Of a stretch of 64,000 nucleotides of DNA, positions 1 to 64,000 are shown in pieces. The stretch spans positions 3,968,001 to 4,032,000 of the forward strand of contig NC_087249.1 of NCBI RefSeq assembly GCF_037042905.1, in the 5' to 3' direction. The notes under the pieces were generated by a model that saw nothing but the letters and a program-made list of their open reading frames with translations, searched no databases and was not told where the DNA came from. This DNA is from Lytechinus pictus (Eukaryota). A program made the position numbers and the translations under genes. Each line of letters opens with the position of its first letter. The stretch's first letter is position 1.

Positions 1-81
1 GCGCTAGGCCATGGTGGGATTCGAACACACGACCCTCTGATTACAAGGCGAGAGTCAGAACCGCTACACCACGGCGCTTCC
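1..81 (-). mobile_element. tRNA-derived SINE head (same family as 9819-10172), truncated by the window edge
   Basis: Reverse complement closely matches 9819-9900, with A box TGGTGTAGCGG and B box GTTCGAATCC. Confidence 0.8.
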
Positions 82-359
82 AACATGTGATTATCTGTGT
101 CAGGGATTTTTAGCATAGTTATTCAGTGAGCTAATTTTTTATTATTTCACGTTTGACTTGCTGAGATTATCGCAGGAGTCACTTTCAGGTAATCCACCTG
201 AATTGGTGTATTTACAGAATCTAACGGTGAGCTACATGTAAGAACTTGAATACTACTCTCAACACTTCTCCCCATTTTATTCTCAACCCCAAATCCCTAC
301 ATTATCAAAAAAATGAAGACATGAATTATTGTTGCAGGAGCACAAGATGGGTAACCCAC

Positions 360-564
360 CTGAAAGGAGTGTTTGCAGGATCTAGCAGCCCTTTGTATCT
401 GAGTATGGCCGGTCCACTCAGGCCAGTCATGCTGCTACCGCTGGTCTCTGAGATAAAATCAGGAGGCGGTCTGGCAAACAAGTCTAGCTTGCGCACACTG
501 GCCTGCTGCCATTGCTCCATGAGCTTGAGAACAGAATGCAAGATGGCCGATGCCACAGGAAGCT
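360..564 (-). CDS. DMXL2: DMXL exon (205 nt, 1-2): ELPVASAILH...GPAILRYKGLLDPANTPF
   Basis: ttcag| and |gtgggt; the gene continues beyond position 1. Confidence 0.93.
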
Positions 565-3500
565 CTGAATAAGGAGGATAAAGATAAAAAACAAAATGCC
601 ATACAATTAAAATATGTCTATCAGGCCATCTGAGAGGCATTTCATTATCATTTGTTGTCTGACAAGTTGAGAGATCACGGCCCCATGGCATAAAAGTAAC
701 TTTTGCCATCCGATACTATTCAGCAAATCAGAATCAAATATTTCAAGGAAGTTACCATTGGATGGCAAAGTTGCTATAATAGTAACTTTTATGCAACGGG
801 GGACTGAGAAGATTCCTTGGTTTGAATTGGCTGAGAAAGCTATGTGTCCAACTGTTACTATTGTAATGGTCATATAATGACAACCTATCAGTGCTGATTG
901 ACTTTCAGGAAACAATCCCTTTTTTCAACTTTCAGAAAAAGGGATTGTTTCCTGAAAGTCATCGGCAATCCAAGGATTCAGCTATATTTATCAGAGTCAA
1001 CTATTAAATCTGTGCATGCATTTACATGAAATAATGCATTATTTGAAAATACCTTTACTTCACAGCTCTGATCTTGTTGGATGTCTTTTCATTTCCATTT
1101 CACAAAAAAAACTTGATTGAAAATCTGATGATTAGCATCAATGTGATAATTGTAAAATAAATAACTGACTTTGGCAAACTAAGATTAGATTTGAATATAT
1201 ATATACCTGCTAATTCAATACCAGCAATTGGAAGGAATGATTGAATTTTACTGATGACTAGCTTAATCACAGCATAACGCATCAGGCACCAGCTGTAAGA
1301 ATTTGCATCAGAATGTTCTGTTTCTCCTGGCAAAGGAACGTTTCTTTTCCTTCGGGATGCACGAGATGAGAATGGACCGGTGTCATCATAATCATCATCC
1401 ATGTAGGCATCAAGGTCTTCATCATCCGAACTGTCGCTGGCGTTGGAGTCGTAATCAGTTCCTGCCTGGCTGGGTGGAATGTAAGGCTGAACAAAATGGG
1501 TAGATGAGAAAAAGAAAGTCATTTACTAACATAGTAGACTACAATTTCATTGTTTATTAACATGAAGGCAATTGGCGTTGAACTCAGAAAACTCTCATGA
1601 TACAGTCACATCGGTGAAAATGACAACAAAAAGCTATGATGTTATTAGCAATGACATGAATCGATCAGTTTGATATTACTGTAGCATTGATACCAAGATG
1701 TGGGCCCTGTTACTTAAAGCTTAGTGATTGATTATGAGGCTGATTTCTACGACTGATTGCATTGATTATTGTATATGATCAATCGTAGAAATCAACCTCA
1801 TGATCAATAGTTCTGCTTTGTGTTACAGTACTCTGTACTTTTTTCAAACTAAAATAGACAAAGAAGAGCAAGAAATACAAAGGGGAATAGAAGAGAAAGG
1901 GAAAGTGTGGGGATGAAGAAATAATGAAAAACAATAATTCATAGAAGTATAATTCCATAAAATAATAATATATTTGGCACATCTGACCCGCAGTTCCCCA
2001 TTCTTACTTTACCTAATGACCGGCTCAAGTTAGAATCATTTGAGTGCATTATAATATACCAAAACAGCTAGAAATCAAATACACATAAAGGGTGGTCAGA
2101 AATTCATATTTTGTGGAATTGTCCTGAAGAAAGAAGAGAAGATTAAGATGAATGAGAAAAAGTAAGAGGAAGATATAGATGAGGAAAAAGAGAAACAAGA
2201 GGGAGAGAAGATGGAAGAATCAGAAGAAAACTGAAAAAGGCCAACCTTCACTAGAAAATAGTCCCTCAGACTTGTTTCAGGAGGTACGAAGAGTTCCCTT
2301 AGGACTGGTTTGTCATCAGTAGCTGCAGCTGATTTACCTCCTCTGCTGGCTTTTCCCATCAGTCTTAGGGCTAGTCTATCCCTTTGCTTGGCCAGGGCCT
2401 CGTCACCACTTGATGAGCTGTGTGATGCTACAGGATAGCAAGACCAGAACAAATCGTGAATTTCTACAATATGTGCATGAATGGAGACATTCAAACTGAA
2501 CTCAATGAACTGTTTATATTTGTGGATGTGACCTTCTTTAACAAAATAACCCAAAACTAAAATATTGTTTGTCATATTCCTCAACACAGCTTTGAATAAC
2601 TAGCAAATTGGGTTGATTATTAGGCTTTCAAACTTCACAGAATGAAAGGTTTTTACATGTTCAAAAGATTTTGGTAAATTTCATCTTCATCCAATAATCA
2701 CTTCAGCAGAACAGTTGATAGGATGTTGATCTGTTTTTAATTGTGCTGCAGACATCCAAAACTGGTCTAAATGCTTGAGTTAGTCAACTGAGACATGTTT
2801 TCTCCCATATACTTGAAACCTATCTGTCTGACTTCCATACATTTCTAGTTCCATATTAAAGAGATTTCTTCATCAAGATATAGAGAGACATCTACTGTTA
2901 TTCAGATACAAGAAAAGTCAAATTTTGTATTCATTGGTCATTTCACAGTGAAAGTCACAACATAGGTTTGCATGATGAATTAAATAAAAATGACTGTCTT
3001 CTTGAAAGGATAAACGACAGTATACCTCAAAATATCAACAAATATTAGAGAGTAGAAATTTCTTCATTCAAAACAACAAAGATTACAAGTTAACATTACA
3101 GGGAGCAATAAGGATCAAGATCATGTGATATTGACTATTGATAATAAGAGATAATAAACATATGATATCAAAGTATAAACTTAATTTGAAAAAAATGCAT
3201 GAGCTTATAACCAAGATGAAAAAAAAGAAGGATGCCTACCTAGGAGTTTAGCTTGGGCGACCACCTTAGCCCCGCCCCCAAAAACGGAAGCCCATGTCTT
3301 TCCGTTGAGATCATGAGCAACCAGCCTGAAGAGCTCATTTGCATTGTTGTTGGAGAGTGCATGGAGAAGAAGGCTCATGTAGACAGCAATAAGACCCTCA
3401 CAGAGTTGGATGTTCGGGCTAGGTATGTCATCATCTCTCTCACTGGCAAGAAGTGCTTGGTAAGTTGCTACGCCTAATGAGGGAAGTGAAACAAAATTTT

Positions 3501-6500
3501 TAAAACATAACAGGATATGATTTTTTTCTGCTGTAGAGGGTAACATCTCTGACACAAACCTATAGTGTATGGTGTAATTGCCCTTCTGGCATAAGACCGA
3601 TGATGCACATAATTTACATGATATGACAAGCATGAAATTGCTATTTTTAACAGTTCTTCTGTAAAAAAAAAAGAACGATACTGCATGGAAAAACAAAATC
3701 AAGACAATTTTGTTTTCTTTGTATACTAAACCCAACATCAATTTTGCTGGAAATACAGTTCACATCTAATAATACTTTATTCCAGACAGAACAAAATATA
3801 GTCTGCGGATCAGAACCCACATAATGCATAGAAAATACCAATCAACAAAATATGGGTGCATTTTTTTTTCAAATGACAAAAAAAATGGTTTTAAGCTTTT
3901 AAGTACATTCTGATCAATGCCCAACAATAATCAAAATCGAACTACATGTATATGATTAATTCAGTTCAAAAGTCAGATGGTTTTTGTATCCAACTATCAG
4001 ACTTTCTAATAACTTTGTTTATAGCTACTTTGAGGAAAGGGGTGGGAACTTTCACTCATTGTCAGTCTTATACCTGGCCATTTTCCTGGAGGTGAAGTGA
4101 TACTTAGATTATTTTGCTCCTGACTCTGATGTCGACTACGTTTCCTACCAACGCTGACCAGGTGACCAACTCTGAACATCACATGACTCCTACTACCAGG
4201 GGTGTATGCATCCATTCCTGTTTTTAAGCAATGAGGGGTATTAAGAGCTGTATGTAGTTTTGATGTTGATTAGCATAACATATCTGAAGTATACTTTTCC
4301 TCAAAATTAGTACATCTACTCCATATTAAATACATGAAGCTTGATACACTTAACTGAAATTTGATGTAAAAAAACATTCAAATGTAGCTCCAAAGAATGT
4401 AAAAATGAGATTAGACTCATTAGGAAAAAATATCTACTTATTATGATAATAATAAGAATTTATATAGAATTTGGTAATACAATTTCTTATATAAAAAAAA
4501 ATCAAATAATGATCTATGGTACAACAATAGATTCATTAGGCAGATCCATTCTATAAAAACTAAAAGATATAAATGTAAAGCAAAAATTGAGCATAAAACA
4601 TTTTTTCCATTGTATACAAGCCGACATGCATATTGATGGTAAGTGTACTTATTTGCTTGTTTAATTTAAGTCTTTAAGGTTCAAATTGACTTGTACATGT
4701 ATTTTGAGTTGGACTTGGCCTATGATAATGTTCACTGTGGAAGATCTATAAAGTAATATAGTTTTTCTCACCTGTGACCTTTGATTTTCCAATGGATGCA
4801 CTAAATGAATCACTGTCACACAGACTCTGATAGATGCAGGCAGAGAGAGCTGCACTGAGTGCATGTACTACCGATATGATAGGGGAGTGATGGTTGGGCG
4901 AGGGTGGAGCTGTAAAGTCCAAGATAGTTCGAAGGACACTATGGATATGAAGTCTAAGGTAAAGAATGGGATCGGTCACAACCGTTTTGCAGTTTGCGAT
5001 GCTAGCAGACATCAGAGGGAGTGTTGTTGGAATAGGCAAGGGAGATGACAGCTGCTGGACAATGCGCTCCTGCTGGAGCTCCTGGACGAGGAGAACTAAT
5101 TCCATGGCAACGGATGCCAGCCCACCTCCATTGGCACCATACAACATGGTGTAACTGACAAGTGTCCGCAAGAGGTGATGATTGTCACGCAGCCATCGTT
5201 TCCGCCGGACGGCCCTCTGCCTCTTTTCTTCCAGATCTAACCGCTTTGCCTGCAGCTGTTCATAGAGGGTTCCTTGACCACCATCTGTCTCACCACCGTC
5301 CTGCTCATCCATATCATCATCTTCAACAATGTTCTTGGTTGTGACAGGACTGCCATAATTACACAGTTGCTGTAGCGTCTCTACCTGCTGCTCTAACCAG
5401 ATGTAGAGCTGGTAGCGAAGCTGACCACCATCTACCTCAAAGCCAGTGGCAAGTGTCCTTAGCTCCTCCATCATGATCTTCAGACAGCAGATGAACTTGA
5501 GCTGCTGAGCTATGATGTCAATTCCACTTTCATTATCATCACTGACCACTGAACTCTCATTCTTACTACTTGTACTATCATCGGTACCATTCATTAGAGT
5601 GCCATTGTTAGTATCATCAGAGGAACTTGATTTCTTCTGCTCCAGTTTTTTGTCCTTCTCATCTCCTTCATCATCATCGTCATCTCCACCCCAATCGAGA
5701 GTGAGATCTTCCTCTTCTAACCTACCCCCTACTGGTGCACCCCAGTCCATTTCTAACCCTGAATCACTCTTATGTCCATTGGTCAATTGACTACTGACCG
5801 GTGCACCCCAGTCCATACCCATCCCACTGTCCTTTGAGGAGGAACCGGTATAGCTGGCACTTGAGAACCCTGTATCGATGGTTCCTGTTGATATCATGTT
5901 GCTACTTGGAAGGCTATCTACACTCTTGCTCTCAACCATCTTATTATCGTCTTCTTTTGTTTTAGTCCTGACTTTAGGGATCTTTGCTAAGACATCTAAT
6001 GCTAACAGAGGACACCCTGCGGAAAGGTGAGCATGAGCTGTGGTGAAGAACAATGTCCTCTCCTCTGGAGTGATCTCATCCTTGACCAGTTGGTCACCTC
6101 CTGCAGTCTTTCCAAACCCACCAACGCTTGCACCAGAAATCAACAACCCTGCTCCTTGGCTTCCTTTGCTAGCATCTGCTAGCTGCCGGCGCAACAGGAG
6201 AGGATGTGTCCTCAGATAGTTGTAGAAATTGAAGACATCTGGATTGGCCCTCTCTCCTTTATGATCTTCATGATCCTCTGTAGCTTGACCATTGGGTAGG
6301 TTGTTCTTAGGACCATTCTTCTCCTGAGTGGAAGACTGCAACAAGGTCTTCAAAGAGGCAGGATAGTCCTTGAGCATCCAGAAGGCTATGCTCCTCAAGA
6401 AAGGATCAGGATGAGGTTGATTTTGGACCAGCTTTTCACCCTTCTCATCTTGAGCAAGTATCTATTAGGAAAAAAAATACAAGTGAGTGTATTTACGGAA

Positions 6501-9500
6501 CCTTCTCAAAAACTACAATTAGGTCATACAAAGACAGGCTTACATTGAAAATTGATCATACAAAGAAAATTACATGTGAGATTAATAACAGGAAATTAAA
6601 TTGCTGAATAAATGTACATACAAAAATAAATGGAAATCCGAAACATACATCATTGAATCAGATACATTAGTATGAATTTGAATAGGCATATTACATTATG
6701 AGTAGCAACTCTATAGTCCGGCAGCCCAGGAGGTTTATTCAACCGAAAGCCGGACAAGCAAATGACCCCATAGCTGGATGGCATGGACCCTGAAGTTTAC
6801 AAAAATGCATTGCTGCCGGGTTCTATCCGTGGTCTTCCCTCCGAAATGACGTAATATATGACGTCACTACAAAATGGCCCTATTTCACCATTTTTTTGAC
6901 ATTCTACACATAGCATGAAGTCAAGGGGAAATATCTCAGCCAAACCATGCTTGTTTTGTATGAAACTTTCAAAATATATTGTTCAAATAGTGCACAAGAA
7001 ATATGCAAAATTTCACGAACAGAAACTATTGTTTACATATGCAAATTACGTAATAAAATTTGCATATCATTAGTTTGGGAGATTTCTTGCTTCAAAAATT
7101 GTCGAAAATCGATTCAGAAATTTATTTTCTTTATTAGTGTACTTTATTTGATATATTTCCTCTCAAGCATAATATCATTCTCTTCATCTATATCTCTACT
7201 TTTAGAAAATATATGCCAGTAATTGGAAATGACATTATAGACTGTGATTTCAGCCCCCTTTTCAATATGATGCGCACATAGAAATCGTGCGTTTTGGGCC
7301 TATTTTCACCATATAGCTGAGGTGTGCGAACAATATGCCTACTGTATTGATGTTTCCTGCATTTTGCATGATATTAAATCTTCCAAACAACATATTTTCA
7401 TCTTCATTATGTCTCTGCTGATAAATAAATTATTTCAGCAAAGATTGATTGCCCACTGGGCAGTCTATAGGCTTCGTTTTCAGCCTAGTTTTCAACAATG
7501 AACCTATACCATGTATGACTGCGTTATATAGACGAGTCGGCAATGGGAGTTCCTTTGCACCATCATACTATGCATTTTTGTAAACTTCAGGGTCCATGCC
7601 ATCCAGCTATGGGGTCATTTGCTTGTCCGGCTTTCGGTTGAATAAACCTCCTGGGCTGCCGGACTACTAGGTAGTGCTAAGGAATATTTGGACATCACTG
7701 ATCAAGTATAATATGAAAGTACAAGAAATAAAACGGAAAAAGACTGGACCAGGTCCCCCAAAAGGAAAACAAATTTTTGTCATAAACAACTTTACTTTGT
7801 ATCTGAGTATCTCCTTCTGCTTGGCTGGCATCTCTTCATCCTCATATAGCCTGGTAACCACCATGGCCAACTGCACATCCTCAAGGTTGTTCATACAGAC
7901 CTCTACAGCATCCTTGAGGGACCCGGCAAGGAGGAAGAAGGCCGCTGCATGCTCAAAACGCTGTCGACCAAGCAGGGCAAAGGCATTCTTCAGGGCTGCC
8001 TTGCGCCAGCGATCAGTGTTGAAGTCATTTCGGAAGAACGTTGTCATACGTTGATCTTTGATGGACCTAAAGAATGGGAAAACAATAATTTAAAGTTTAA
8101 ACTACTAGTATTACAGACAGCGATCATTGGCACACCTGTAAAAGGAGAAAATGTCATAAATATATTTCATATTAAAAGTTAAAGATGTTTCTTATAAAAA
8201 AATCTTTAGAAATTAAAAGAATTTAGAAACGATAAAACATCACTCTGTACATCTATGTCCCAAAGTATTTTGCGATGGGTAATCATGGAACTGCATCAAA
8301 TCCTATTTCATAATCCAAGTAAGTAGTTGTATAATGTCCTTAGCTGAGATACTGGTCATTCTGTATCTATTCCATTCACTAATCCCAAGCAAGTTGAATA
8401 TGGCTGCAGTTAGACCAATTAACACCTCTCCTAATCCTATTCTCTTATCCCAAGAAAGTGAGTGAATATTGCCACAGTTAGACCAATTAACACCTCTCCT
8501 AATCCTATTCACTAATCCCAAGCAAGTGAGAGACTAAGGCCTCAGTTTGACCAATTAACAGCTCTCCTAATCCTATTCACTAATCCCAAGAAAGAGAGTG
8601 AATATGGCCACAGTTGAACCTATTAACACCTCTCTTTAACCTATTCATTAATCCCAAGCAAGTGAGTTAATATGGCCACAGTTGGACCATTCTATGCCTC
8701 TCCTAATCACATATACTAATCCCAGTGTGTGGATGAAAGAGATCAGGATCCGTCTGATTAAAAACGGTCATAATCTCATTCAATTATCCCATGCAAGTGT
8801 GTGAATGTGCCTGAGCTGGGTACATTAAGCAACCTCCTAATTCAAAAATCATAACACCAAGTAAAAAATAGTTGCTGATTGAAACACCTCTGCTTAGCAG
8901 ACTTTTCAATCAAACACTAGTCAGATAATTTGTTGGTAAAATTCAGTCCAATACTTCACAATAAGCAAGTTAGACAAGAGATTGAATCACTCAATCTTCT
9001 GAATTTCCAATTGAAGAGCAGTGATAATATGGAGCACTTTTCCTTTGCTCAATGTATTTGAGTTACGAACAGGGACTTCATTGCTCACCTGAATAATCCC
9101 CAGAGAACATTCTTCTTCTTCATGGCTAAGTAGAAGAGCGCTGAATCCAATGGATTCTTCTCTGCCTGAAACTGTGACTTGGCAACCTGTATGATGATAA
9201 TATGATGAGTTAAATTGCATTTCAAAAGCCTAACACTGTGTTTATAGCCATTTAATGTAGCAGTGACATGCCCATTAGGTTAAAAGGGAATCCAACCTTT
9301 GAAACAAACTGAATGGAAAAAGTTTGAAAGAAATTTGATATGGGCAGTCATACCTTTTCTATGCATCTTCTGAGCGTGGTGTTGTTTCTGACCCACCAGC
9401 CTACGCCCACTGATCGAAGCTCCGTCCATGTAGGTTTACCCTTCTGAATACCTGGGATGAGGGACAGGAGTTCTTCTTCTGCCTCTGAGTGAAATGCCCA

Positions 9501-12500
9501 TGCAAAGTGACAGCTCCCAATACCCTGGTGTTTCAGTTGTACCTAGAAATTTAAGATATAAAATAATAATTTACATTGGTTATCAAGTTATCCTCATGTA
9601 CACCAGCAAATAAAGGTCATGAGGATTAGTGGATAACAGGACTTTGAACCACTAGGTCCATGGTTCAAATATCACCGCAATACCCCTGTTATAAGTGTTT
9701 TTCTACCGTAGGTTCTCTTCACCCAGGTATAGAAGAAAAATGTATCTTATGAAGATTTCTATAAAGAAGAAGAGTGTAGTGGTTTGATGGTAAACCATGT
9801 ATTCGTTTGTGCGCATATGGAAGAGCCGTGGTGTAGTGGTTCTGACTCTCGCCTTGTAAACAGAGGGTTGTGTGTTCGAATCCCACTGCGGTCTAGCATC
9901 CTTTGGCAAGGGATTAATCCACACTTTGCCATTCTCGACCCAGGCGCTAAATGGGTACCCGGTAGGGTGCGAAAGATTTTGTATGTTTGATTTAGCCAGC
10001 GCCATAATGAGGCTGCGATGAATGCAAGGAATGCCCCCCAGGGAGTGGAAATTGTGCACTTTTCGTGCGGGATTGAAATGAATCCATGACCGGGGTAATA
10101 ATATGCTGTAACGCGCTTTGAGCCATTCTGGGTAAAGCGCTTTATAAAAATTGGCTATTATTATTATTATTATATGTACTAGATTACCAGATTAGTAACT
10201 GGCAAGAAGAAATTCAATGTAGGCTCAAGTGCCTAATCGGGGTAGACATGTGTGTCTGTATAAATCAACTCACCTGTTGATGTCTTGGGAGAGATTTGGT
10301 GAGACAGATGTGGAACCTCATTGCAAGCAAGAATCTAAGTCCACATTCATCTAGAGTTTCACCTACAGAGAGTCAGACAAAAACATTTTTGTTTGTATAT
10401 TCATCTCGTCAAGTGCATTCATCCTTCTTTTCGCATTATCCATCACATTCACAAGCTGTTATCACAACAAATTTGGCTAAGCTTTCATGAAATGGCCATG
10501 AGAATCAATCTTGTCTTTGTAGAATCAGGATATTATTAAAATTCAAACCCTCACAAACATTTCAGTGTACTTACTTTTACGATGCATTTTTGCCAACTTA
10601 TGTGACAGCCAGGGTTTTCAATTCTTTGTTACTTTGAATAAGATGACCTAAATACATGTACATTGCATTACGATCAAAACAATGGTGATGATGATATTCA
10701 TCATTTCCCATCAGAATTGTTAATAGTTGCAATTCATTGCAAACTTTAAAGTTAAGGAGTCCAGATTAAACAACTAACCTGCATGAGATGAATCTGAATC
10801 ATCAACTGTTGCATAACCCGCTCCTTCTCTGGCTATCACAGTACCTGGAACATGAAAGGAAATAGAACAATGGGTTTGCTGAAAAAAATTGTACATGTGT
10901 AGCATACTGATTTACAAATGATACTTCAATATCTACTTATTGAACCATAAATATCTGTATAAAAATATATTTATTGGTGAAAAACTTGTACTATGATCAT
11001 ATTACAAATATTTGCAGCATGTACGCATGGATACACTGAGGTATCTGATAATTGTAAAGCTATTTTTCTCACCTGCACTTCCTCCACTATGTGGTGTAAT
11101 CTCTGTCTTGGTAGAAGCAATAGTATCAGCAAGAGCTAGAAGATGCATCTGATCCAGAGAGGATAAACCTGGTAGATGCATATGAGTCAGATAGTTGGTA
11201 AGTAGCTGGGCTTGTCCTACAGTGAAGTATGTAGGGTCTTTGAGTTTACTGGCCAATGATGCTGCACCATCTTGAGGTGATCTAAGTTCACCTTCTGCAT
11301 CAAGAGAAGATGGAAATGCCTCTAAGCTGGTCGAAAAGAGCTGGGTGTAGTCCTGAGCATCTACTGTAGTGATTTCATCTGGTGGACTAAGAATGCTGGT
11401 TGTTCGAGTTGCCCTATTGACAGCAGGAGCGGTTGTGACGGTGACAGGTGTGTCTGCTGATGTGAGACGGTAGAGTGGAAGAGGTGGTACTGATACAAGT
11501 TCTATGTAGTCTAGCTTGGGACCACTGTCATCAAGGACAGAGGATTCAACTGGACTGTGTGCCACTGAAAGTGTTCGCAAGCTACGTCGAAACTTTGCTT
11601 CCTCATCATCCTGGTCTCTGTCTTGTGTGACACTAGCCAGGAGGGACTGCTTGACTGCATCCTCTCCAGCGATGCAGTTAACCAGATGAACCAGGATGGC
11701 CTTGACTCTTCGAATCTTCCCACTGCTCATCAAACCCATGAGTTGTTTAGGATGGTACTGTGGAAGAACAGGACATGTGGAGTACGATATTTCAAAGAGT
11801 CCAAAGTCTTGCTTGATATCATCTTTGTCATCCTCCTGCTCTTGGATAGAAGACATCATTGCTGACTCTCGGAGGAGCTCAGACATGTCATTGTAAGATT
11901 TCTCTCTGTCTGTTCTTGACATAGGGATTGTCTGGAGATTAACAGACAAACTGGAATTTGTGCTCTTCTGAGAGACAAGTGTGTCTGTTGTGCTTGGAAC
12001 TGGTCTTCTATACTTTCGTCTCCTGGATCTCCAATTTTCCTCTCTCCACTGACTATACACATGCATCTCATTCTGCAAGCCGACGACAAGAATTCCTGCT
12101 CTCACCCAAGAGAGCATCTTGGAATGTGGTGCAATTCCATCAACTGAACTCAAGTTGACTGTTCTAAGTGGTAGCCACCTTAAGCTGGTGGTTTCCCCCA
12201 TGGTTGCCACTCGTTGGAGACCTGTTTGCTGTGTTATGATATCATCAGGTATGCCATTAGCTCCTGCTTCTACAAATTCTGTTGAAACAGGAGCAAAGAC
12301 AACAACTTTGGACCCCATGCCAACAGTGAGAATATGAGTGCCATCCTCTTTGGATACCCAAGAGAGCTGTACTGGGAGTCCAGCATCATCATACTGTGAC
12401 TGTTTGGCTTTGAGGATGCTGCGCTTGCGTTGCGTCAGGACAGCTGGTAGGTTCTCAGGAGATGGGGGACTGCCACAACTTGAGTTTGGAGATGGTGAGA

Positions 12501-15500
12501 TGTGGAGGAAGTCATTCACCTTTGAGCTTCGCTTCATTGTCTTGTAGTTGATCACCTCTGATTCTGGAACTTCATCATCTTCCTGTCGCATCCAAGCTTT
12601 GAGGTCGAGCATCCCAAGGTCAATCGCTTCTTCAATCATCCATTCTGATCCTCCAGTAGACTCACACTCATATATAGCCAACTTCAACGGAATCAGGTCC
12701 GTATTGTGGTGTTCATGGTGTGGATTTGTCCTGAAAATGCAAGCAATGCGTCCATTGTAGGCAGAGCTCAGTGCAACTGGTAAACCTGCAACACCAAGAG
12801 AACTATCGGTCTCAACCTGTACAAGCAGCTTCCACTCCTCCCAACTATAATCAGCTCTTGTGAAATCATCTTCTTTGGACGGATCAATTTCCCCTGGCAA
12901 ATCCTCACCGTGATCAAAACTGCTTTGGGAACCATCACCTGATGACATATTGCACGTCCAGAAGCGCAGTTTGCCATCTGAACAAGCTGTTGCAAAGAGG
13001 TAGGGTGCAACACAAGCTGGGTAAATGCTGGAGGAACTAAGATGACCTGCTGCTGGAGTCGCACTGACAACTTCAACCCCAACAGGAAGATCTAGCTTCT
13101 GACTGCACACCTTCCGGGAGAATGTTTTTATCTTGCTGGAAACTTGATTGGTACTCTTCTCAGAGTCATACTGATTGGATGCTTCTCCATCTGAGAAATC
13201 ACTGGAAGAATCATCTGGAATATCATCATCTAGCTGGGATTCCTCATCAGACTCTAGGCCATCACATGGAACTGGAGGAAACAGAAATAATACACCAATG
13301 ATTACGTGTACTTGCAAAATTTAAAAACATTTCGAGGACATATTCATCTCTTCATCGAAAGACAAAATGAACAGGGAACCACTGACAATGATCAGTTGTG
13401 ATAGATCCAGAGTCCATTCATGTATTTCAAGGTGGGACATGGTATGTCGTATTATAAGATTTCTGGCAATCAACTGCAGTTGCCTTATAATTTCTTTTTA
13501 TGTATCATGTATCAATACTGTATATAATTTACTTGAAATTAAACATATTGTCAACTAAACCTTGGACATGACCACTTATTCATGACATTTCATGAAAGCA
13601 AGGAGACAGCTACATGTATGTATAACAAATATTTTATTCATATGAACTGGATAAGGGTACAGAACAAATCTGTAGAAGGCAAATTCAAAATAAAGTCCCC
13701 TCTTGGATCTGCTGTGTCTTCAGAAGAATGGGGGAAATAATGAAGGTGAAAGGAGGGGGGGGGGGGGGGGGGGAGGAATCCCAATATGTAACTTGCCTCT
13801 GACTTTTCTAAGGTTAACACACTCCTCAGAGAGCAGACTCACCTCCACCCTTGGACACGTCCCTCTCCAGCCGAACGTACCACATATGTACCATGGACTC
13901 CCCTGTCAGTTTCCTCTCCACAACCACCAGGAAGAAGCGCTCCTCAAAGAGACTGGTGTGTAGAGGTGAGGAGCTGGTACTGCCTAGTCGGTGACTGGAC
14001 CGTGACTGATGGATCTTGCTGTCTGGACCTGAGATGAACTGCTGCTGGTAAACATGCATCAACTGTACATTCTGCCAATTCTGTGGAGGGGGGAAGAACC
14101 AAGGTATAATAAACAGGAAACTGTGCAATACGAAAATGAAAGTATTGCATGAAATGATGCATGACTTAAAAGTACAGTGCCCAGTACCTTAGAAAAAAAT
14201 CAATGCTACATGCGCATTTGGTTCAAAATACTGACCAGGAACCAATAAGAAGTGTTCTTTCATACTTGCTATTCATTGCTAAGCTTTGTGTTACAGAACT
14301 CTGAACTGATAAGGGGGGAGCATCTAGTTGAATCCATGTCTAGAGATCATATGTAGCAAATATTCAGTCAGTGATTTTTAAAGACAACTCTTATAAGCCA
14401 CTGAAATCCTTACATCATACTGGCATAGAGTAAATTAATCAGTAAACCACTGAAACAAGTGGAGCGGCTCTGGCAGTCTCGACCGCATTACGCAATTCAA
14501 TATAGCAGCAGTGCTTACTCTGAAAACTACTATTAAACTAGGGCAGGATGTAATACTTGTTTAGCCTTATGTCGAAGTTTCATGAACTAGGTCTGTATAC
14601 TTTCTAAGTTTATGCTGTCATTTCAAAAACTTAACCTTCGGTTAAGATATGATGTTGACGCCGCCTATAGTCTCGCTCTGCTATGCAGGCGATACAAAAA
14701 CTATTTGTAAAATGAATGCTCTGCACATTATTGGTTTAGAATCCTACCTGTTTGGCATCATTGAGTGTGTCCAGCTCAATGATACATCCTGGTCTAGATG
14801 TAGACTGAAGACTGATGACCTGAGGACACTTCTGACCTTTCTTCTCGTCATCGTCTTCACTGTTTTCATCTGTGTTCTGGAGCAGGAATGCTGTGACTGG
14901 AGAGCTACTACTCAGATATCCCTGGAAAGGAAATGCAATAAATGTGAAAGAAAACCTTGTGAATTGCAAAAATTTATTCATAAACTTTGTTACAATTTTG
15001 TGCAAATCTTACATATCAAGTTATCCCTTGTTTAATGTGCTGCAAATGAATTGAAAATAAAAACATGATTGCAAAATCTTCACTTATCATTAATTTTTCT
15101 ACAATAAGAAAATTATTGGTTTAGAAAATGTACAAAGTCAAAAGAAATTTTGAAATGAAATGATGGTGTAATCATTGGCTCTGTCCAAGTTGCAAAGATA
15201 CCTGTAGGTTCTAATGCTACATGTATAATCACACCAACCATTCTGTATGTTATTGGAAATTAAGTTGGTCTGGACTCAGTTTTGCAGATGTGAGTGTGGC
15301 ATGACACTAACCTCAAGTTGATTGCTGCTAGGAGTTATTTCATTAAGCAGTGAGCGAGCATCGATGACTGCCTGGAACAACCGAAGACTGTAACCATCGG
15401 ATGCTATGAAGCATGCACTGGGAGAGTTGGAGATGGGTCCCAAGCAAGAGCTTGGTAGAAGGCTGGGCATCCAAGCAACGTGGGAGAAGGCAGACACAAA

Positions 15501-18500
15501 GGGAGAGTTGATCCGTGCCAGCTCCATCACACCACCACCTTTCCCAAGAGGGCCAACATTGAAGACCCTCCAAAGGATAAGCTCGCTGCAGAGTCCTGTT
15601 GGAGCGCTCATGTCAGGCCAGTTGAGTTCTGCATTGACCTGCTCCATGAGTTCGTCTGGGAGAATAATATCATCCTTTTCATTGAAATCCTGAGTTGATC
15701 CTTCGACGGTTGAGTTGTACAGTGTCATCAGCCGGTTGTGCTCACTCTCAGAGAGAATGTTTTTGCCAAAGAGGTTTATTGCACCAGGTGTGACAGGGTT
15801 CTGCCCAGTGGCTTCTATTACCATACTGGCGCGTTTCACAATAGAGGCTCTTCGTGATATCATGGAAGTCCTTCGGCTGCGGCTAGTGGCCACATCAAAG
15901 TCCACTTCAACCTTTGGGATGTTATGGTGGGAAGTGGTAAGGAGAAGAGGCAAGATTGGATGGCATGCGAGATGATTGAGGCTGAAGCGATGACCACATG
16001 AGCGCGCAACATGGCTGACATTCAGGACAGTCTGGAACTTAGACCCCTCCTGAAAACTGATCTCCCACTGATTCAATGAACCATTGGCATGCTTTGAGAG
16101 CATGGATACCTTTGGTGTAAATGCAAAGATATCCACACCAGAAGGCACCTGGCTCAGGTACCTGGCAAAACTGTAACTTGGGGTCATGCCACTGGCATCA
16201 ACAGGAGACAAGGGGTCTGCTAATCGCTTGCTGGCTCGAGGGTCCATGGTTAGATTGCTCCGATAAAGCACAAGGTTGTTGCACAGAGTGGTGGCATCAA
16301 ACGTAGGGAAAGCATGTGGAATACGGCAGGAGAAGCTGACCTGGGGTTGCCGATGGACACCAGGGATGTGCTCATCCATCCAGTCTACCAACCAAAGTAG
16401 AAAGGATCCATCGATTGGGTGGATACTGTAAAGCATATCTGGACTGCAATGCCACTCCTTGATCAGTCCCTGGAATTTCTTCTCGATGGCACGCTTCTCT
16501 TCAATGTCCAGCATGTCTGTGTTGGGAAGAGTACTGCTAGGTGGTGAGAATGGGCTGGTGTTCAAGCTATCAGGACGTGCTGGTGGGATACGAGGGCTAC
16601 CACTATTGGTTTCTTTGGTAAGGTCTGTAACAAATAACATAATCAAGAAATATAATGAGATGGCCAAAGCATTGCTAACAGAAACCAAAAAAAATAGTAA
16701 TAGGATTATTGCTAAATAATTTCTAAAACTAAAGTTTACATTTCTAGGGCTTTAAATTTTTGTGGATTGTACTCCTAATAGAGAATGATGAATATCATGA
16801 GCGAAATAACAAATTAGTCAAAAAAGAATAAAAAAAAAACCAAGTAAATTGTTCTGGAGTCAATGAAGATGTAAATTATGAATCTTTACATACCTGGAGA
16901 GGAGTTTTCAACATGTATTTTCACTGTTGGAATGTCATCTGTAATTCAAACATATAAAAAGAAAAACAAAAAATACAGTCACAATTGTTGTTATTTCCAA
17001 TTATGTAAGAAAACATATAGGGGCAGATATGAAAGGATTCAACATTTTCTTAGAATGATATAATTTCATGTAGAATGTTGTGGCCCAGTGAATTAGTCTC
17101 CAGACTGAAAAAAGTGTCATGGGTTCGAATTCACGCCAGGGTGTAATTTCCTTCAGCAATTAATTGATCAACAATATGCTGCAATCAAGCCAGGTGAGGT
17201 AAATGGGTACTGACAGGAAGTAATTCCTCAAGAAGCTGGGAGCACCAGAATCAGTAGGCTGGCATATAGCCGCTGTAATATAGGAGTGCCTTGAGCACCT
17301 AACAAGGTGGACATGTGCGCTATACATTCAAAATCAATTTTTCAGACCACATTCTACAAAACATATCCTATTTAAAAATCCTAATTCAAAAGTTTTCCTG
17401 ACATGCATAAATTTATGTTATCTAAGATTCCACTCTATGAATCGAAGTTACCCAATATTTTAACCCAAAATATTGATGTACAGTGTAGGAGTAGTTTGCA
17501 GGAATAATTTGCTCTTTTCTGTTCCAGTGTAAATATGTTATCAAGATAAAGAGTGTTTTGGAATATATGTATCTCTGATCAAAATTAAGCTTTCGTCGAG
17601 TATTGATACCAAAGAATCAGCATGTAGAGGCACTGGGTCATGTTGCAAAAAGTTAATAATTGTGGTAACTTTGTGATTCATGATAACCTCCATCATGATG
17701 ATGGAATCCTTGACTTTGATTGGCTGTTGAGCATCATTATGATGAAAGCTACCATTGGATGACAGCAGAGATAACGTAAAAGTTACTTTTGTGCAACTGG
17801 ACCAAGAACATGCATGAAACAGATACATCACACTTTAAATCATAATACATGTAAGCGCTCAATGACACAGAATCATTTGGCATAATTTTAGTTGTGAATA
17901 AACAAAAGAAATAAAAGCTATATTCAAAGAGCTTTACTTTGAATTGGAAGGATTCCAGCACATCTCTCTAGCTAAATATTTGCCAAACACCATGGATAAA
18001 TCTGAATAATCAGTTGTTAATCTAGAGTGTGAATCATTGATCAAACAAGGTTTAAACTACATTTATGCTGACAATAGAGCTCCAAACTTTGGCCTTGTCA
18101 CCAATCCATCACTAATTCCTGGCATATCAGATTTAAAGAATTCAAACTACTACCAACTATCACTTGCAGGGCACGTAAACCACTCCAGAGTTGGGCTTTA
18201 GCTTCATAAAAAGTTTAGAATGGGTCAACTAACAAAAGTTCAAAGAGATCTAATGGATTATCACAACTAATTCCATCTGATGACAAAGCATTAAAAATCA
18301 AGTTGCAACATGTCATCACTGAATATTTCATCTTCAAATATGCATGTAATAGAATAAAAGTAACAAATTTACAAATGTACTAGATACTCATTCCTTGCAT
18401 TTCTTTCATTTGACTAGATTATATCTCACATCTCTCTTCTTCAAGGCTTCTCTCTTTTTGTTTATCATTTCACTGAAAAAGGGGTAAATGAAGAGTGTTT

Positions 18501-21500
18501 TGCATTGAGCTCTTGCTGAAATACTCCCCAGGGAGTAGAGCTAATGACCAGGATTTTGAATGATGTACAAGGGGGGGGGGGGGGAGTGTTTCATAAAGCT
18601 GTTCGTAAGTTAAGAGTGACTTTAAGAATGACTGGTGAACCTTTCTTACATGTATGTTAAACCACCACCAATGAACATCTTGGTGTATACCATTTACCAC
18701 AAGAAAGGATCACCAGTCGTTCTTAAAGTCGCTCTTAACTTACCAACAGCTTTATGAAACACCCGCCTGTATCAATATAAAAGTACTAAGATTTCACACT
18801 GTTTCAATTTCAAATATGCTGTTTGAATTTGCCACTCTAACAACTAATGTTTAAAGTTTAAACAACTTGTTTCAGAGCCACATGCTTGAACAACATGCTT
18901 TTTTTTACAGTGTACATAAAAGCAGAATATCAACTATCATAACATACAACTTTCCTGTATATGTTATCAAAGTTAAAACTCATATAAATTTTTTTTTGAA
19001 GACCCACCATCATCTGAGGTTGTGCCCTGATCAAGAGAAGTGTCACCGTCTACCTCCTCCTCCTCTTCCTCTGCTGGTGCAGGGATGGTGGAGGTGCTGT
19101 TCCGAGACTCTTGACCAGTCTGGAGAAGGGTCTCCGCCGCCAGGGTGAACTGGAGCTCTTTGTTGTTTAGCCAGTTGACCACAAAGTTGGGGGCACTACC
19201 CTTGGTCATGGTACCAATGGCAGGCAAGAGTGGAATGTCTGCATAAAAAGAAGATTACTGTTTACAGTACATGTATGTCTTGCTCACCATCAATGTTCTT
19301 AAACTATATTATAAAAACAAAACACAACCCCTAAACAATAGAGAAACTGTCAAATTTTGAATTCAAGGGTGTGTTCATTGACTGCTCATTTTCTTATTTG
19401 CCAATGTATTCTAATATTGATTTCAAAATTGATAAAACATACACCAGGACCACAATTATTACTGATAACTTATTGTTTTGTATTGTGCATGTTTAGAATA
19501 GCCTAATATACCATAACTATCAGACAATTTTCATGTACGTCATGGCGAACATCATATTTGTAATCCACTTTACATTGGTAGATCAAGGAAAATTGGATAT
19601 AAGTCTACTTAATATATTCAAGACAACTAAAGACACTATGAAATCTACTGATTTTGTATCTTATATGATTTGATGCTTCCCTTATAAAACCAAATACATT
19701 TGATTCAGGAGTAATTTATTGCATGAAATATGAAGACAAAAACATAATGTTCCAAATATGCAAAGTTTTTATCAATTTTTGGATCACAGTGTGTGACAGT
19801 ATAATGCGACAGCATTTCAAATTATATATATCAATAGGGGTAAAATATACATTGAATAAAGAAAAAATTACAATTAAATTATAAATCAAAAAATTTCAAA
19901 TTTTATCTTGTGCATTTGATAAAGGATTGAGGACCATATTTGGCTTGCAATAATCAAGATGTTCGTATCAAGATGCTTCATTTTCAGAGCAGCTGTCTGA
20001 AACAGCCCCAATATGCGAATGTTACGTATGTACTACATGTACATGTACAGAAATGTTTGGCAGACAATCCTTGACATTTACAGGTTAAAAAACTGAACAT
20101 GTAACAAGATTATGAATGCATCCTAGCATCTCCAGACAGACACTGAAACATGCATGCATATTTCAAAAATCGAATTAAACCAGATGGAAATGCATCTGCT
20201 TCGAAATGGTGAGGCATGTTCAACTTGAAATTACAAGTACATTAAATAGAGCATACATAAAACATATCAACTTATGTACAGTACAGTCTGAAATATATCT
20301 TTAGGCTACTGGTATCTAACATCTATGACAGAGCCTACATGTATCTATTCATTGCAATATCATAACCATAATTTCTAGGATTTTTACCACACAAAAATTT
20401 ATAAAAAGACTTACAAATGTTTGAGCACTCATCTGTGTATGTAATTGTTTTCATTTTCATTCACCTCTAATACTCATAAGGACACATCATGCATACTTCA
20501 GTTCTTGAGTTGAATTGTTTTATAACCATTTGCGTTCCTTTCTTCCTCTACAGCCTACATGTATGTATGAGCCTGCCTTTTCCATACACATATCTCTCAC
20601 AATGGTACAGTTTATTATACTTTTAATATTTAAACATCATATTTTGATAAATACATGCACATTGTAATTACCGATTTTCTTAACCACCTGTCTCTTTCTC
20701 TCTCCCTCTCTCTCCAACTTATCATCCATTGCATTCTATACTCTCTTCTCTAATCACTTGAACTGCAGGGAATATACATGTATCACTTAGCTTCTTCTTT
20801 TTTTCAATACAATTGTAATGTTCAGTCATTTTAATATCAATCAAGGACCTAGTAGATTAATATACTTTGCAGCACTAAGCCAACTATCATTCTCAAATTG
20901 CCGTCAATCATGTGACACAGGAAGCCAAAGTGTCAGGTGACATAGCTTTGAAGTCTCCCATAAATCCTCTCTTCTCTCCTTACCATTCTTCAATTACCCT
21001 CCTCTCAAATACCCTCAATTTCTCAATTGAGGTATCATTTCTTTGTATTTAAAGAAAGAATAATCTTCAAGTTGATATCATACACAAATATGACTGTTTC
21101 TTTTCATGCCCATGTACATGTACAAGTAGGCAAGTGTGTATTCTAATATTTGATGTCACAATCAAATGAGTTTATTGTGATGATTCTATAAAGGGTGATA
21201 GCCAGGTCACTACAAGATAATCATACACATGGAAATGCATGCACAATTAGTTGATTAAACTCAATAAAGTGTAGTTCACATAAGTTTGTGAGGTATTTGT
21301 TCACCTTCTATAAAGAATAGAGAAATATTTCTATGAATGTGAATTTACAGGATTTAACTTTCAAAGTTTCATACATTATCTGCTTGAAGATTGTCGAATT
21401 TTTATACCAACTTTTATCTGAATCACACCCATTTAAACTCCCCCAGCTCTTTCTTTCTTTCCCTCCCTGTCCACCTTCTCTCTCTTTCCTTTCCTCCTTC

Positions 21501-24500
21501 TTGCAAGGAGACAAAGAGAAATTTTCCCATCCCCCATTATACGTAAGTTACCCCCAAACCCAGAAAAGGGTTACTACTGAGTTGAATAATGAACTTAATT
21601 TGACATGTGCCATGATTTATGTAGTATAAAATGCAATATATTTATTTTCCGTGCACCCATCTGCCCTTTTCCCGGTACTTATCTCACTCACTCCTCCCCT
21701 CAAATTTTGCTCTGATCTCCTTCACCTCCCCTTTTTCTTTCTCTTCCTCTAATTACACTATTAAACTGTTTGACTTTTATTTAATTCCTTATTTCCATTC
21801 AGTCATTTTTTTTATAATCAAACTGAATTTAGTTGAAGATCATATTCAGTCAAGTGACTATCATGGGATTAGTCAGAATTCCTTACCAAGTGACAAATTA
21901 AACAATACTCTCCAATGCTAATCCAGTGCTAACTAGTTCTAAAATAGTCCAATACTAATAACAGGATGTTAGGAATTGCTGTAATAGAGTACTTCAATTA
22001 GTAATCGTATCTGCTTTCAAAATCCAAGCAAATACAAGCCTATAATTAGTAACTGGATTAGCTGGGATGGATCATAAATGGTGATAGCATTCTTATTGTT
22101 TTTATCTCATTAGCATGATATTTATAAGCATTTATTCTGATTGAGCAAAAGATACGAATTAAAAATACATTTAGAAAAGGAATAAAAATAAATCTTTTTA
22201 CAAAGATATTTCTCAATCTCCTCTCACCTTGTATAAAATCATTTTCGATCAAACAATTGCATTATGAAGTATATTTCAAAGGTTAATTTTTTTGAACAAG
22301 GATGATCAAAAATAAGAGAAGGTAAAGTAAAAATGAGGAAAATAAGTTAAGGATGAGAAAAAGAAGGGATCTACATGTACATGTAGGTGAAAATGAAAGA
22401 ATGCAAAAAAAGGGTAAGACATGCCTCATCCCCATCCCCCGGAAAAAAAGGAGACAGACAGACAGACAAAAAGAAGAAATAGAAAAAAGGGGTTTAAAAG
22501 TACACAGTATTTTCATCTTACCTGTATTAGGGTTTATGGTAGCTGCAATGTGAAAATGTAGGGGATTCCCCCCTAATCCATTCCTCTGTACTTTGCCATG
22601 ATAGTACCTATGTAGCTCATGTTCTTTCTTCTGGCTTGGCAAGGGAATGGCATGCTCAACTTGCTTTTTCTTTTTTCTTAACAAAAATCAAAATAAGAAA
22701 AATGTGTTAAAACTTAAAACTAACAATCACTTTAAAAGACATTTCTAGTTCGATTCCTCGATACTCCCTTATCACAAGCTTTTCATGTTTATCATGAAAT
22801 TCTTTCATAAAATTGGAAATTATTTTGTCTGAAAAAAATATGCCTGGATAAAATTTTCCAGGAAACACAATTTATGGGCTGCAAAACATGTAGAGAGCAG
22901 AGTACACATTTCAATTTGCATGAAGAACCTCAAAATCAAATAAAGCAAAATAATTTGTTTCTTTTTCATTAATAATTGTTATTTGAGTGCTTTCTGCTAT
23001 TGTTTGTCAAATTTTATCAACATGCATACTTCAATTACAAGAAATAATAAAGTGATAGAATATGCATTGCATTGCGGTGAGTACATGTAGGATCATGTTT
23101 AAAATGCAAGACATGCATATATTTTTACAGTTTAAAAATGAAATATCAATAAAAAGACAAAAGATTGAAAGCACCTTTCTATTATCTAGTTGTTATTTTT
23201 AAATTTCATAGCTTAATTTGCATGTACATGTATGTGACTGAATTCCTGGGGGAATTTTATCTACTAAATTGATTTTAAGATTTGATTAAATACCTGCAAA
23301 AGGGATAAAAACATCTTTTAAATCATTTTAGAAATTTTGAACATAATAAAATACACACAATTTAATGGGGACTTGGCAGTAATGGTCCTCAAAGGTCTTT
23401 TATCAACAAATTTCAATTTTCAAACTCATTTGCATAATTGGTGACCCCTATCCTGATATTTAAAAACAGGAGAGTAGTCATATAAGTTTGGTTGGTGAAA
23501 TAAAGTCAAATTGTCCTTCAGCATTAATCTGTTCATCACCCCAGTAAAGATAAATAAAACATCAAATAACAAAGACAGAAATAATGATAATCCAGCTTTA
23601 AAAGGATTAAACAAATAATAAAACATGCTAAGATAATAAGTGTGCATGACTTGTACAGTGTAACTGTGCCTGATTGCCAATTATAGAAATAATCTATTCC
23701 AGGTACATGTAGAAGATCATCATTAACCCTGACTTTGTTCAAAATGTACATTTGAGTACAGTAGATGTACAGAAATTTATGATTGTGCAAACTTTCCCTA
23801 CAATTACCATTGTATACTGTATTATATGAAAGTAAAACATAATAGCAAAACATGAAAATAAATACTACCAACTATCAAATCTCTGTAAATAATGAACTGT
23901 AAAGATTGTTATCAAGCAAAAAAATATATATTCAGCTTTCACTGAAAAGGGTTTTTGTTAAAACTCTAAATGCAATATCCTCTAACACTACACAAGCAAA
24001 TTTTAAAGGGAAAACAAGTAAATATACAACATTATCAATCCCTCACTGGTCAAAGAATAACAAATTAGCATAAAAAAGAAGAGAGTTATAAACAAATATA
24101 TGTTACAAGAAAAAAATAGGGCAAAAGAGGAAAGAGCCACTCCAAGTTACTCTGAGAAAATTAAAATCTCTATCCCACAGGTTTAATCAGGGTGTTTTAA
24201 GTGTCTGTTTTAAAATTTAAACGGCAATATGAATCATGATTATAAAATGCAGATATGAGAAACAAAGGGTGTGTTCAATGTCCTCCATTCCCAGTCGTTA
24301 AAGTGAACGTCTCTCAAATCACAATACGGAGGAATATGAATAAAAAAAGATGCATTTGCAAATGCGGTCACCTCAGATTTCATGACCTTCAGCATCGCGA
24401 ATTGAACACGATTGAGTTTTGAAACGTTTGCTCTCGCAGTGGAAGCAGAGACACAAGCAGGTGCCAAATTGACCTTCCTTGTGATGGGTCAAACTGCCCA

Positions 24501-27500
24501 GAAAGCTGCGCTAATGAAAGCGGGATATTTAAAGACAATCAACATATATACATGTATAGCAGCTTTATATTTTTGACACTGAACAGTGCACCACTGATCG
24601 TGTTTGTGTTTTGTCAATACTGAGTTTACAATCATGATTCATGTTGCTGTTTAAAATTGAAACTCAACATTGAACACACCCTCTGTCATTAGAAAGAAGG
24701 TGTATTTTGAAAAGTTATCTGGTTGCTAATGTACATGCACTAGTAAGAGGCCTAAAGAATAATTTAAACAAACCAAATAGACTTGTCTTGTTTAGGGTTT
24801 ACATGCAACATTTCAATACTAAAGATTACCAAAACCACATGAAGGTTGGAGAGTGAATATATTGTAGATTTAAAACTTGTGGAGACCTATTGGTAGATCA
24901 TGAATCACCATTTTTTTTTTTTGGGGGGGGGGAGGCATGGGCATATAGACTGCTAGGCAATATTTCAGTACTATCAAAATTTCATGCGATATTGAAAAAT
25001 TATTGAATATTCGATACTGGTTTTATGAACGTGACAATGTGATATGAGCAAAATATTATCAATTACAAAAAGTTTATCACTATTTACTGACCAAAATGCT
25101 GCTCTGTATTGCTTTAAACCAACTCAGAACTTCCTAAGTTGGTACACAAACGCCAGCTTGTCATAGACAAGCATCAATGAAAGCCTTTACTTTCATTTCC
25201 CCCTTCCCTGTTCGATTGCAGAATTGAAGCTCAAAATGAACATGTATAATGAACTTTCAGACTCGGCGATATATTGTGCTATCTACCACATTTTCCTGGC
25301 GATAATCAACTAACATTGAAATCAAACATCGACCAGAACTATGACCTACATAATTTAAGTAGGGGATGATGAAACTAGACGTACACATTGTATTTCAACC
25401 TTCTGAGTAATATTAAAGTTCATCCCGCATCTCTATAAAAAATAGTTGTTTTGCATTCAATGATTTTTTCAAAAGGAATTAATCATGCACTCTGTACTAG
25501 TGATGCCATATGGTGTAGATTGTGAGTCTTTAATGTATCAAAGTGTATCAAAGTGATGCAAAGTAGGTAAAAAATCCATGCATCAAACATTATTTGATCT
25601 AGTTGATAGACATTTATTCTACATTAGATACATGTAGCTAGCTATACCTGTCTATTCACTTTTAGCAATATGATTTAAAATTCATTTAAATAAATTATTT
25701 CTTTATTTTGCTTGCTCTTCATTATTTTTTTGTTTATTCTATTTTATTTGAGAGGGGCAGAAAGCAGGTTTTCATTTACTTTAGGATTAGATTCTAGTAC
25801 ATTCAAAAGAAAAAAAGGCACTTTTCAATATCATTCAACCTATACAGATCAACCATAATGCTGTTAGACAATTCATGGTCAGCGCAAAATGCTTCAAAGA
25901 TCAAACAAGACCATTCTGGTAAGTCAATAACACATACTGTACATCAAGAGGCCTCTTTCAGGGCAAGAATTAAGTAATCACAGTTTACATATCAGGGTGT
26001 TTCACAAAATTGTTACATGTATTAAAAGGTATGTAAGGCTGTTCTTGATGTACAGTCTCTTTGATAGACCCAGCGATATTTGCCCCTGAGCATGACAATC
26101 CAATGCCATTCAACCAACTCTAAAGTGTTTTATACCAGATGTAAGTGTAACCAACTTGTTGTGAAAAGCCTCCATAAGGGCTGTTTCATAAAGCTGTTCA
26201 TAAAACTGCATGAATTTTTCATTGATGGATTGATTGGCAATAAAAACTTGATTGTTGTTTCAAGCTGTTGAAATGAAGTTTCGATGAAAACGCACTGTCT
26301 GTCATCTATAGGGGGCAAAACTGTTGTTTTGAAAAAGATGAGGAAAAAGGTAACATATTTTTTTAACTCGGCACATCTTTACAAAAAGCTTTATGAAACA
26401 TCCCTGAATAGTTATGAAAACCCAAGGAATCATTCCATCTCCCAGAGATCTAGTCTACAGTGCATTCCTGTGCATTCAGAATGAGGTAAAATTTTGTTAG
26501 CAAGACACTCGTTTCTCTTCTACTGAAGAACTTACTGAAATGAAGTGCTTTCACTATCATGTCCATCAATCTCATCCCTGTTCATAAGATAATGGTACAT
26601 TATAGGCTCTAATGAAATATTATTCTCCAACATGAGACAACACATCCAGTTGTAGTGCTTCTTTAAGTTTTTATGGAATGTACAAATGTAATTCTATATG
26701 ATTTTCTGGCAAAATTTACACTAAAATAAAAATTTACTTGAATGTGTAATCCATACAAATCTCCAGTAAGAATAACTTGTCTAAACTTACATGTATCAGC
26801 AAAATAATTGTCTAATATCATACTAAATGTAAACTTATGTTTGTTAGTCAATGAATAAAGGGTACTTCCTCTTTCAACTCTTTCATCCTCACCAATTGTT
26901 TTCTTAAGACATATCAATTAATTTGTTTGTTACTGTTTTGCTGTTGGTATAAAATGAATCTATCATAAAAACTGTTCCACTTTTATAATGAGAACGCTCG
27001 AACAATTTGAAAGATTATAGCCATCATACTCATATAAAGAGTCCACTTTAAAAGCTTGTGATTTTTTTCCCCAAGACTACAATATTTGAAGTTTAGCTGA
27101 GGTGATACATAGTGCGCCATTGAATAGCCAACCAGACCAATTTCTGTAAACAATAACATCATGGGAGAGTTTCATCAACATTTTGTCTGACAAATTATCA
27201 GACCTGACATCTTTCCTAGATTCTGATTGGCTATTAGAGGCACTGTTTCTATGGTAACTGTTAGATAAAATGGGACATGTTGGATGAAACGTCCGACAAG
27301 TCCCTCATGAAATGCTCCCCAGGAACTTGACTTTTCAAAAAATGAATTAAATTATGGAAAAATAGAATGGCAGAAAAGGAAAACAATAAAGTATAATTGC
27401 CCTCATTCTTAACTGCCAGAGAAATTGAAGCTCGGTGAGATTTATTTGTATCTGTGGAGCCAGTTTTGGGATTTTGACAGATCAGGATTTTATTCAAATG

Positions 27501-30500
27501 TTAGGAGGAAAAAAGATGTTGAATTATCAACATTTCTTGAATACAGTTCAGTGTTCATTTACTTCTCACAATTCTAGCCTCAAAGAATACAAAACAAACT
27601 ATAGAAGGATCATAAAGAGAAACATACCTAGGTTTGATGTTGAGACTGAAATTTGGTCTCTTGGTGGCAGTGGTAGTATGTTCCTTGGTGTTTCCAACAT
27701 GTTTGCTGTATTTAGACGTTCCCTTTGATGATGTGGTATCAGGGAGAAGTGTCTCACACCACAATCTACAGATGTTGTCACGACATGATGTCACCAGGAC
27801 GTTGGCAACCGCACCACTGAAACAGAGCATTGAGTTTAATTATTAGTTCGTTAATATGTACAGTAGGTAGACTGGGAGATGATCATTGTCTCAAGGCATA
27901 CCTGCCAACCTTTGATAATAAAAAATCAGTATCAAAGTCACGAGGGCGCCGAGCGGGTCGCGCGCGAGATGGTTTCCCCCTCCCATGGTAGGGACTCTGC
28001 ATTTTCTGCATGTAAAAGTAGCATTTCCCTACCCTTTTTAAAGCAAATTTACCCTCTTAACCATACCACAGGATGACCTACATGTAACGTTAGTCTACTT
28101 ATATGTAATATAATATCATTTATCAATCAAACATTAAAACAAGGGTCTTTAAGATATCACGTTTGTGACAAAAAAATACACCCAGTTTCATTCAGGTGTG
28201 ATTTGTTTTCATTGAAATCTATATAGATTTAGGAATAATTTGATTTTGAGCATATTTTTGTAAGGCCCTCTATTGTTGGAAAGTTTCTGGAAAGATTCTC
28301 TTTTTAATCAGAAAAAAACTAATTTCAAGAATTCAATTGAGTTTTGGGCCAAGGGATATTTTGTATCATTAATTCAGATTCAAGTTGGCCTAGCCTACTG
28401 TATTAAAAACTGAGTGCAAAAAAATCTAACAAGTGATGGAATCACTTGAGTGACGCTGTCATCAACTCAACATCGACAAGCTCATTCAAGAAGGCCATTG
28501 ACAGAGCTCTCTAATCCTCACCCCGCCCTCTCTCACCCCATGCGTTTATGCCCAGGAGGGCCCTGCATCGTATACATCCAGATCCAGAACATTTATTTAT
28601 CATTTATAATTATATCAAGTCTATCATATGCATCAAAATAAGCCAAACATTGTCATCTTATTCATGTTTATATTTCACCACACAGGAGTAGTGACTGAGG
28701 ACAAGGTTATATCATAACCTTTATTAGATAAGTGCTTGTTGGCATAAGAAAGCATATTTTCAGCCATGACAAAAACGGAGCCGAAGTAATACGGCGGAAT
28801 ACGCCCGACCCGCACCCACCACTGCACTTGCGGTGCGCCGATGAGACTGGGAGGCTGAGGCGCTGCAACTCGGGCGCCGGGAGTTTAGGCAAGCGAAGCA
28901 AGTAGATTTGGCGTTCGGCTCCGATGGATCAACTTGACTCGAAAGTTGATAATTGCCGCTTTCTTTCTCACAAATTTGACAATTATTCGAAAAAATAAAG
29001 TACAGATCAATTTAACATTGCGTAGGGATAAACTTGAGTAACTGCGGCAGAGCCTCCCGATGTGCACGGCGCGGCCGATCGGCCGGGTAAGCAGGCGCCG
29101 GTAAGCAGACTCATCAATGATATTACCAACACACTCTAGACACCAGTACACGACTCATTCACTAACTCATTCCACAATACAAAATCATCCGGCGAAAAGA
29201 GCAAAACCTCGAATAAAAAGTAAAATTATCTTACTAAATCACCATATTTCGCGTCAAAAATATCACCATCCTTAATTCTATACATCGTAGTTAGGAAACA
29301 AGGGGTCTAAAAAAGTGAATTTTTCACGGTTTTTCCGATGTTCGTGGATTTTGAAAACGTGTCCTCACTGAAAACTGGCACTTTCGCGAGCCGCTGTGGC
29401 CGCTGCTCGTAATTTTCACATGCAATTGCAATGGAACTGTGCACTTAGCACTTAGCCGTGCGCCCCAGTTGTTTATGCGTTAGTCGTATGTTACAGCCGC
29501 TTATGCGTTAGTCGCATCATACAGCCGTTTCAATAATTTCAACACTATATTGATTGACCTAAAAATCGGAATTTTGGTTTTAAAATTCGGAATTCGGAAT
29601 GGAGGCTAAAAAATCGGTATAATTCCGCCAAAATCGGAATGGTTGGCAGGTATGTCAAGGTAAACTATACACGAACAGGATAGTGTAATATATGCAAGAA
29701 TGAATAAGTGAATTAGAGGACAAGAAATAAGTACTGAGGAAAAAGGAACTCCTGGACAGTTCAAGATTATTCAAGATTATTGTTATTGTAAATATAGTTT
29801 ATATTGTAATTTGTTTTTCCTGCAAGTAACTTTTGTGGCCCAGCATGTAATTTAATAGTTTATGATTTCCTTTTTATCATGTATACACCTACATGTATGT
29901 TCCTGTCTTTGATTTTGAATATTGAATAAAGAGATTAAGAGTGAGAGAATAACCAATATAAAAGGGGCAAAAGAGAAAAGACATCAGACATACCTTGGCA
30001 TGTACTTGCTTGTTTTCCTCCAAGAGAATCCAGTAACAGCCCTGGGATGTGCGATGTAGATGAAACTGTAGCTATCACTCTTGTTGGAGTCATCATGGAC
30101 CTGATCCTTTGTGGTACCAGAACCAATACTGGGGTGTCTATTCTGGTACCATATCTTCACTAACCTATCAGCCTGGGTGAATGAGATAGAGAAAATCATT
30201 TTTACCAAAAGGGGCATTCAAAATACACTGATTTTAATCCACACAAGTGAAGTATTTTTCTACAGGTAATTGATTGTTCTTCTAAAGTCCAGATTCCTGT
30301 AGCGATTTATTCTCTTCTGACTTGAAAACCATAGATTTCACATAGATTGATCTTACATTCTCCATGTTGTATAAATAGATTATCTTCAAACTTTCTAATA
30401 GTAACTGATGGCCATTAATTTATCCCTATAAGTAGTCTATTTTCTTCTCCTTTTTTTAGTATATATTTTAAGGAACAATACTGGACCATAGCAAGGTATT

Positions 30501-33500
30501 TCAATTGTCATTTACTATAACTATCCCTTAAAATCCATCAGTATTGGGTACTACTATCTGGTCAACGTGACATTTTATAGAGGAAGGAATTTCATAAAAT
30601 TCCCTTCTAGCAGTATGCAAATGACTGTGGTCTCACCTTTCCAGCGGAAGCAAAGAATTGACCATCAGCAGAAAACTTGAGGTGGTATATAGCAGTAGCA
30701 GTTCTGAGGAAAAAAAATAGAGAAAAGAGAAGGAAGGAAATCAAAGCAATGGACAAGCTAGCAAACATTTGTAAACATCAGTTAAAAGTTATTGATAAAA
30801 TGGAATAAATATGAACTACATGGTCTTTTATATATGATGTAAAAATAAAGTCATGAAAAAAAATCTCAAAAGCCTCATCTATTCAAGAATTTCAACAGAA
30901 ATTATATTCTCCCAAAGACCAATACAGGTACCCTAGACTGTCCTCTCTAATATGGTTTTGTATATCTTGATACCTTTTCTGACATTTCAAAACTTTCCCA
31001 TTCCTCTGGCTATTCAACCATTCTTGTGAAAATTGGAATCCAGAAATCATCTCCAACTTTTGATCAATAAATTGCATAACATTGAAAAATAGTAGGCTGA
31101 TATCACTTTTCACAACAAAAAACGCGTACTCTGCATTTTTTAGCAATATTCTTGAAATGAATTTGACTATTATTGCCTGCAGAAATACACCAGATTCTGA
31201 AAGCCACAAATGCTAATACAGCAAAAATAGCTACTCATGTAAAAAGCATGAAACAGCCTTTATTCAACATATAGTACTAAAAAATCTTTACATTGTACAT
31301 ATATCTATTTTTTTAGAGGAATTTATGACTGGATGTAGGAAAATAGTTAAAATCTAGAACTGAATGTTAAAGAGCAATTCTAGAAAAAATGTTGGGTCAG
31401 TAATGCAAACCAGGCATGACATTCCCCTCCGAAAAAGAAATCTGAAAAATAACCAAGGGTCACTATTAAAGTCACAACCGAATTCCGAGGCGCCCCAGTC
31501 GGGATTACAAGCTCTTGCATCTTAAAAGTAAGGAATTGAAAGTGATTTTCAAGATGAGTCTGCATGATAGTTTTATCAATTGACTTTAAAAGCAGTAAAA
31601 AGAGCATGAGAGTGTTCTTGGGCAAAGGATTTCAATTATAAAAAAAAAACTGATTTAAAAAAAAAATCTGAATGAAGATTTTAGTCGGGAGAATATCATA
31701 CCTGATGCAAACTCTATTACATTTTGATAACTAGTCCAATCTGATGCCTTTTTAATACAGAAATTATCTTTTGTGCACAATTTAAGAGTAATCCCCCGGG
31801 GGGGGGGGGGGGGGGCATTCAAATATATTGCTGTACACACGCGTGACCAAAAAACGCGTTTAAAGGGGTGTTTTTTCAGTTTTGGACGTGGTACGCGCGT
31901 GGACTCGTTAAGGGTATCAAAAACACCAATATTTAGGAAAAAGGGTGGTTTTGAAAGACTGGTCAATGGTAAATGGCGGGATCAAACGTATTTAGGGTAT
32001 GTTTTTTCCCCCAAAGCTTTTTTTTTAAAGACTAGCCAAACGTGTTTAGGGTATGTTTTTTCTCCCAAGCTTTTTCCCCGAGGTCATGTTTTGGCGACAA
32101 CTTGTTTAGGGGCCAAAATGTGTAATAAAGCCCGCGAAAAACTTATTTAGGGGGTTATTTTGCACACAGAAAACAACTCATTTAGGGGGTGTTTGGTAAT
32201 TCCTTGGTCACGCGTGTGTACAGAAATATATTTGACTGCCCCCCCCCCCCCGGAGTAATCCCAAGTCTTGGAGCAGTCTTATACCCCTTTCATAAACCCA
32301 ATAAAACACAATTATGCGGCTAATAGCAGCATAATTTGGTCGTAAAATCAGAGGAGGACAAGAGTTATCCGCATTATTCTGATGCTGCTATTATCCGCAT
32401 AATAGCGGCATCGGGACAAGATTTTGAGTTTATGAACGTATTTCCAAATAATGCGGATAATTGCCATGGTGCGGTCACAAGGTCACCCTTTTCCAACACA
32501 ACCGCATTGGAGGGGGCGTGTCCAGTTGTCATGACGATTATCCGCCTTTTTCAGGACGGGCGCTCGTAAAAATAATTTATGGAGTTTGTGAACGCAATTT
32601 TTATTGAATTATCCGCATTACTCTTAGGCGGCTAATTGGAGGATATGTTTTATTGGGTTTATGAAAGGGGTATAACAAGACATTAGCCTCTATTTAGAGA
32701 AAATGGGGAATCAACAATAGGCCCATGGTAAAAAGGGCTCTGCAGGCAATCTCAGTCAATGTTTCTACAGTACCAATAATGGCAAAGATTTTATTATTCT
32801 TGAAGGCAAAGCAAAGTGAATTTTCAATCTTTTCCAATGCCTCTTTATATTGACCTTGTATATTTTTATATTTTTAGTGGCAAAACCACTTTTAATGGCA
32901 CATTTCTACACTACAGTGCAAATGGGAAAAATAAAAAAAAGGGCATGACAAATCCCCAAGGCCAATGAGTAGGGCATCAAGGGCAGGTCAACAGGGCATC
33001 AATGATCACGGCCTTCAATGACCTGAGAATTAATTTAAGTTGAAACAGCTACATGCATCTGTGTAGTAAATATCAATTGGGAGTATTTTACAGAGCTCTC
33101 CTAATGTACGTATAAACTAGACTTCTCTCCAATATTAAAGATATTTTTTCTTTCTTTCAATAATTGCTCAATTTTTTAAATTGGCCTACATGTATATCAT
33201 GGCCCTTTTTGTTCACAGTTTATCAATTTACCTTACTCAAAATTGGTTATTACACACTGCAAAAACTCTGGTGTTCATTTAACACCAGCCTGGAATCTAT
33301 ATATATGTCCACACCAGAAAAGTGTTAAACAACACCAGTTTGGTTTTGGTCTAACACCAGATAGGAGCATCGGTTTGATTCCAAACTGGTGTTGTTTCAA
33401 TACTTCTCTGGTGTGGACATATATAGATTCCGGTCTGGTGTTAAATCAACACCGGAGTTTTTGCAGTGCATGAAGGTTCTCATCTTTATGTCATTGCGAA

Positions 33501-36500
33501 GACAAAACAGCTGCCATCAAGGGATCTATCCGTGACCTTTTCATGCACTATTAATGTTCTATTAGGAAGTTTGAATCAGCTGATGAAATTATTCCCAAAA
33601 TACATAGCAACACAAGCCTGTTATCTCAGTCTCTCTACTTGTGTTTCTTTCATTTTTTTAATCCTCCATCGCTTTCTCTTCCTCTCTTCTGCTTTATTAT
33701 TTTTTGAAAATCTCTCCCTCCCACTTTCCATCTCCATACTCCTCTCTGCCGCTCGTTCCCTTCCTTCATTGCCCCCCCCCCCCACGGATAAATAATCAAG
33801 AGAAAATGATTTAAGAATATAGTCAGATTTGAAGAGATTACTGTATCAAAGGGAATCTCCTCTAGCCCCTTTCTAATCCATTTTTATAAAATACTTTCAT
33901 TTGCCTCTATTACAGTTTTGTTGTTATGTTGTTAACCTCTTCTTTGTTTTATTTTTGGTTATTCATTCCTTTAAGAAAGGTCAAATGCAGCTCTCTCAAT
34001 CCTGAAATGGATCTCAAGAGTGCAATAGAAAGGAGATTCCCTCTTATAGCATTTCTTAACCTATAGTTATGAAATAGGAAACAGCGCAATTAACTAATGA
34101 TTCTCAAGTTATTCCCGGGATAAAATGATCTGCATGGGGATTCATACATGCTGGAGAAAAGTTTATATATGAGCATCAAATAAATAAAAACTGACAAATT
34201 GATTTTCTAGCAAATAAAAATAATTTTTCTCAAATGAAAGCATAAAGATACTGTTCATGATGGGTTTAATTCTTCTTCTATCAATGAAAATCAAACCTAG
34301 ATATGAGTTCTATTCAAATGAATGACTAAAACACTTAGTCCAATCATGAAGATCCACTAATTATCACAATTTGTTTGAACATCTACAAATAATTTTAAAA
34401 TGGATTGTGAAGGATGATATTCCAGCACCCCTTCCCTATTAATGACAGTCACACAAGCAGAACAGTGTCGGATCTACGGTGGTGGGGGGTAGGATGCATT
34501 TCACTGCTGCTCATTGTTATTGGGTCAAACTGACTTGTCACCCCCTCCCCCCTTAACAAAAAGCTAGATCCGCCACTGACAGTAAAACTGTTCAAAGATC
34601 TTGATCCATGATTACATCAAGACCATGAAAAATAACAGCGACATCTGCATGTCTTGAGCACGAAAGCAATTATACAGTGGGTTGATTGCACCATTGGACA
34701 GTAATTGAGATTTCTGTAATTGCATCAGGATTGTTGCTTGATACCTCCATTGTCCATCATTGACACCATGCTGAGGTCATTAGTGGACGATTCAATAAAC
34801 CTGTTCATACTCACAAGCCAAAAAACATACTGCACTTTATAAAGCCCTTTCATGGTTCATATTCAAAGCAGAATTTTATACAACAGTACATATAACTGGT
34901 GCATATTAGCACTGTGGTTTGGATTCCTCAGGATGCTGTTTGCACTATACACTGTATGCCTACATGTGTACATGGCTCAGATAAAGGTGACTAGAGCACT
35001 GGTAAAGAGAGGAATTTCAAAATTTGCATTTCAAAAAAATTAGTGAACTGGTATAATGTACAGGTTTTGCGCAAGAGTCATGTTATTTTCACATTGAATC
35101 AGGAAGTGTGAATTTCTCACATTTTATTTCTTATGAGTACATATGTTTAATTATACCAATTATTATTTGACATTAGACAAATAAATCAATGACATCCTTC
35201 TTCACATCACTGTCATTTTTGCAGGTCCATGAAACTAAAAGGGGAGGGGGCTCAGCTACCCTTCCCAGTAAGACTACAATTATATCCCCCCTGGACTCCT
35301 TCACTGAATATGAAAGGGGTAGGGGAAGGCGGGGTATGTTGTGACATTTTTGCATTTCGCATGTTAGAATTGATATGATTAATGATATTGTAGAAATAGG
35401 AACCTTTCCTTTAAATTTGATTCTTGGGAAATATTTTTCACCTATATATAACTTTCTACCCCCACACTGAAATTCATTGTGACCTTTGAAAAAACCGATG
35501 TCAAATGGCTCAACTTGCCCCATCTGTGGGGTAAGATGTGCCTCCTTGTGGGGTAAGTTGAGCCACAAAAACTATGTACAAAATGTATGTGGGAAGAACC
35601 AGCATGTCAATTTTTTATTTCAAGTCTTTTCACTTGCTAATTCTCTATAAATACTAACATCCTCTAAAAGTAAAATAACTGTCATGTACATTTGCACCTT
35701 TCTGCCTGCATATCAATGGCTATTCAAGGTTTGTATATTTTTTTTATCATACATTACCATACGAATTACCATGGCTCAACTTGCCCCATGTTGGCTGGCT
35801 CAAAGTACTCCAGTCCTTACTTAATGCGATATTTTGACATCCACACATTTCTTATGCATCCATCATGTAAAAGACTATGACAAGAATGAAGATCCATACC
35901 TGGACTAACAATATTGTTCTTATTTCTTTATTATATTTAAAGACGTGTGAGGGTAAAAAACACTGATCTATTTTACACCTTTTTTACTTTTTTGGCTAAA
36001 ATTTGTATTTTTCCATCTAAAAAGTACTTTTTGTTTCAAAGTCGAAAACAATGTGGTGGGGTAAATGGTTATGTAATGGGTCATCAATACATGACACCAC
36101 GACAATGTCTGACTCATTCATTTATTGGCCTGGGGGTGGTGGATCAACTTGCCCCTATGCTCAACTTACACCGCCTTCCCCTACTGTCTCTTACAGGCTG
36201 GAATATCATCTCTGTGAATCTAGACTAATTTATCCACTAATATGAATGGACATCCACTGTCTGCTTGCTGTCAGATAGGATGATTATATCCTAGCACATT
36301 AAACAGTAATTTAGACTCACTAAAAGCAAAACTGAAGTAGCAATTATTTTCAGTAAAGTCTTAAAATCAGGGTGAATCATCATTATATAAATCATCGTAG
36401 TATAGCATCGTGAAAATAACGGTGACACAACATTTTCTACGGTCTTAATAGAAGGCAGGGGTTAGAGTTAGAATTGTATTAGAGTTTTTTGTTCAGAATA

Positions 36501-39500
36501 ATGTAAGGATAAGGATTAGAGTATATTAGTTTTGTTGGTTAGATTATGTTTGGCTTTATCGTGCAGATTTTCCGTCGTAGCAATTTTTGCAGAGCAAATG
36601 TCATGGAACCGAAATAACAATTTACAAACAAAAGAAACTCTGACGTACAAAAATGAGCAATATTTAGGATTTCTTACTTGCACTGCCATGAGCATTGCCA
36701 GGTATATCCTGGGATAGGTTTGTCGACTGGTTGAGTAGTCTCTTCTCCAGCATCACTCACTTCTATTGTTACCACCTTCTCACATGCCCATAGCTGGATG
36801 GCATTGCTACCAGTCAAAAGTTTGGTTCCTGTAACAATAGAATATTGAATATACTCAACACTGGGAGCATCTACAAAACTTAATCTTGGCATTTTAAGAT
36901 TTCAATGTCGCCATCATCATCGCAACTGCCCTCCGAATAGCTGCATTTCTTCTGCTATGCAGGCAAGACTAAAATATGCAATAAATGAACTGCATGTAAC
37001 TACACCAATTACTGATGTATACAGCTTTACATACCAAAATGCTTTCTATTTCCAATAATTTCAAAGTACTGCAGTATAATATGCTATTTGCATGTAAATT
37101 TAGCACAGCCAATAAAGTGCCCAACTACATCTTAACACACTGTGCATTTTTAGATGATGATAGTCTAGTATAATCATGGTTAAAAATAAAGTGTTGGTAG
37201 TCCCTGAAAATGAGCAAAGATTAAAATAGATATATCAAATTAATATCAATACATTACACATTTCTAAAAAGACGTTTCATATTCATATGTGCTCGTCTTG
37301 CTCCTACATGTATCACAAGGTACTGATCACAAACATACCGGCGGAATGGGTTAAACCACCTAACGAGGACATAACAATTTGGTGCCTAATCGCCTTCACA
37401 TCCATTTCCGTGGTGTATGTCTGAAATTGATCGATCGGTGATTCTGTTACCGTCCAGAGGCTGCCACAATTGTTGGGATGGGAAAGGGCAACGTCATCAA
37501 AAATTCATGAAACCACCATCATTATCTCTGTATCCTCAGGTTTATATCTCTCTGGTGGCATGCCGTATATTGAGGTTTTTCTTTTCCTTAGCATGAAAAT
37601 TAGAGATTTTATACCGGTATCTCCTTTTCTATGAGTATGCTTTGCCCTTGTATACTTCCATCAGTATTCCATGCAGCTTTTGAAATCATTAATTTGATTT
37701 CCATTCTCATGAGAAAATGCTTACAAAGATTTCATCCATACAGTTCTTCCTTTTTTCTTCTTTTTATGGAAGGGGGTACTACTGAAATTTTCAATGTTAC
37801 AAATTAATGTAATACAGTAGATGTGGTTAATTTGTTTTCAAAACTTGTCACAGGGACAATATTAAAGGCTTTACAATTATTTTTATGGTGGATCACTTCT
37901 TTATCTTAAATAAGATAACCAAGTATTAATAAACCTGTTTAAACCCAGCTCTAAACACGTGTTAAAAAGTTTTCTGAAATTTTCATTTTATGCTAAGCTT
38001 GATAAGTGGTCTCATACTATTCCCCCTAAAAAAAATCAGAGGCCTAACTTTTTTTTTACATTTTTAATTGTAAGGTCTACCCATAGCTATCAGATGTTTT
38101 CAGCACACATTTCATACAAAACTTGATAATCACAGACAATGATTTTCAGATTGATCCAAACAATAATGCAGGATAAGCCAGTACTACATCATGTTCAAGA
38201 AAAGACTATCTCAAAGTGTTATTTTGGCAGTACTTTTGTTTCCTCTTTCCTTAAATTGTATTTTTTTTCAATTAGAAGTTTTTGTCACCCAAACAAGAGG
38301 AGCTCTGATGCTCAATGAAGACATCTTTTTAATTTGGATTAGTTTCTTGTTCAGGGCTAAATCAAACTTATTACTTGCCCAAATATTCAAAACCCTCCTT
38401 CTCAGGCTTTCAGCAAACATGTGCAAATATTTGCTCTTAATTCTACTACTACAGTACCTGTATAATTATGGAGATGGGTACACATATCGATCTGATCTTG
38501 AAATGTATACTTAGCATTATCAAGCACACAATCTATGGGTGTATAATCCTCCATAAAAGAGTGATGCACATCTTATTGTAAATTGGAATTATTTGTGAAA
38601 CTTTACACAGACTTATATTAAGCTGTAAAAAACTTTGAACCATCAGTCATTGTTTCATAAAAATTTGAAATATGATCGATGCATTTGTTATTGCTCACAA
38701 ATTTTATGAAAGGGCCAACGCATCAAATACCTACATGTATGTAGAACATAAAAAGGTAACAAACCTGTCATACTGACCTACATTCTCACATTACAAATTT
38801 AAAATTAAGAATATTATTACTCAGAATCACAAATTAATCTGATTCATGAATTTATCAAAAATAACCCATTATCAGAAGAAGATCAGCTCATTTGAAAGAC
38901 AATATTCTGTAATCTCGCATCACATCTTTGCTTGTTGTAAGACTGCTTCAAAATGTTTATCAGGTATTTCCTATTTTATGCTTTGAAATAGTATTAATCA
39001 GCAAAGATGTCTCTATTATTAGTGAGTATCACGAATAAGTGTCAGATCAAAATAAAAATAAAAAAAATAAATAAAAAATGAAAAGCAATGATGAATAATC
39101 CTAATAAAACTTTTAAATTGCTTAAAGCTTTATCCTCTTTAGCATCTGTTCAGTTTCTTCAGAAGGCATATTAAACTTGGACATAATTTTATGTTTTTTT
39201 TTAATTGGGGGAGGGGAGTGGCAGTTCATTGCCATTTGCTGTCTTCCCATCCCAGTACTCTATTCCTTGGGCTGATGAAGCTAGAAATGACATCCATGCA
39301 ATAGACCTTCTTTTTGCATAAAGAATAACATGTATACATTTATGAAAACACATAGATCGATTTCTTTATGCATGCTGAACACCATATACGGCACTGCTCC
39401 AGTAAAATGGTTTGTACATAACTATAAACTGAATATGCTGATTATTTCATAGCTATTGTTCATAAAGATCATGACCATCTTGGTCCCTGAAATGGGAAAA

Positions 39501-42500
39501 CTGAAACAGTTATAATGCAGTCTCATGAGCGATTAAGACTGTTTGAGACAAGGTCCAGTATTAACACAGGGCATTAAACTGATCATAGGGCTAGTTATCA
39601 CCAATTATTGCACAGGTTATTGTGTGCGATCAATCATACAACTGAAGTTCATTATTTGTGCTTTGTGTCACTGGGCCCCGGTTTGGTGTGATATTAGGGA
39701 TTTAATCTTACCATCCTGGTTCCATGACAGGTTGCTAACCAGAGAGTCAATCTTAAAACTTCCAGTCTCTTCCCACTGATACTCAAGTTTATGCTGCATT
39801 CAAAGAAAAATGGAAACAAAATTAAAGAATTGAATGATTCAAATGGCAAAGAAGGTAGAAGTTAGAAAGATATAAGCAGTGGAATAAACAGGTACATGTC
39901 AACCGCGTAGCCAGGATTTTATTTTGGAGGGGGCGGTAAATGCACGCGAAGCGTGCCAACACTTACAGAGCGCGCGAAGCGCGCTCCCTAGGGGGTGGGT
40001 GCAGGGAGGGGGAGTTTCCCCCTCCCGCGCGAAGCTTTTGGTGTTTCATAAATTAAAATGAAAAGGAGCCGTCTCTCTTGTCTCTAGTACCTATATCAGC
40101 TCCAATACAGTTGACTATATTGTGATTTTGAACCTTGTTTTCATGAACCTTGTTTTCAAAAGTGATTGTGAACGCACAAAAAAGGAATACAATGGAGAAA
40201 ATTAATATAATAAGAACCCCGCCATGAAAAGGGTCCCGAGAAAAGGGTATTCTCAATGATGTATTGAATACTTCCCTTGGAAAGATCAGATTTGATTACA
40301 AACAATTTAGCGACAGTGCATATCTTTAAGTCGCAAAACAGAGGAAAAGAAGTGTATATGCCGGGAGGAAGATATTCCTCCCCGCGCAGAGCAATGTAAC
40401 TCTGAAATTTCAAAGAGCGGACGTTTCATCATATGCAGATATCTCTACTACCCCATCGGCTCTAATTCAATTGATTTTCTAAGATTATTGAACTTCATTA
40501 CAAGGAAAATAGTGCGCAAAAAGTTGAAACTTCTGTGATTTATTGAAATTACATAAAACAGGATGCCTAATTTCTTTGACTTATCCTGAAGCGCTTCATT
40601 TTGAATTATAAAGAAACTTTAGTGTCATTCAAAATTTCAAACTGAGGGCGCAAAACAGGACAGGAGATGAATGTGCAGGGAAATGACATGAATTTGATAA
40701 AAAATATTGTACTTTTTTATTTAATACGACACAAATTTTATACCTTCCTCTTTTAAAATTAGGAACCTGTTTGCCCCCAAATTATGGTTGTTTAGAAATG
40801 AGCTGAAAAGCGGGAGAAGTTGACTTAATGGAGGTGACGGCATAAATTGATATAAAGATTTTACCCGCCCGGAGCCGAACCGACCAGAAGTTGCGCGATC
40901 AATAAAAAAAAAAGATAACTTCATATACTTCGGCCTAACCTTACTCTAATTCCATGCCCCAATTTATACATTTGAACTTTAACTGGCAAGAAACACATAT
41001 ATACATGTAGCTGAGGTGGAAAAACAGGGTTGGGAAACAATGGAGAACTTCAGTATTGTCATTTAACCGCGCGCAGCACGGAAGCAAAATTCACATATAA
41101 ATTTAGAGCAAGAGTGAAGGAGTTTCTCTTTTGAGAAAAAAAATAAAGAATAAAAAGAAAAAAAAAACACAAAGCTACCTTTCTTCCCTTTCCTCCCTTC
41201 CCTTTTCCTTTCCTCCTCTCTTTTTTCCCTTCCTTTTTTTCTTTTTGGGGACGTTTTGGGGGGGGCGGCCGCCCCCACCGCCCCCCCCCTGGCTACGCAC
41301 CTGTATATCAATATGAGGTTGTATGAAAAAAGATAGAAAGAGGGAGAGACATAGAGATAGAAAGATATAAAGCAAAATGAGAGAAGAGGAGAGACATATA
41401 AATCAGTTTACAGAGAAACTTGTGCATGTAGAGAAGGGGAAAGTAAAGAAGAGACAGAGAAAGATTCAAGAGAAAGAGTAAAAATTTAACAAATTTTCTC
41501 AGGATTTCAGCTGTTATCGTAATCAATAATTTAAAGGTCAAGTTCACCCCAGGTCCGGGAATATGTTGAATTAAATAAATAAAGAAAAATCAAATAAGCA
41601 TAATGCTGAAAATTTCATCAAAATCGGATGTAAAATAAGAAAGTTATGAGGTTTTAAACTTATTTTCATTTTTTTCACAAAACAATGAGACCCTATATGC
41701 ACAACTCAGTGACATACAAATGAGACAGACGAGAATGTGGCTGACTCACTATTTTCTTTTTTTACTTTGAATTATACAATATTTCATTTTTTTTTTTACA
41801 GATTTGACAATAAGGGCCATTTTGACTGAACCATAATTGTATTAATGTAATTCCACATGTTCAGGTGGGCCAACGAGGAGAAAATAAGAATATTTCACAT
41901 TTCAATATTTCATATGATAAAATAAAAAAGAAATAATGAGTGGATGATGTCATTAGTCTCATTTACATGCCGACCAGGATGTGCATATAATTGTTTTGTG
42001 AAATAAGCAAAACTTTAAAATGTCAGCACTTTCTTATTTTACATGGGATTTTGATGAAATTTTCAGTGTTATGCTTGTTGGATTTTTTCTTTTTATTCAA
42101 ATCAACGTTTCATTGGGGTAGACTTGTCCTTTAACAATAATCAGGGATTACTACATACATGTACATGGCTTCAACGTGAGATGCAATAAAACCATGGCGA
42201 TTCATAGAAAATTTTAGTCATATTCGGTTTATTGTACATTGATTGCTTGTAAAGTACATGGATTTTTCTTGCGAAGTATGGCTATAAAAATGAAGAAAAA
42301 AAAAAGATCTGATGTAGCCAGACATCTGGCTTTATGGCAATCGCTTCAACAACATCATAAGGTGGTTTCAGACTGCCTCGTAGTTCGTCAGTTCCAGGTA
42401 TTTTCTGATCGGGAAATTTACCCGATCAGAAAATACCAGGTAATATTGGCAATGTGAAAGCAAATTACGCGTAATATCCCCGAAAGAAAATACCCACTAA

Positions 42501-45500
42501 ATAGAAGGTACTTGGCAAAATTACGAGAACTTTCGCGGGGATTTTTCCAAGGTCGCAGGTATTTTGGCAATGTGAAAGCAATTTACGGGAACTTTTAGCC
42601 CAGCGTGTAGTTGGGCGCGGGCGCCGTGGGTGGCTGCTGAGCTAGTGGTTTTGAATCTCGCGCCTTGCCTGCTTATCAGACCATACTGCCCATGCTCCTA
42701 ACTTCAGGAATGATATCCCGAAGGGTATGTTTCGGGGCAGTGTGAATGCAGGAATAATTAATGGGTATTTTATAGCCTGAAAAAGTTCCCGTAATTTAAC
42801 GGGGATTCTTATGATCGAGGCGGTTTGAAACCACCTATAGAGACCATTTTCCTGAAAGGCTGAAACCTTATTCATAATTCAAGTATGTGGCATTTTCACA
42901 AATCAGGCAGTCTTCAGAGAAAACAGCCAATCTTCAATTTTGCTCTAAAATATACCACAATCAATTTCTAAACCACCGCAGAGTCATTCTATTTCAAATG
43001 TCACTTTAAATCTGGAAAAAAAATATTCACGATCAGTTTATGTGACTTGTTTCTCAACTTTCTCTAATAACATAGTTCAATATGATAGTGCCATTCACAA
43101 AAGGATTCAAAACCAAAAATATTGAAAGCAAATGTCACATAAAAAATGACAGGCTAAGCAAGTAGGGGTAAAAAAGTAAGTTTAATTGTATTATGAACAT
43201 CGAGTAGCTTCATGAAAATAACTTAGAGATTGAAGAAAAAAAATCATACACCAAAGAAAAGTATGAAAAGGTTTAACCCAATTTATTGTGCTATAATACT
43301 TTTTTTTTCAAACAGTGATACTTTTTTTTTTTTGGGGGGGGGCTAGAACAAGATCTAAAAAAAGGTGATTTTTATGGATAATGGTTGTACATACATGTAC
43401 TATGCTTTATGATATATAAAAAATTTGAGCTAGCTAGTAAACTATATAGCATCTTCTCACTTGTACTGTACATTCTAAATTGAATAGGTTTTTGGAAAAA
43501 CAAATTTTATACATGTACATGTATGTACATAAACTATGTGCGTTCATAAAGATAGGAATACCTACAAATGCATGTAAATGTCTACCCACATATAATGTTG
43601 CAAGAAAATGTCCAGTTGAAAAATGCATGAGTATTGATTTTGATCCCAAACACCAAATTGTCTGTCTGCCTACGCTTAAAGGGAGATAGCCTAGCCTCCG
43701 CTTTGATGGATGTCGTTAACGTTAATACTGTTATCACATAGCAGATTAATGAGTTGTATTGACTTTATTGCGGATGAGCATTACATAGTGAGCTCTAATT
43801 TTTGTACAAGGCTGACAGATGGAAACAGGATCCTGATTCATAATTTACAAGTTGAAAGTTTTTGCTGCAATATTCTCAAATTTTACCAATTGATTTTGCC
43901 AACAACAAATGAGTTCCATACCTCTAGCATTTAAAAAAAAATTATTTTCAAGAAAAAGTGCCATTGTCTGCTCTGTATTACAAAGACCCCCTACATGAGT
44001 ATCTTATTACAACATCGCAAAATAAAATGTCTCTTTTTGGGGTTCGGTTTTAATCAGATAATTGCCTATTAAACAATTTATAATTAATTTAGAAGGCCAT
44101 GAAGAGGAATGAGTAATGAAAGGAAGTCATTGAGCATAAATTAGTTATCATAAGAAAGTTCCAACGACCCCACAATGTATGCATCACTATGAAAAACTGT
44201 TGCACAGATACCCCTCTCCCAAACTCTACCATTTGGGACAGCCTGCAAGTTGGCTGTATATGTATCCGGACTGTACATTGCAGTTTTAGGCATTTTGCAT
44301 CATATCAATGTGCAACTTTTCTTTCCAAATATACCTGTAGACCTAACTGATGATAGACCAAACCATCATATCTAGACTCATAGAAATATGAGGAGAGAGA
44401 GGGAGAGTACAGCAAGAAACAGAAAGCAAAGCAGAAAATTTCAAGGGGATGAGGGAGGGAGAGAGAGAGAGAGAGAGCAAAACAGAGAGAGAGAAACAGA
44501 CAGAATGAACGTCAAATTATACATATTTGTGGGCAGGCCAAAGATCTAGGTAGCATCCCCCATCCAGGCATCGGTCTAAACTCTTGGCCAATCAAAAGCC
44601 ACCTGTAGTGTGAAACTTCCCCCCTCTGCAAATCCTGGGTTTTAAAAGTTTGGGGAAGGGGAATTACATGGCTTACTTTTCCTTAAAAAGTGGAACACAT
44701 ACTTACCTCACCTACCATATTTACTATATCGATATTAAATCTCGGAAGATAGCAGACCAGTTTATTGGTGGATTTGAGCCAAGCTAGGCAATAGTGAAAA
44801 CCTTCTTATAAAGGAAAACTAGGACTTGAATTGATTTTTTTCGGAAAAGCAAGAGGAATTATTTACTTGACAACATGAACATGCAACTGCTAACCGTTTG
44901 TCTTTTTATGCCAATTTTGGGTGAGTACAAAATACACAAAAAGTTTTGTTCGCATGTCAGTGATTAGAGTGATACAAACTATCACTATTTCATTCCTATT
45001 GTGTATTTGAATCCGAAATGAAAATCTGAAATTATGAAAGCATGAATATGAATGGCAATGTTTCAATCTCTAATTGCAGTGTATATACAATACTCTAGAT
45101 TTTTGTTATTCAAATCCTAGTTCTTTCAAGCATTAAATTAAAAAAATACAGAATCCAGATTTTGAATAGACTTCAATTCAATAGCAGACTCGGTGACAAT
45201 CATAAAAAAAACACCTTCTGGGTACATGTAGTATTACCGAGTATGAAATTTTCTATTGAATTCTCTGCGATGACGAACATCTTCAGAATTATGAAATTTT
45301 TTGTAATACAAAACTCTGAAGAGTCACACATGGATTCAGATTATTTTAAATAAAGAAAAGCACTGAGAAAAATTTTCTTTAAAATACCAAGGAAGCATGA
45401 AATTAGATTGTACTATATGTGCAGAGGGTGTAAACTGCCTTAAAATAAATAAGTATGTCTTAAAGGCTTTTTTCCCTGTAACAATGGTGCACCATGACCC

Positions 45501-48500
45501 AATTCTGTGCTTTGGCAGGGCCTCTAATGTCTCATCAAATCTCCACTGATACTGATCAATCAGAAGGTGTGGAAATGTAAACTGGAAATATACATGTAAA
45601 GTACATTTTTTCTCTTTTCAAATGCACACTTTCTCTAGGGAAATCTATGTCATTTATCTATGATTGCTACGCAGATTGATAAGTGAGACATGAGAGGCTC
45701 TTACATAAACATCCTAAAGTCAGGAGAAACTGGGGTAATCCAACTCCAAGCATTCAATCAGGGGGTTATTTTTTCTAGCATTTTGCGATAGTCAGGATAG
45801 CGTGATCGTTTATGATAGTTCAACAGTACGCATAATCTTCCATGACACAAAAAGATTGGTATCATAATTTTATAATCATTTCACTTGCAAAGCGTATTTC
45901 ATGATTTACTTTCAATGCTCACAATGTTCATGCCAAATCTATCAAGTTCTACAATTGGTAAAAAACTGAGATGTCATTTGAGGATGTTTTTCATTTTCAG
46001 TGACTTTAATTTTATACATGCTGACAGACAAATGGATCTTTCTTTTTATCATGACTGCCAATAATGCTATTAAACTGTAAGACATTATGAACCAGTGTAA
46101 TACATGTTTTCAATTTTTTTTTTCTCAATACCATTTTCTGTTTACCACAAAACATTGTCACATTAAACCAACAAGGCAAAATGCATTCTAACTACTTCTT
46201 CCTCCTGTGTATTTTCTTCGCTGGTGGGTGTGCGCAATTCTCTAATCGGATTCCAATATTATAAATGATACGCCCGCCCAACAAATTACTGCCAGACACG
46301 ATCAGCTAAGGGGAATCCCCAGGGTTTATTTGGTATTTCAGGCTTGTAAATTTCCTCTGCTCCATCTTCCATAACGATACATCAAAACTCTCAGGCGAAG
46401 CACATCAAAGTCAACAACTAGAATGTCAACCCTTTGAAGTTTGGTATTGCATGTAAATATGAAGCAGTTCAAATGTCCGCCCCTAAACCTGAGTACAATC
46501 AATTGTACACATACTGTACATGTAGATGTTTTGACAGAAACAAAAGACTTGTTCATACATTATACATGTATGTCCCAATTGACCTTTCATATCAACAATG
46601 GATATCTGATTAATTGACCTAGGCTCGAACTGTTGCATAACAACCAATAAAAACACACATCCTTGTCTCATATGCAAAGCCAATTTGAGCTCTCGCTTCT
46701 AAATAGTAAATGGCTGTAGGGCCGTCTGCACCAGCCCCAGTTTTCAAATAATCGCACTACAGGTATATCTGAGCCGGCAAATTATCCCGATCTGAACAAT
46801 CTTGAGATTATTTGTAATGGAGACACCATCATCGCGATAGTTCACCGGATTAATCTCAATATTGCAATCCTAAGTCAACTTTAATAGGATTATTTGCAAA
46901 ATAGTGCGTTATTTACGAATTATCCCTTATTTATTCACGGTGTCACACCATAATGCATTAATGCCTCACTCAAGCACGAATTGCTCTTCTTGGGCTGGTG
47001 GAGACAGGGTTACTTGAATCTTGAGATTAATCGCAAAGAGGGCCGATCAGGCTAAAATCTTGAGATTGAGCAAACTATGGCTATAGTGCAGCACCGCCTA
47101 ATGTGTGTCCAAAGGATGTAGTATCATTTCTTGCCTGAGCACGAAAGAGAAGAAGTGGTCTCTACTATATTGGAAGGAAATCAAAACACCTGATGCACAC
47201 TCATGATGAGAAGTTCATGATAAAATGCTTTTGACTGGTGGTGCAACAGCCATGAAAGGTCACTTGATAATTAAAGGTAAAGATACTGGAAAGTACAAAA
47301 GGTATGAGTAGATCATGTGACCCAGAAATCTCATTCTATTTTTGAGAGTCACCTTCCCTCCTCTTTCTATAGATTTCTATACATCTCTATCCATCTCTCT
47401 TTTATTCCTCTCTCTCTCTGCCTCCTTCTCTCTCTTTTCTTTCTGCCACTCACTTGTTCCCTTTCTCATCCTCTCATTCTTTAGCTCCGTCTACATGTAT
47501 GAATAACTGTGTGTCATAATTGAATCATCATCATCTCTGCATTTGGCAGTGACGTTACCTCAGGCATGACTAGTTCTATTCAAGGGCCTCACTCCTGCGA
47601 AGTGAAATTAGAAATTTAGGTGAAATGGAAATTGATAATCAAATTGGTCTCTTACTCAAAGGCAGAAAAACGAAATGGTTTTGGAATGTAGAGAGAGAGG
47701 GTATAAGAGTTTGGTATTATTTAAAGAGACCATATAGCCATGTGACAAATGTTACAGTCAAGTGTATACTCCAAAGGACAAAAAAGGCACAGTACATTGG
47801 ATCAGTACAGTACCTTTATATCATGACCTTGTGTACTTGGACTGAAAAAGGGGGTACTTTTCTCATACTATCATGAATATACATGTACATTATTTATTAA
47901 AAAAACCTTTAAATGCAAAATTTATGATAGTGCGCCATTTTCATGGAACATCATAAATCCTGAAGGCTTCAACAAATGCTTTTTGTACACATGTATGTAC
48001 TGTATGTACATGTAGCTCAGCAGGGCAACTCCATAAAATACCTTTTTGTACGTCCAACCCCATTTTTCTCATGTTTTACTTCACTTCATAAACTGACCCA
48101 AGTCATGGTCCTTTGAGAACATTATAGACTGTCAAAAGAACAAGAAATCAGAAACATAAATTTCTTAAAGGCCCTATATATAGGGGGTGGGATGTACCTA
48201 TTTTATGGAATTTCCTAGCAAAATAATAATGTTCAGTAGTAGTGTAGACTATATACATGTAGATGATCATGACATGTAGGTATGTACATGGATGAATGAA
48301 TGCTAATTATGGAACCCTGTTTGCTATTTTATACTGGCTGCTATGTCTGGCCATCCTCTGACAAATTTTACGGTTTTCAGTGACAATATATGTTTTATAC
48401 ATGTAGGGACCTATACATGTATGGGGAATAAAAGAAAATGTGTACATTATATACAGCATACTCAAGAAAAACAATAACTTGTGGAATTGGATAAATCTGA

Positions 48501-51500
48501 ATAAAGAGGCTGATTTTCACAACTACCGGTACCATGTTTACAGAATGTCAGAAATCTGTCTGAGTGTTTGCCATCCCACATCATTAGCTCATCAAATTCT
48601 TGTACGCACTTAACGGTTATTGGTAAATGGACTAAAAAAGGCAGAATTGACACTTGTAATAAGACCTTTTGAGTCACTTCACTCTGATGGATGACTTCAT
48701 CATGTGGTTCTGATACACAGTGGTATTCAACCACTGAAACTTGAACTGTTATTATTTATGAGCCTATCCATGTTTAGGGGATTTACAGGATCATATACAC
48801 CTAATCTGTTGATTCCTTGGACTCATCAGGTTCCAGTCCTGACACAGAAAACTCATGTCACAGTGGCAAAACTCTGTTTTGAAAAGTTATTCACCAACCA
48901 ATGGTATGCAACCAATTTCATTCCAAATTTAGAATCGTCAAATGTTTGCTGTCTCATATTAAAAAAACCCAGTTCACAATAGGTCGATTATGAATTGATA
49001 TGGTCTGCTCAAATATCACATCTAATGAATGGTCCTACTTTCAGATAAAAAACCATACACTGTACAAAGTCATTTTCAGAAGCCTTTTTTGTAGTGGTGA
49101 TTAAACATGTTTACAAATAATGTGTTTACAATGTACTTAGTACATATGACTCCAAGATTGGGAATAAATATGTACATCAATCAGATAAAACAAATATGTA
49201 CAGGTGCATGTGAGCATGCTACTAGTACTGTACATGTTCATATTTTCATTGTCATGTATATTGTACATGTAACATGAACATATTCATATTTCATATTTTC
49301 ATCATATAAGGACTAAATGGTTTCTGAAAATTTCCAATACTATACATGTATACAATACCCAAGATTTATTATTAAAAATACATGTATGTTTTGCATACAT
49401 TATGCATGTGAATACCAAATATTTTCTGAATTTGTTTGAGCATTTGCGTACACAATAAAAGCAATGAACCACTACACTGTACTCTCCATTGAATCTATGT
49501 ATACACAACATTTGTCAATGGAAATACTTTTCCCTAGTACTTCACAATCTAAGAGTTGTTTTCTAATTTTTCTTGTCCCAACAGCATGTTCCGCCCAGTT
49601 TGACTGGTTGATGAACTACAGACAACTCAACGCAGGAGCACCGCAAAGACAGACAGACTTTGGTTTCATGAAACCAAGTACCACTCCTAAACCTCTGGGT
49701 GCATTACCAAAGAAACGCAGAGATGGCACTGCCTTTGGATTAGGGGCCGCAAACGAATTCGCTGGGGGCAGCAGTAGCTACACGAACCAGGACACCGCTC
49801 CTGTTGATGCTGGCATAGGTGACACTTCTGGGGGCAACGCGCAAGGTAGCGACTGGGACATCAATGCAGCTGGCACTGACTACGGCGGAAACAGCAATGG
49901 TGGTGATTATGGTGGCACTGGTGGTGTCTCAGGAGGCAATGGTGGTGGATTTGGAGGAGGTAGCAATGGTGAAGGAGGCTCCTTTGCAGAAGGTGGCAAT
50001 CTTAACCCAGGTTATGATGACAGCATGCAGAACCTTGCTAATGCATCTGCTGGTAGCATTGCTGGTATTGTCATTGGTGTCATCATTCTATTGTGTGTCT
50101 TGGCTGGAGTGTCCTTCTTTGTCATGAGGCAAGTCCATCGAAAGGTGCAGGTGAATGCAACACGAGCATAATCATCTTTGAAAAACTTCAACTATAAGAC
50201 TGTATTAACGCTGCTATTAAAGTTATATTCAAAACATATTGACAATGGAATCTACAGTGTTTTTTTTTTCTTGATAAACTGAATGATAATTCCAATCTAA
50301 TGAATATCTAAATGTGTGAATGTCATTAAAACCAACCATGGAATTGTGGTGTCTATGAAAAATCAATCAGTGTCTACTTTAAATATTCTTCCAAAGTCAT
50401 GAGCAGAAATGTACACGTACATGAAATCTAGTTTGATTTTCAAGTCTTCAATCCCATCCCTCAAGTGATCTGTTTTCACTAAAGAGATACTAGTTTACTA
50501 TCTACTGTAGATTTCAATTACCTTTCAACAATCATTTGATTCATCAATTCTTTCTGAACTCCCTACTCCATTCATATATTTTTTCTGATTTCCCACCACC
50601 CACCCTCTCTCTGTCTCTGTCTTTCCTGCTGATCACACACACACACAATACTTTATTCCAGTGTCTCACTTTTGTTCTCCCTTTTCAATTTCTCATATCT
50701 TAAATTTTCATTGTAGTCCCGTAATAAAGTCTTTTGCATACCTCAAGATCTACTTTTTGCTTGATTAGCATTAATAATCTTCTTCCTGGTCATATATCCC
50801 AATATTTCAAGTGCTTTTCTACACTAGACATTTTGTTGTTACATTTTAAATGAATACATGCTCGTTAATGTCAATGCCAGTGAAATATAATGTTGTATCT
50901 TGTATAATAAACTGTGAAGTACAGTGTACATAACATATTCAATGGTCCACAGGTGTATGTTTCCTATGTCCAATGTAAAATTGGTTTCATACATGTATGG
51001 TAAGGCCCCCCGAAGTGTGTGAAGTCCCTGTTGTCTGCGCACACGCGTATCTGCGTGATTCTAGTAAGAAAATGTACCCAACAACCACAAACTTTACACA
51101 TGCAATACATAGAATGATATTCATTATAAAAAAAATCCAACTCCAAATGGTGGAAAATAATGAATTTTGGGGCATTTCATGTGACGGCCTCAAAATGCAG
51201 CCTTTCTCATCAAAATCCTGAATCATGTATGAATGGGTAATGTACAAAGACATGGGGGATCATTTTTTGTTAAATCTGAAAATGACTGGCCAAGGTTTTT
51301 TTTTTCAAGAAAATCATATATTTCTTTCAAATTTTTATGAGATTTTTGGTACACTTTAATACTCATAAGAATATATTAAAGGAACATTATCAACTGAAAA
51401 TTTTTCTGAAATAAACAGAAATTCATGTTAAAATATTCAATAGTTACACACGTATGTATGTGCACAGACATGGGGGCCCCTTCATAAAGTAGTGTACATG

Positions 51501-54500
51501 ATAGAAATAATAAATGATAGATGATGGTCAGGACTATATACATTGGATAATCATAGTCGGATATGTCTGTCAAATAGGACCCTCCTGGTGCCTGATACTC
51601 CACAACTTTATCAGACAACCATCCGGGTAAACTTTTATTTCCTGAACATTTAGTTTAATAAACCATCTTTGCTTTAATAGCCTGAAACTGCACTCTCATG
51701 TTACTTTACCTACATGTAATACTGGACTTATTCTTGTATGTCAAGGACCTAAATACAATGTTTTATCCAACAAAGTCTGTTTTTCTTGACAGTTGCTATA
51801 GTCAGATGAGTTTCTTAGCCAATCAAAACTGTCAGGACTGCCAGAAAACGAGAGCTTTTCATCAACATTTTTCATCTGACAACTTTCCTTGATTTTTAAT
51901 TGGCTGAGTAGCACAGTTCTTAAAGGTAACTGTCAGATTGGACACGTCAGATACATGTAACACATTGTACATACATGTACATGTACAAGGGCAGATGAGT
52001 CCTTAATGGAATGGTCAAGAAAAGAAAGCTACATGTATGACTGCATTCATTATCCATATATACTCACTATGCAGACAGTTTTCATGAGGGTCACAAAATA
52101 ATTGCTGATGATAATATTCTGCAATTGCTTCTCATTTGACCAACAATAGGTTTAATGCTTCTGCTTTGTTGGCAGAAACAAAGTTAAAAAATCCCCTTTA
52201 TAATATTACTTTATCAATGGTTAATAAATATCATAAATGAATTATTAAAAAACTTCTCGAACTTTTCAACATGGATAGCTCTTTCTACTTACATTTGAGT
52301 TCTTCTTTTGAGCAACTGGTGAAGGTTCAAATATATAGACCTGATTTGCATATGATGCAGCAATCTGCAATGAAAAACAAAATGGAAACAATATTATTTG
52401 GTTAAAGCAGGTTCAATAAATGTTAAATTGTTAGAGAAAGCATGTACACCCACTAGTACAATGCATGTTAAACAGGAGGTTCCATGACAATTATTCCACC
52501 CTAAATTACACACACTAATCGAATGACCAACTTCAACCCTGGGTTTACGTGTACCCAACCCTAAACCTAACCCTAAACCTAACATGAAACCCTATTGCAA
52601 CCCTAACCCTACATCATAGCAGAAATAGGCCAGAGCAATTGTTGCAGGAGCAAATGTCCCCAAACAGCATTATCTCCAAATTATAGTAACTATGTACAGT
52701 CGTCAGAGACATACATGTACTGTACATGTGCGATACCCACACTTTATAAAATAAAATCAAATCAAATTGGGAGACATGACATTTGCTCTGGCGACAATCG
52801 CTCCGAACGTTATTTCGTCTACATGTAGATATAGGGTAAGGGTTAGGGTTGCTATAGGGTTTTTATAGTGTAGGGTAAGGATAAGGTATAGTGTTAAATC
52901 CAGGTTTGATTCGTAATTTCATTAATGTGTGGAATCTGCAGCGGAGCAATTGTTGCCGGTGCGAATGTCCTGGAACCTCAAATTGACACTTTGATTGTAT
53001 ATTAAAGCAAAAATAACCTGGCAAATTTTTTTTTGTTATCCCCAGAAGCTATCGCGATATTTCCTACATATGTATTATTAATGTACAGTACTTCCATTTA
53101 ATTTCTGAAGTGTGCGATCAAAATACAGAACATTCTTGAAGTCATATAGTGGAAATACAATGTAGAAACTGACATGATATTTAACAGCTTTTTTTTTACC
53201 CAGTATGTCTTTGATTACACATGATCTACATGTACCAGATGCAACAAAACCGATTTATGTCTGTACTGCAGTACTTGTGTACATGTAGCATGGGGGGGGG
53301 GGGGGGGCTATAGTGTACATGTACATCAAAAGAACATAATTATATCTACAATGTATAATGTTGGCCCTACAGTGTACATGTACATGTACACCTGTAGTTA
53401 TAAAACATGTATCACCTACATGTACATGCACATGTGTTGGCCTACTGGTAAACACCCCCTTATTCTGATTTAAACATTTTCTTCAGTATTCCATTACATT
53501 TTTTATTCATTCCATTATTTTATTGTTCATGTGTAGAAAAATGTATTACAGATGTAAAAGTGTACCAGCAGATGCATATTACCCCCCCCCCCAAAAAAAA
53601 AAAGACTGCATGTACATTGTATGTACATGTACACAGATTTATAGCCAAGACCCCAATGTGAAATTCCATACATGTACACATAGTAGCCACGCTATTGAAG
53701 AGTACATACATGTAGACAGCCATACATGTATATGCCACGACCTACACTCTATCGGCACAAAGTGGGGGCACTATCTCCGTTCATTCATTCATTCGTTCAC
53801 TCATTCATTGATCAAGAGTATTCCGAAATGTGAAACCTACTGTACATTCCGAATTGTAAAACCTACTTTACAAGGGGGGAAATGCACATTCACAAGTATG
53901 TTGGTACCTGTACATGCATGCATGTGAGCACAAACCCTACAACATATTTTCCACTTGGAGCCACCTGTGTGTCTCAAGTACAGTCTTGGCATGCAGTGGG
54001 TTTTCTCTTTTCCTCTATTCAAGGGATGCTACGGGCTGAAAATATTAAATTCTTCATACATGTACATAGAGGAAAATTCACAGAGCACAATGCCAAAAAT
54101 TTCATTAAAAAAACAATTATGTCCAACAGTACAGTCAAGGTACACACATTCATGTACATGTACATAAAACTCTAGGATCCCCAAGGTTGTAAAACAGAAA
54201 TTTTGAAGAAAAAATGTGATCATATATATTTGGGCTGGCTACACTACTAAAGAGTGCCGTATCATGCAAAAACTGAAAGTACTGTATTTATAAAAAAGCT
54301 ATAAAATGCAAGTCTTGGAAGAATGTGTACACTCATATTTGATGAGTCCCACTTTCTGCATTAGGAGGCGCGATAGCTCAGTCGGTAGAGCGGGGGATTC
54401 GTATTCCGGTGACCCAGGTTCAATTCCCAGTTGGTGCGCTAGTGCCCTTTAGTAAGGCATTAATCCTCAATACCAGGTCCTTCGGAGCGGACCTTAAGCC

Positions 54501-57500
54501 GTCGGTCCTCTGGTTGCTTACTTACAAGCATTCATGCTTTCTTAATACCAATCAGGTAAAACAATCCCAATAAATCAATCAAAAAATTAAGCAGTTTATT
54601 TTGTTTTAGTCATCCTGAGCGGTTATCAAGCAAGAAGACTATTTGTAGCTCCTCGAGTAAAATGGGAGAACTATGTGGTTCATCATACTGGATCCTCAGT
54701 GGGTGATATTAAATTGGACATGGAGCTCATTCCATGCAATTATACCACGGTGGAGACAGAGTGTAGAATAATATTACCGGTAACCTCAAGAATATCATTC
54801 AAATCTGTTTCTCTCTTTCTTTCTCTATATGTAGATGTCTCTATCTTCTTGCGATTTCTTCTTTAGACGTACAGGTACATGTATCGTATTCTCCCCCTCT
54901 CTCTCTTCCTCTTTTTGATTTTTTTCTTCTTAGTCCTCTTCTTCTTTTGCTCCTTTCTCTCACCTTCTGTTTTATTTTAAATCTTCTTGTTGTTTTTCTT
55001 TCCCCCCTTCTTCTTCTTCTCACTCCCTTTTTTCTGTCTTCCTTTCTTTCGTTTTCTTCTACTCCTGCTCCTCCTTCCTCCTCCTTTTTTCTTCTTATTC
55101 TTATTTTCTCAAAAATTAAAATGTACATGTACATGTATTGTTTTTGTTAGAACTATATTCTTTGTCAATGCCCCTCCCCCCCTAGTGCTCTCTTTCTGGA
55201 GGTTTTCACTCCCTCTCTCCTTTCTTCTATTATGAAGAGGCCTATCTCTCAATATTCCCTCTTTCCACAATCAAATAACAAATGTGTCCATGAAAAGGCA
55301 GGCATTAAATGTCTGCAAACATTGTTCATGTTCCTCAAATTACCAAGCGCATCTTCTATTTGTAACCACAGTGTCTGGAGGACACCTCTTCAGAAAAAAA
55401 ACCTATGTACTTTTCTTTGCAATTTCACCATGTACTGTAGAATGAGATACTATCCTGTATAGATTTTAATTTAATCACATGTACATGTAATGTAATGTAC
55501 ATGCACCGTTCCTTCTGGTTTAAAAACATTTACTATGAAGGCTCATATTATCTGCTGCTGATGTGGACATACTGTACATGTACATGTACTATCATAAAGA
55601 TTTAAAATTGTGCATGGCATCATACTATGATTTTTTAGAAATCATTTATGTGTACATGTACAATGTATGTACATGTACATGTACATGTACATGTATGTAG
55701 TTATTTCATGATTATCTTTCATACATGTACATGTATAATGTACATGTTTACATACAGCATGCATGCACAACTTCATTTCTGACAAATTTTGACATACACT
55801 GTATGGTATGGTAGTTCTAAATTCTTACTTTATCTTTATCCAATCCCAACCATTATCTCTTTATTGGACATCTCTTGAAGAGTTTGATGTAAACAAATCC
55901 CCTGAGTGATATTCAACATTTAATACAAAGTATGTATAATAGTGTAGACCTGCCCTTCAAGGATCATTGATATTCATTGAAGACAATCATCGGTTTTAAT
56001 GAGAAGCTTTACCTGGTGATTTGGTTTATTTTTAGTCTCCATATTACAGTCTGAAAGAGTATCATCATAAACAGCACTACGTAATCACATAAATGATTAA
56101 TGCATCTTTCTTGTACCAGACAAGAATGCATTTTGTAAAGCACTCAGTATGACGAAAAGTACATCGTGGTACAATACATCAACAGGCCTACATGTATTTG
56201 GTTGATTACTGTTTATTAAAGGGGAATCCAACCCAAATAAAAACTTGTTTTTATACGGGAAAAGGAAAATCAGAGAAGTTGATAGGTGAAAGTTTGAACA
56301 ATATTGGACAAACAACAAGAAAGTTATGAATTTTCAAGAGTTGTAAATATTGGTAATCACTATACTCATGGAGGCTGTTCACACCGCAAGGGGGGACCGT
56401 GGGCAAACCGTGGATCGCGCTATCGTAGCGCGATCCACGGTCCGCCCATTGGCATTCGCCAGATTCACACCGCAGTGAGATAGCGCGGTCTATCGTAGCA
56501 CCCCCTTTTTTGAGAGGTCCTGTTGCCATGACGCGTGACGTCATGAGGTCAGAGCGGTCAAAGATTTCGCGCGCTATTACGAACCCGTACTAGTTAGTTG
56601 AGAGCTCGATATCGCCGTGCCTATTATGCTAGCCGGCCTACGTTTATTTCATGGCGTTGTATACATTGTGCATGTATTTCTAATTTGATTAATCTAGATT
56701 CTAGACTCTTGTATTTTAACTGTGTTTGTGGACATGATCCCGCGTGTAGAACGATGACTTCCGGCGTGCTATCGTAGCTCGGGTTCACACCGGCAGAGAT
56801 AGCGCGATCTAGCGCGCGCTAGATCGCGCTATCTCTCGTGGACCACCCCCAAGAGGTGCTCCAGTGGCACGCCGTTTTGGCTCGCCGTGGCTCGCTGTTG
56901 GGCGGACCGAAACGACGTTGTACCTTCCACACCGCAGAGATAGCGCGATCTAGCGCGCGCTAGATCGCGCTATCTCTGCCGGTCTGAACAGGCTCATGGA
57001 GACTTCAAATTGGCCGCATATGGGATGTCATAGTGATGTAAGGCAAGGACAACTCTTTCATGTACTCCAATACATATTTTGGCTAAAATGTCATTTTTCA
57101 CAAAAGTTTTATTTCAAATTATATTTTTCTTTCATAAAACAATATACTACCTGGGTTATATTTAGATTACTTCCCCAGGGGAATGGGTACTAGAAAACCA
57201 CAAATTCCTGATAATAAAGTACATGGCCTATGGGAAAGTTGTCCTTGCCCCTTGTCATAATTTACTTACCCAGTTGCCAATTTGAAATCTACATAGTATT
57301 AGTGATCTCAATTTTAAAGCAGCTATAACTTTCTTATTGATTTTCCGATTTCTTTCAAACTTTCACCATTCTGTTTAGTTTATTTTCCTCCTTCCCAACA
57401 CAACATTTTATGGCCAAGGCTGTATTCCCCTTTAAGTGTTAAATGCAGAATTCTCTACTTCCTAATCCCATAGACTTTACAAAGGGAACACTTGTTTCTC

Positions 57501-58150
57501 GCAGGTAACATCTCACATGAAAATATGTTTGTAATTTATAGACCTACAAGTATGTACAGTAATAGCATTTCTGGTTTTCAACTCATTGCTTTCCAACATG
57601 TGACATTGTACGTCATTTCTCTTAAATCTTGGATTTAAATAATACAGCATCAATAGAGAATATGTGTTCCAATACAGTCAGCCACTGATTCAGGATTTTA
57701 TGAATTGGGAGAAAAGAGAAAAGAGAAAAAACAAGAAGAGAAGGATGTATTTCATGGGGGACTTCTCATGAAAGGAAATTCTAACTGTACAATGTAGGCC
57801 TACTGCCAAGGCAGCGGATAAGAACCTGTTCCAGTCTTTACAGGTATCTGTCTGCATTAAACCTTGAATTATATTTAAAAAAAAAACAAATTTCACAGCT
57901 AATCTTTTCCATACAAGGATTTAATGGTTCACTCAGGTATATTTTAGCATTCTAGGCCGTAAGATGTACTTGATTTTAATATTCATAATACTTGTCTCCA
58001 TTTAATATTAGAGCATCTTCTTACCTTTCCATTTTCTGATGAGCAGTCAATACAACCTACTTGGATGTTGCCATGTTTCTCACCCGGGATGATCTGAGTC
58101 CGCTGGAAATCACAAGCCAAGATTACTATATCACATCCCGAGGCATAAGC
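360..58150 (-). CDS. DMXL2: DmX-like protein / Rabconnectin-3 alpha (DMXL1/DMXL2 orthologue), multi-exon, partial at both ends
   Basis: 25 exons with GT-AG boundaries and matching phases. The peptides match recognisable DmX motifs: AYASGCDIVIL...HGNIQV, IAASY..V.IFEP, LKFSADGQFFASAGK, AHPRAVTGFSWRKTSKYMP, LPQYHPKQL, ETLDECGLRFLLAM, AWAFHSEAEEELL, WRKAALKNAFALLGRQRFEHAAAFFLLAG (Rav1p_C region), LRTLATGFEVDGGQLRYQLY. A DMXL1 vs DMXL2 assignment cannot be made; it is probably a single invertebrate orthologue. Confidence 0.96.
900..960. repeat. Perfect ~25-bp inverted repeat (hairpin)
   Basis: GACTTTCAGGAAACAATCCCTTTTT ... AAAAAGGGATTGTTTCCTGAAAGTC. Confidence 0.8.
1207..1486 (-). CDS. DMXL2: DMXL exon (280 nt, 0-1): PYIPP...EHSDANSYSWCLMRYA...
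   Basis: ttcag| and |gtatat. Confidence 0.93.
2246..2427 (-). CDS. DMXL2: DMXL exon (182 nt, 1-0): ...RELFVPPETSLRDYFLVK
   Basis: tgtag| and |gttggc. Confidence 0.9.
3240..3473 (-). CDS. DMXL2: DMXL exon (234 nt, 1-1): GVATYQALL...WASVFGGGAK...
   Basis: attag| and |gtaggc. Confidence 0.92.
4074..4217 (-). CDS. DMXL2: DMXL exon (144 nt, 1-1): GMDAY...TSPPGKWP
   Basis: aacag| and |gtataa. Confidence 0.88.
4772..6461 (-). CDS. DMXL2: DMXL exon (1690 nt, 0-1)
   Basis: HPDPFLRSIAFW, FNFYNYLRTHPLL, EVDGGQLRYQLY; aatag| and |gtgaga. Confidence 0.96.
6714..7666. mobile_element. Non-autonomous DNA transposon with perfect 97-bp TIRs and 3-bp TSD (CTA)
   Basis: 6714-6810 is the exact reverse complement of 7570-7666; CTA flanks both sides. 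Confidence 0.9.
7796..8066 (-). CDS. DMXL2: DMXL exon (271 nt, 2-0): ...RWRKAALKNAFALLGRQRFEHAAAFFLLAG...
   Basis: tttag| and |gtaaag. Confidence 0.94.
8376..8725. repeat. Minisatellite, ~68-bp unit, ~5 copies
   Basis: CTAATCCCAAG...CAGTT.GACCAATTAACACCTCTCCTAATCCTATTCA recurs at 8512, 8580, 8648. Confidence 0.9.
9089..9186 (-). CDS. DMXL2: DMXL exon (98 nt, 0-2): VAKSQFQAEKNPLDSALFYLAMKKKNVLWGLF
   Basis: tacag| and |gtgagc. Confidence 0.95.
9354..9542 (-). CDS. DMXL2: DMXL exon (189 nt, 0-0): ...HFAWAFHSEAEEELL...GVGWWVRN...CIEK
   Basis: tctag| and |gtatga; Rav1p_C-type sequence. Confidence 0.95.
9819..10172 (+). mobile_element. tRNA-derived SINE, near full length
   Basis: Pol III A/B boxes, central ...CCCAGG...AAATGGGTACC core, (TTA)n tail. 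Confidence 0.85.
10274..10362 (-). CDS. DMXL2: DMXL exon (89 nt, 1-0): GETLDECGLRFLLAMRFHICLTKSLPRHQQ
   Basis: tgtag| and |gtgagt. Confidence 0.95.
10779..10844 (-). CDS. DMXL2: DMXL small exon (66 nt, 1-1): GTVIAREGAGYATVDDSDSSHA
   Basis: ttccag| and cag|gttagt, open and symmetric. Confidence 0.75.
11073..13271 (-). CDS. DMXL2: DMXL exon (2199 nt, 1-1)
   Basis: 771-aa ORF with SATPAAGHLSSSSIYPAC, ECESTGGSEW, LPQYHPKQL; ctccag| and |gtgaga. Confidence 0.97.
13843..14080 (-). CDS. DMXL2: DMXL exon (238 nt, 0-1): NWQNVQLMHVYQQQFI...
   Basis: cacag| and |gtgagt. Confidence 0.93.
14454..14700 (-). mobile_element. Short, nearly array-less copy of the Helentron-like (HINE-type) element
   Basis: Both termini are homologous to 59931-61048 and 61913-63240, with less than one internal unit. 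Confidence 0.75.
14748..14921 (-). CDS. DMXL2: DMXL exon (174 nt, 0-0): ...QSTSRPGCIIELD...
   Basis: tccag| and |gtagga. Confidence 0.93.
15312..16624 (-). CDS. DMXL2: DMXL exon (1313 nt, 1-0)
   Basis: Long ORF with IHPIDGSFLLW, CGHRFSLNHLACHPILPLLLTTSHHN; ttacag| and |gttagt. Confidence 0.96.
16894..16938 (-). CDS. DMXL2: DMXL small exon (45 nt, 1-1): DDIPTVKIHVENSSP
   Basis: ttacag| and cag|gtatgt, open and symmetric. Confidence 0.7.
17072..17325 (+). mobile_element. Degenerate tRNA-derived SINE
   Basis: TGGCCCAGTG...GGTTCGAATTC head, CCAGGTG...AAATGGGTAC core as in the 9819 element. Confidence 0.65.
18568..18768. mobile_element. Fold-back MITE (GTGTTTCATAAAGCTGTT TIR family)
   Basis: ~60-bp imperfect arms; TA flanks; related element at 26178-26406. 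Confidence 0.8.
19008..19238 (-). CDS. DMXL2: DMXL exon (231 nt, 1-1): DIPLLPAIG...FVVNWLNNKELQFT...
   Basis: tgcag| and |gtgggt; WLNNKE motif. Confidence 0.9.
22522..22676 (-). CDS. DMXL2: DMXL exon (155 nt, 2-1): KKKKQVEH...LHFHIAATINPNT
   Basis: ttgttaag| and |gtaaga; HFHIAA.INP motif. Confidence 0.88.
24189..24681. mobile_element. Degenerate MITE
   Basis: Imperfect TIRs GGGTGT...TTTAAAC.GCAA.ATGAATCATGATT and their reverse complement. Confidence 0.55.
26178..26406. mobile_element. MITE, TGTTTCATAAAGCT TIR family
   Basis: GGGCTGTTTCATAAAGCT ... AGCTTTATGAAACATCCC. Confidence 0.65.
26536..26577 (-). CDS. DMXL2: Candidate DMXL cassette micro-exon (42 nt, 2-2): RDEIDGHDSESTSFQ
   Basis: aacag| acceptor, |gtaagt donor, open and frame-preserving; no homology support. 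Confidence 0.45.
27628..27816 (-). CDS. DMXL2: DMXL exon (189 nt, 2-2): GAVANVLVTSCRDNICRLWCETLLP...
   Basis: ttcag| and |gtatgt. Confidence 0.93.
27897..29654. mobile_element. Non-autonomous DNA transposon, 14-bp TIR CATACCTGCCAACC, 6-bp TSD TCAAGG
   Basis: Perfect TIRs; TCAAGG at 27891-27896 and 29655-29660; subterminal AAAATCGGAAT repeats at the right end. Confidence 0.85.
29994..30172 (-). CDS. DMXL2: DMXL exon (179 nt, 0-2): ADRLVKIWY...AHPRAVTGFSWRKTSKYMP
   Basis: cccag| and |gtatgt. Confidence 0.95.
30637..30703 (-). CDS. DMXL2: DMXL exon (67 nt, 2-0): KTATAIYHLKFSADGQFFASAGK
   Basis: cctcag| and |gtgaga; WD40 motif. Confidence 0.93.
31796..32253. mobile_element. MITE with poly-G/poly-C TIRs and 9-bp TSD AGTAATCCC
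   Basis: CCG(n)CATTCAAATATATT.CTGTACACACGCGTGACCAA and its inverse; TSD at 31787-31795 and 32254-32262. Confidence 0.88.
32282..32672. mobile_element. MITE, TIR TACCCCTTTCATAAACCCAATAAAACA, TA flanks
   Basis: 27-bp perfect TIR; internal TTATCCGCAT repeats. Confidence 0.85.
33255..33468. mobile_element. Fold-back MITE with CACTG termini and 2-bp TSD (CA); EnSpm/CACTA-like
   Basis: ~90-bp imperfect arms CACTGCAAAAACTC...GAGTTTTTGCAGTG. Confidence 0.85.
34463..34578. mobile_element. Tiny hAT-like MITE remnant
   Basis: CAGTGTCGGATCTA ... TAGATCCGCCACTG. Confidence 0.5.
35319..36184. mobile_element. MITE, TIR GTAGGGGAAGGCGG
   Basis: Terminal inverted match, plus internal GGCTCAACTTGCCCC repeats. 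Confidence 0.75.
36678..36828 (-). CDS. DMXL2: DMXL exon (151 nt, 1-2): GTKLLTGSNAIQLWA...WQCSWQC
   Basis: ttacag| and |gtaaga; phases fit both neighbours. Confidence 0.92.
39712..39793 (-). CDS. DMXL2: DMXL exon (82 nt, 0-1): HKLEYQWEETGSFKIDSLVSNLSWNQD
   Basis: tgcag| and |gtaaga; QW..TG.F motif. Confidence 0.9.
39900..41303. mobile_element. hAT-like non-autonomous element (GCGTAGCCAGG termini), possibly composite
   Basis: CAACCGCGTAGCCAGG ... CCTGGCTACGCACCTG; internal CGCGAAGCG motifs; no clear TSD. Confidence 0.55.
41535..42130. mobile_element. MITE with AGG termini and TTAA TSD (Kolobok-like)
   Basis: TTAA|AGGTCAAGTTCACCCC ... GGGGTAGACTTGTCCT|TTAA; long imperfect arms. Confidence 0.8.
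42360..42836. mobile_element. PIF/Harbinger-like MITE, TIR AGGTGGTTTCA, 3-bp TSD ATA
   Basis: TIRs and TSD visible; a second, internally deleted copy lies at 61464-61761. Confidence 0.82.
44764..44813 (+). promoter_or_regulatory. Putative core promoter of the nested gene (inverted CCAAT 44764-44768, TATAAAG 44807-44813)
   Basis: TATA-like box 68 bp upstream of the ATG; (GA)n tract at about 44450-44495 further upstream. Confidence 0.4.
44875..44920 (+). CDS. Nested gene exon 1: signal peptide MNMQLLTVCLFMPIL
   Basis: caacATG start, hydrophobic codons, G|gtgagt consensus donor; phase 1 matches the acceptor at 49585. Confidence 0.8.
46718..47099. mobile_element. Degenerate MITE in intron 1 of the nested gene
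   Basis: AGGGCCGTCTGCAC ... GTGCAGCACCGCCT; internal AATCTTGAGATT repeats. Confidence 0.5.
49585..50171 (+). CDS. Nested gene exon 2: uncharacterised Gly-rich single-pass type I membrane protein (210 aa spliced)
   Basis: ttttcttgtcccaacag| acceptor; GC-rich open frame ACSAQFDWLMNY...KKRR...Gly/Asp/Ser/Asn-rich...IAGIVIGVIILLCVLAGVSFFVM (TM, 50058-50126)...RQVHRKVQVNATRA-TAA. Confidence 0.85.
52293..52364 (-). CDS. DMXL2: DMXL exon (72 nt, 0-0): IAASYANQVYIFEPSPVAQKKNSN
   Basis: ttgcag| and |gtaagt; not in the ORF track, found by reading the minus strand. Confidence 0.92.
52478..52977. mobile_element. Two oppositely oriented MITEs (TIR GGTTCCATGACATTTGCTC-like) with telomere-like internal repeats
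   Basis: 52478-52660 carries CCCTAA-like runs; 52771-52977 carries TTAGGG-like runs; third copy at about 36420-36610. Confidence 0.65.
54364..54586 (+). mobile_element. tRNA-derived SINE
   Basis: TAGCTCAGTCGGTAGAGC A box, GGTTCAATTCC B box, non-tRNA body, A-rich tail. Confidence 0.7.
54890..55110. repeat. Polypyrimidine low-complexity tract
   Basis: CT/CTT-rich run; the source of spurious F/L/S- and K/R/E-rich ORFs. Confidence 0.8.
56220..57431. mobile_element. TTAA-flanked MITE (AGGGGAAT termini) interrupted by a nested element
   Basis: TTAA|AGGGGAATCCAACC ... GGCTGTATTCCCCT|TTAA. Confidence 0.8.
56374..56992. mobile_element. GC-rich nested insertion with internal perfect palindromes
   Basis: CTCATGGAG direct repeat at 56365-56373 and 56993-57001; imperfect TIR GCTGTTCACACCG. 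Confidence 0.75.
58025..58150 (-). CDS. DMXL2: DMXL exon (126 nt, phase 0-0): AYASGCDIVILACDFQRTQIIPGEKHGNIQVGCIDCSSENGK
   Basis: tacag| acceptor, |gtaaga donor; conserved N-terminal WD40 sequence. Confidence 0.95.
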
Positions 58151-59802
58151 CTGTATTAAAAGAAAGAGTTCATATACATGTAAAATCAAAGCAATAATTC
58201 ACACACAAAAATTACTGATAAGATAAGACATATAAGAGCGATATGTGACAATCCCTTTCAAAAAAAAATTAGAGAGTATTAAAAGCAAGGTACATTTGAG
58301 TATTGATCACTATTAAATACATGTAGTTTATTCAGGTTACCTGATTCATAAATTTTGTTCTCATAAAAATAGAGAATCACAATAAAAACCACTGAAATTG
58401 CAAATTTAATTGGCTGATATTTGGTGTCTTTATGAAACACTACGGGTCCAAAACTGGTCAAAGGTCGCAGGAAATGCATTTTCATTATTAAAGACAATCC
58501 AAAACTGATTTGTTTTGAAAAATGACATGATTGTTCTTATCATCAACTGTGTACATGTACTGAACAAGCATGAATGCATTTCAGGCAATTTGATTTTTGT
58601 ATCAGGGCAATTCCAAGCAAAAGTGGACATTTTCCAAAATTTTATATTGGCTCTATTTCAAATCTGGATAAAATTTTTCTATTAAAACTCATATGGGATT
58701 TCATAAATTATACAAAAGGGGAAAAGAATTAGCCACAATTTGTTTTTCTTATGCATCACCTTATAGGGGAATCCAAACCATACAAAAAATAATATACATG
58801 GGACTACATATATTGTTTTTTACTTAATTTCAATTTAACAGAAAACTATTGCTTGTTTTGTAAAATTTTCTTTTGGATAATCTAAAGGTCATCATTTTAC
58901 ATCATATCAAAAGAAAATTTTGAAATATAAGTTCATTTTATGTTGTCTGTGTGTGAATATTTCAGATGTCACTCCGTAACCGGGTATGGGTTTATGTTTT
59001 AAGTTGTATTTAATGAAAAAAATTTAAGGTTCACAGAGTTTGAGCAATGTTTTCTCCTCAAATAATGCATGTCCATATTTACGTCACTCCGTAACCATGA
59101 TTATGAATATTCATATCTCATTAATTCAGTGGATCAAAATAACAAATGTGTTTCAGCAACTACTTTCAGGTACCATTTCTTTGCAGATAACTATTTAAAT
59201 ATGGGTTATATCTTTGTTTGAATGCTAAAAACTTGTTTCTGAATGTCACTCCGTAACCGTGGAACTGCCCATCACTACAAGGTACAACTTCACCAAAAAA
59301 TGGGGTGGGGTATCATTGGGAAGGTGTTATTCATGGAAACACACACATCTATGGGGAGACTTGCACCTTGGAAAAGCTCTCTCCCAGGAAGCTCTGTCAC
59401 TGAAAAATGGGAATCATACACATCTATCTGGGGATTTGTCTCACTAGAGACTTAGAGACTCGACTCTGCAACTCCCATTGCCAACTCATGTCAGTCTTCT
59501 CTCATCTCTCCCAATACTCAAACCTCTCACCTTTTATAGTTTAAATTCGTTTTTATAAGGACTACATGTACAGTCACTACACCCATTTCAGAAAATAACA
59601 ATCTAACTTTCAATCAAGTTCCACTTCTTGCATCTCCATTTCCTTCTCTCTATCCACTTTTCTTAGTCTTTCTAAATTGTACATGTACATGTAGGTCTCA
59701 CCACATGGTATACCATAAACCATTGCTGCAAAGTTTAATTTGATTTATATAAACCAAAATTCTCCCGTGAAGAAAAGCTCTCCCTCAGGGAATATGTTGC
59801 TG

Positions 59803-59920
59803 GCAGCCATGTGTTGGCTCAGTTGGTAGAGCGTCCGCCTCACAACTAGGAGGTCGGGAGTTCAAGCCTTGGCCACATCAGATCAAAAGACGATGCAAGT
59901 TGCTGCTCCCCTGTTTGGAT
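59803..59920 (+). mobile_element. tRNA-derived SINE fragment
   Basis: TGGCTCAGTTGGTAGAGC and GAGTTCAAGCC boxes; interrupted near a Helentron-like element. Confidence 0.6.
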
Positions 59921-59930
59921 CTAACTATCT

Positions 59931-61048
59931 AACAAGTGGAATGCCTCTGGCGGTCTCACCTGCATCATGCGATTCAATATAGCAGCAGTGCTGACTTTGA
60001 AAACTACTATAACTCGCAGTGATACTTGGTTACTCTTATGTCCACGTTTTATGAACTAGACCAATAAACTTAGAGATATGATGGTAATTCAGCAAATACC
60101 CCCAACATGGCCAAAGTTCATTGACCTTACATGACCTTTGACCTTGAACACGTGACCTAAAACTCGCACAGGATGTTCAGTGATACTTGATTACTCTTAT
60201 GTCCAAGTTTCATGAGTCAGATCCATAAACTTTCAAAGTTATGATGGTAATTCAACAGATACCCCCCATTATGGCCAAAGTTCATTGACCTTTTACCTTG
60301 GTCATGTGACCTGAAATGTGCACAGGATGTTCAGTGATACTTGATTACTCTTATGTCCAAGTTTTATGAACTACATGTAGACCAATATACTTTCAAAGTT
60401 ATGATGGTAATTCAACAAATACCCCCAATTTGGCCAAAGTTCATTGACCCTAAATGACCTTTGACCTTGGTCATGTGACCTGAAACTTGCACAGGATGTT
60501 TAGTGATACTTGATTATTATTATGTCTAAGTTTCATGAATCAGATCCATAAACTTTCAAAGTTATGATGGTAATTCAACAGATACCCCCATTCGGCCAAA
60601 GTTCATTGACCCTAAATGACCTTTGACCTTGGACATGTGACGTGAAACTCATGCAGGATGTTCAGTAATACTTGATTAACCTTATGGCCAAGTTTCATGA
60701 ACTAGGTCCATATACTTTAGTTTCTAAGTTATGATGACATTTCAAAAACTTAACCTTAGGTTAATAAGATTTTGATGTTGATTCCCCCAACATGGTCTAA
60801 GTTCATTGACCCTAAATGACCTTTGACCTTGGTCATGTGACATGAAACTCAGGCAGGATGTTTAGTAATACTTGATTAACCTTATGGCCAAGTTTCATGA
60901 ACTAGGTCCATATACTTTAGTTTCTAAGTTATGTTGTCATTTCAAAAACTTAACCTTCGGTTAAGATTTGGTGTTGACGCCGCCGCCGCCATTGCCGTCG
61001 GAAAAGCGGCGCCTATAGTATCACTCTGCTATGCAGGTGAGACAAAAA
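59931..61048 (-). mobile_element. Helentron-associated (HINE/DINE-like) element with internal ~155-200-bp tandem array (~6 units)
   Basis: 13-bp subterminal IR GTCTCACCTGCAT (59953-59965 / 61031-61043), adjacent partial IR, (GCC)n microsatellite, T-rich ends. Confidence 0.8.
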
Positions 61049-61463
61049 CCAAAGTTTTCCTTTCAGAATATACCAAGTCAGTTTACAATGTATGTACATG
61101 TACCTTCATGGATCTGTTTACACAATTCCTACTTCATACCATGAACCTATCTCTCTTCACAACAAACCAATCAATTTTCATTTATTGGTGCATTCTTCAC
61201 CTCATACTTGATGAATGGTTTGGAAAAAAGATGTCCAGTTTAAGCACAATTACATTTCATCATACTCCAACCGGATACAACTACTACATGTACATGAACT
61301 GTAGTCTCTGTTTGAAGTCCTTCAAATGAAATCAAGAAATCAATTGCATTCTGTTCATTTCCTGTTTATGGATTAAAGTAAAATATACTGACTCTGTAGG
61401 ATGATTAAAAAATGGAAGTGGAAAAACAATAGGCCTACAGTACATCATCCCCCCACACACGTT

Positions 61464-61761
61464 AGGTGGTTTCAGACTACCTCAATGTTCATCAGGATTT
61501 TTCCAAGGTTGCAGGCATTTTGACAGTGTGTAAGAAAATTACGGTAACGTTCTTACTCCAGCGCATAGTTGGGCGTGGGCGCCGTGGGTGGCTCCTGAAC
61601 GTGCGACATTGAATTCGCGCCTTGTCAAGAACTTTCCCGAAGGGTGTGTTTCTGGATGGTGTGAATGTGGGAATAATTATTGAGTATTTTTTAGCCTGAG
61701 AAAGTTCTCGTACATGTAATTCAATGGGGATTCTTGAGATCGAAGCGGGTTGAAACCACCT
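61464..61761. mobile_element. Second copy of the 42360-42836 Harbinger-like MITE
   Basis: Same TIR and internal TAGTTGGGCG.GGGCGCCGTGGGTGGCT segment. Confidence 0.8.
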
Positions 61762-61912
61762 GCATACATGTATTATAGAGGTAACTTGCTGCAAGTTTTC
61801 ACACTTTATCGTGTTAGTTATCGTGTTAGAGTACACAACACGCACATTAGAGGGGACAGGGTTACAATAAGTAGAATACAGTACAATGTAGGTTTATTCA
61901 GAGGGGATATAA

Positions 61913-63240
61913 AACAAGTGGAATGCCTCTGGCTGTCTCACCTGCATCACGCGATTCAATATAGCAGCAGTGGTGACTTTGAAAACTATAAAATAATTAT
62001 TCACAAAAAACACCATTCATATAATGATACAATACTACGTTCATTGACATTTGACCTTGATCATGTGACCTAAAACTTGTCAGTGATACTTGATTACCCC
62101 TATATCCACATTTTATACACTATATCTATAAACTTTGAAAGTTATGACAGCAATCTAATAATTACCTCTAAAATGACCAAAGTTCAATGACCTTAAATGA
62201 CCTTTGACTTTGGTCATGTGACCTGAAACTCGCATGAGATGTTCAGTGATCAATACTTGATGACTCTTATGTCCAAGTTTTATGAAGTAGACCAATATAC
62301 TTACAGAGTTATGATGGTAATTCAACAAATACCCCCAACATGGCCAAAGTCCATTGACCTTTGACCGTGGTCATGTGACCTGAAACTCGCACAAGATGTT
62401 CAGTGATACTTGGTTAATATGTAAACGTTTAATGAACTAGACCAATACACTTGTAAACAGAGATATGATGGTAATTGAACAAATACCCCCAACATGGCTA
62501 AAGTTCATTGACCTTAAATGACCTTAGACCTTGGTTATGTGACCTGAAACTCGGACGAAATGTTCAGAGATACTTGATTATTCTTATGTCCAAATTTCAT
62601 GAATCAGATCTATAAACTTTCAAAGTTATGATGGTAATTCAACACCCCATTATGGCCAAAGTTCATTGACCTTTGACCTCGGTCATGTGACCTGAAATGC
62701 GCACAGGATGTTTAGTGATACTTGATTACTCTTATATCCAAGTTTTATGAACTAGACCAATAAACTTTCAAAGTTATGATGGTAATTCAACAAATACCCT
62801 CAATTTGGCCAAAGTTCATTGACCCTAAATGACCTTTGACCTTAATCATGTGACGTGAAACTTACACAGGATGTTCAGTGATACTTGATTACTATTATGT
62901 CCAAGTTTCATGAACTAGGTCCATATATTTTCTAAGTTATGATGACATTTAAAAAACTTAACCTTAGGTTAAGATTTTGATGTTGATTCCCCCAACATGG
63001 TCTAAGTTCATTGACCCTAAATGATGTTTGACCTTAGTCATGTGACCTGAAACTCAGGCAGAATGTTCAGTAATACTTGATTAACCTTATGACTGAGTTT
63101 CATGAACTAGGTCCATATACTTATATTATGCTGTCATTTCAAAAACTTAACCTTCGGTCAAGATTTGGTGTTGATGCCGCCGCCGCCGTCGGAAAAGCGG
63201 CGCCTATAGTCTCACTCTGCTACGCAGGTGAGAAAAAAAA
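61913..63240 (-). mobile_element. Second Helentron-like array element (~7 units)
   Basis: Same termini and repeat unit as 59931-61048. Confidence 0.8.
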
Positions 63241-63616
63241 TTGTGTAATTTTTGTGATGTGTACAGTATGTAAAAGGTGTTTTGTACCAGTATTCAGAAT
63301 CAGATTTACAAGACTGCAAAGTGCCACCTCCCTCCCCCCCCCTCCTCCTGAAATGAAACACTAACAATATTCCTGATCATAAAAAGTAAAAATATCTGCA
63401 TTGAATTTGTCTTACAAAATCTTTCAATAGGTAGATGAAAATAAGACTAATAGGTCCGGTCAAGTGAGCACTGAAAAAGCTCTACGAGGGCCTAAAATAC
63501 ATGTACATGTTAAGTCCAGTATACATGTTGTGCAGTCTTAGATGGTATGCAAAATTTCTTGGTACCAGTAGAATTTGTTAATGCCTTCTCCTATGTGTAC
63601 ATGCATGATCTGTTTT

Positions 63617-63851
63617 GGGTCATTCTACGTCAATTCACCCAACGAGTTAAATAGCACTGTCTCAGAATTTGTTCATTTTTGGTATATAGGGAGTTTGACA
63701 TGGCCCATGCCAATATGATATTTTCAGCGCAATCGGATGCAAGGTTTTCCCGTTATGACACGCCCAAGTGTTAAGCAATCATAGCTTAGTATTACTGATG
63801 GACCAAAATCAGTAAAAATGGTATCATTGGATAGGAAATGTGTTATTTTTG

Positions 63852-63882
<31 letters not shown>

Positions 63883-63913
63883 GGGGGGGGGGTGATTTGA
63901 CATGGAATGACCC
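63617..63913. mobile_element. MITE, TIR GGGTCATTC.A.GTCAA.TCACC
   Basis: Imperfect 23-bp TIRs; internal poly-T/poly-G run. Confidence 0.65.
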
Positions 63914-64000
63914 TACTCCCAAGGCCATAGAGGTCAACAAATCTTCATCAAGGAATTTTATTCCAATTTATCTGTTTGGTCAGTGCTCAAACAAACCTTT

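Follow-up and report, generated by a model that had tools for sequence, protein, structure and literature searches.

LOC129260593, in the 64,000-nt stretch of Lytechinus pictus DNA analysed here (the window), is almost certainly a real, transcribed two-exon protein-coding gene that lies antisense within an intron of the gene DMXL. Taken as a whole, our results are probably best explained by a nested echinoid gene encoding a type I single-pass membrane protein with a role in transmembrane association. The gene is not a discovery: it is already annotated, with RefSeq predictions in five echinoid species, and uncharacterised. An earlier note on this DNA had described it as hidden, which does not hold, as RefSeq contains an identical protein for L. 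pictus along with annotated orthologs from another four echinoid species. The 210-aa spliced product is 100% identical to XP_054754533.2 (isoform X2), one of two RefSeq entries for the L. pictus gene (XP_054754533.2 / XP_054754531.2). Predicted orthologs are XP_041465632.1 / XP_041465631.1 in Lytechinus variegatus, XP_003725275.1 in Strongylocentrotus purpuratus, where it is named 'glycine-rich protein 23', XP_071507127.1 / XP_071502876.1 in Diadema antillarum and XP_072167197.1 in Diadema setosum. All of these entries represent the same gene. They were predicted automatically, and their names say little: the labels that databases give to the family (dermokine-like, keratin-like, glycine-rich cell wall protein) stem from artefactual low-complexity matches.

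The coding sequence, as read from the window, is formed by splicing 44875-44920 to 49585-50171 and comprises 633 nt for 210 aa (Table 1). The ATG at 44875 stands in an A(-3) context, the GTGAGT donor directly follows the last base of exon 1a at 44920, the acceptor reads ...CCCAACAG|C at 49585, and the stop codon is TAA at 50169-50171. Exon 2 forms a GC island, with a GC content of 0.50 vs 0.30-0.38 in its surroundings. The earlier note had given the exon and intron coordinates, the 46-nt exon, the intron phase, the product length and the N-terminus correctly to the base; raw sequence alone was enough to reconstruct exactly a split gene whose first exon has only 15 codons. On the upstream side, blastn alignment of the L. 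pictus and S. purpuratus loci yielded one block, 44443-44945, with 75% identity over 513 columns, and the Kozak context CAACATGAA is common to both species. The TATA-like box proposed upstream of the gene is present as TATAAAG near 44808 and is not kept elsewhere: S. purpuratus has TGAAAAG at this place, and the element is also not conserved in Diadema. Downstream, the ATTAAA and AATAAA motifs reported earlier are both present, and the distal AATAAA (50723) is probably the polyadenylation signal used.

Table 1 Features of the nested gene and its host gene in the window.
Feature	Position	Strand	Details
Putative promoter and 5' UTR region	44443..44874	+	blastn block with S. purpuratus locus
Exon 1a, coding	44875..44920	+	46 nt; codes for most of the signal peptide (Met1-Leu15, then the first base of codon 16)
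Nested-gene intron, phase 1	44921..49584	+	4,664 nt; GT..AG; GTGAGT...AACAG
Alternative first coding exon 1b	47225..47276	+	RefSeq isoform X1, MLLTGGATAMKGHLIIK-; without signal peptide
Exon 2, coding part	49585..50171	+	End of signal peptide, ectodomain, TM helix 174-196, tail, stop
3' UTR	50172..50766	+	ATTAAA 50216, AATAAA 50723; end point inferred
DMXL exon upstream of host intron	52293..52364	-	IAASYANQVYIFEPSPVAQKKNSN; donor GT
Host intron of DMXL	39794..52292	-	12,499 nt; contains the whole nested gene; splice sites read
DMXL exon downstream of host intron	39712..39793	-	Acceptor AG
Large DMXL exon region, part of Rav1p_C domain	11002..13317	-	Pfam PF12234, E 1.9e-14

Transcription is documented by RNA-derived contigs. 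The junction 44920/49585, which had been predicted from the DNA, is carried exactly by one contig of X15 at a depth of 25. The junction-bearing contig extends 116 nt beyond 50650, and RNA contigs of run X1 cover exon 2 and the 3' UTR, including 50018-50650. Two observations count against the gene reading: X15, a run whose kind is not on record, also covers the nested-gene intron at a depth of 8-20, and no exon reads were found in the sampled ~6% of each of the raw-read RNA runs X19 and X20.

The host gene was identified as DMXL because the open reading frame at 11002-13317 of the window matches Rav1p_C. The ortholog loci likewise reside, on the opposite strand, within genes whose 3405/3395-aa products have Rav1p_C and WD40 domains. 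In agreement with the antisense position given in the earlier note for a 12.5-kb intron between DMXL exons at 52293 and 39793, reading of the splice sites placed the whole nested gene in this intron. In tblastx comparisons, the upstream DMXL exon is 97% identical to that of S. purpuratus and 78% identical to that of D. setosum; for the downstream exon the values are 91% and 90%, respectively. In both of these species, the ortholog is flanked by the same two exons. Residence in the same DMXL intron is kept in Lytechinus, Strongylocentrotus and Diadema, lineages that diverged some 200-250 million years ago.

The gene structure is conserved along with its location. The 46-nt exon 1, its GT donor and the phase-1 intron are common to S. 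purpuratus and D. setosum, and the coding sequences rebuilt for these species translate exactly to their proteins. The GT/AG sites fall at the same codon position in L. pictus, S. purpuratus and D. setosum, and the orthologous introns measure 6,029 nt in S. purpuratus and 8,209 nt in D. setosum. The L. pictus protein is 78% identical to its S. purpuratus ortholog and 50% identical to those of Diadema (E values of 3.5e-120, 1.7e-80 and 6.3e-44 against the Lytechinus, Strongylocentrotus and Diadema clusters, respectively). The reading frame is intact in all three genera, and a dN/dS of 0.15 between L. pictus and S. purpuratus (0.05 for the transmembrane helix plus tail, 0.18 for the N-terminal module) indicates strong purifying selection on the family.

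As far as the searches found, the family appears to be restricted to echinoids, as the earlier note had surmised. An exhaustive profile (HMM) search covering 1.84 billion representative proteins returned no relative beyond this group, and two word-indexed searches at E ≤ 10, one using the family profile and the other just the transmembrane/tail region, yielded nothing past the three known clusters. Three marginal profile hits, i.e., a protist-like BspA-type ORF, a fungal protein and a bacterial YfaP-like protein, were rejected as matches to Gly-rich or transmembrane composition. The literature searched contains no mention of XP_003725275, LOC129260593 or a sea-urchin 'glycine-rich protein 23'. 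Echinoid restriction, purifying selection, a near-invariant transmembrane/tail region and the conserved antisense position in a DMXL intron are absent from the searched literature and from the database names. LOC129260593 offers a sensible, if unexceptional, target for functional studies of lineage-specific sea-urchin cell-surface proteins.

Type I topology with one membrane pass is very probable from the predicted layout of the protein, in which a signal peptide is followed by a disordered, acidic ectodomain, then by a transmembrane helix with a glycine zipper and finally by a basic tail of 14 aa. The predictions thereby bear out the architecture read earlier from the letters alone, including the Gly-rich, acidic nature of the ectodomain and the 23-aa length of the helix. 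The signal region is hydrophobic, and hydropathy reaches its maximum of 3.09 at residues 177-195. Signal peptide cleavage is predicted at ...ILACSA|QFDW and would leave an invariant N-terminal Gln. There follows a conserved module of about 33 aa (QFDWL..APQRQ..FGFM..STTPxP) and then a dibasic site, which reads KKRR61 in Lytechinus, KQRR in Strongylocentrotus and SWRR in Diadema. The ectodomain has a Gly content of 24% and a pI of 4.2; it is rich in Gly, Ser, Asn and Asp and contains 8 Lys/Arg. The transmembrane helix and juxtamembrane tail, ASAGSIAGIVIGVIILLCVLAGVSFFVMRQVHRKVQ, are invariant except for one C/S column, in which S. purpuratus has Ser; Q20-L24 at the N-terminus do not vary either. 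The outer half of the helix contains the glycine zipper G172xxxG176xxxG180. AlphaFold2 modelled a helix at residues 158-209 (pLDDT up to 83) and left residues 31-160 without structure. With a mean pLDDT of 46, the model is too disordered for a meaningful fold search.

These features are consistent with the following scenario. Removal of the cleavable, predicted signal peptide would yield a mature protein of about 19 kDa, residing at the cell surface or in membranes of the secretory pathway. Its disordered ectodomain may form a flexible mucin- or proteoglycan-like extension, probably O-glycosylated at STTPKP. Glycine zippers drive packing of transmembrane helices. The GxxxGxxxG helix, the most constrained part of the protein, may accordingly be suited to self-association or to binding of a membrane partner. 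We put this transmembrane-association mechanism forward tentatively and rate its chances somewhat below even.

Comparison with characterised proteins yielded analogues. A Pfam scan of exon 2 identified no family, and sub-threshold matches fell in the transmembrane region alone. The best of these was Podoplanin (15.4 bits vs a cut-off of 30, E 0.024, transmembrane region only), while Syndecan and Glycophorin_A gave no Pfam match. All PDB profile matches were isolated single-pass transmembrane helices (e.g., the EphA2 transmembrane dimer, CD4, DAP12), headed by the EphA2 segment (2k9y) with an E value of 0.005 over 27 residues of transmembrane composition. The likeness to EphA2 consists of the glycine zipper, and no homology extends outside the helix. 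In a language-model search with the whole protein, the neighbours included glycophorin, podoplanin, syndecan, TMEM154 and SNORC, with scores of at most 0.81 that serve as leads only. Small vertebrate type I sialomucin- or proteoglycan-like proteins of this kind (glycophorin A, podoplanin, syndecans, SNORC, TMEM154) share a short, disordered Ser/Thr/Gly-rich ectodomain, a small-xxx-small transmembrane helix and a short basic tail, and are the nearest language-model neighbours (0.72-0.81). However, the scores are sub-significant and confined to the transmembrane region, and family-specific motifs are absent. Proteins of the glycophorin/podoplanin/syndecan type are analogues of the LOC129260593 product, not relatives.

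In principle, the conserved N-terminus could point to a different function, that of a membrane-tethered peptide precursor. Once the signal peptide is gone, the N-terminal Gln would cyclise to pyroglutamate, and processing at the dibasic site would free a signalling peptide of ~40 aa. In line with this idea, Q20 does not vary across the three genera, nor do 22 of the ~33 residues after it; each genus has an RR pair near residue 60, and the module evolves under the constraint given above. On the other hand, conservation is stronger still in the transmembrane helix and tail, parts that a pure precursor could do without. An amidation signal and repeated peptide copies are both missing, and residues 20-65 had no neuropeptide-like neighbours in the language-model search (best score 0.61, to be taken as a lead only). 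We therefore consider such a precursor unlikely. Kinship with the skeletogenic protein P16 was weighed as well, either as a divergent member of that family or as a functional analogue acting as a surface regulator of biomineral deposition in skeletogenic cells. The reported layout of P16 (N-terminal signal sequence, one transmembrane domain near the C-terminus, type I arrangement at the PMC surface) matches that of the protein studied here, whose ectodomain is acidic and Gly-rich, and the gene was found only in echinoids, animals with skeletons of calcite. Against this stand the profile and word-indexed database searches, which detected no similarity: no P16-type or other echinoderm paralog emerged at E ≤ 1e-3 in the exhaustive search or at E ≤ 10 in the word-indexed ones. 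Genomic context differs, too. Sp-P16 is reported to adjoin immediately the Gly-rich gene(s) Sp-Hypp_2998/2999 (Glean3:18406/18407) (PMC2909932), while the S. purpuratus ortholog sits in DMXL, the sole other gene called within 10 kb on each side. Finally, P16 has been described as possibly without tryptic sites, in contrast to the 8 Lys/Arg of the ectodomain here. Membership in the P16 family, or a P16-like function, is very unlikely. The earlier note had claimed a resemblance in layout only, and this much stands; the database searches do not support kinship. Both ideas recur in a bolder proposal, which is about as improbable as the peptide precursor. The protein might be an echinoid-specific membrane-tethered pro-peptide, whose invariant pyroglutamyl QFDWL...STTPxP module is freed at the conserved dibasic site as a new signalling peptide while an invariant glycine-zipper transmembrane stub is left behind, or an independently arisen P16-like surface regulator of biomineralisation. 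Either would be a lineage-restricted surface molecule whose place in one DMXL intron predates the separation of Diadema and camarodonts.

Constraint that is greatest in the transmembrane helix and tail is typical of single-pass accessory subunits, and the product could conceivably be a small subunit of this kind, bound through these parts to a multi-pass transporter or pump and possibly tied to the V-ATPase-related role of the host. The low dN/dS of precisely this region and the long-stable residence in the DMXL intron speak for it. However, the idea is pure inference, nested genes usually have no functional tie to their hosts, and Pfam, exhaustive profile and PDB profile searches revealed no similarity to any known accessory subunit, making it a poor prospect, scarcely better than P16 membership. 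The least probable of all readings, with a chance close to nil, is a spurious open reading frame or a non-coding transcript mis-annotated as coding. Artefactual database names and the lack of a Pfam domain would fit it. Nevertheless, spliced RNA is present, and three findings effectively refute the idea: a frame that is intact, at an unchanged exon phase, in three genera, the invariant blocks at both ends of the protein, and the overall dN/dS. The reading we prefer remains the nested gene for a type I membrane protein.

A second transcript form begins with the alternative exon 1b. It does not encode a signal peptide, and this counts against the type I reading. Isoform X1 was rejected as the main form on account of the missing signal peptide and the absence of the exon 1b ATG and GT donor in S. 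purpuratus. RNA contigs of run X1 leave the intron that separates exon 1b from exon 2 uncovered. They are contiguous over 46929-47257, one of them contains the joint 47276/49585 (GT..AG), and exon 1b probably starts at or before 46929.

The nested gene LOC129260593 lies on the plus strand within an intron of a minus-strand gene, for which the exon boundaries give an intron length of 12,499 nt. The host is identified as DMXL because one of its minus-strand reading frames matches the Pfam family Rav1p_C. In Strongylocentrotus purpuratus and Diadema setosum, the orthologs also reside antisense within genes whose products (3405 and 3395 aa) bear Rav1p_C and WD40 domains, and in each of the three species tblastx placed the same pair of DMXL exons on either side of the nested gene. 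The antisense location in a DMXL intron claimed in the earlier note is thus borne out by splice sites, by the Rav1p_C match and by the matching arrangement in three species. The same holds for its two-exon reconstruction, of which ATG, donor, acceptor, stop, 210-aa product and both poly(A) signal motifs are all present exactly as described. The start codon was read from the sequence in the context CAACATGAA, the frame of exon 2 is open from the acceptor to the stop codon, and joining the exons by script yielded a 633-nt CDS for 210 aa with the N-terminus MNMQLLTVCLFMPILACSAQFDW. Exon 2 forms a GC island (GC 0.50 vs 0.30-0.38 in its surroundings).

Features of the nested gene and its DMXL host (positions in the window)
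Feature	Position	Strand	Remarks
DMXL exon upstream of host intron	ends 52293	minus	GT donor
DMXL exon downstream of host intron	begins 39793	minus	preceded by AG
ORF matching Rav1p_C	11002-13317	minus	E 1.9e-14
Exon 1a, coding part	44875-44920	plus	ATG at 44875; 46 nt, then GTGAGT
Exon 1b	47225-47276	plus	first coding exon of RefSeq isoform X1; joint 47276/49585 in run X1
Exon 2, coding part	49585-50171	plus	polypyrimidine tract and AACAG upstream; TAA at 50169-50171
N-terminal segment, residues 20-62	49585-49721	plus	
ATTAAA	50216	plus	downstream of stop
AATAAA	50723	plus	downstream of stop
CT-rich stretch (ctctctctgtctctgtct), then (CA)n run	50590-50650	plus	3' UTR; CT-rich stretch short
High-depth intronic segments	46690-47087, 47884-48281		
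157-bp conserved intronic block	47172-47328		13758-13908 in the S. purpuratus locus L001
Further conserved intronic blocks	45481-45912, 46192-46386, 47443-47697, 48550-48878		

With exon 2 as query, a search of 5.8 billion protein clusters retrieved exactly three, namely a Lytechinus cluster (99% identity to the exon 2 product), S. purpuratus XP_003725275.1, "glycine-rich protein 23" (78%), and a Diadema cluster (50%); the cluster listing contains RefSeq predictions from L. variegatus, L. pictus, D. antillarum and D. setosum. The spliced 210-aa protein agrees at every residue with XP_054754533.2 ("dermokine-like isoform X2", L. pictus) and differs at three positions from an L. variegatus isoform, so that the window almost certainly derives from L. 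pictus. Contrary to the earlier note, the gene is therefore not hidden but publicly annotated in RefSeq, yet uncharacterised, and it is unmentioned in the literature searched. Within this one orthogroup (records P0001-P0010), RefSeq names conflict: dermokine-like, keratin type I cytoskeletal 10-like, glycine-rich cell wall structural protein 1-like, glycine-rich protein 23 and ATP-dependent RNA helicase A-like (earlier "RNA helicase A-like"). These names are artefacts of low-complexity matching, driven by the Gly-rich region. Pfam holds no family for the protein.

The CDSs rebuilt for S. purpuratus and D. setosum share the 46-nt first exon and the phase-1 intron (6,029 and 8,209 nt, respectively) with GT/AG sites, and their translations equal the database proteins exactly. 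By the Nei-Gojobori method, dN/dS between L. pictus and S. purpuratus is 0.15 for the whole CDS, 0.18 for the N-terminal module, 0.15 for the Gly-rich region and 0.05 for TM plus tail. None of the counter-indications named in advance, i.e., dN/dS near 1, frameshifts or a different exon in cDNA, was seen for the form starting with exon 1a.

The predicted layout also stands: a signal peptide is followed by a Gly-rich acidic ectodomain (154 aa, 24% Gly, pI 4.2), a TM helix (residues 174-196, hydropathy maximum 3.09) and the tail RQVHRKVQVNATRA, from which we infer a single-pass type I membrane protein. An alignment of five sequences delimits three strongly conserved segments. The first takes in the last residues of the signal peptide and the mature N-terminus (MPI.ACSA|QFDWL), the second is an APQRQ..FGFM..STTPxP module, after which a dibasic pair occurs near residue 60, and the third is a 36-residue block, ASAGSIAGIVIGVIILLCVLAGVSFFVMRQVHRKVQ, which spans the TM helix, extends into the tail and varies in a single column (C/S, Ser in S. 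purpuratus). The sequence between them abounds in Gly, Ser, Asn and Asp, and short conserved islands (GDTS, GS[DE]W, DYGGNS) are scattered through it. AlphaFold2, run on the alignment, places helices only in the signal/N-terminal region and at 158-209, while 31-160 are devoid of confident structure. PDB profile matches are isolated single-pass TM helices, and the nearest proteins by language-model features are of the small type I sialomucin-like kind, which at scores of <=0.81 serve as leads only.

The most constrained element is the TM helix, which carries a GxxxGxxxG glycine zipper (G172, G176, G180), together with the membrane-proximal tail. This constraint points to helix-helix association as the functional core: the helix would self-associate or bind a membrane partner, and the acidic, disordered ectodomain with its likely O-glycosylation site may serve as a flexible extension. 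The N-terminal segment is also compatible with a shed pyroglutamyl peptide, marked by its N-terminal Gln and the dibasic site, as QFDWL is invariant and RR near residue 60 is conserved; a pure precursor role, however, is at odds with constraint on TM and tail that is even stronger than that on the N-terminal module. In Diadema, an additional RR occurs at residues 27-28.

To look for relatives beyond echinoids, 1.84 billion representative proteins were searched exhaustively with an HMM; this returned only the family's own two clusters and three marginal matches (a protist-like ORF, a fungus, a bacterium), which were rejected on inspection as Gly-rich or TM look-alikes. Word-indexed searches (E <= 10) with the family profile and with TM/tail alone found nothing beyond the same three clusters, and the entire collection contains just 11 candidates that have any 5-residue word in common with TM/tail. 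P16-type proteins were absent from the results of all these searches. P16 has been described as a PMC-surface protein with signal sequence and TM domain, possibly without tryptic sites, and its gene is reported to adjoin the Gly-rich gene(s) Glean3:18406/18407 (PMC2909932). Judged by this published description and by database searches, the nested protein resembles P16 in design, but its ectodomain has eight Lys/Arg, and its gene sits inside DMXL, which in S. purpuratus is the sole other gene called within 10 kb. Membership of the P16 family is thus not supported. The nested gene and type I layout of the earlier note stand, whereas the "hidden" status does not, nor does kinship with P16, for which the note itself had claimed only a likeness of layout.

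With regard to transcription, the joint 44920/49585 (GT..AG) is present at depth 25 in a contig from sequencing run X15, the kind of which is unrecorded and in which the intron also appears at depth 8-20. Sequencing run X1 (distinct from RefSeq isoform X1) behaves as clean RNA, since nothing in it covers the intron that separates exon 1b from exon 2. Its contigs cover exon 2 and extend through the 3' UTR past 50650, which makes the distal AATAAA the likelier poly(A) signal. RNA runs X19 and X20 gave zero exon reads in the ~6% of raw reads sampled from each, and transcript strand was therefore assigned from the GT..AG sites rather than from read orientation. RefSeq isoform X1 is devoid of a signal peptide, and S. 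purpuratus has neither the ATG nor the GT donor of exon 1b at the aligned positions. We take exon 1b as a Lytechinus-specific alternative 5' exon that is probably minor or non-productive. Both high-depth intronic segments show very high depth in 4/4 runs, with contig depth up to thousands and many loose ends, and look like interspersed repeats transcribed elsewhere in the genome. The exon 1b transcripts of run X1 apparently begin in or beside the first of them.

The promoter and exon 1 region is 75% identical to S. purpuratus across ~500 bp; the proposed TATA-like box, TATAAAG, is not conserved. The 157-bp block, which overlaps exon 1b, shows 81% identity between the two species, and a downstream GGTATGAGT is conserved in S. 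purpuratus, unlike the ATG and donor of exon 1b. The block may represent a conserved regulatory element or a non-coding exon, not coding sequence. The four further intronic blocks resemble the S. purpuratus locus whichever of the six frames is compared. Their conservation is thus at the nucleotide level, and they are candidates for cis-regulatory modules acting on DMXL or on the nested gene.
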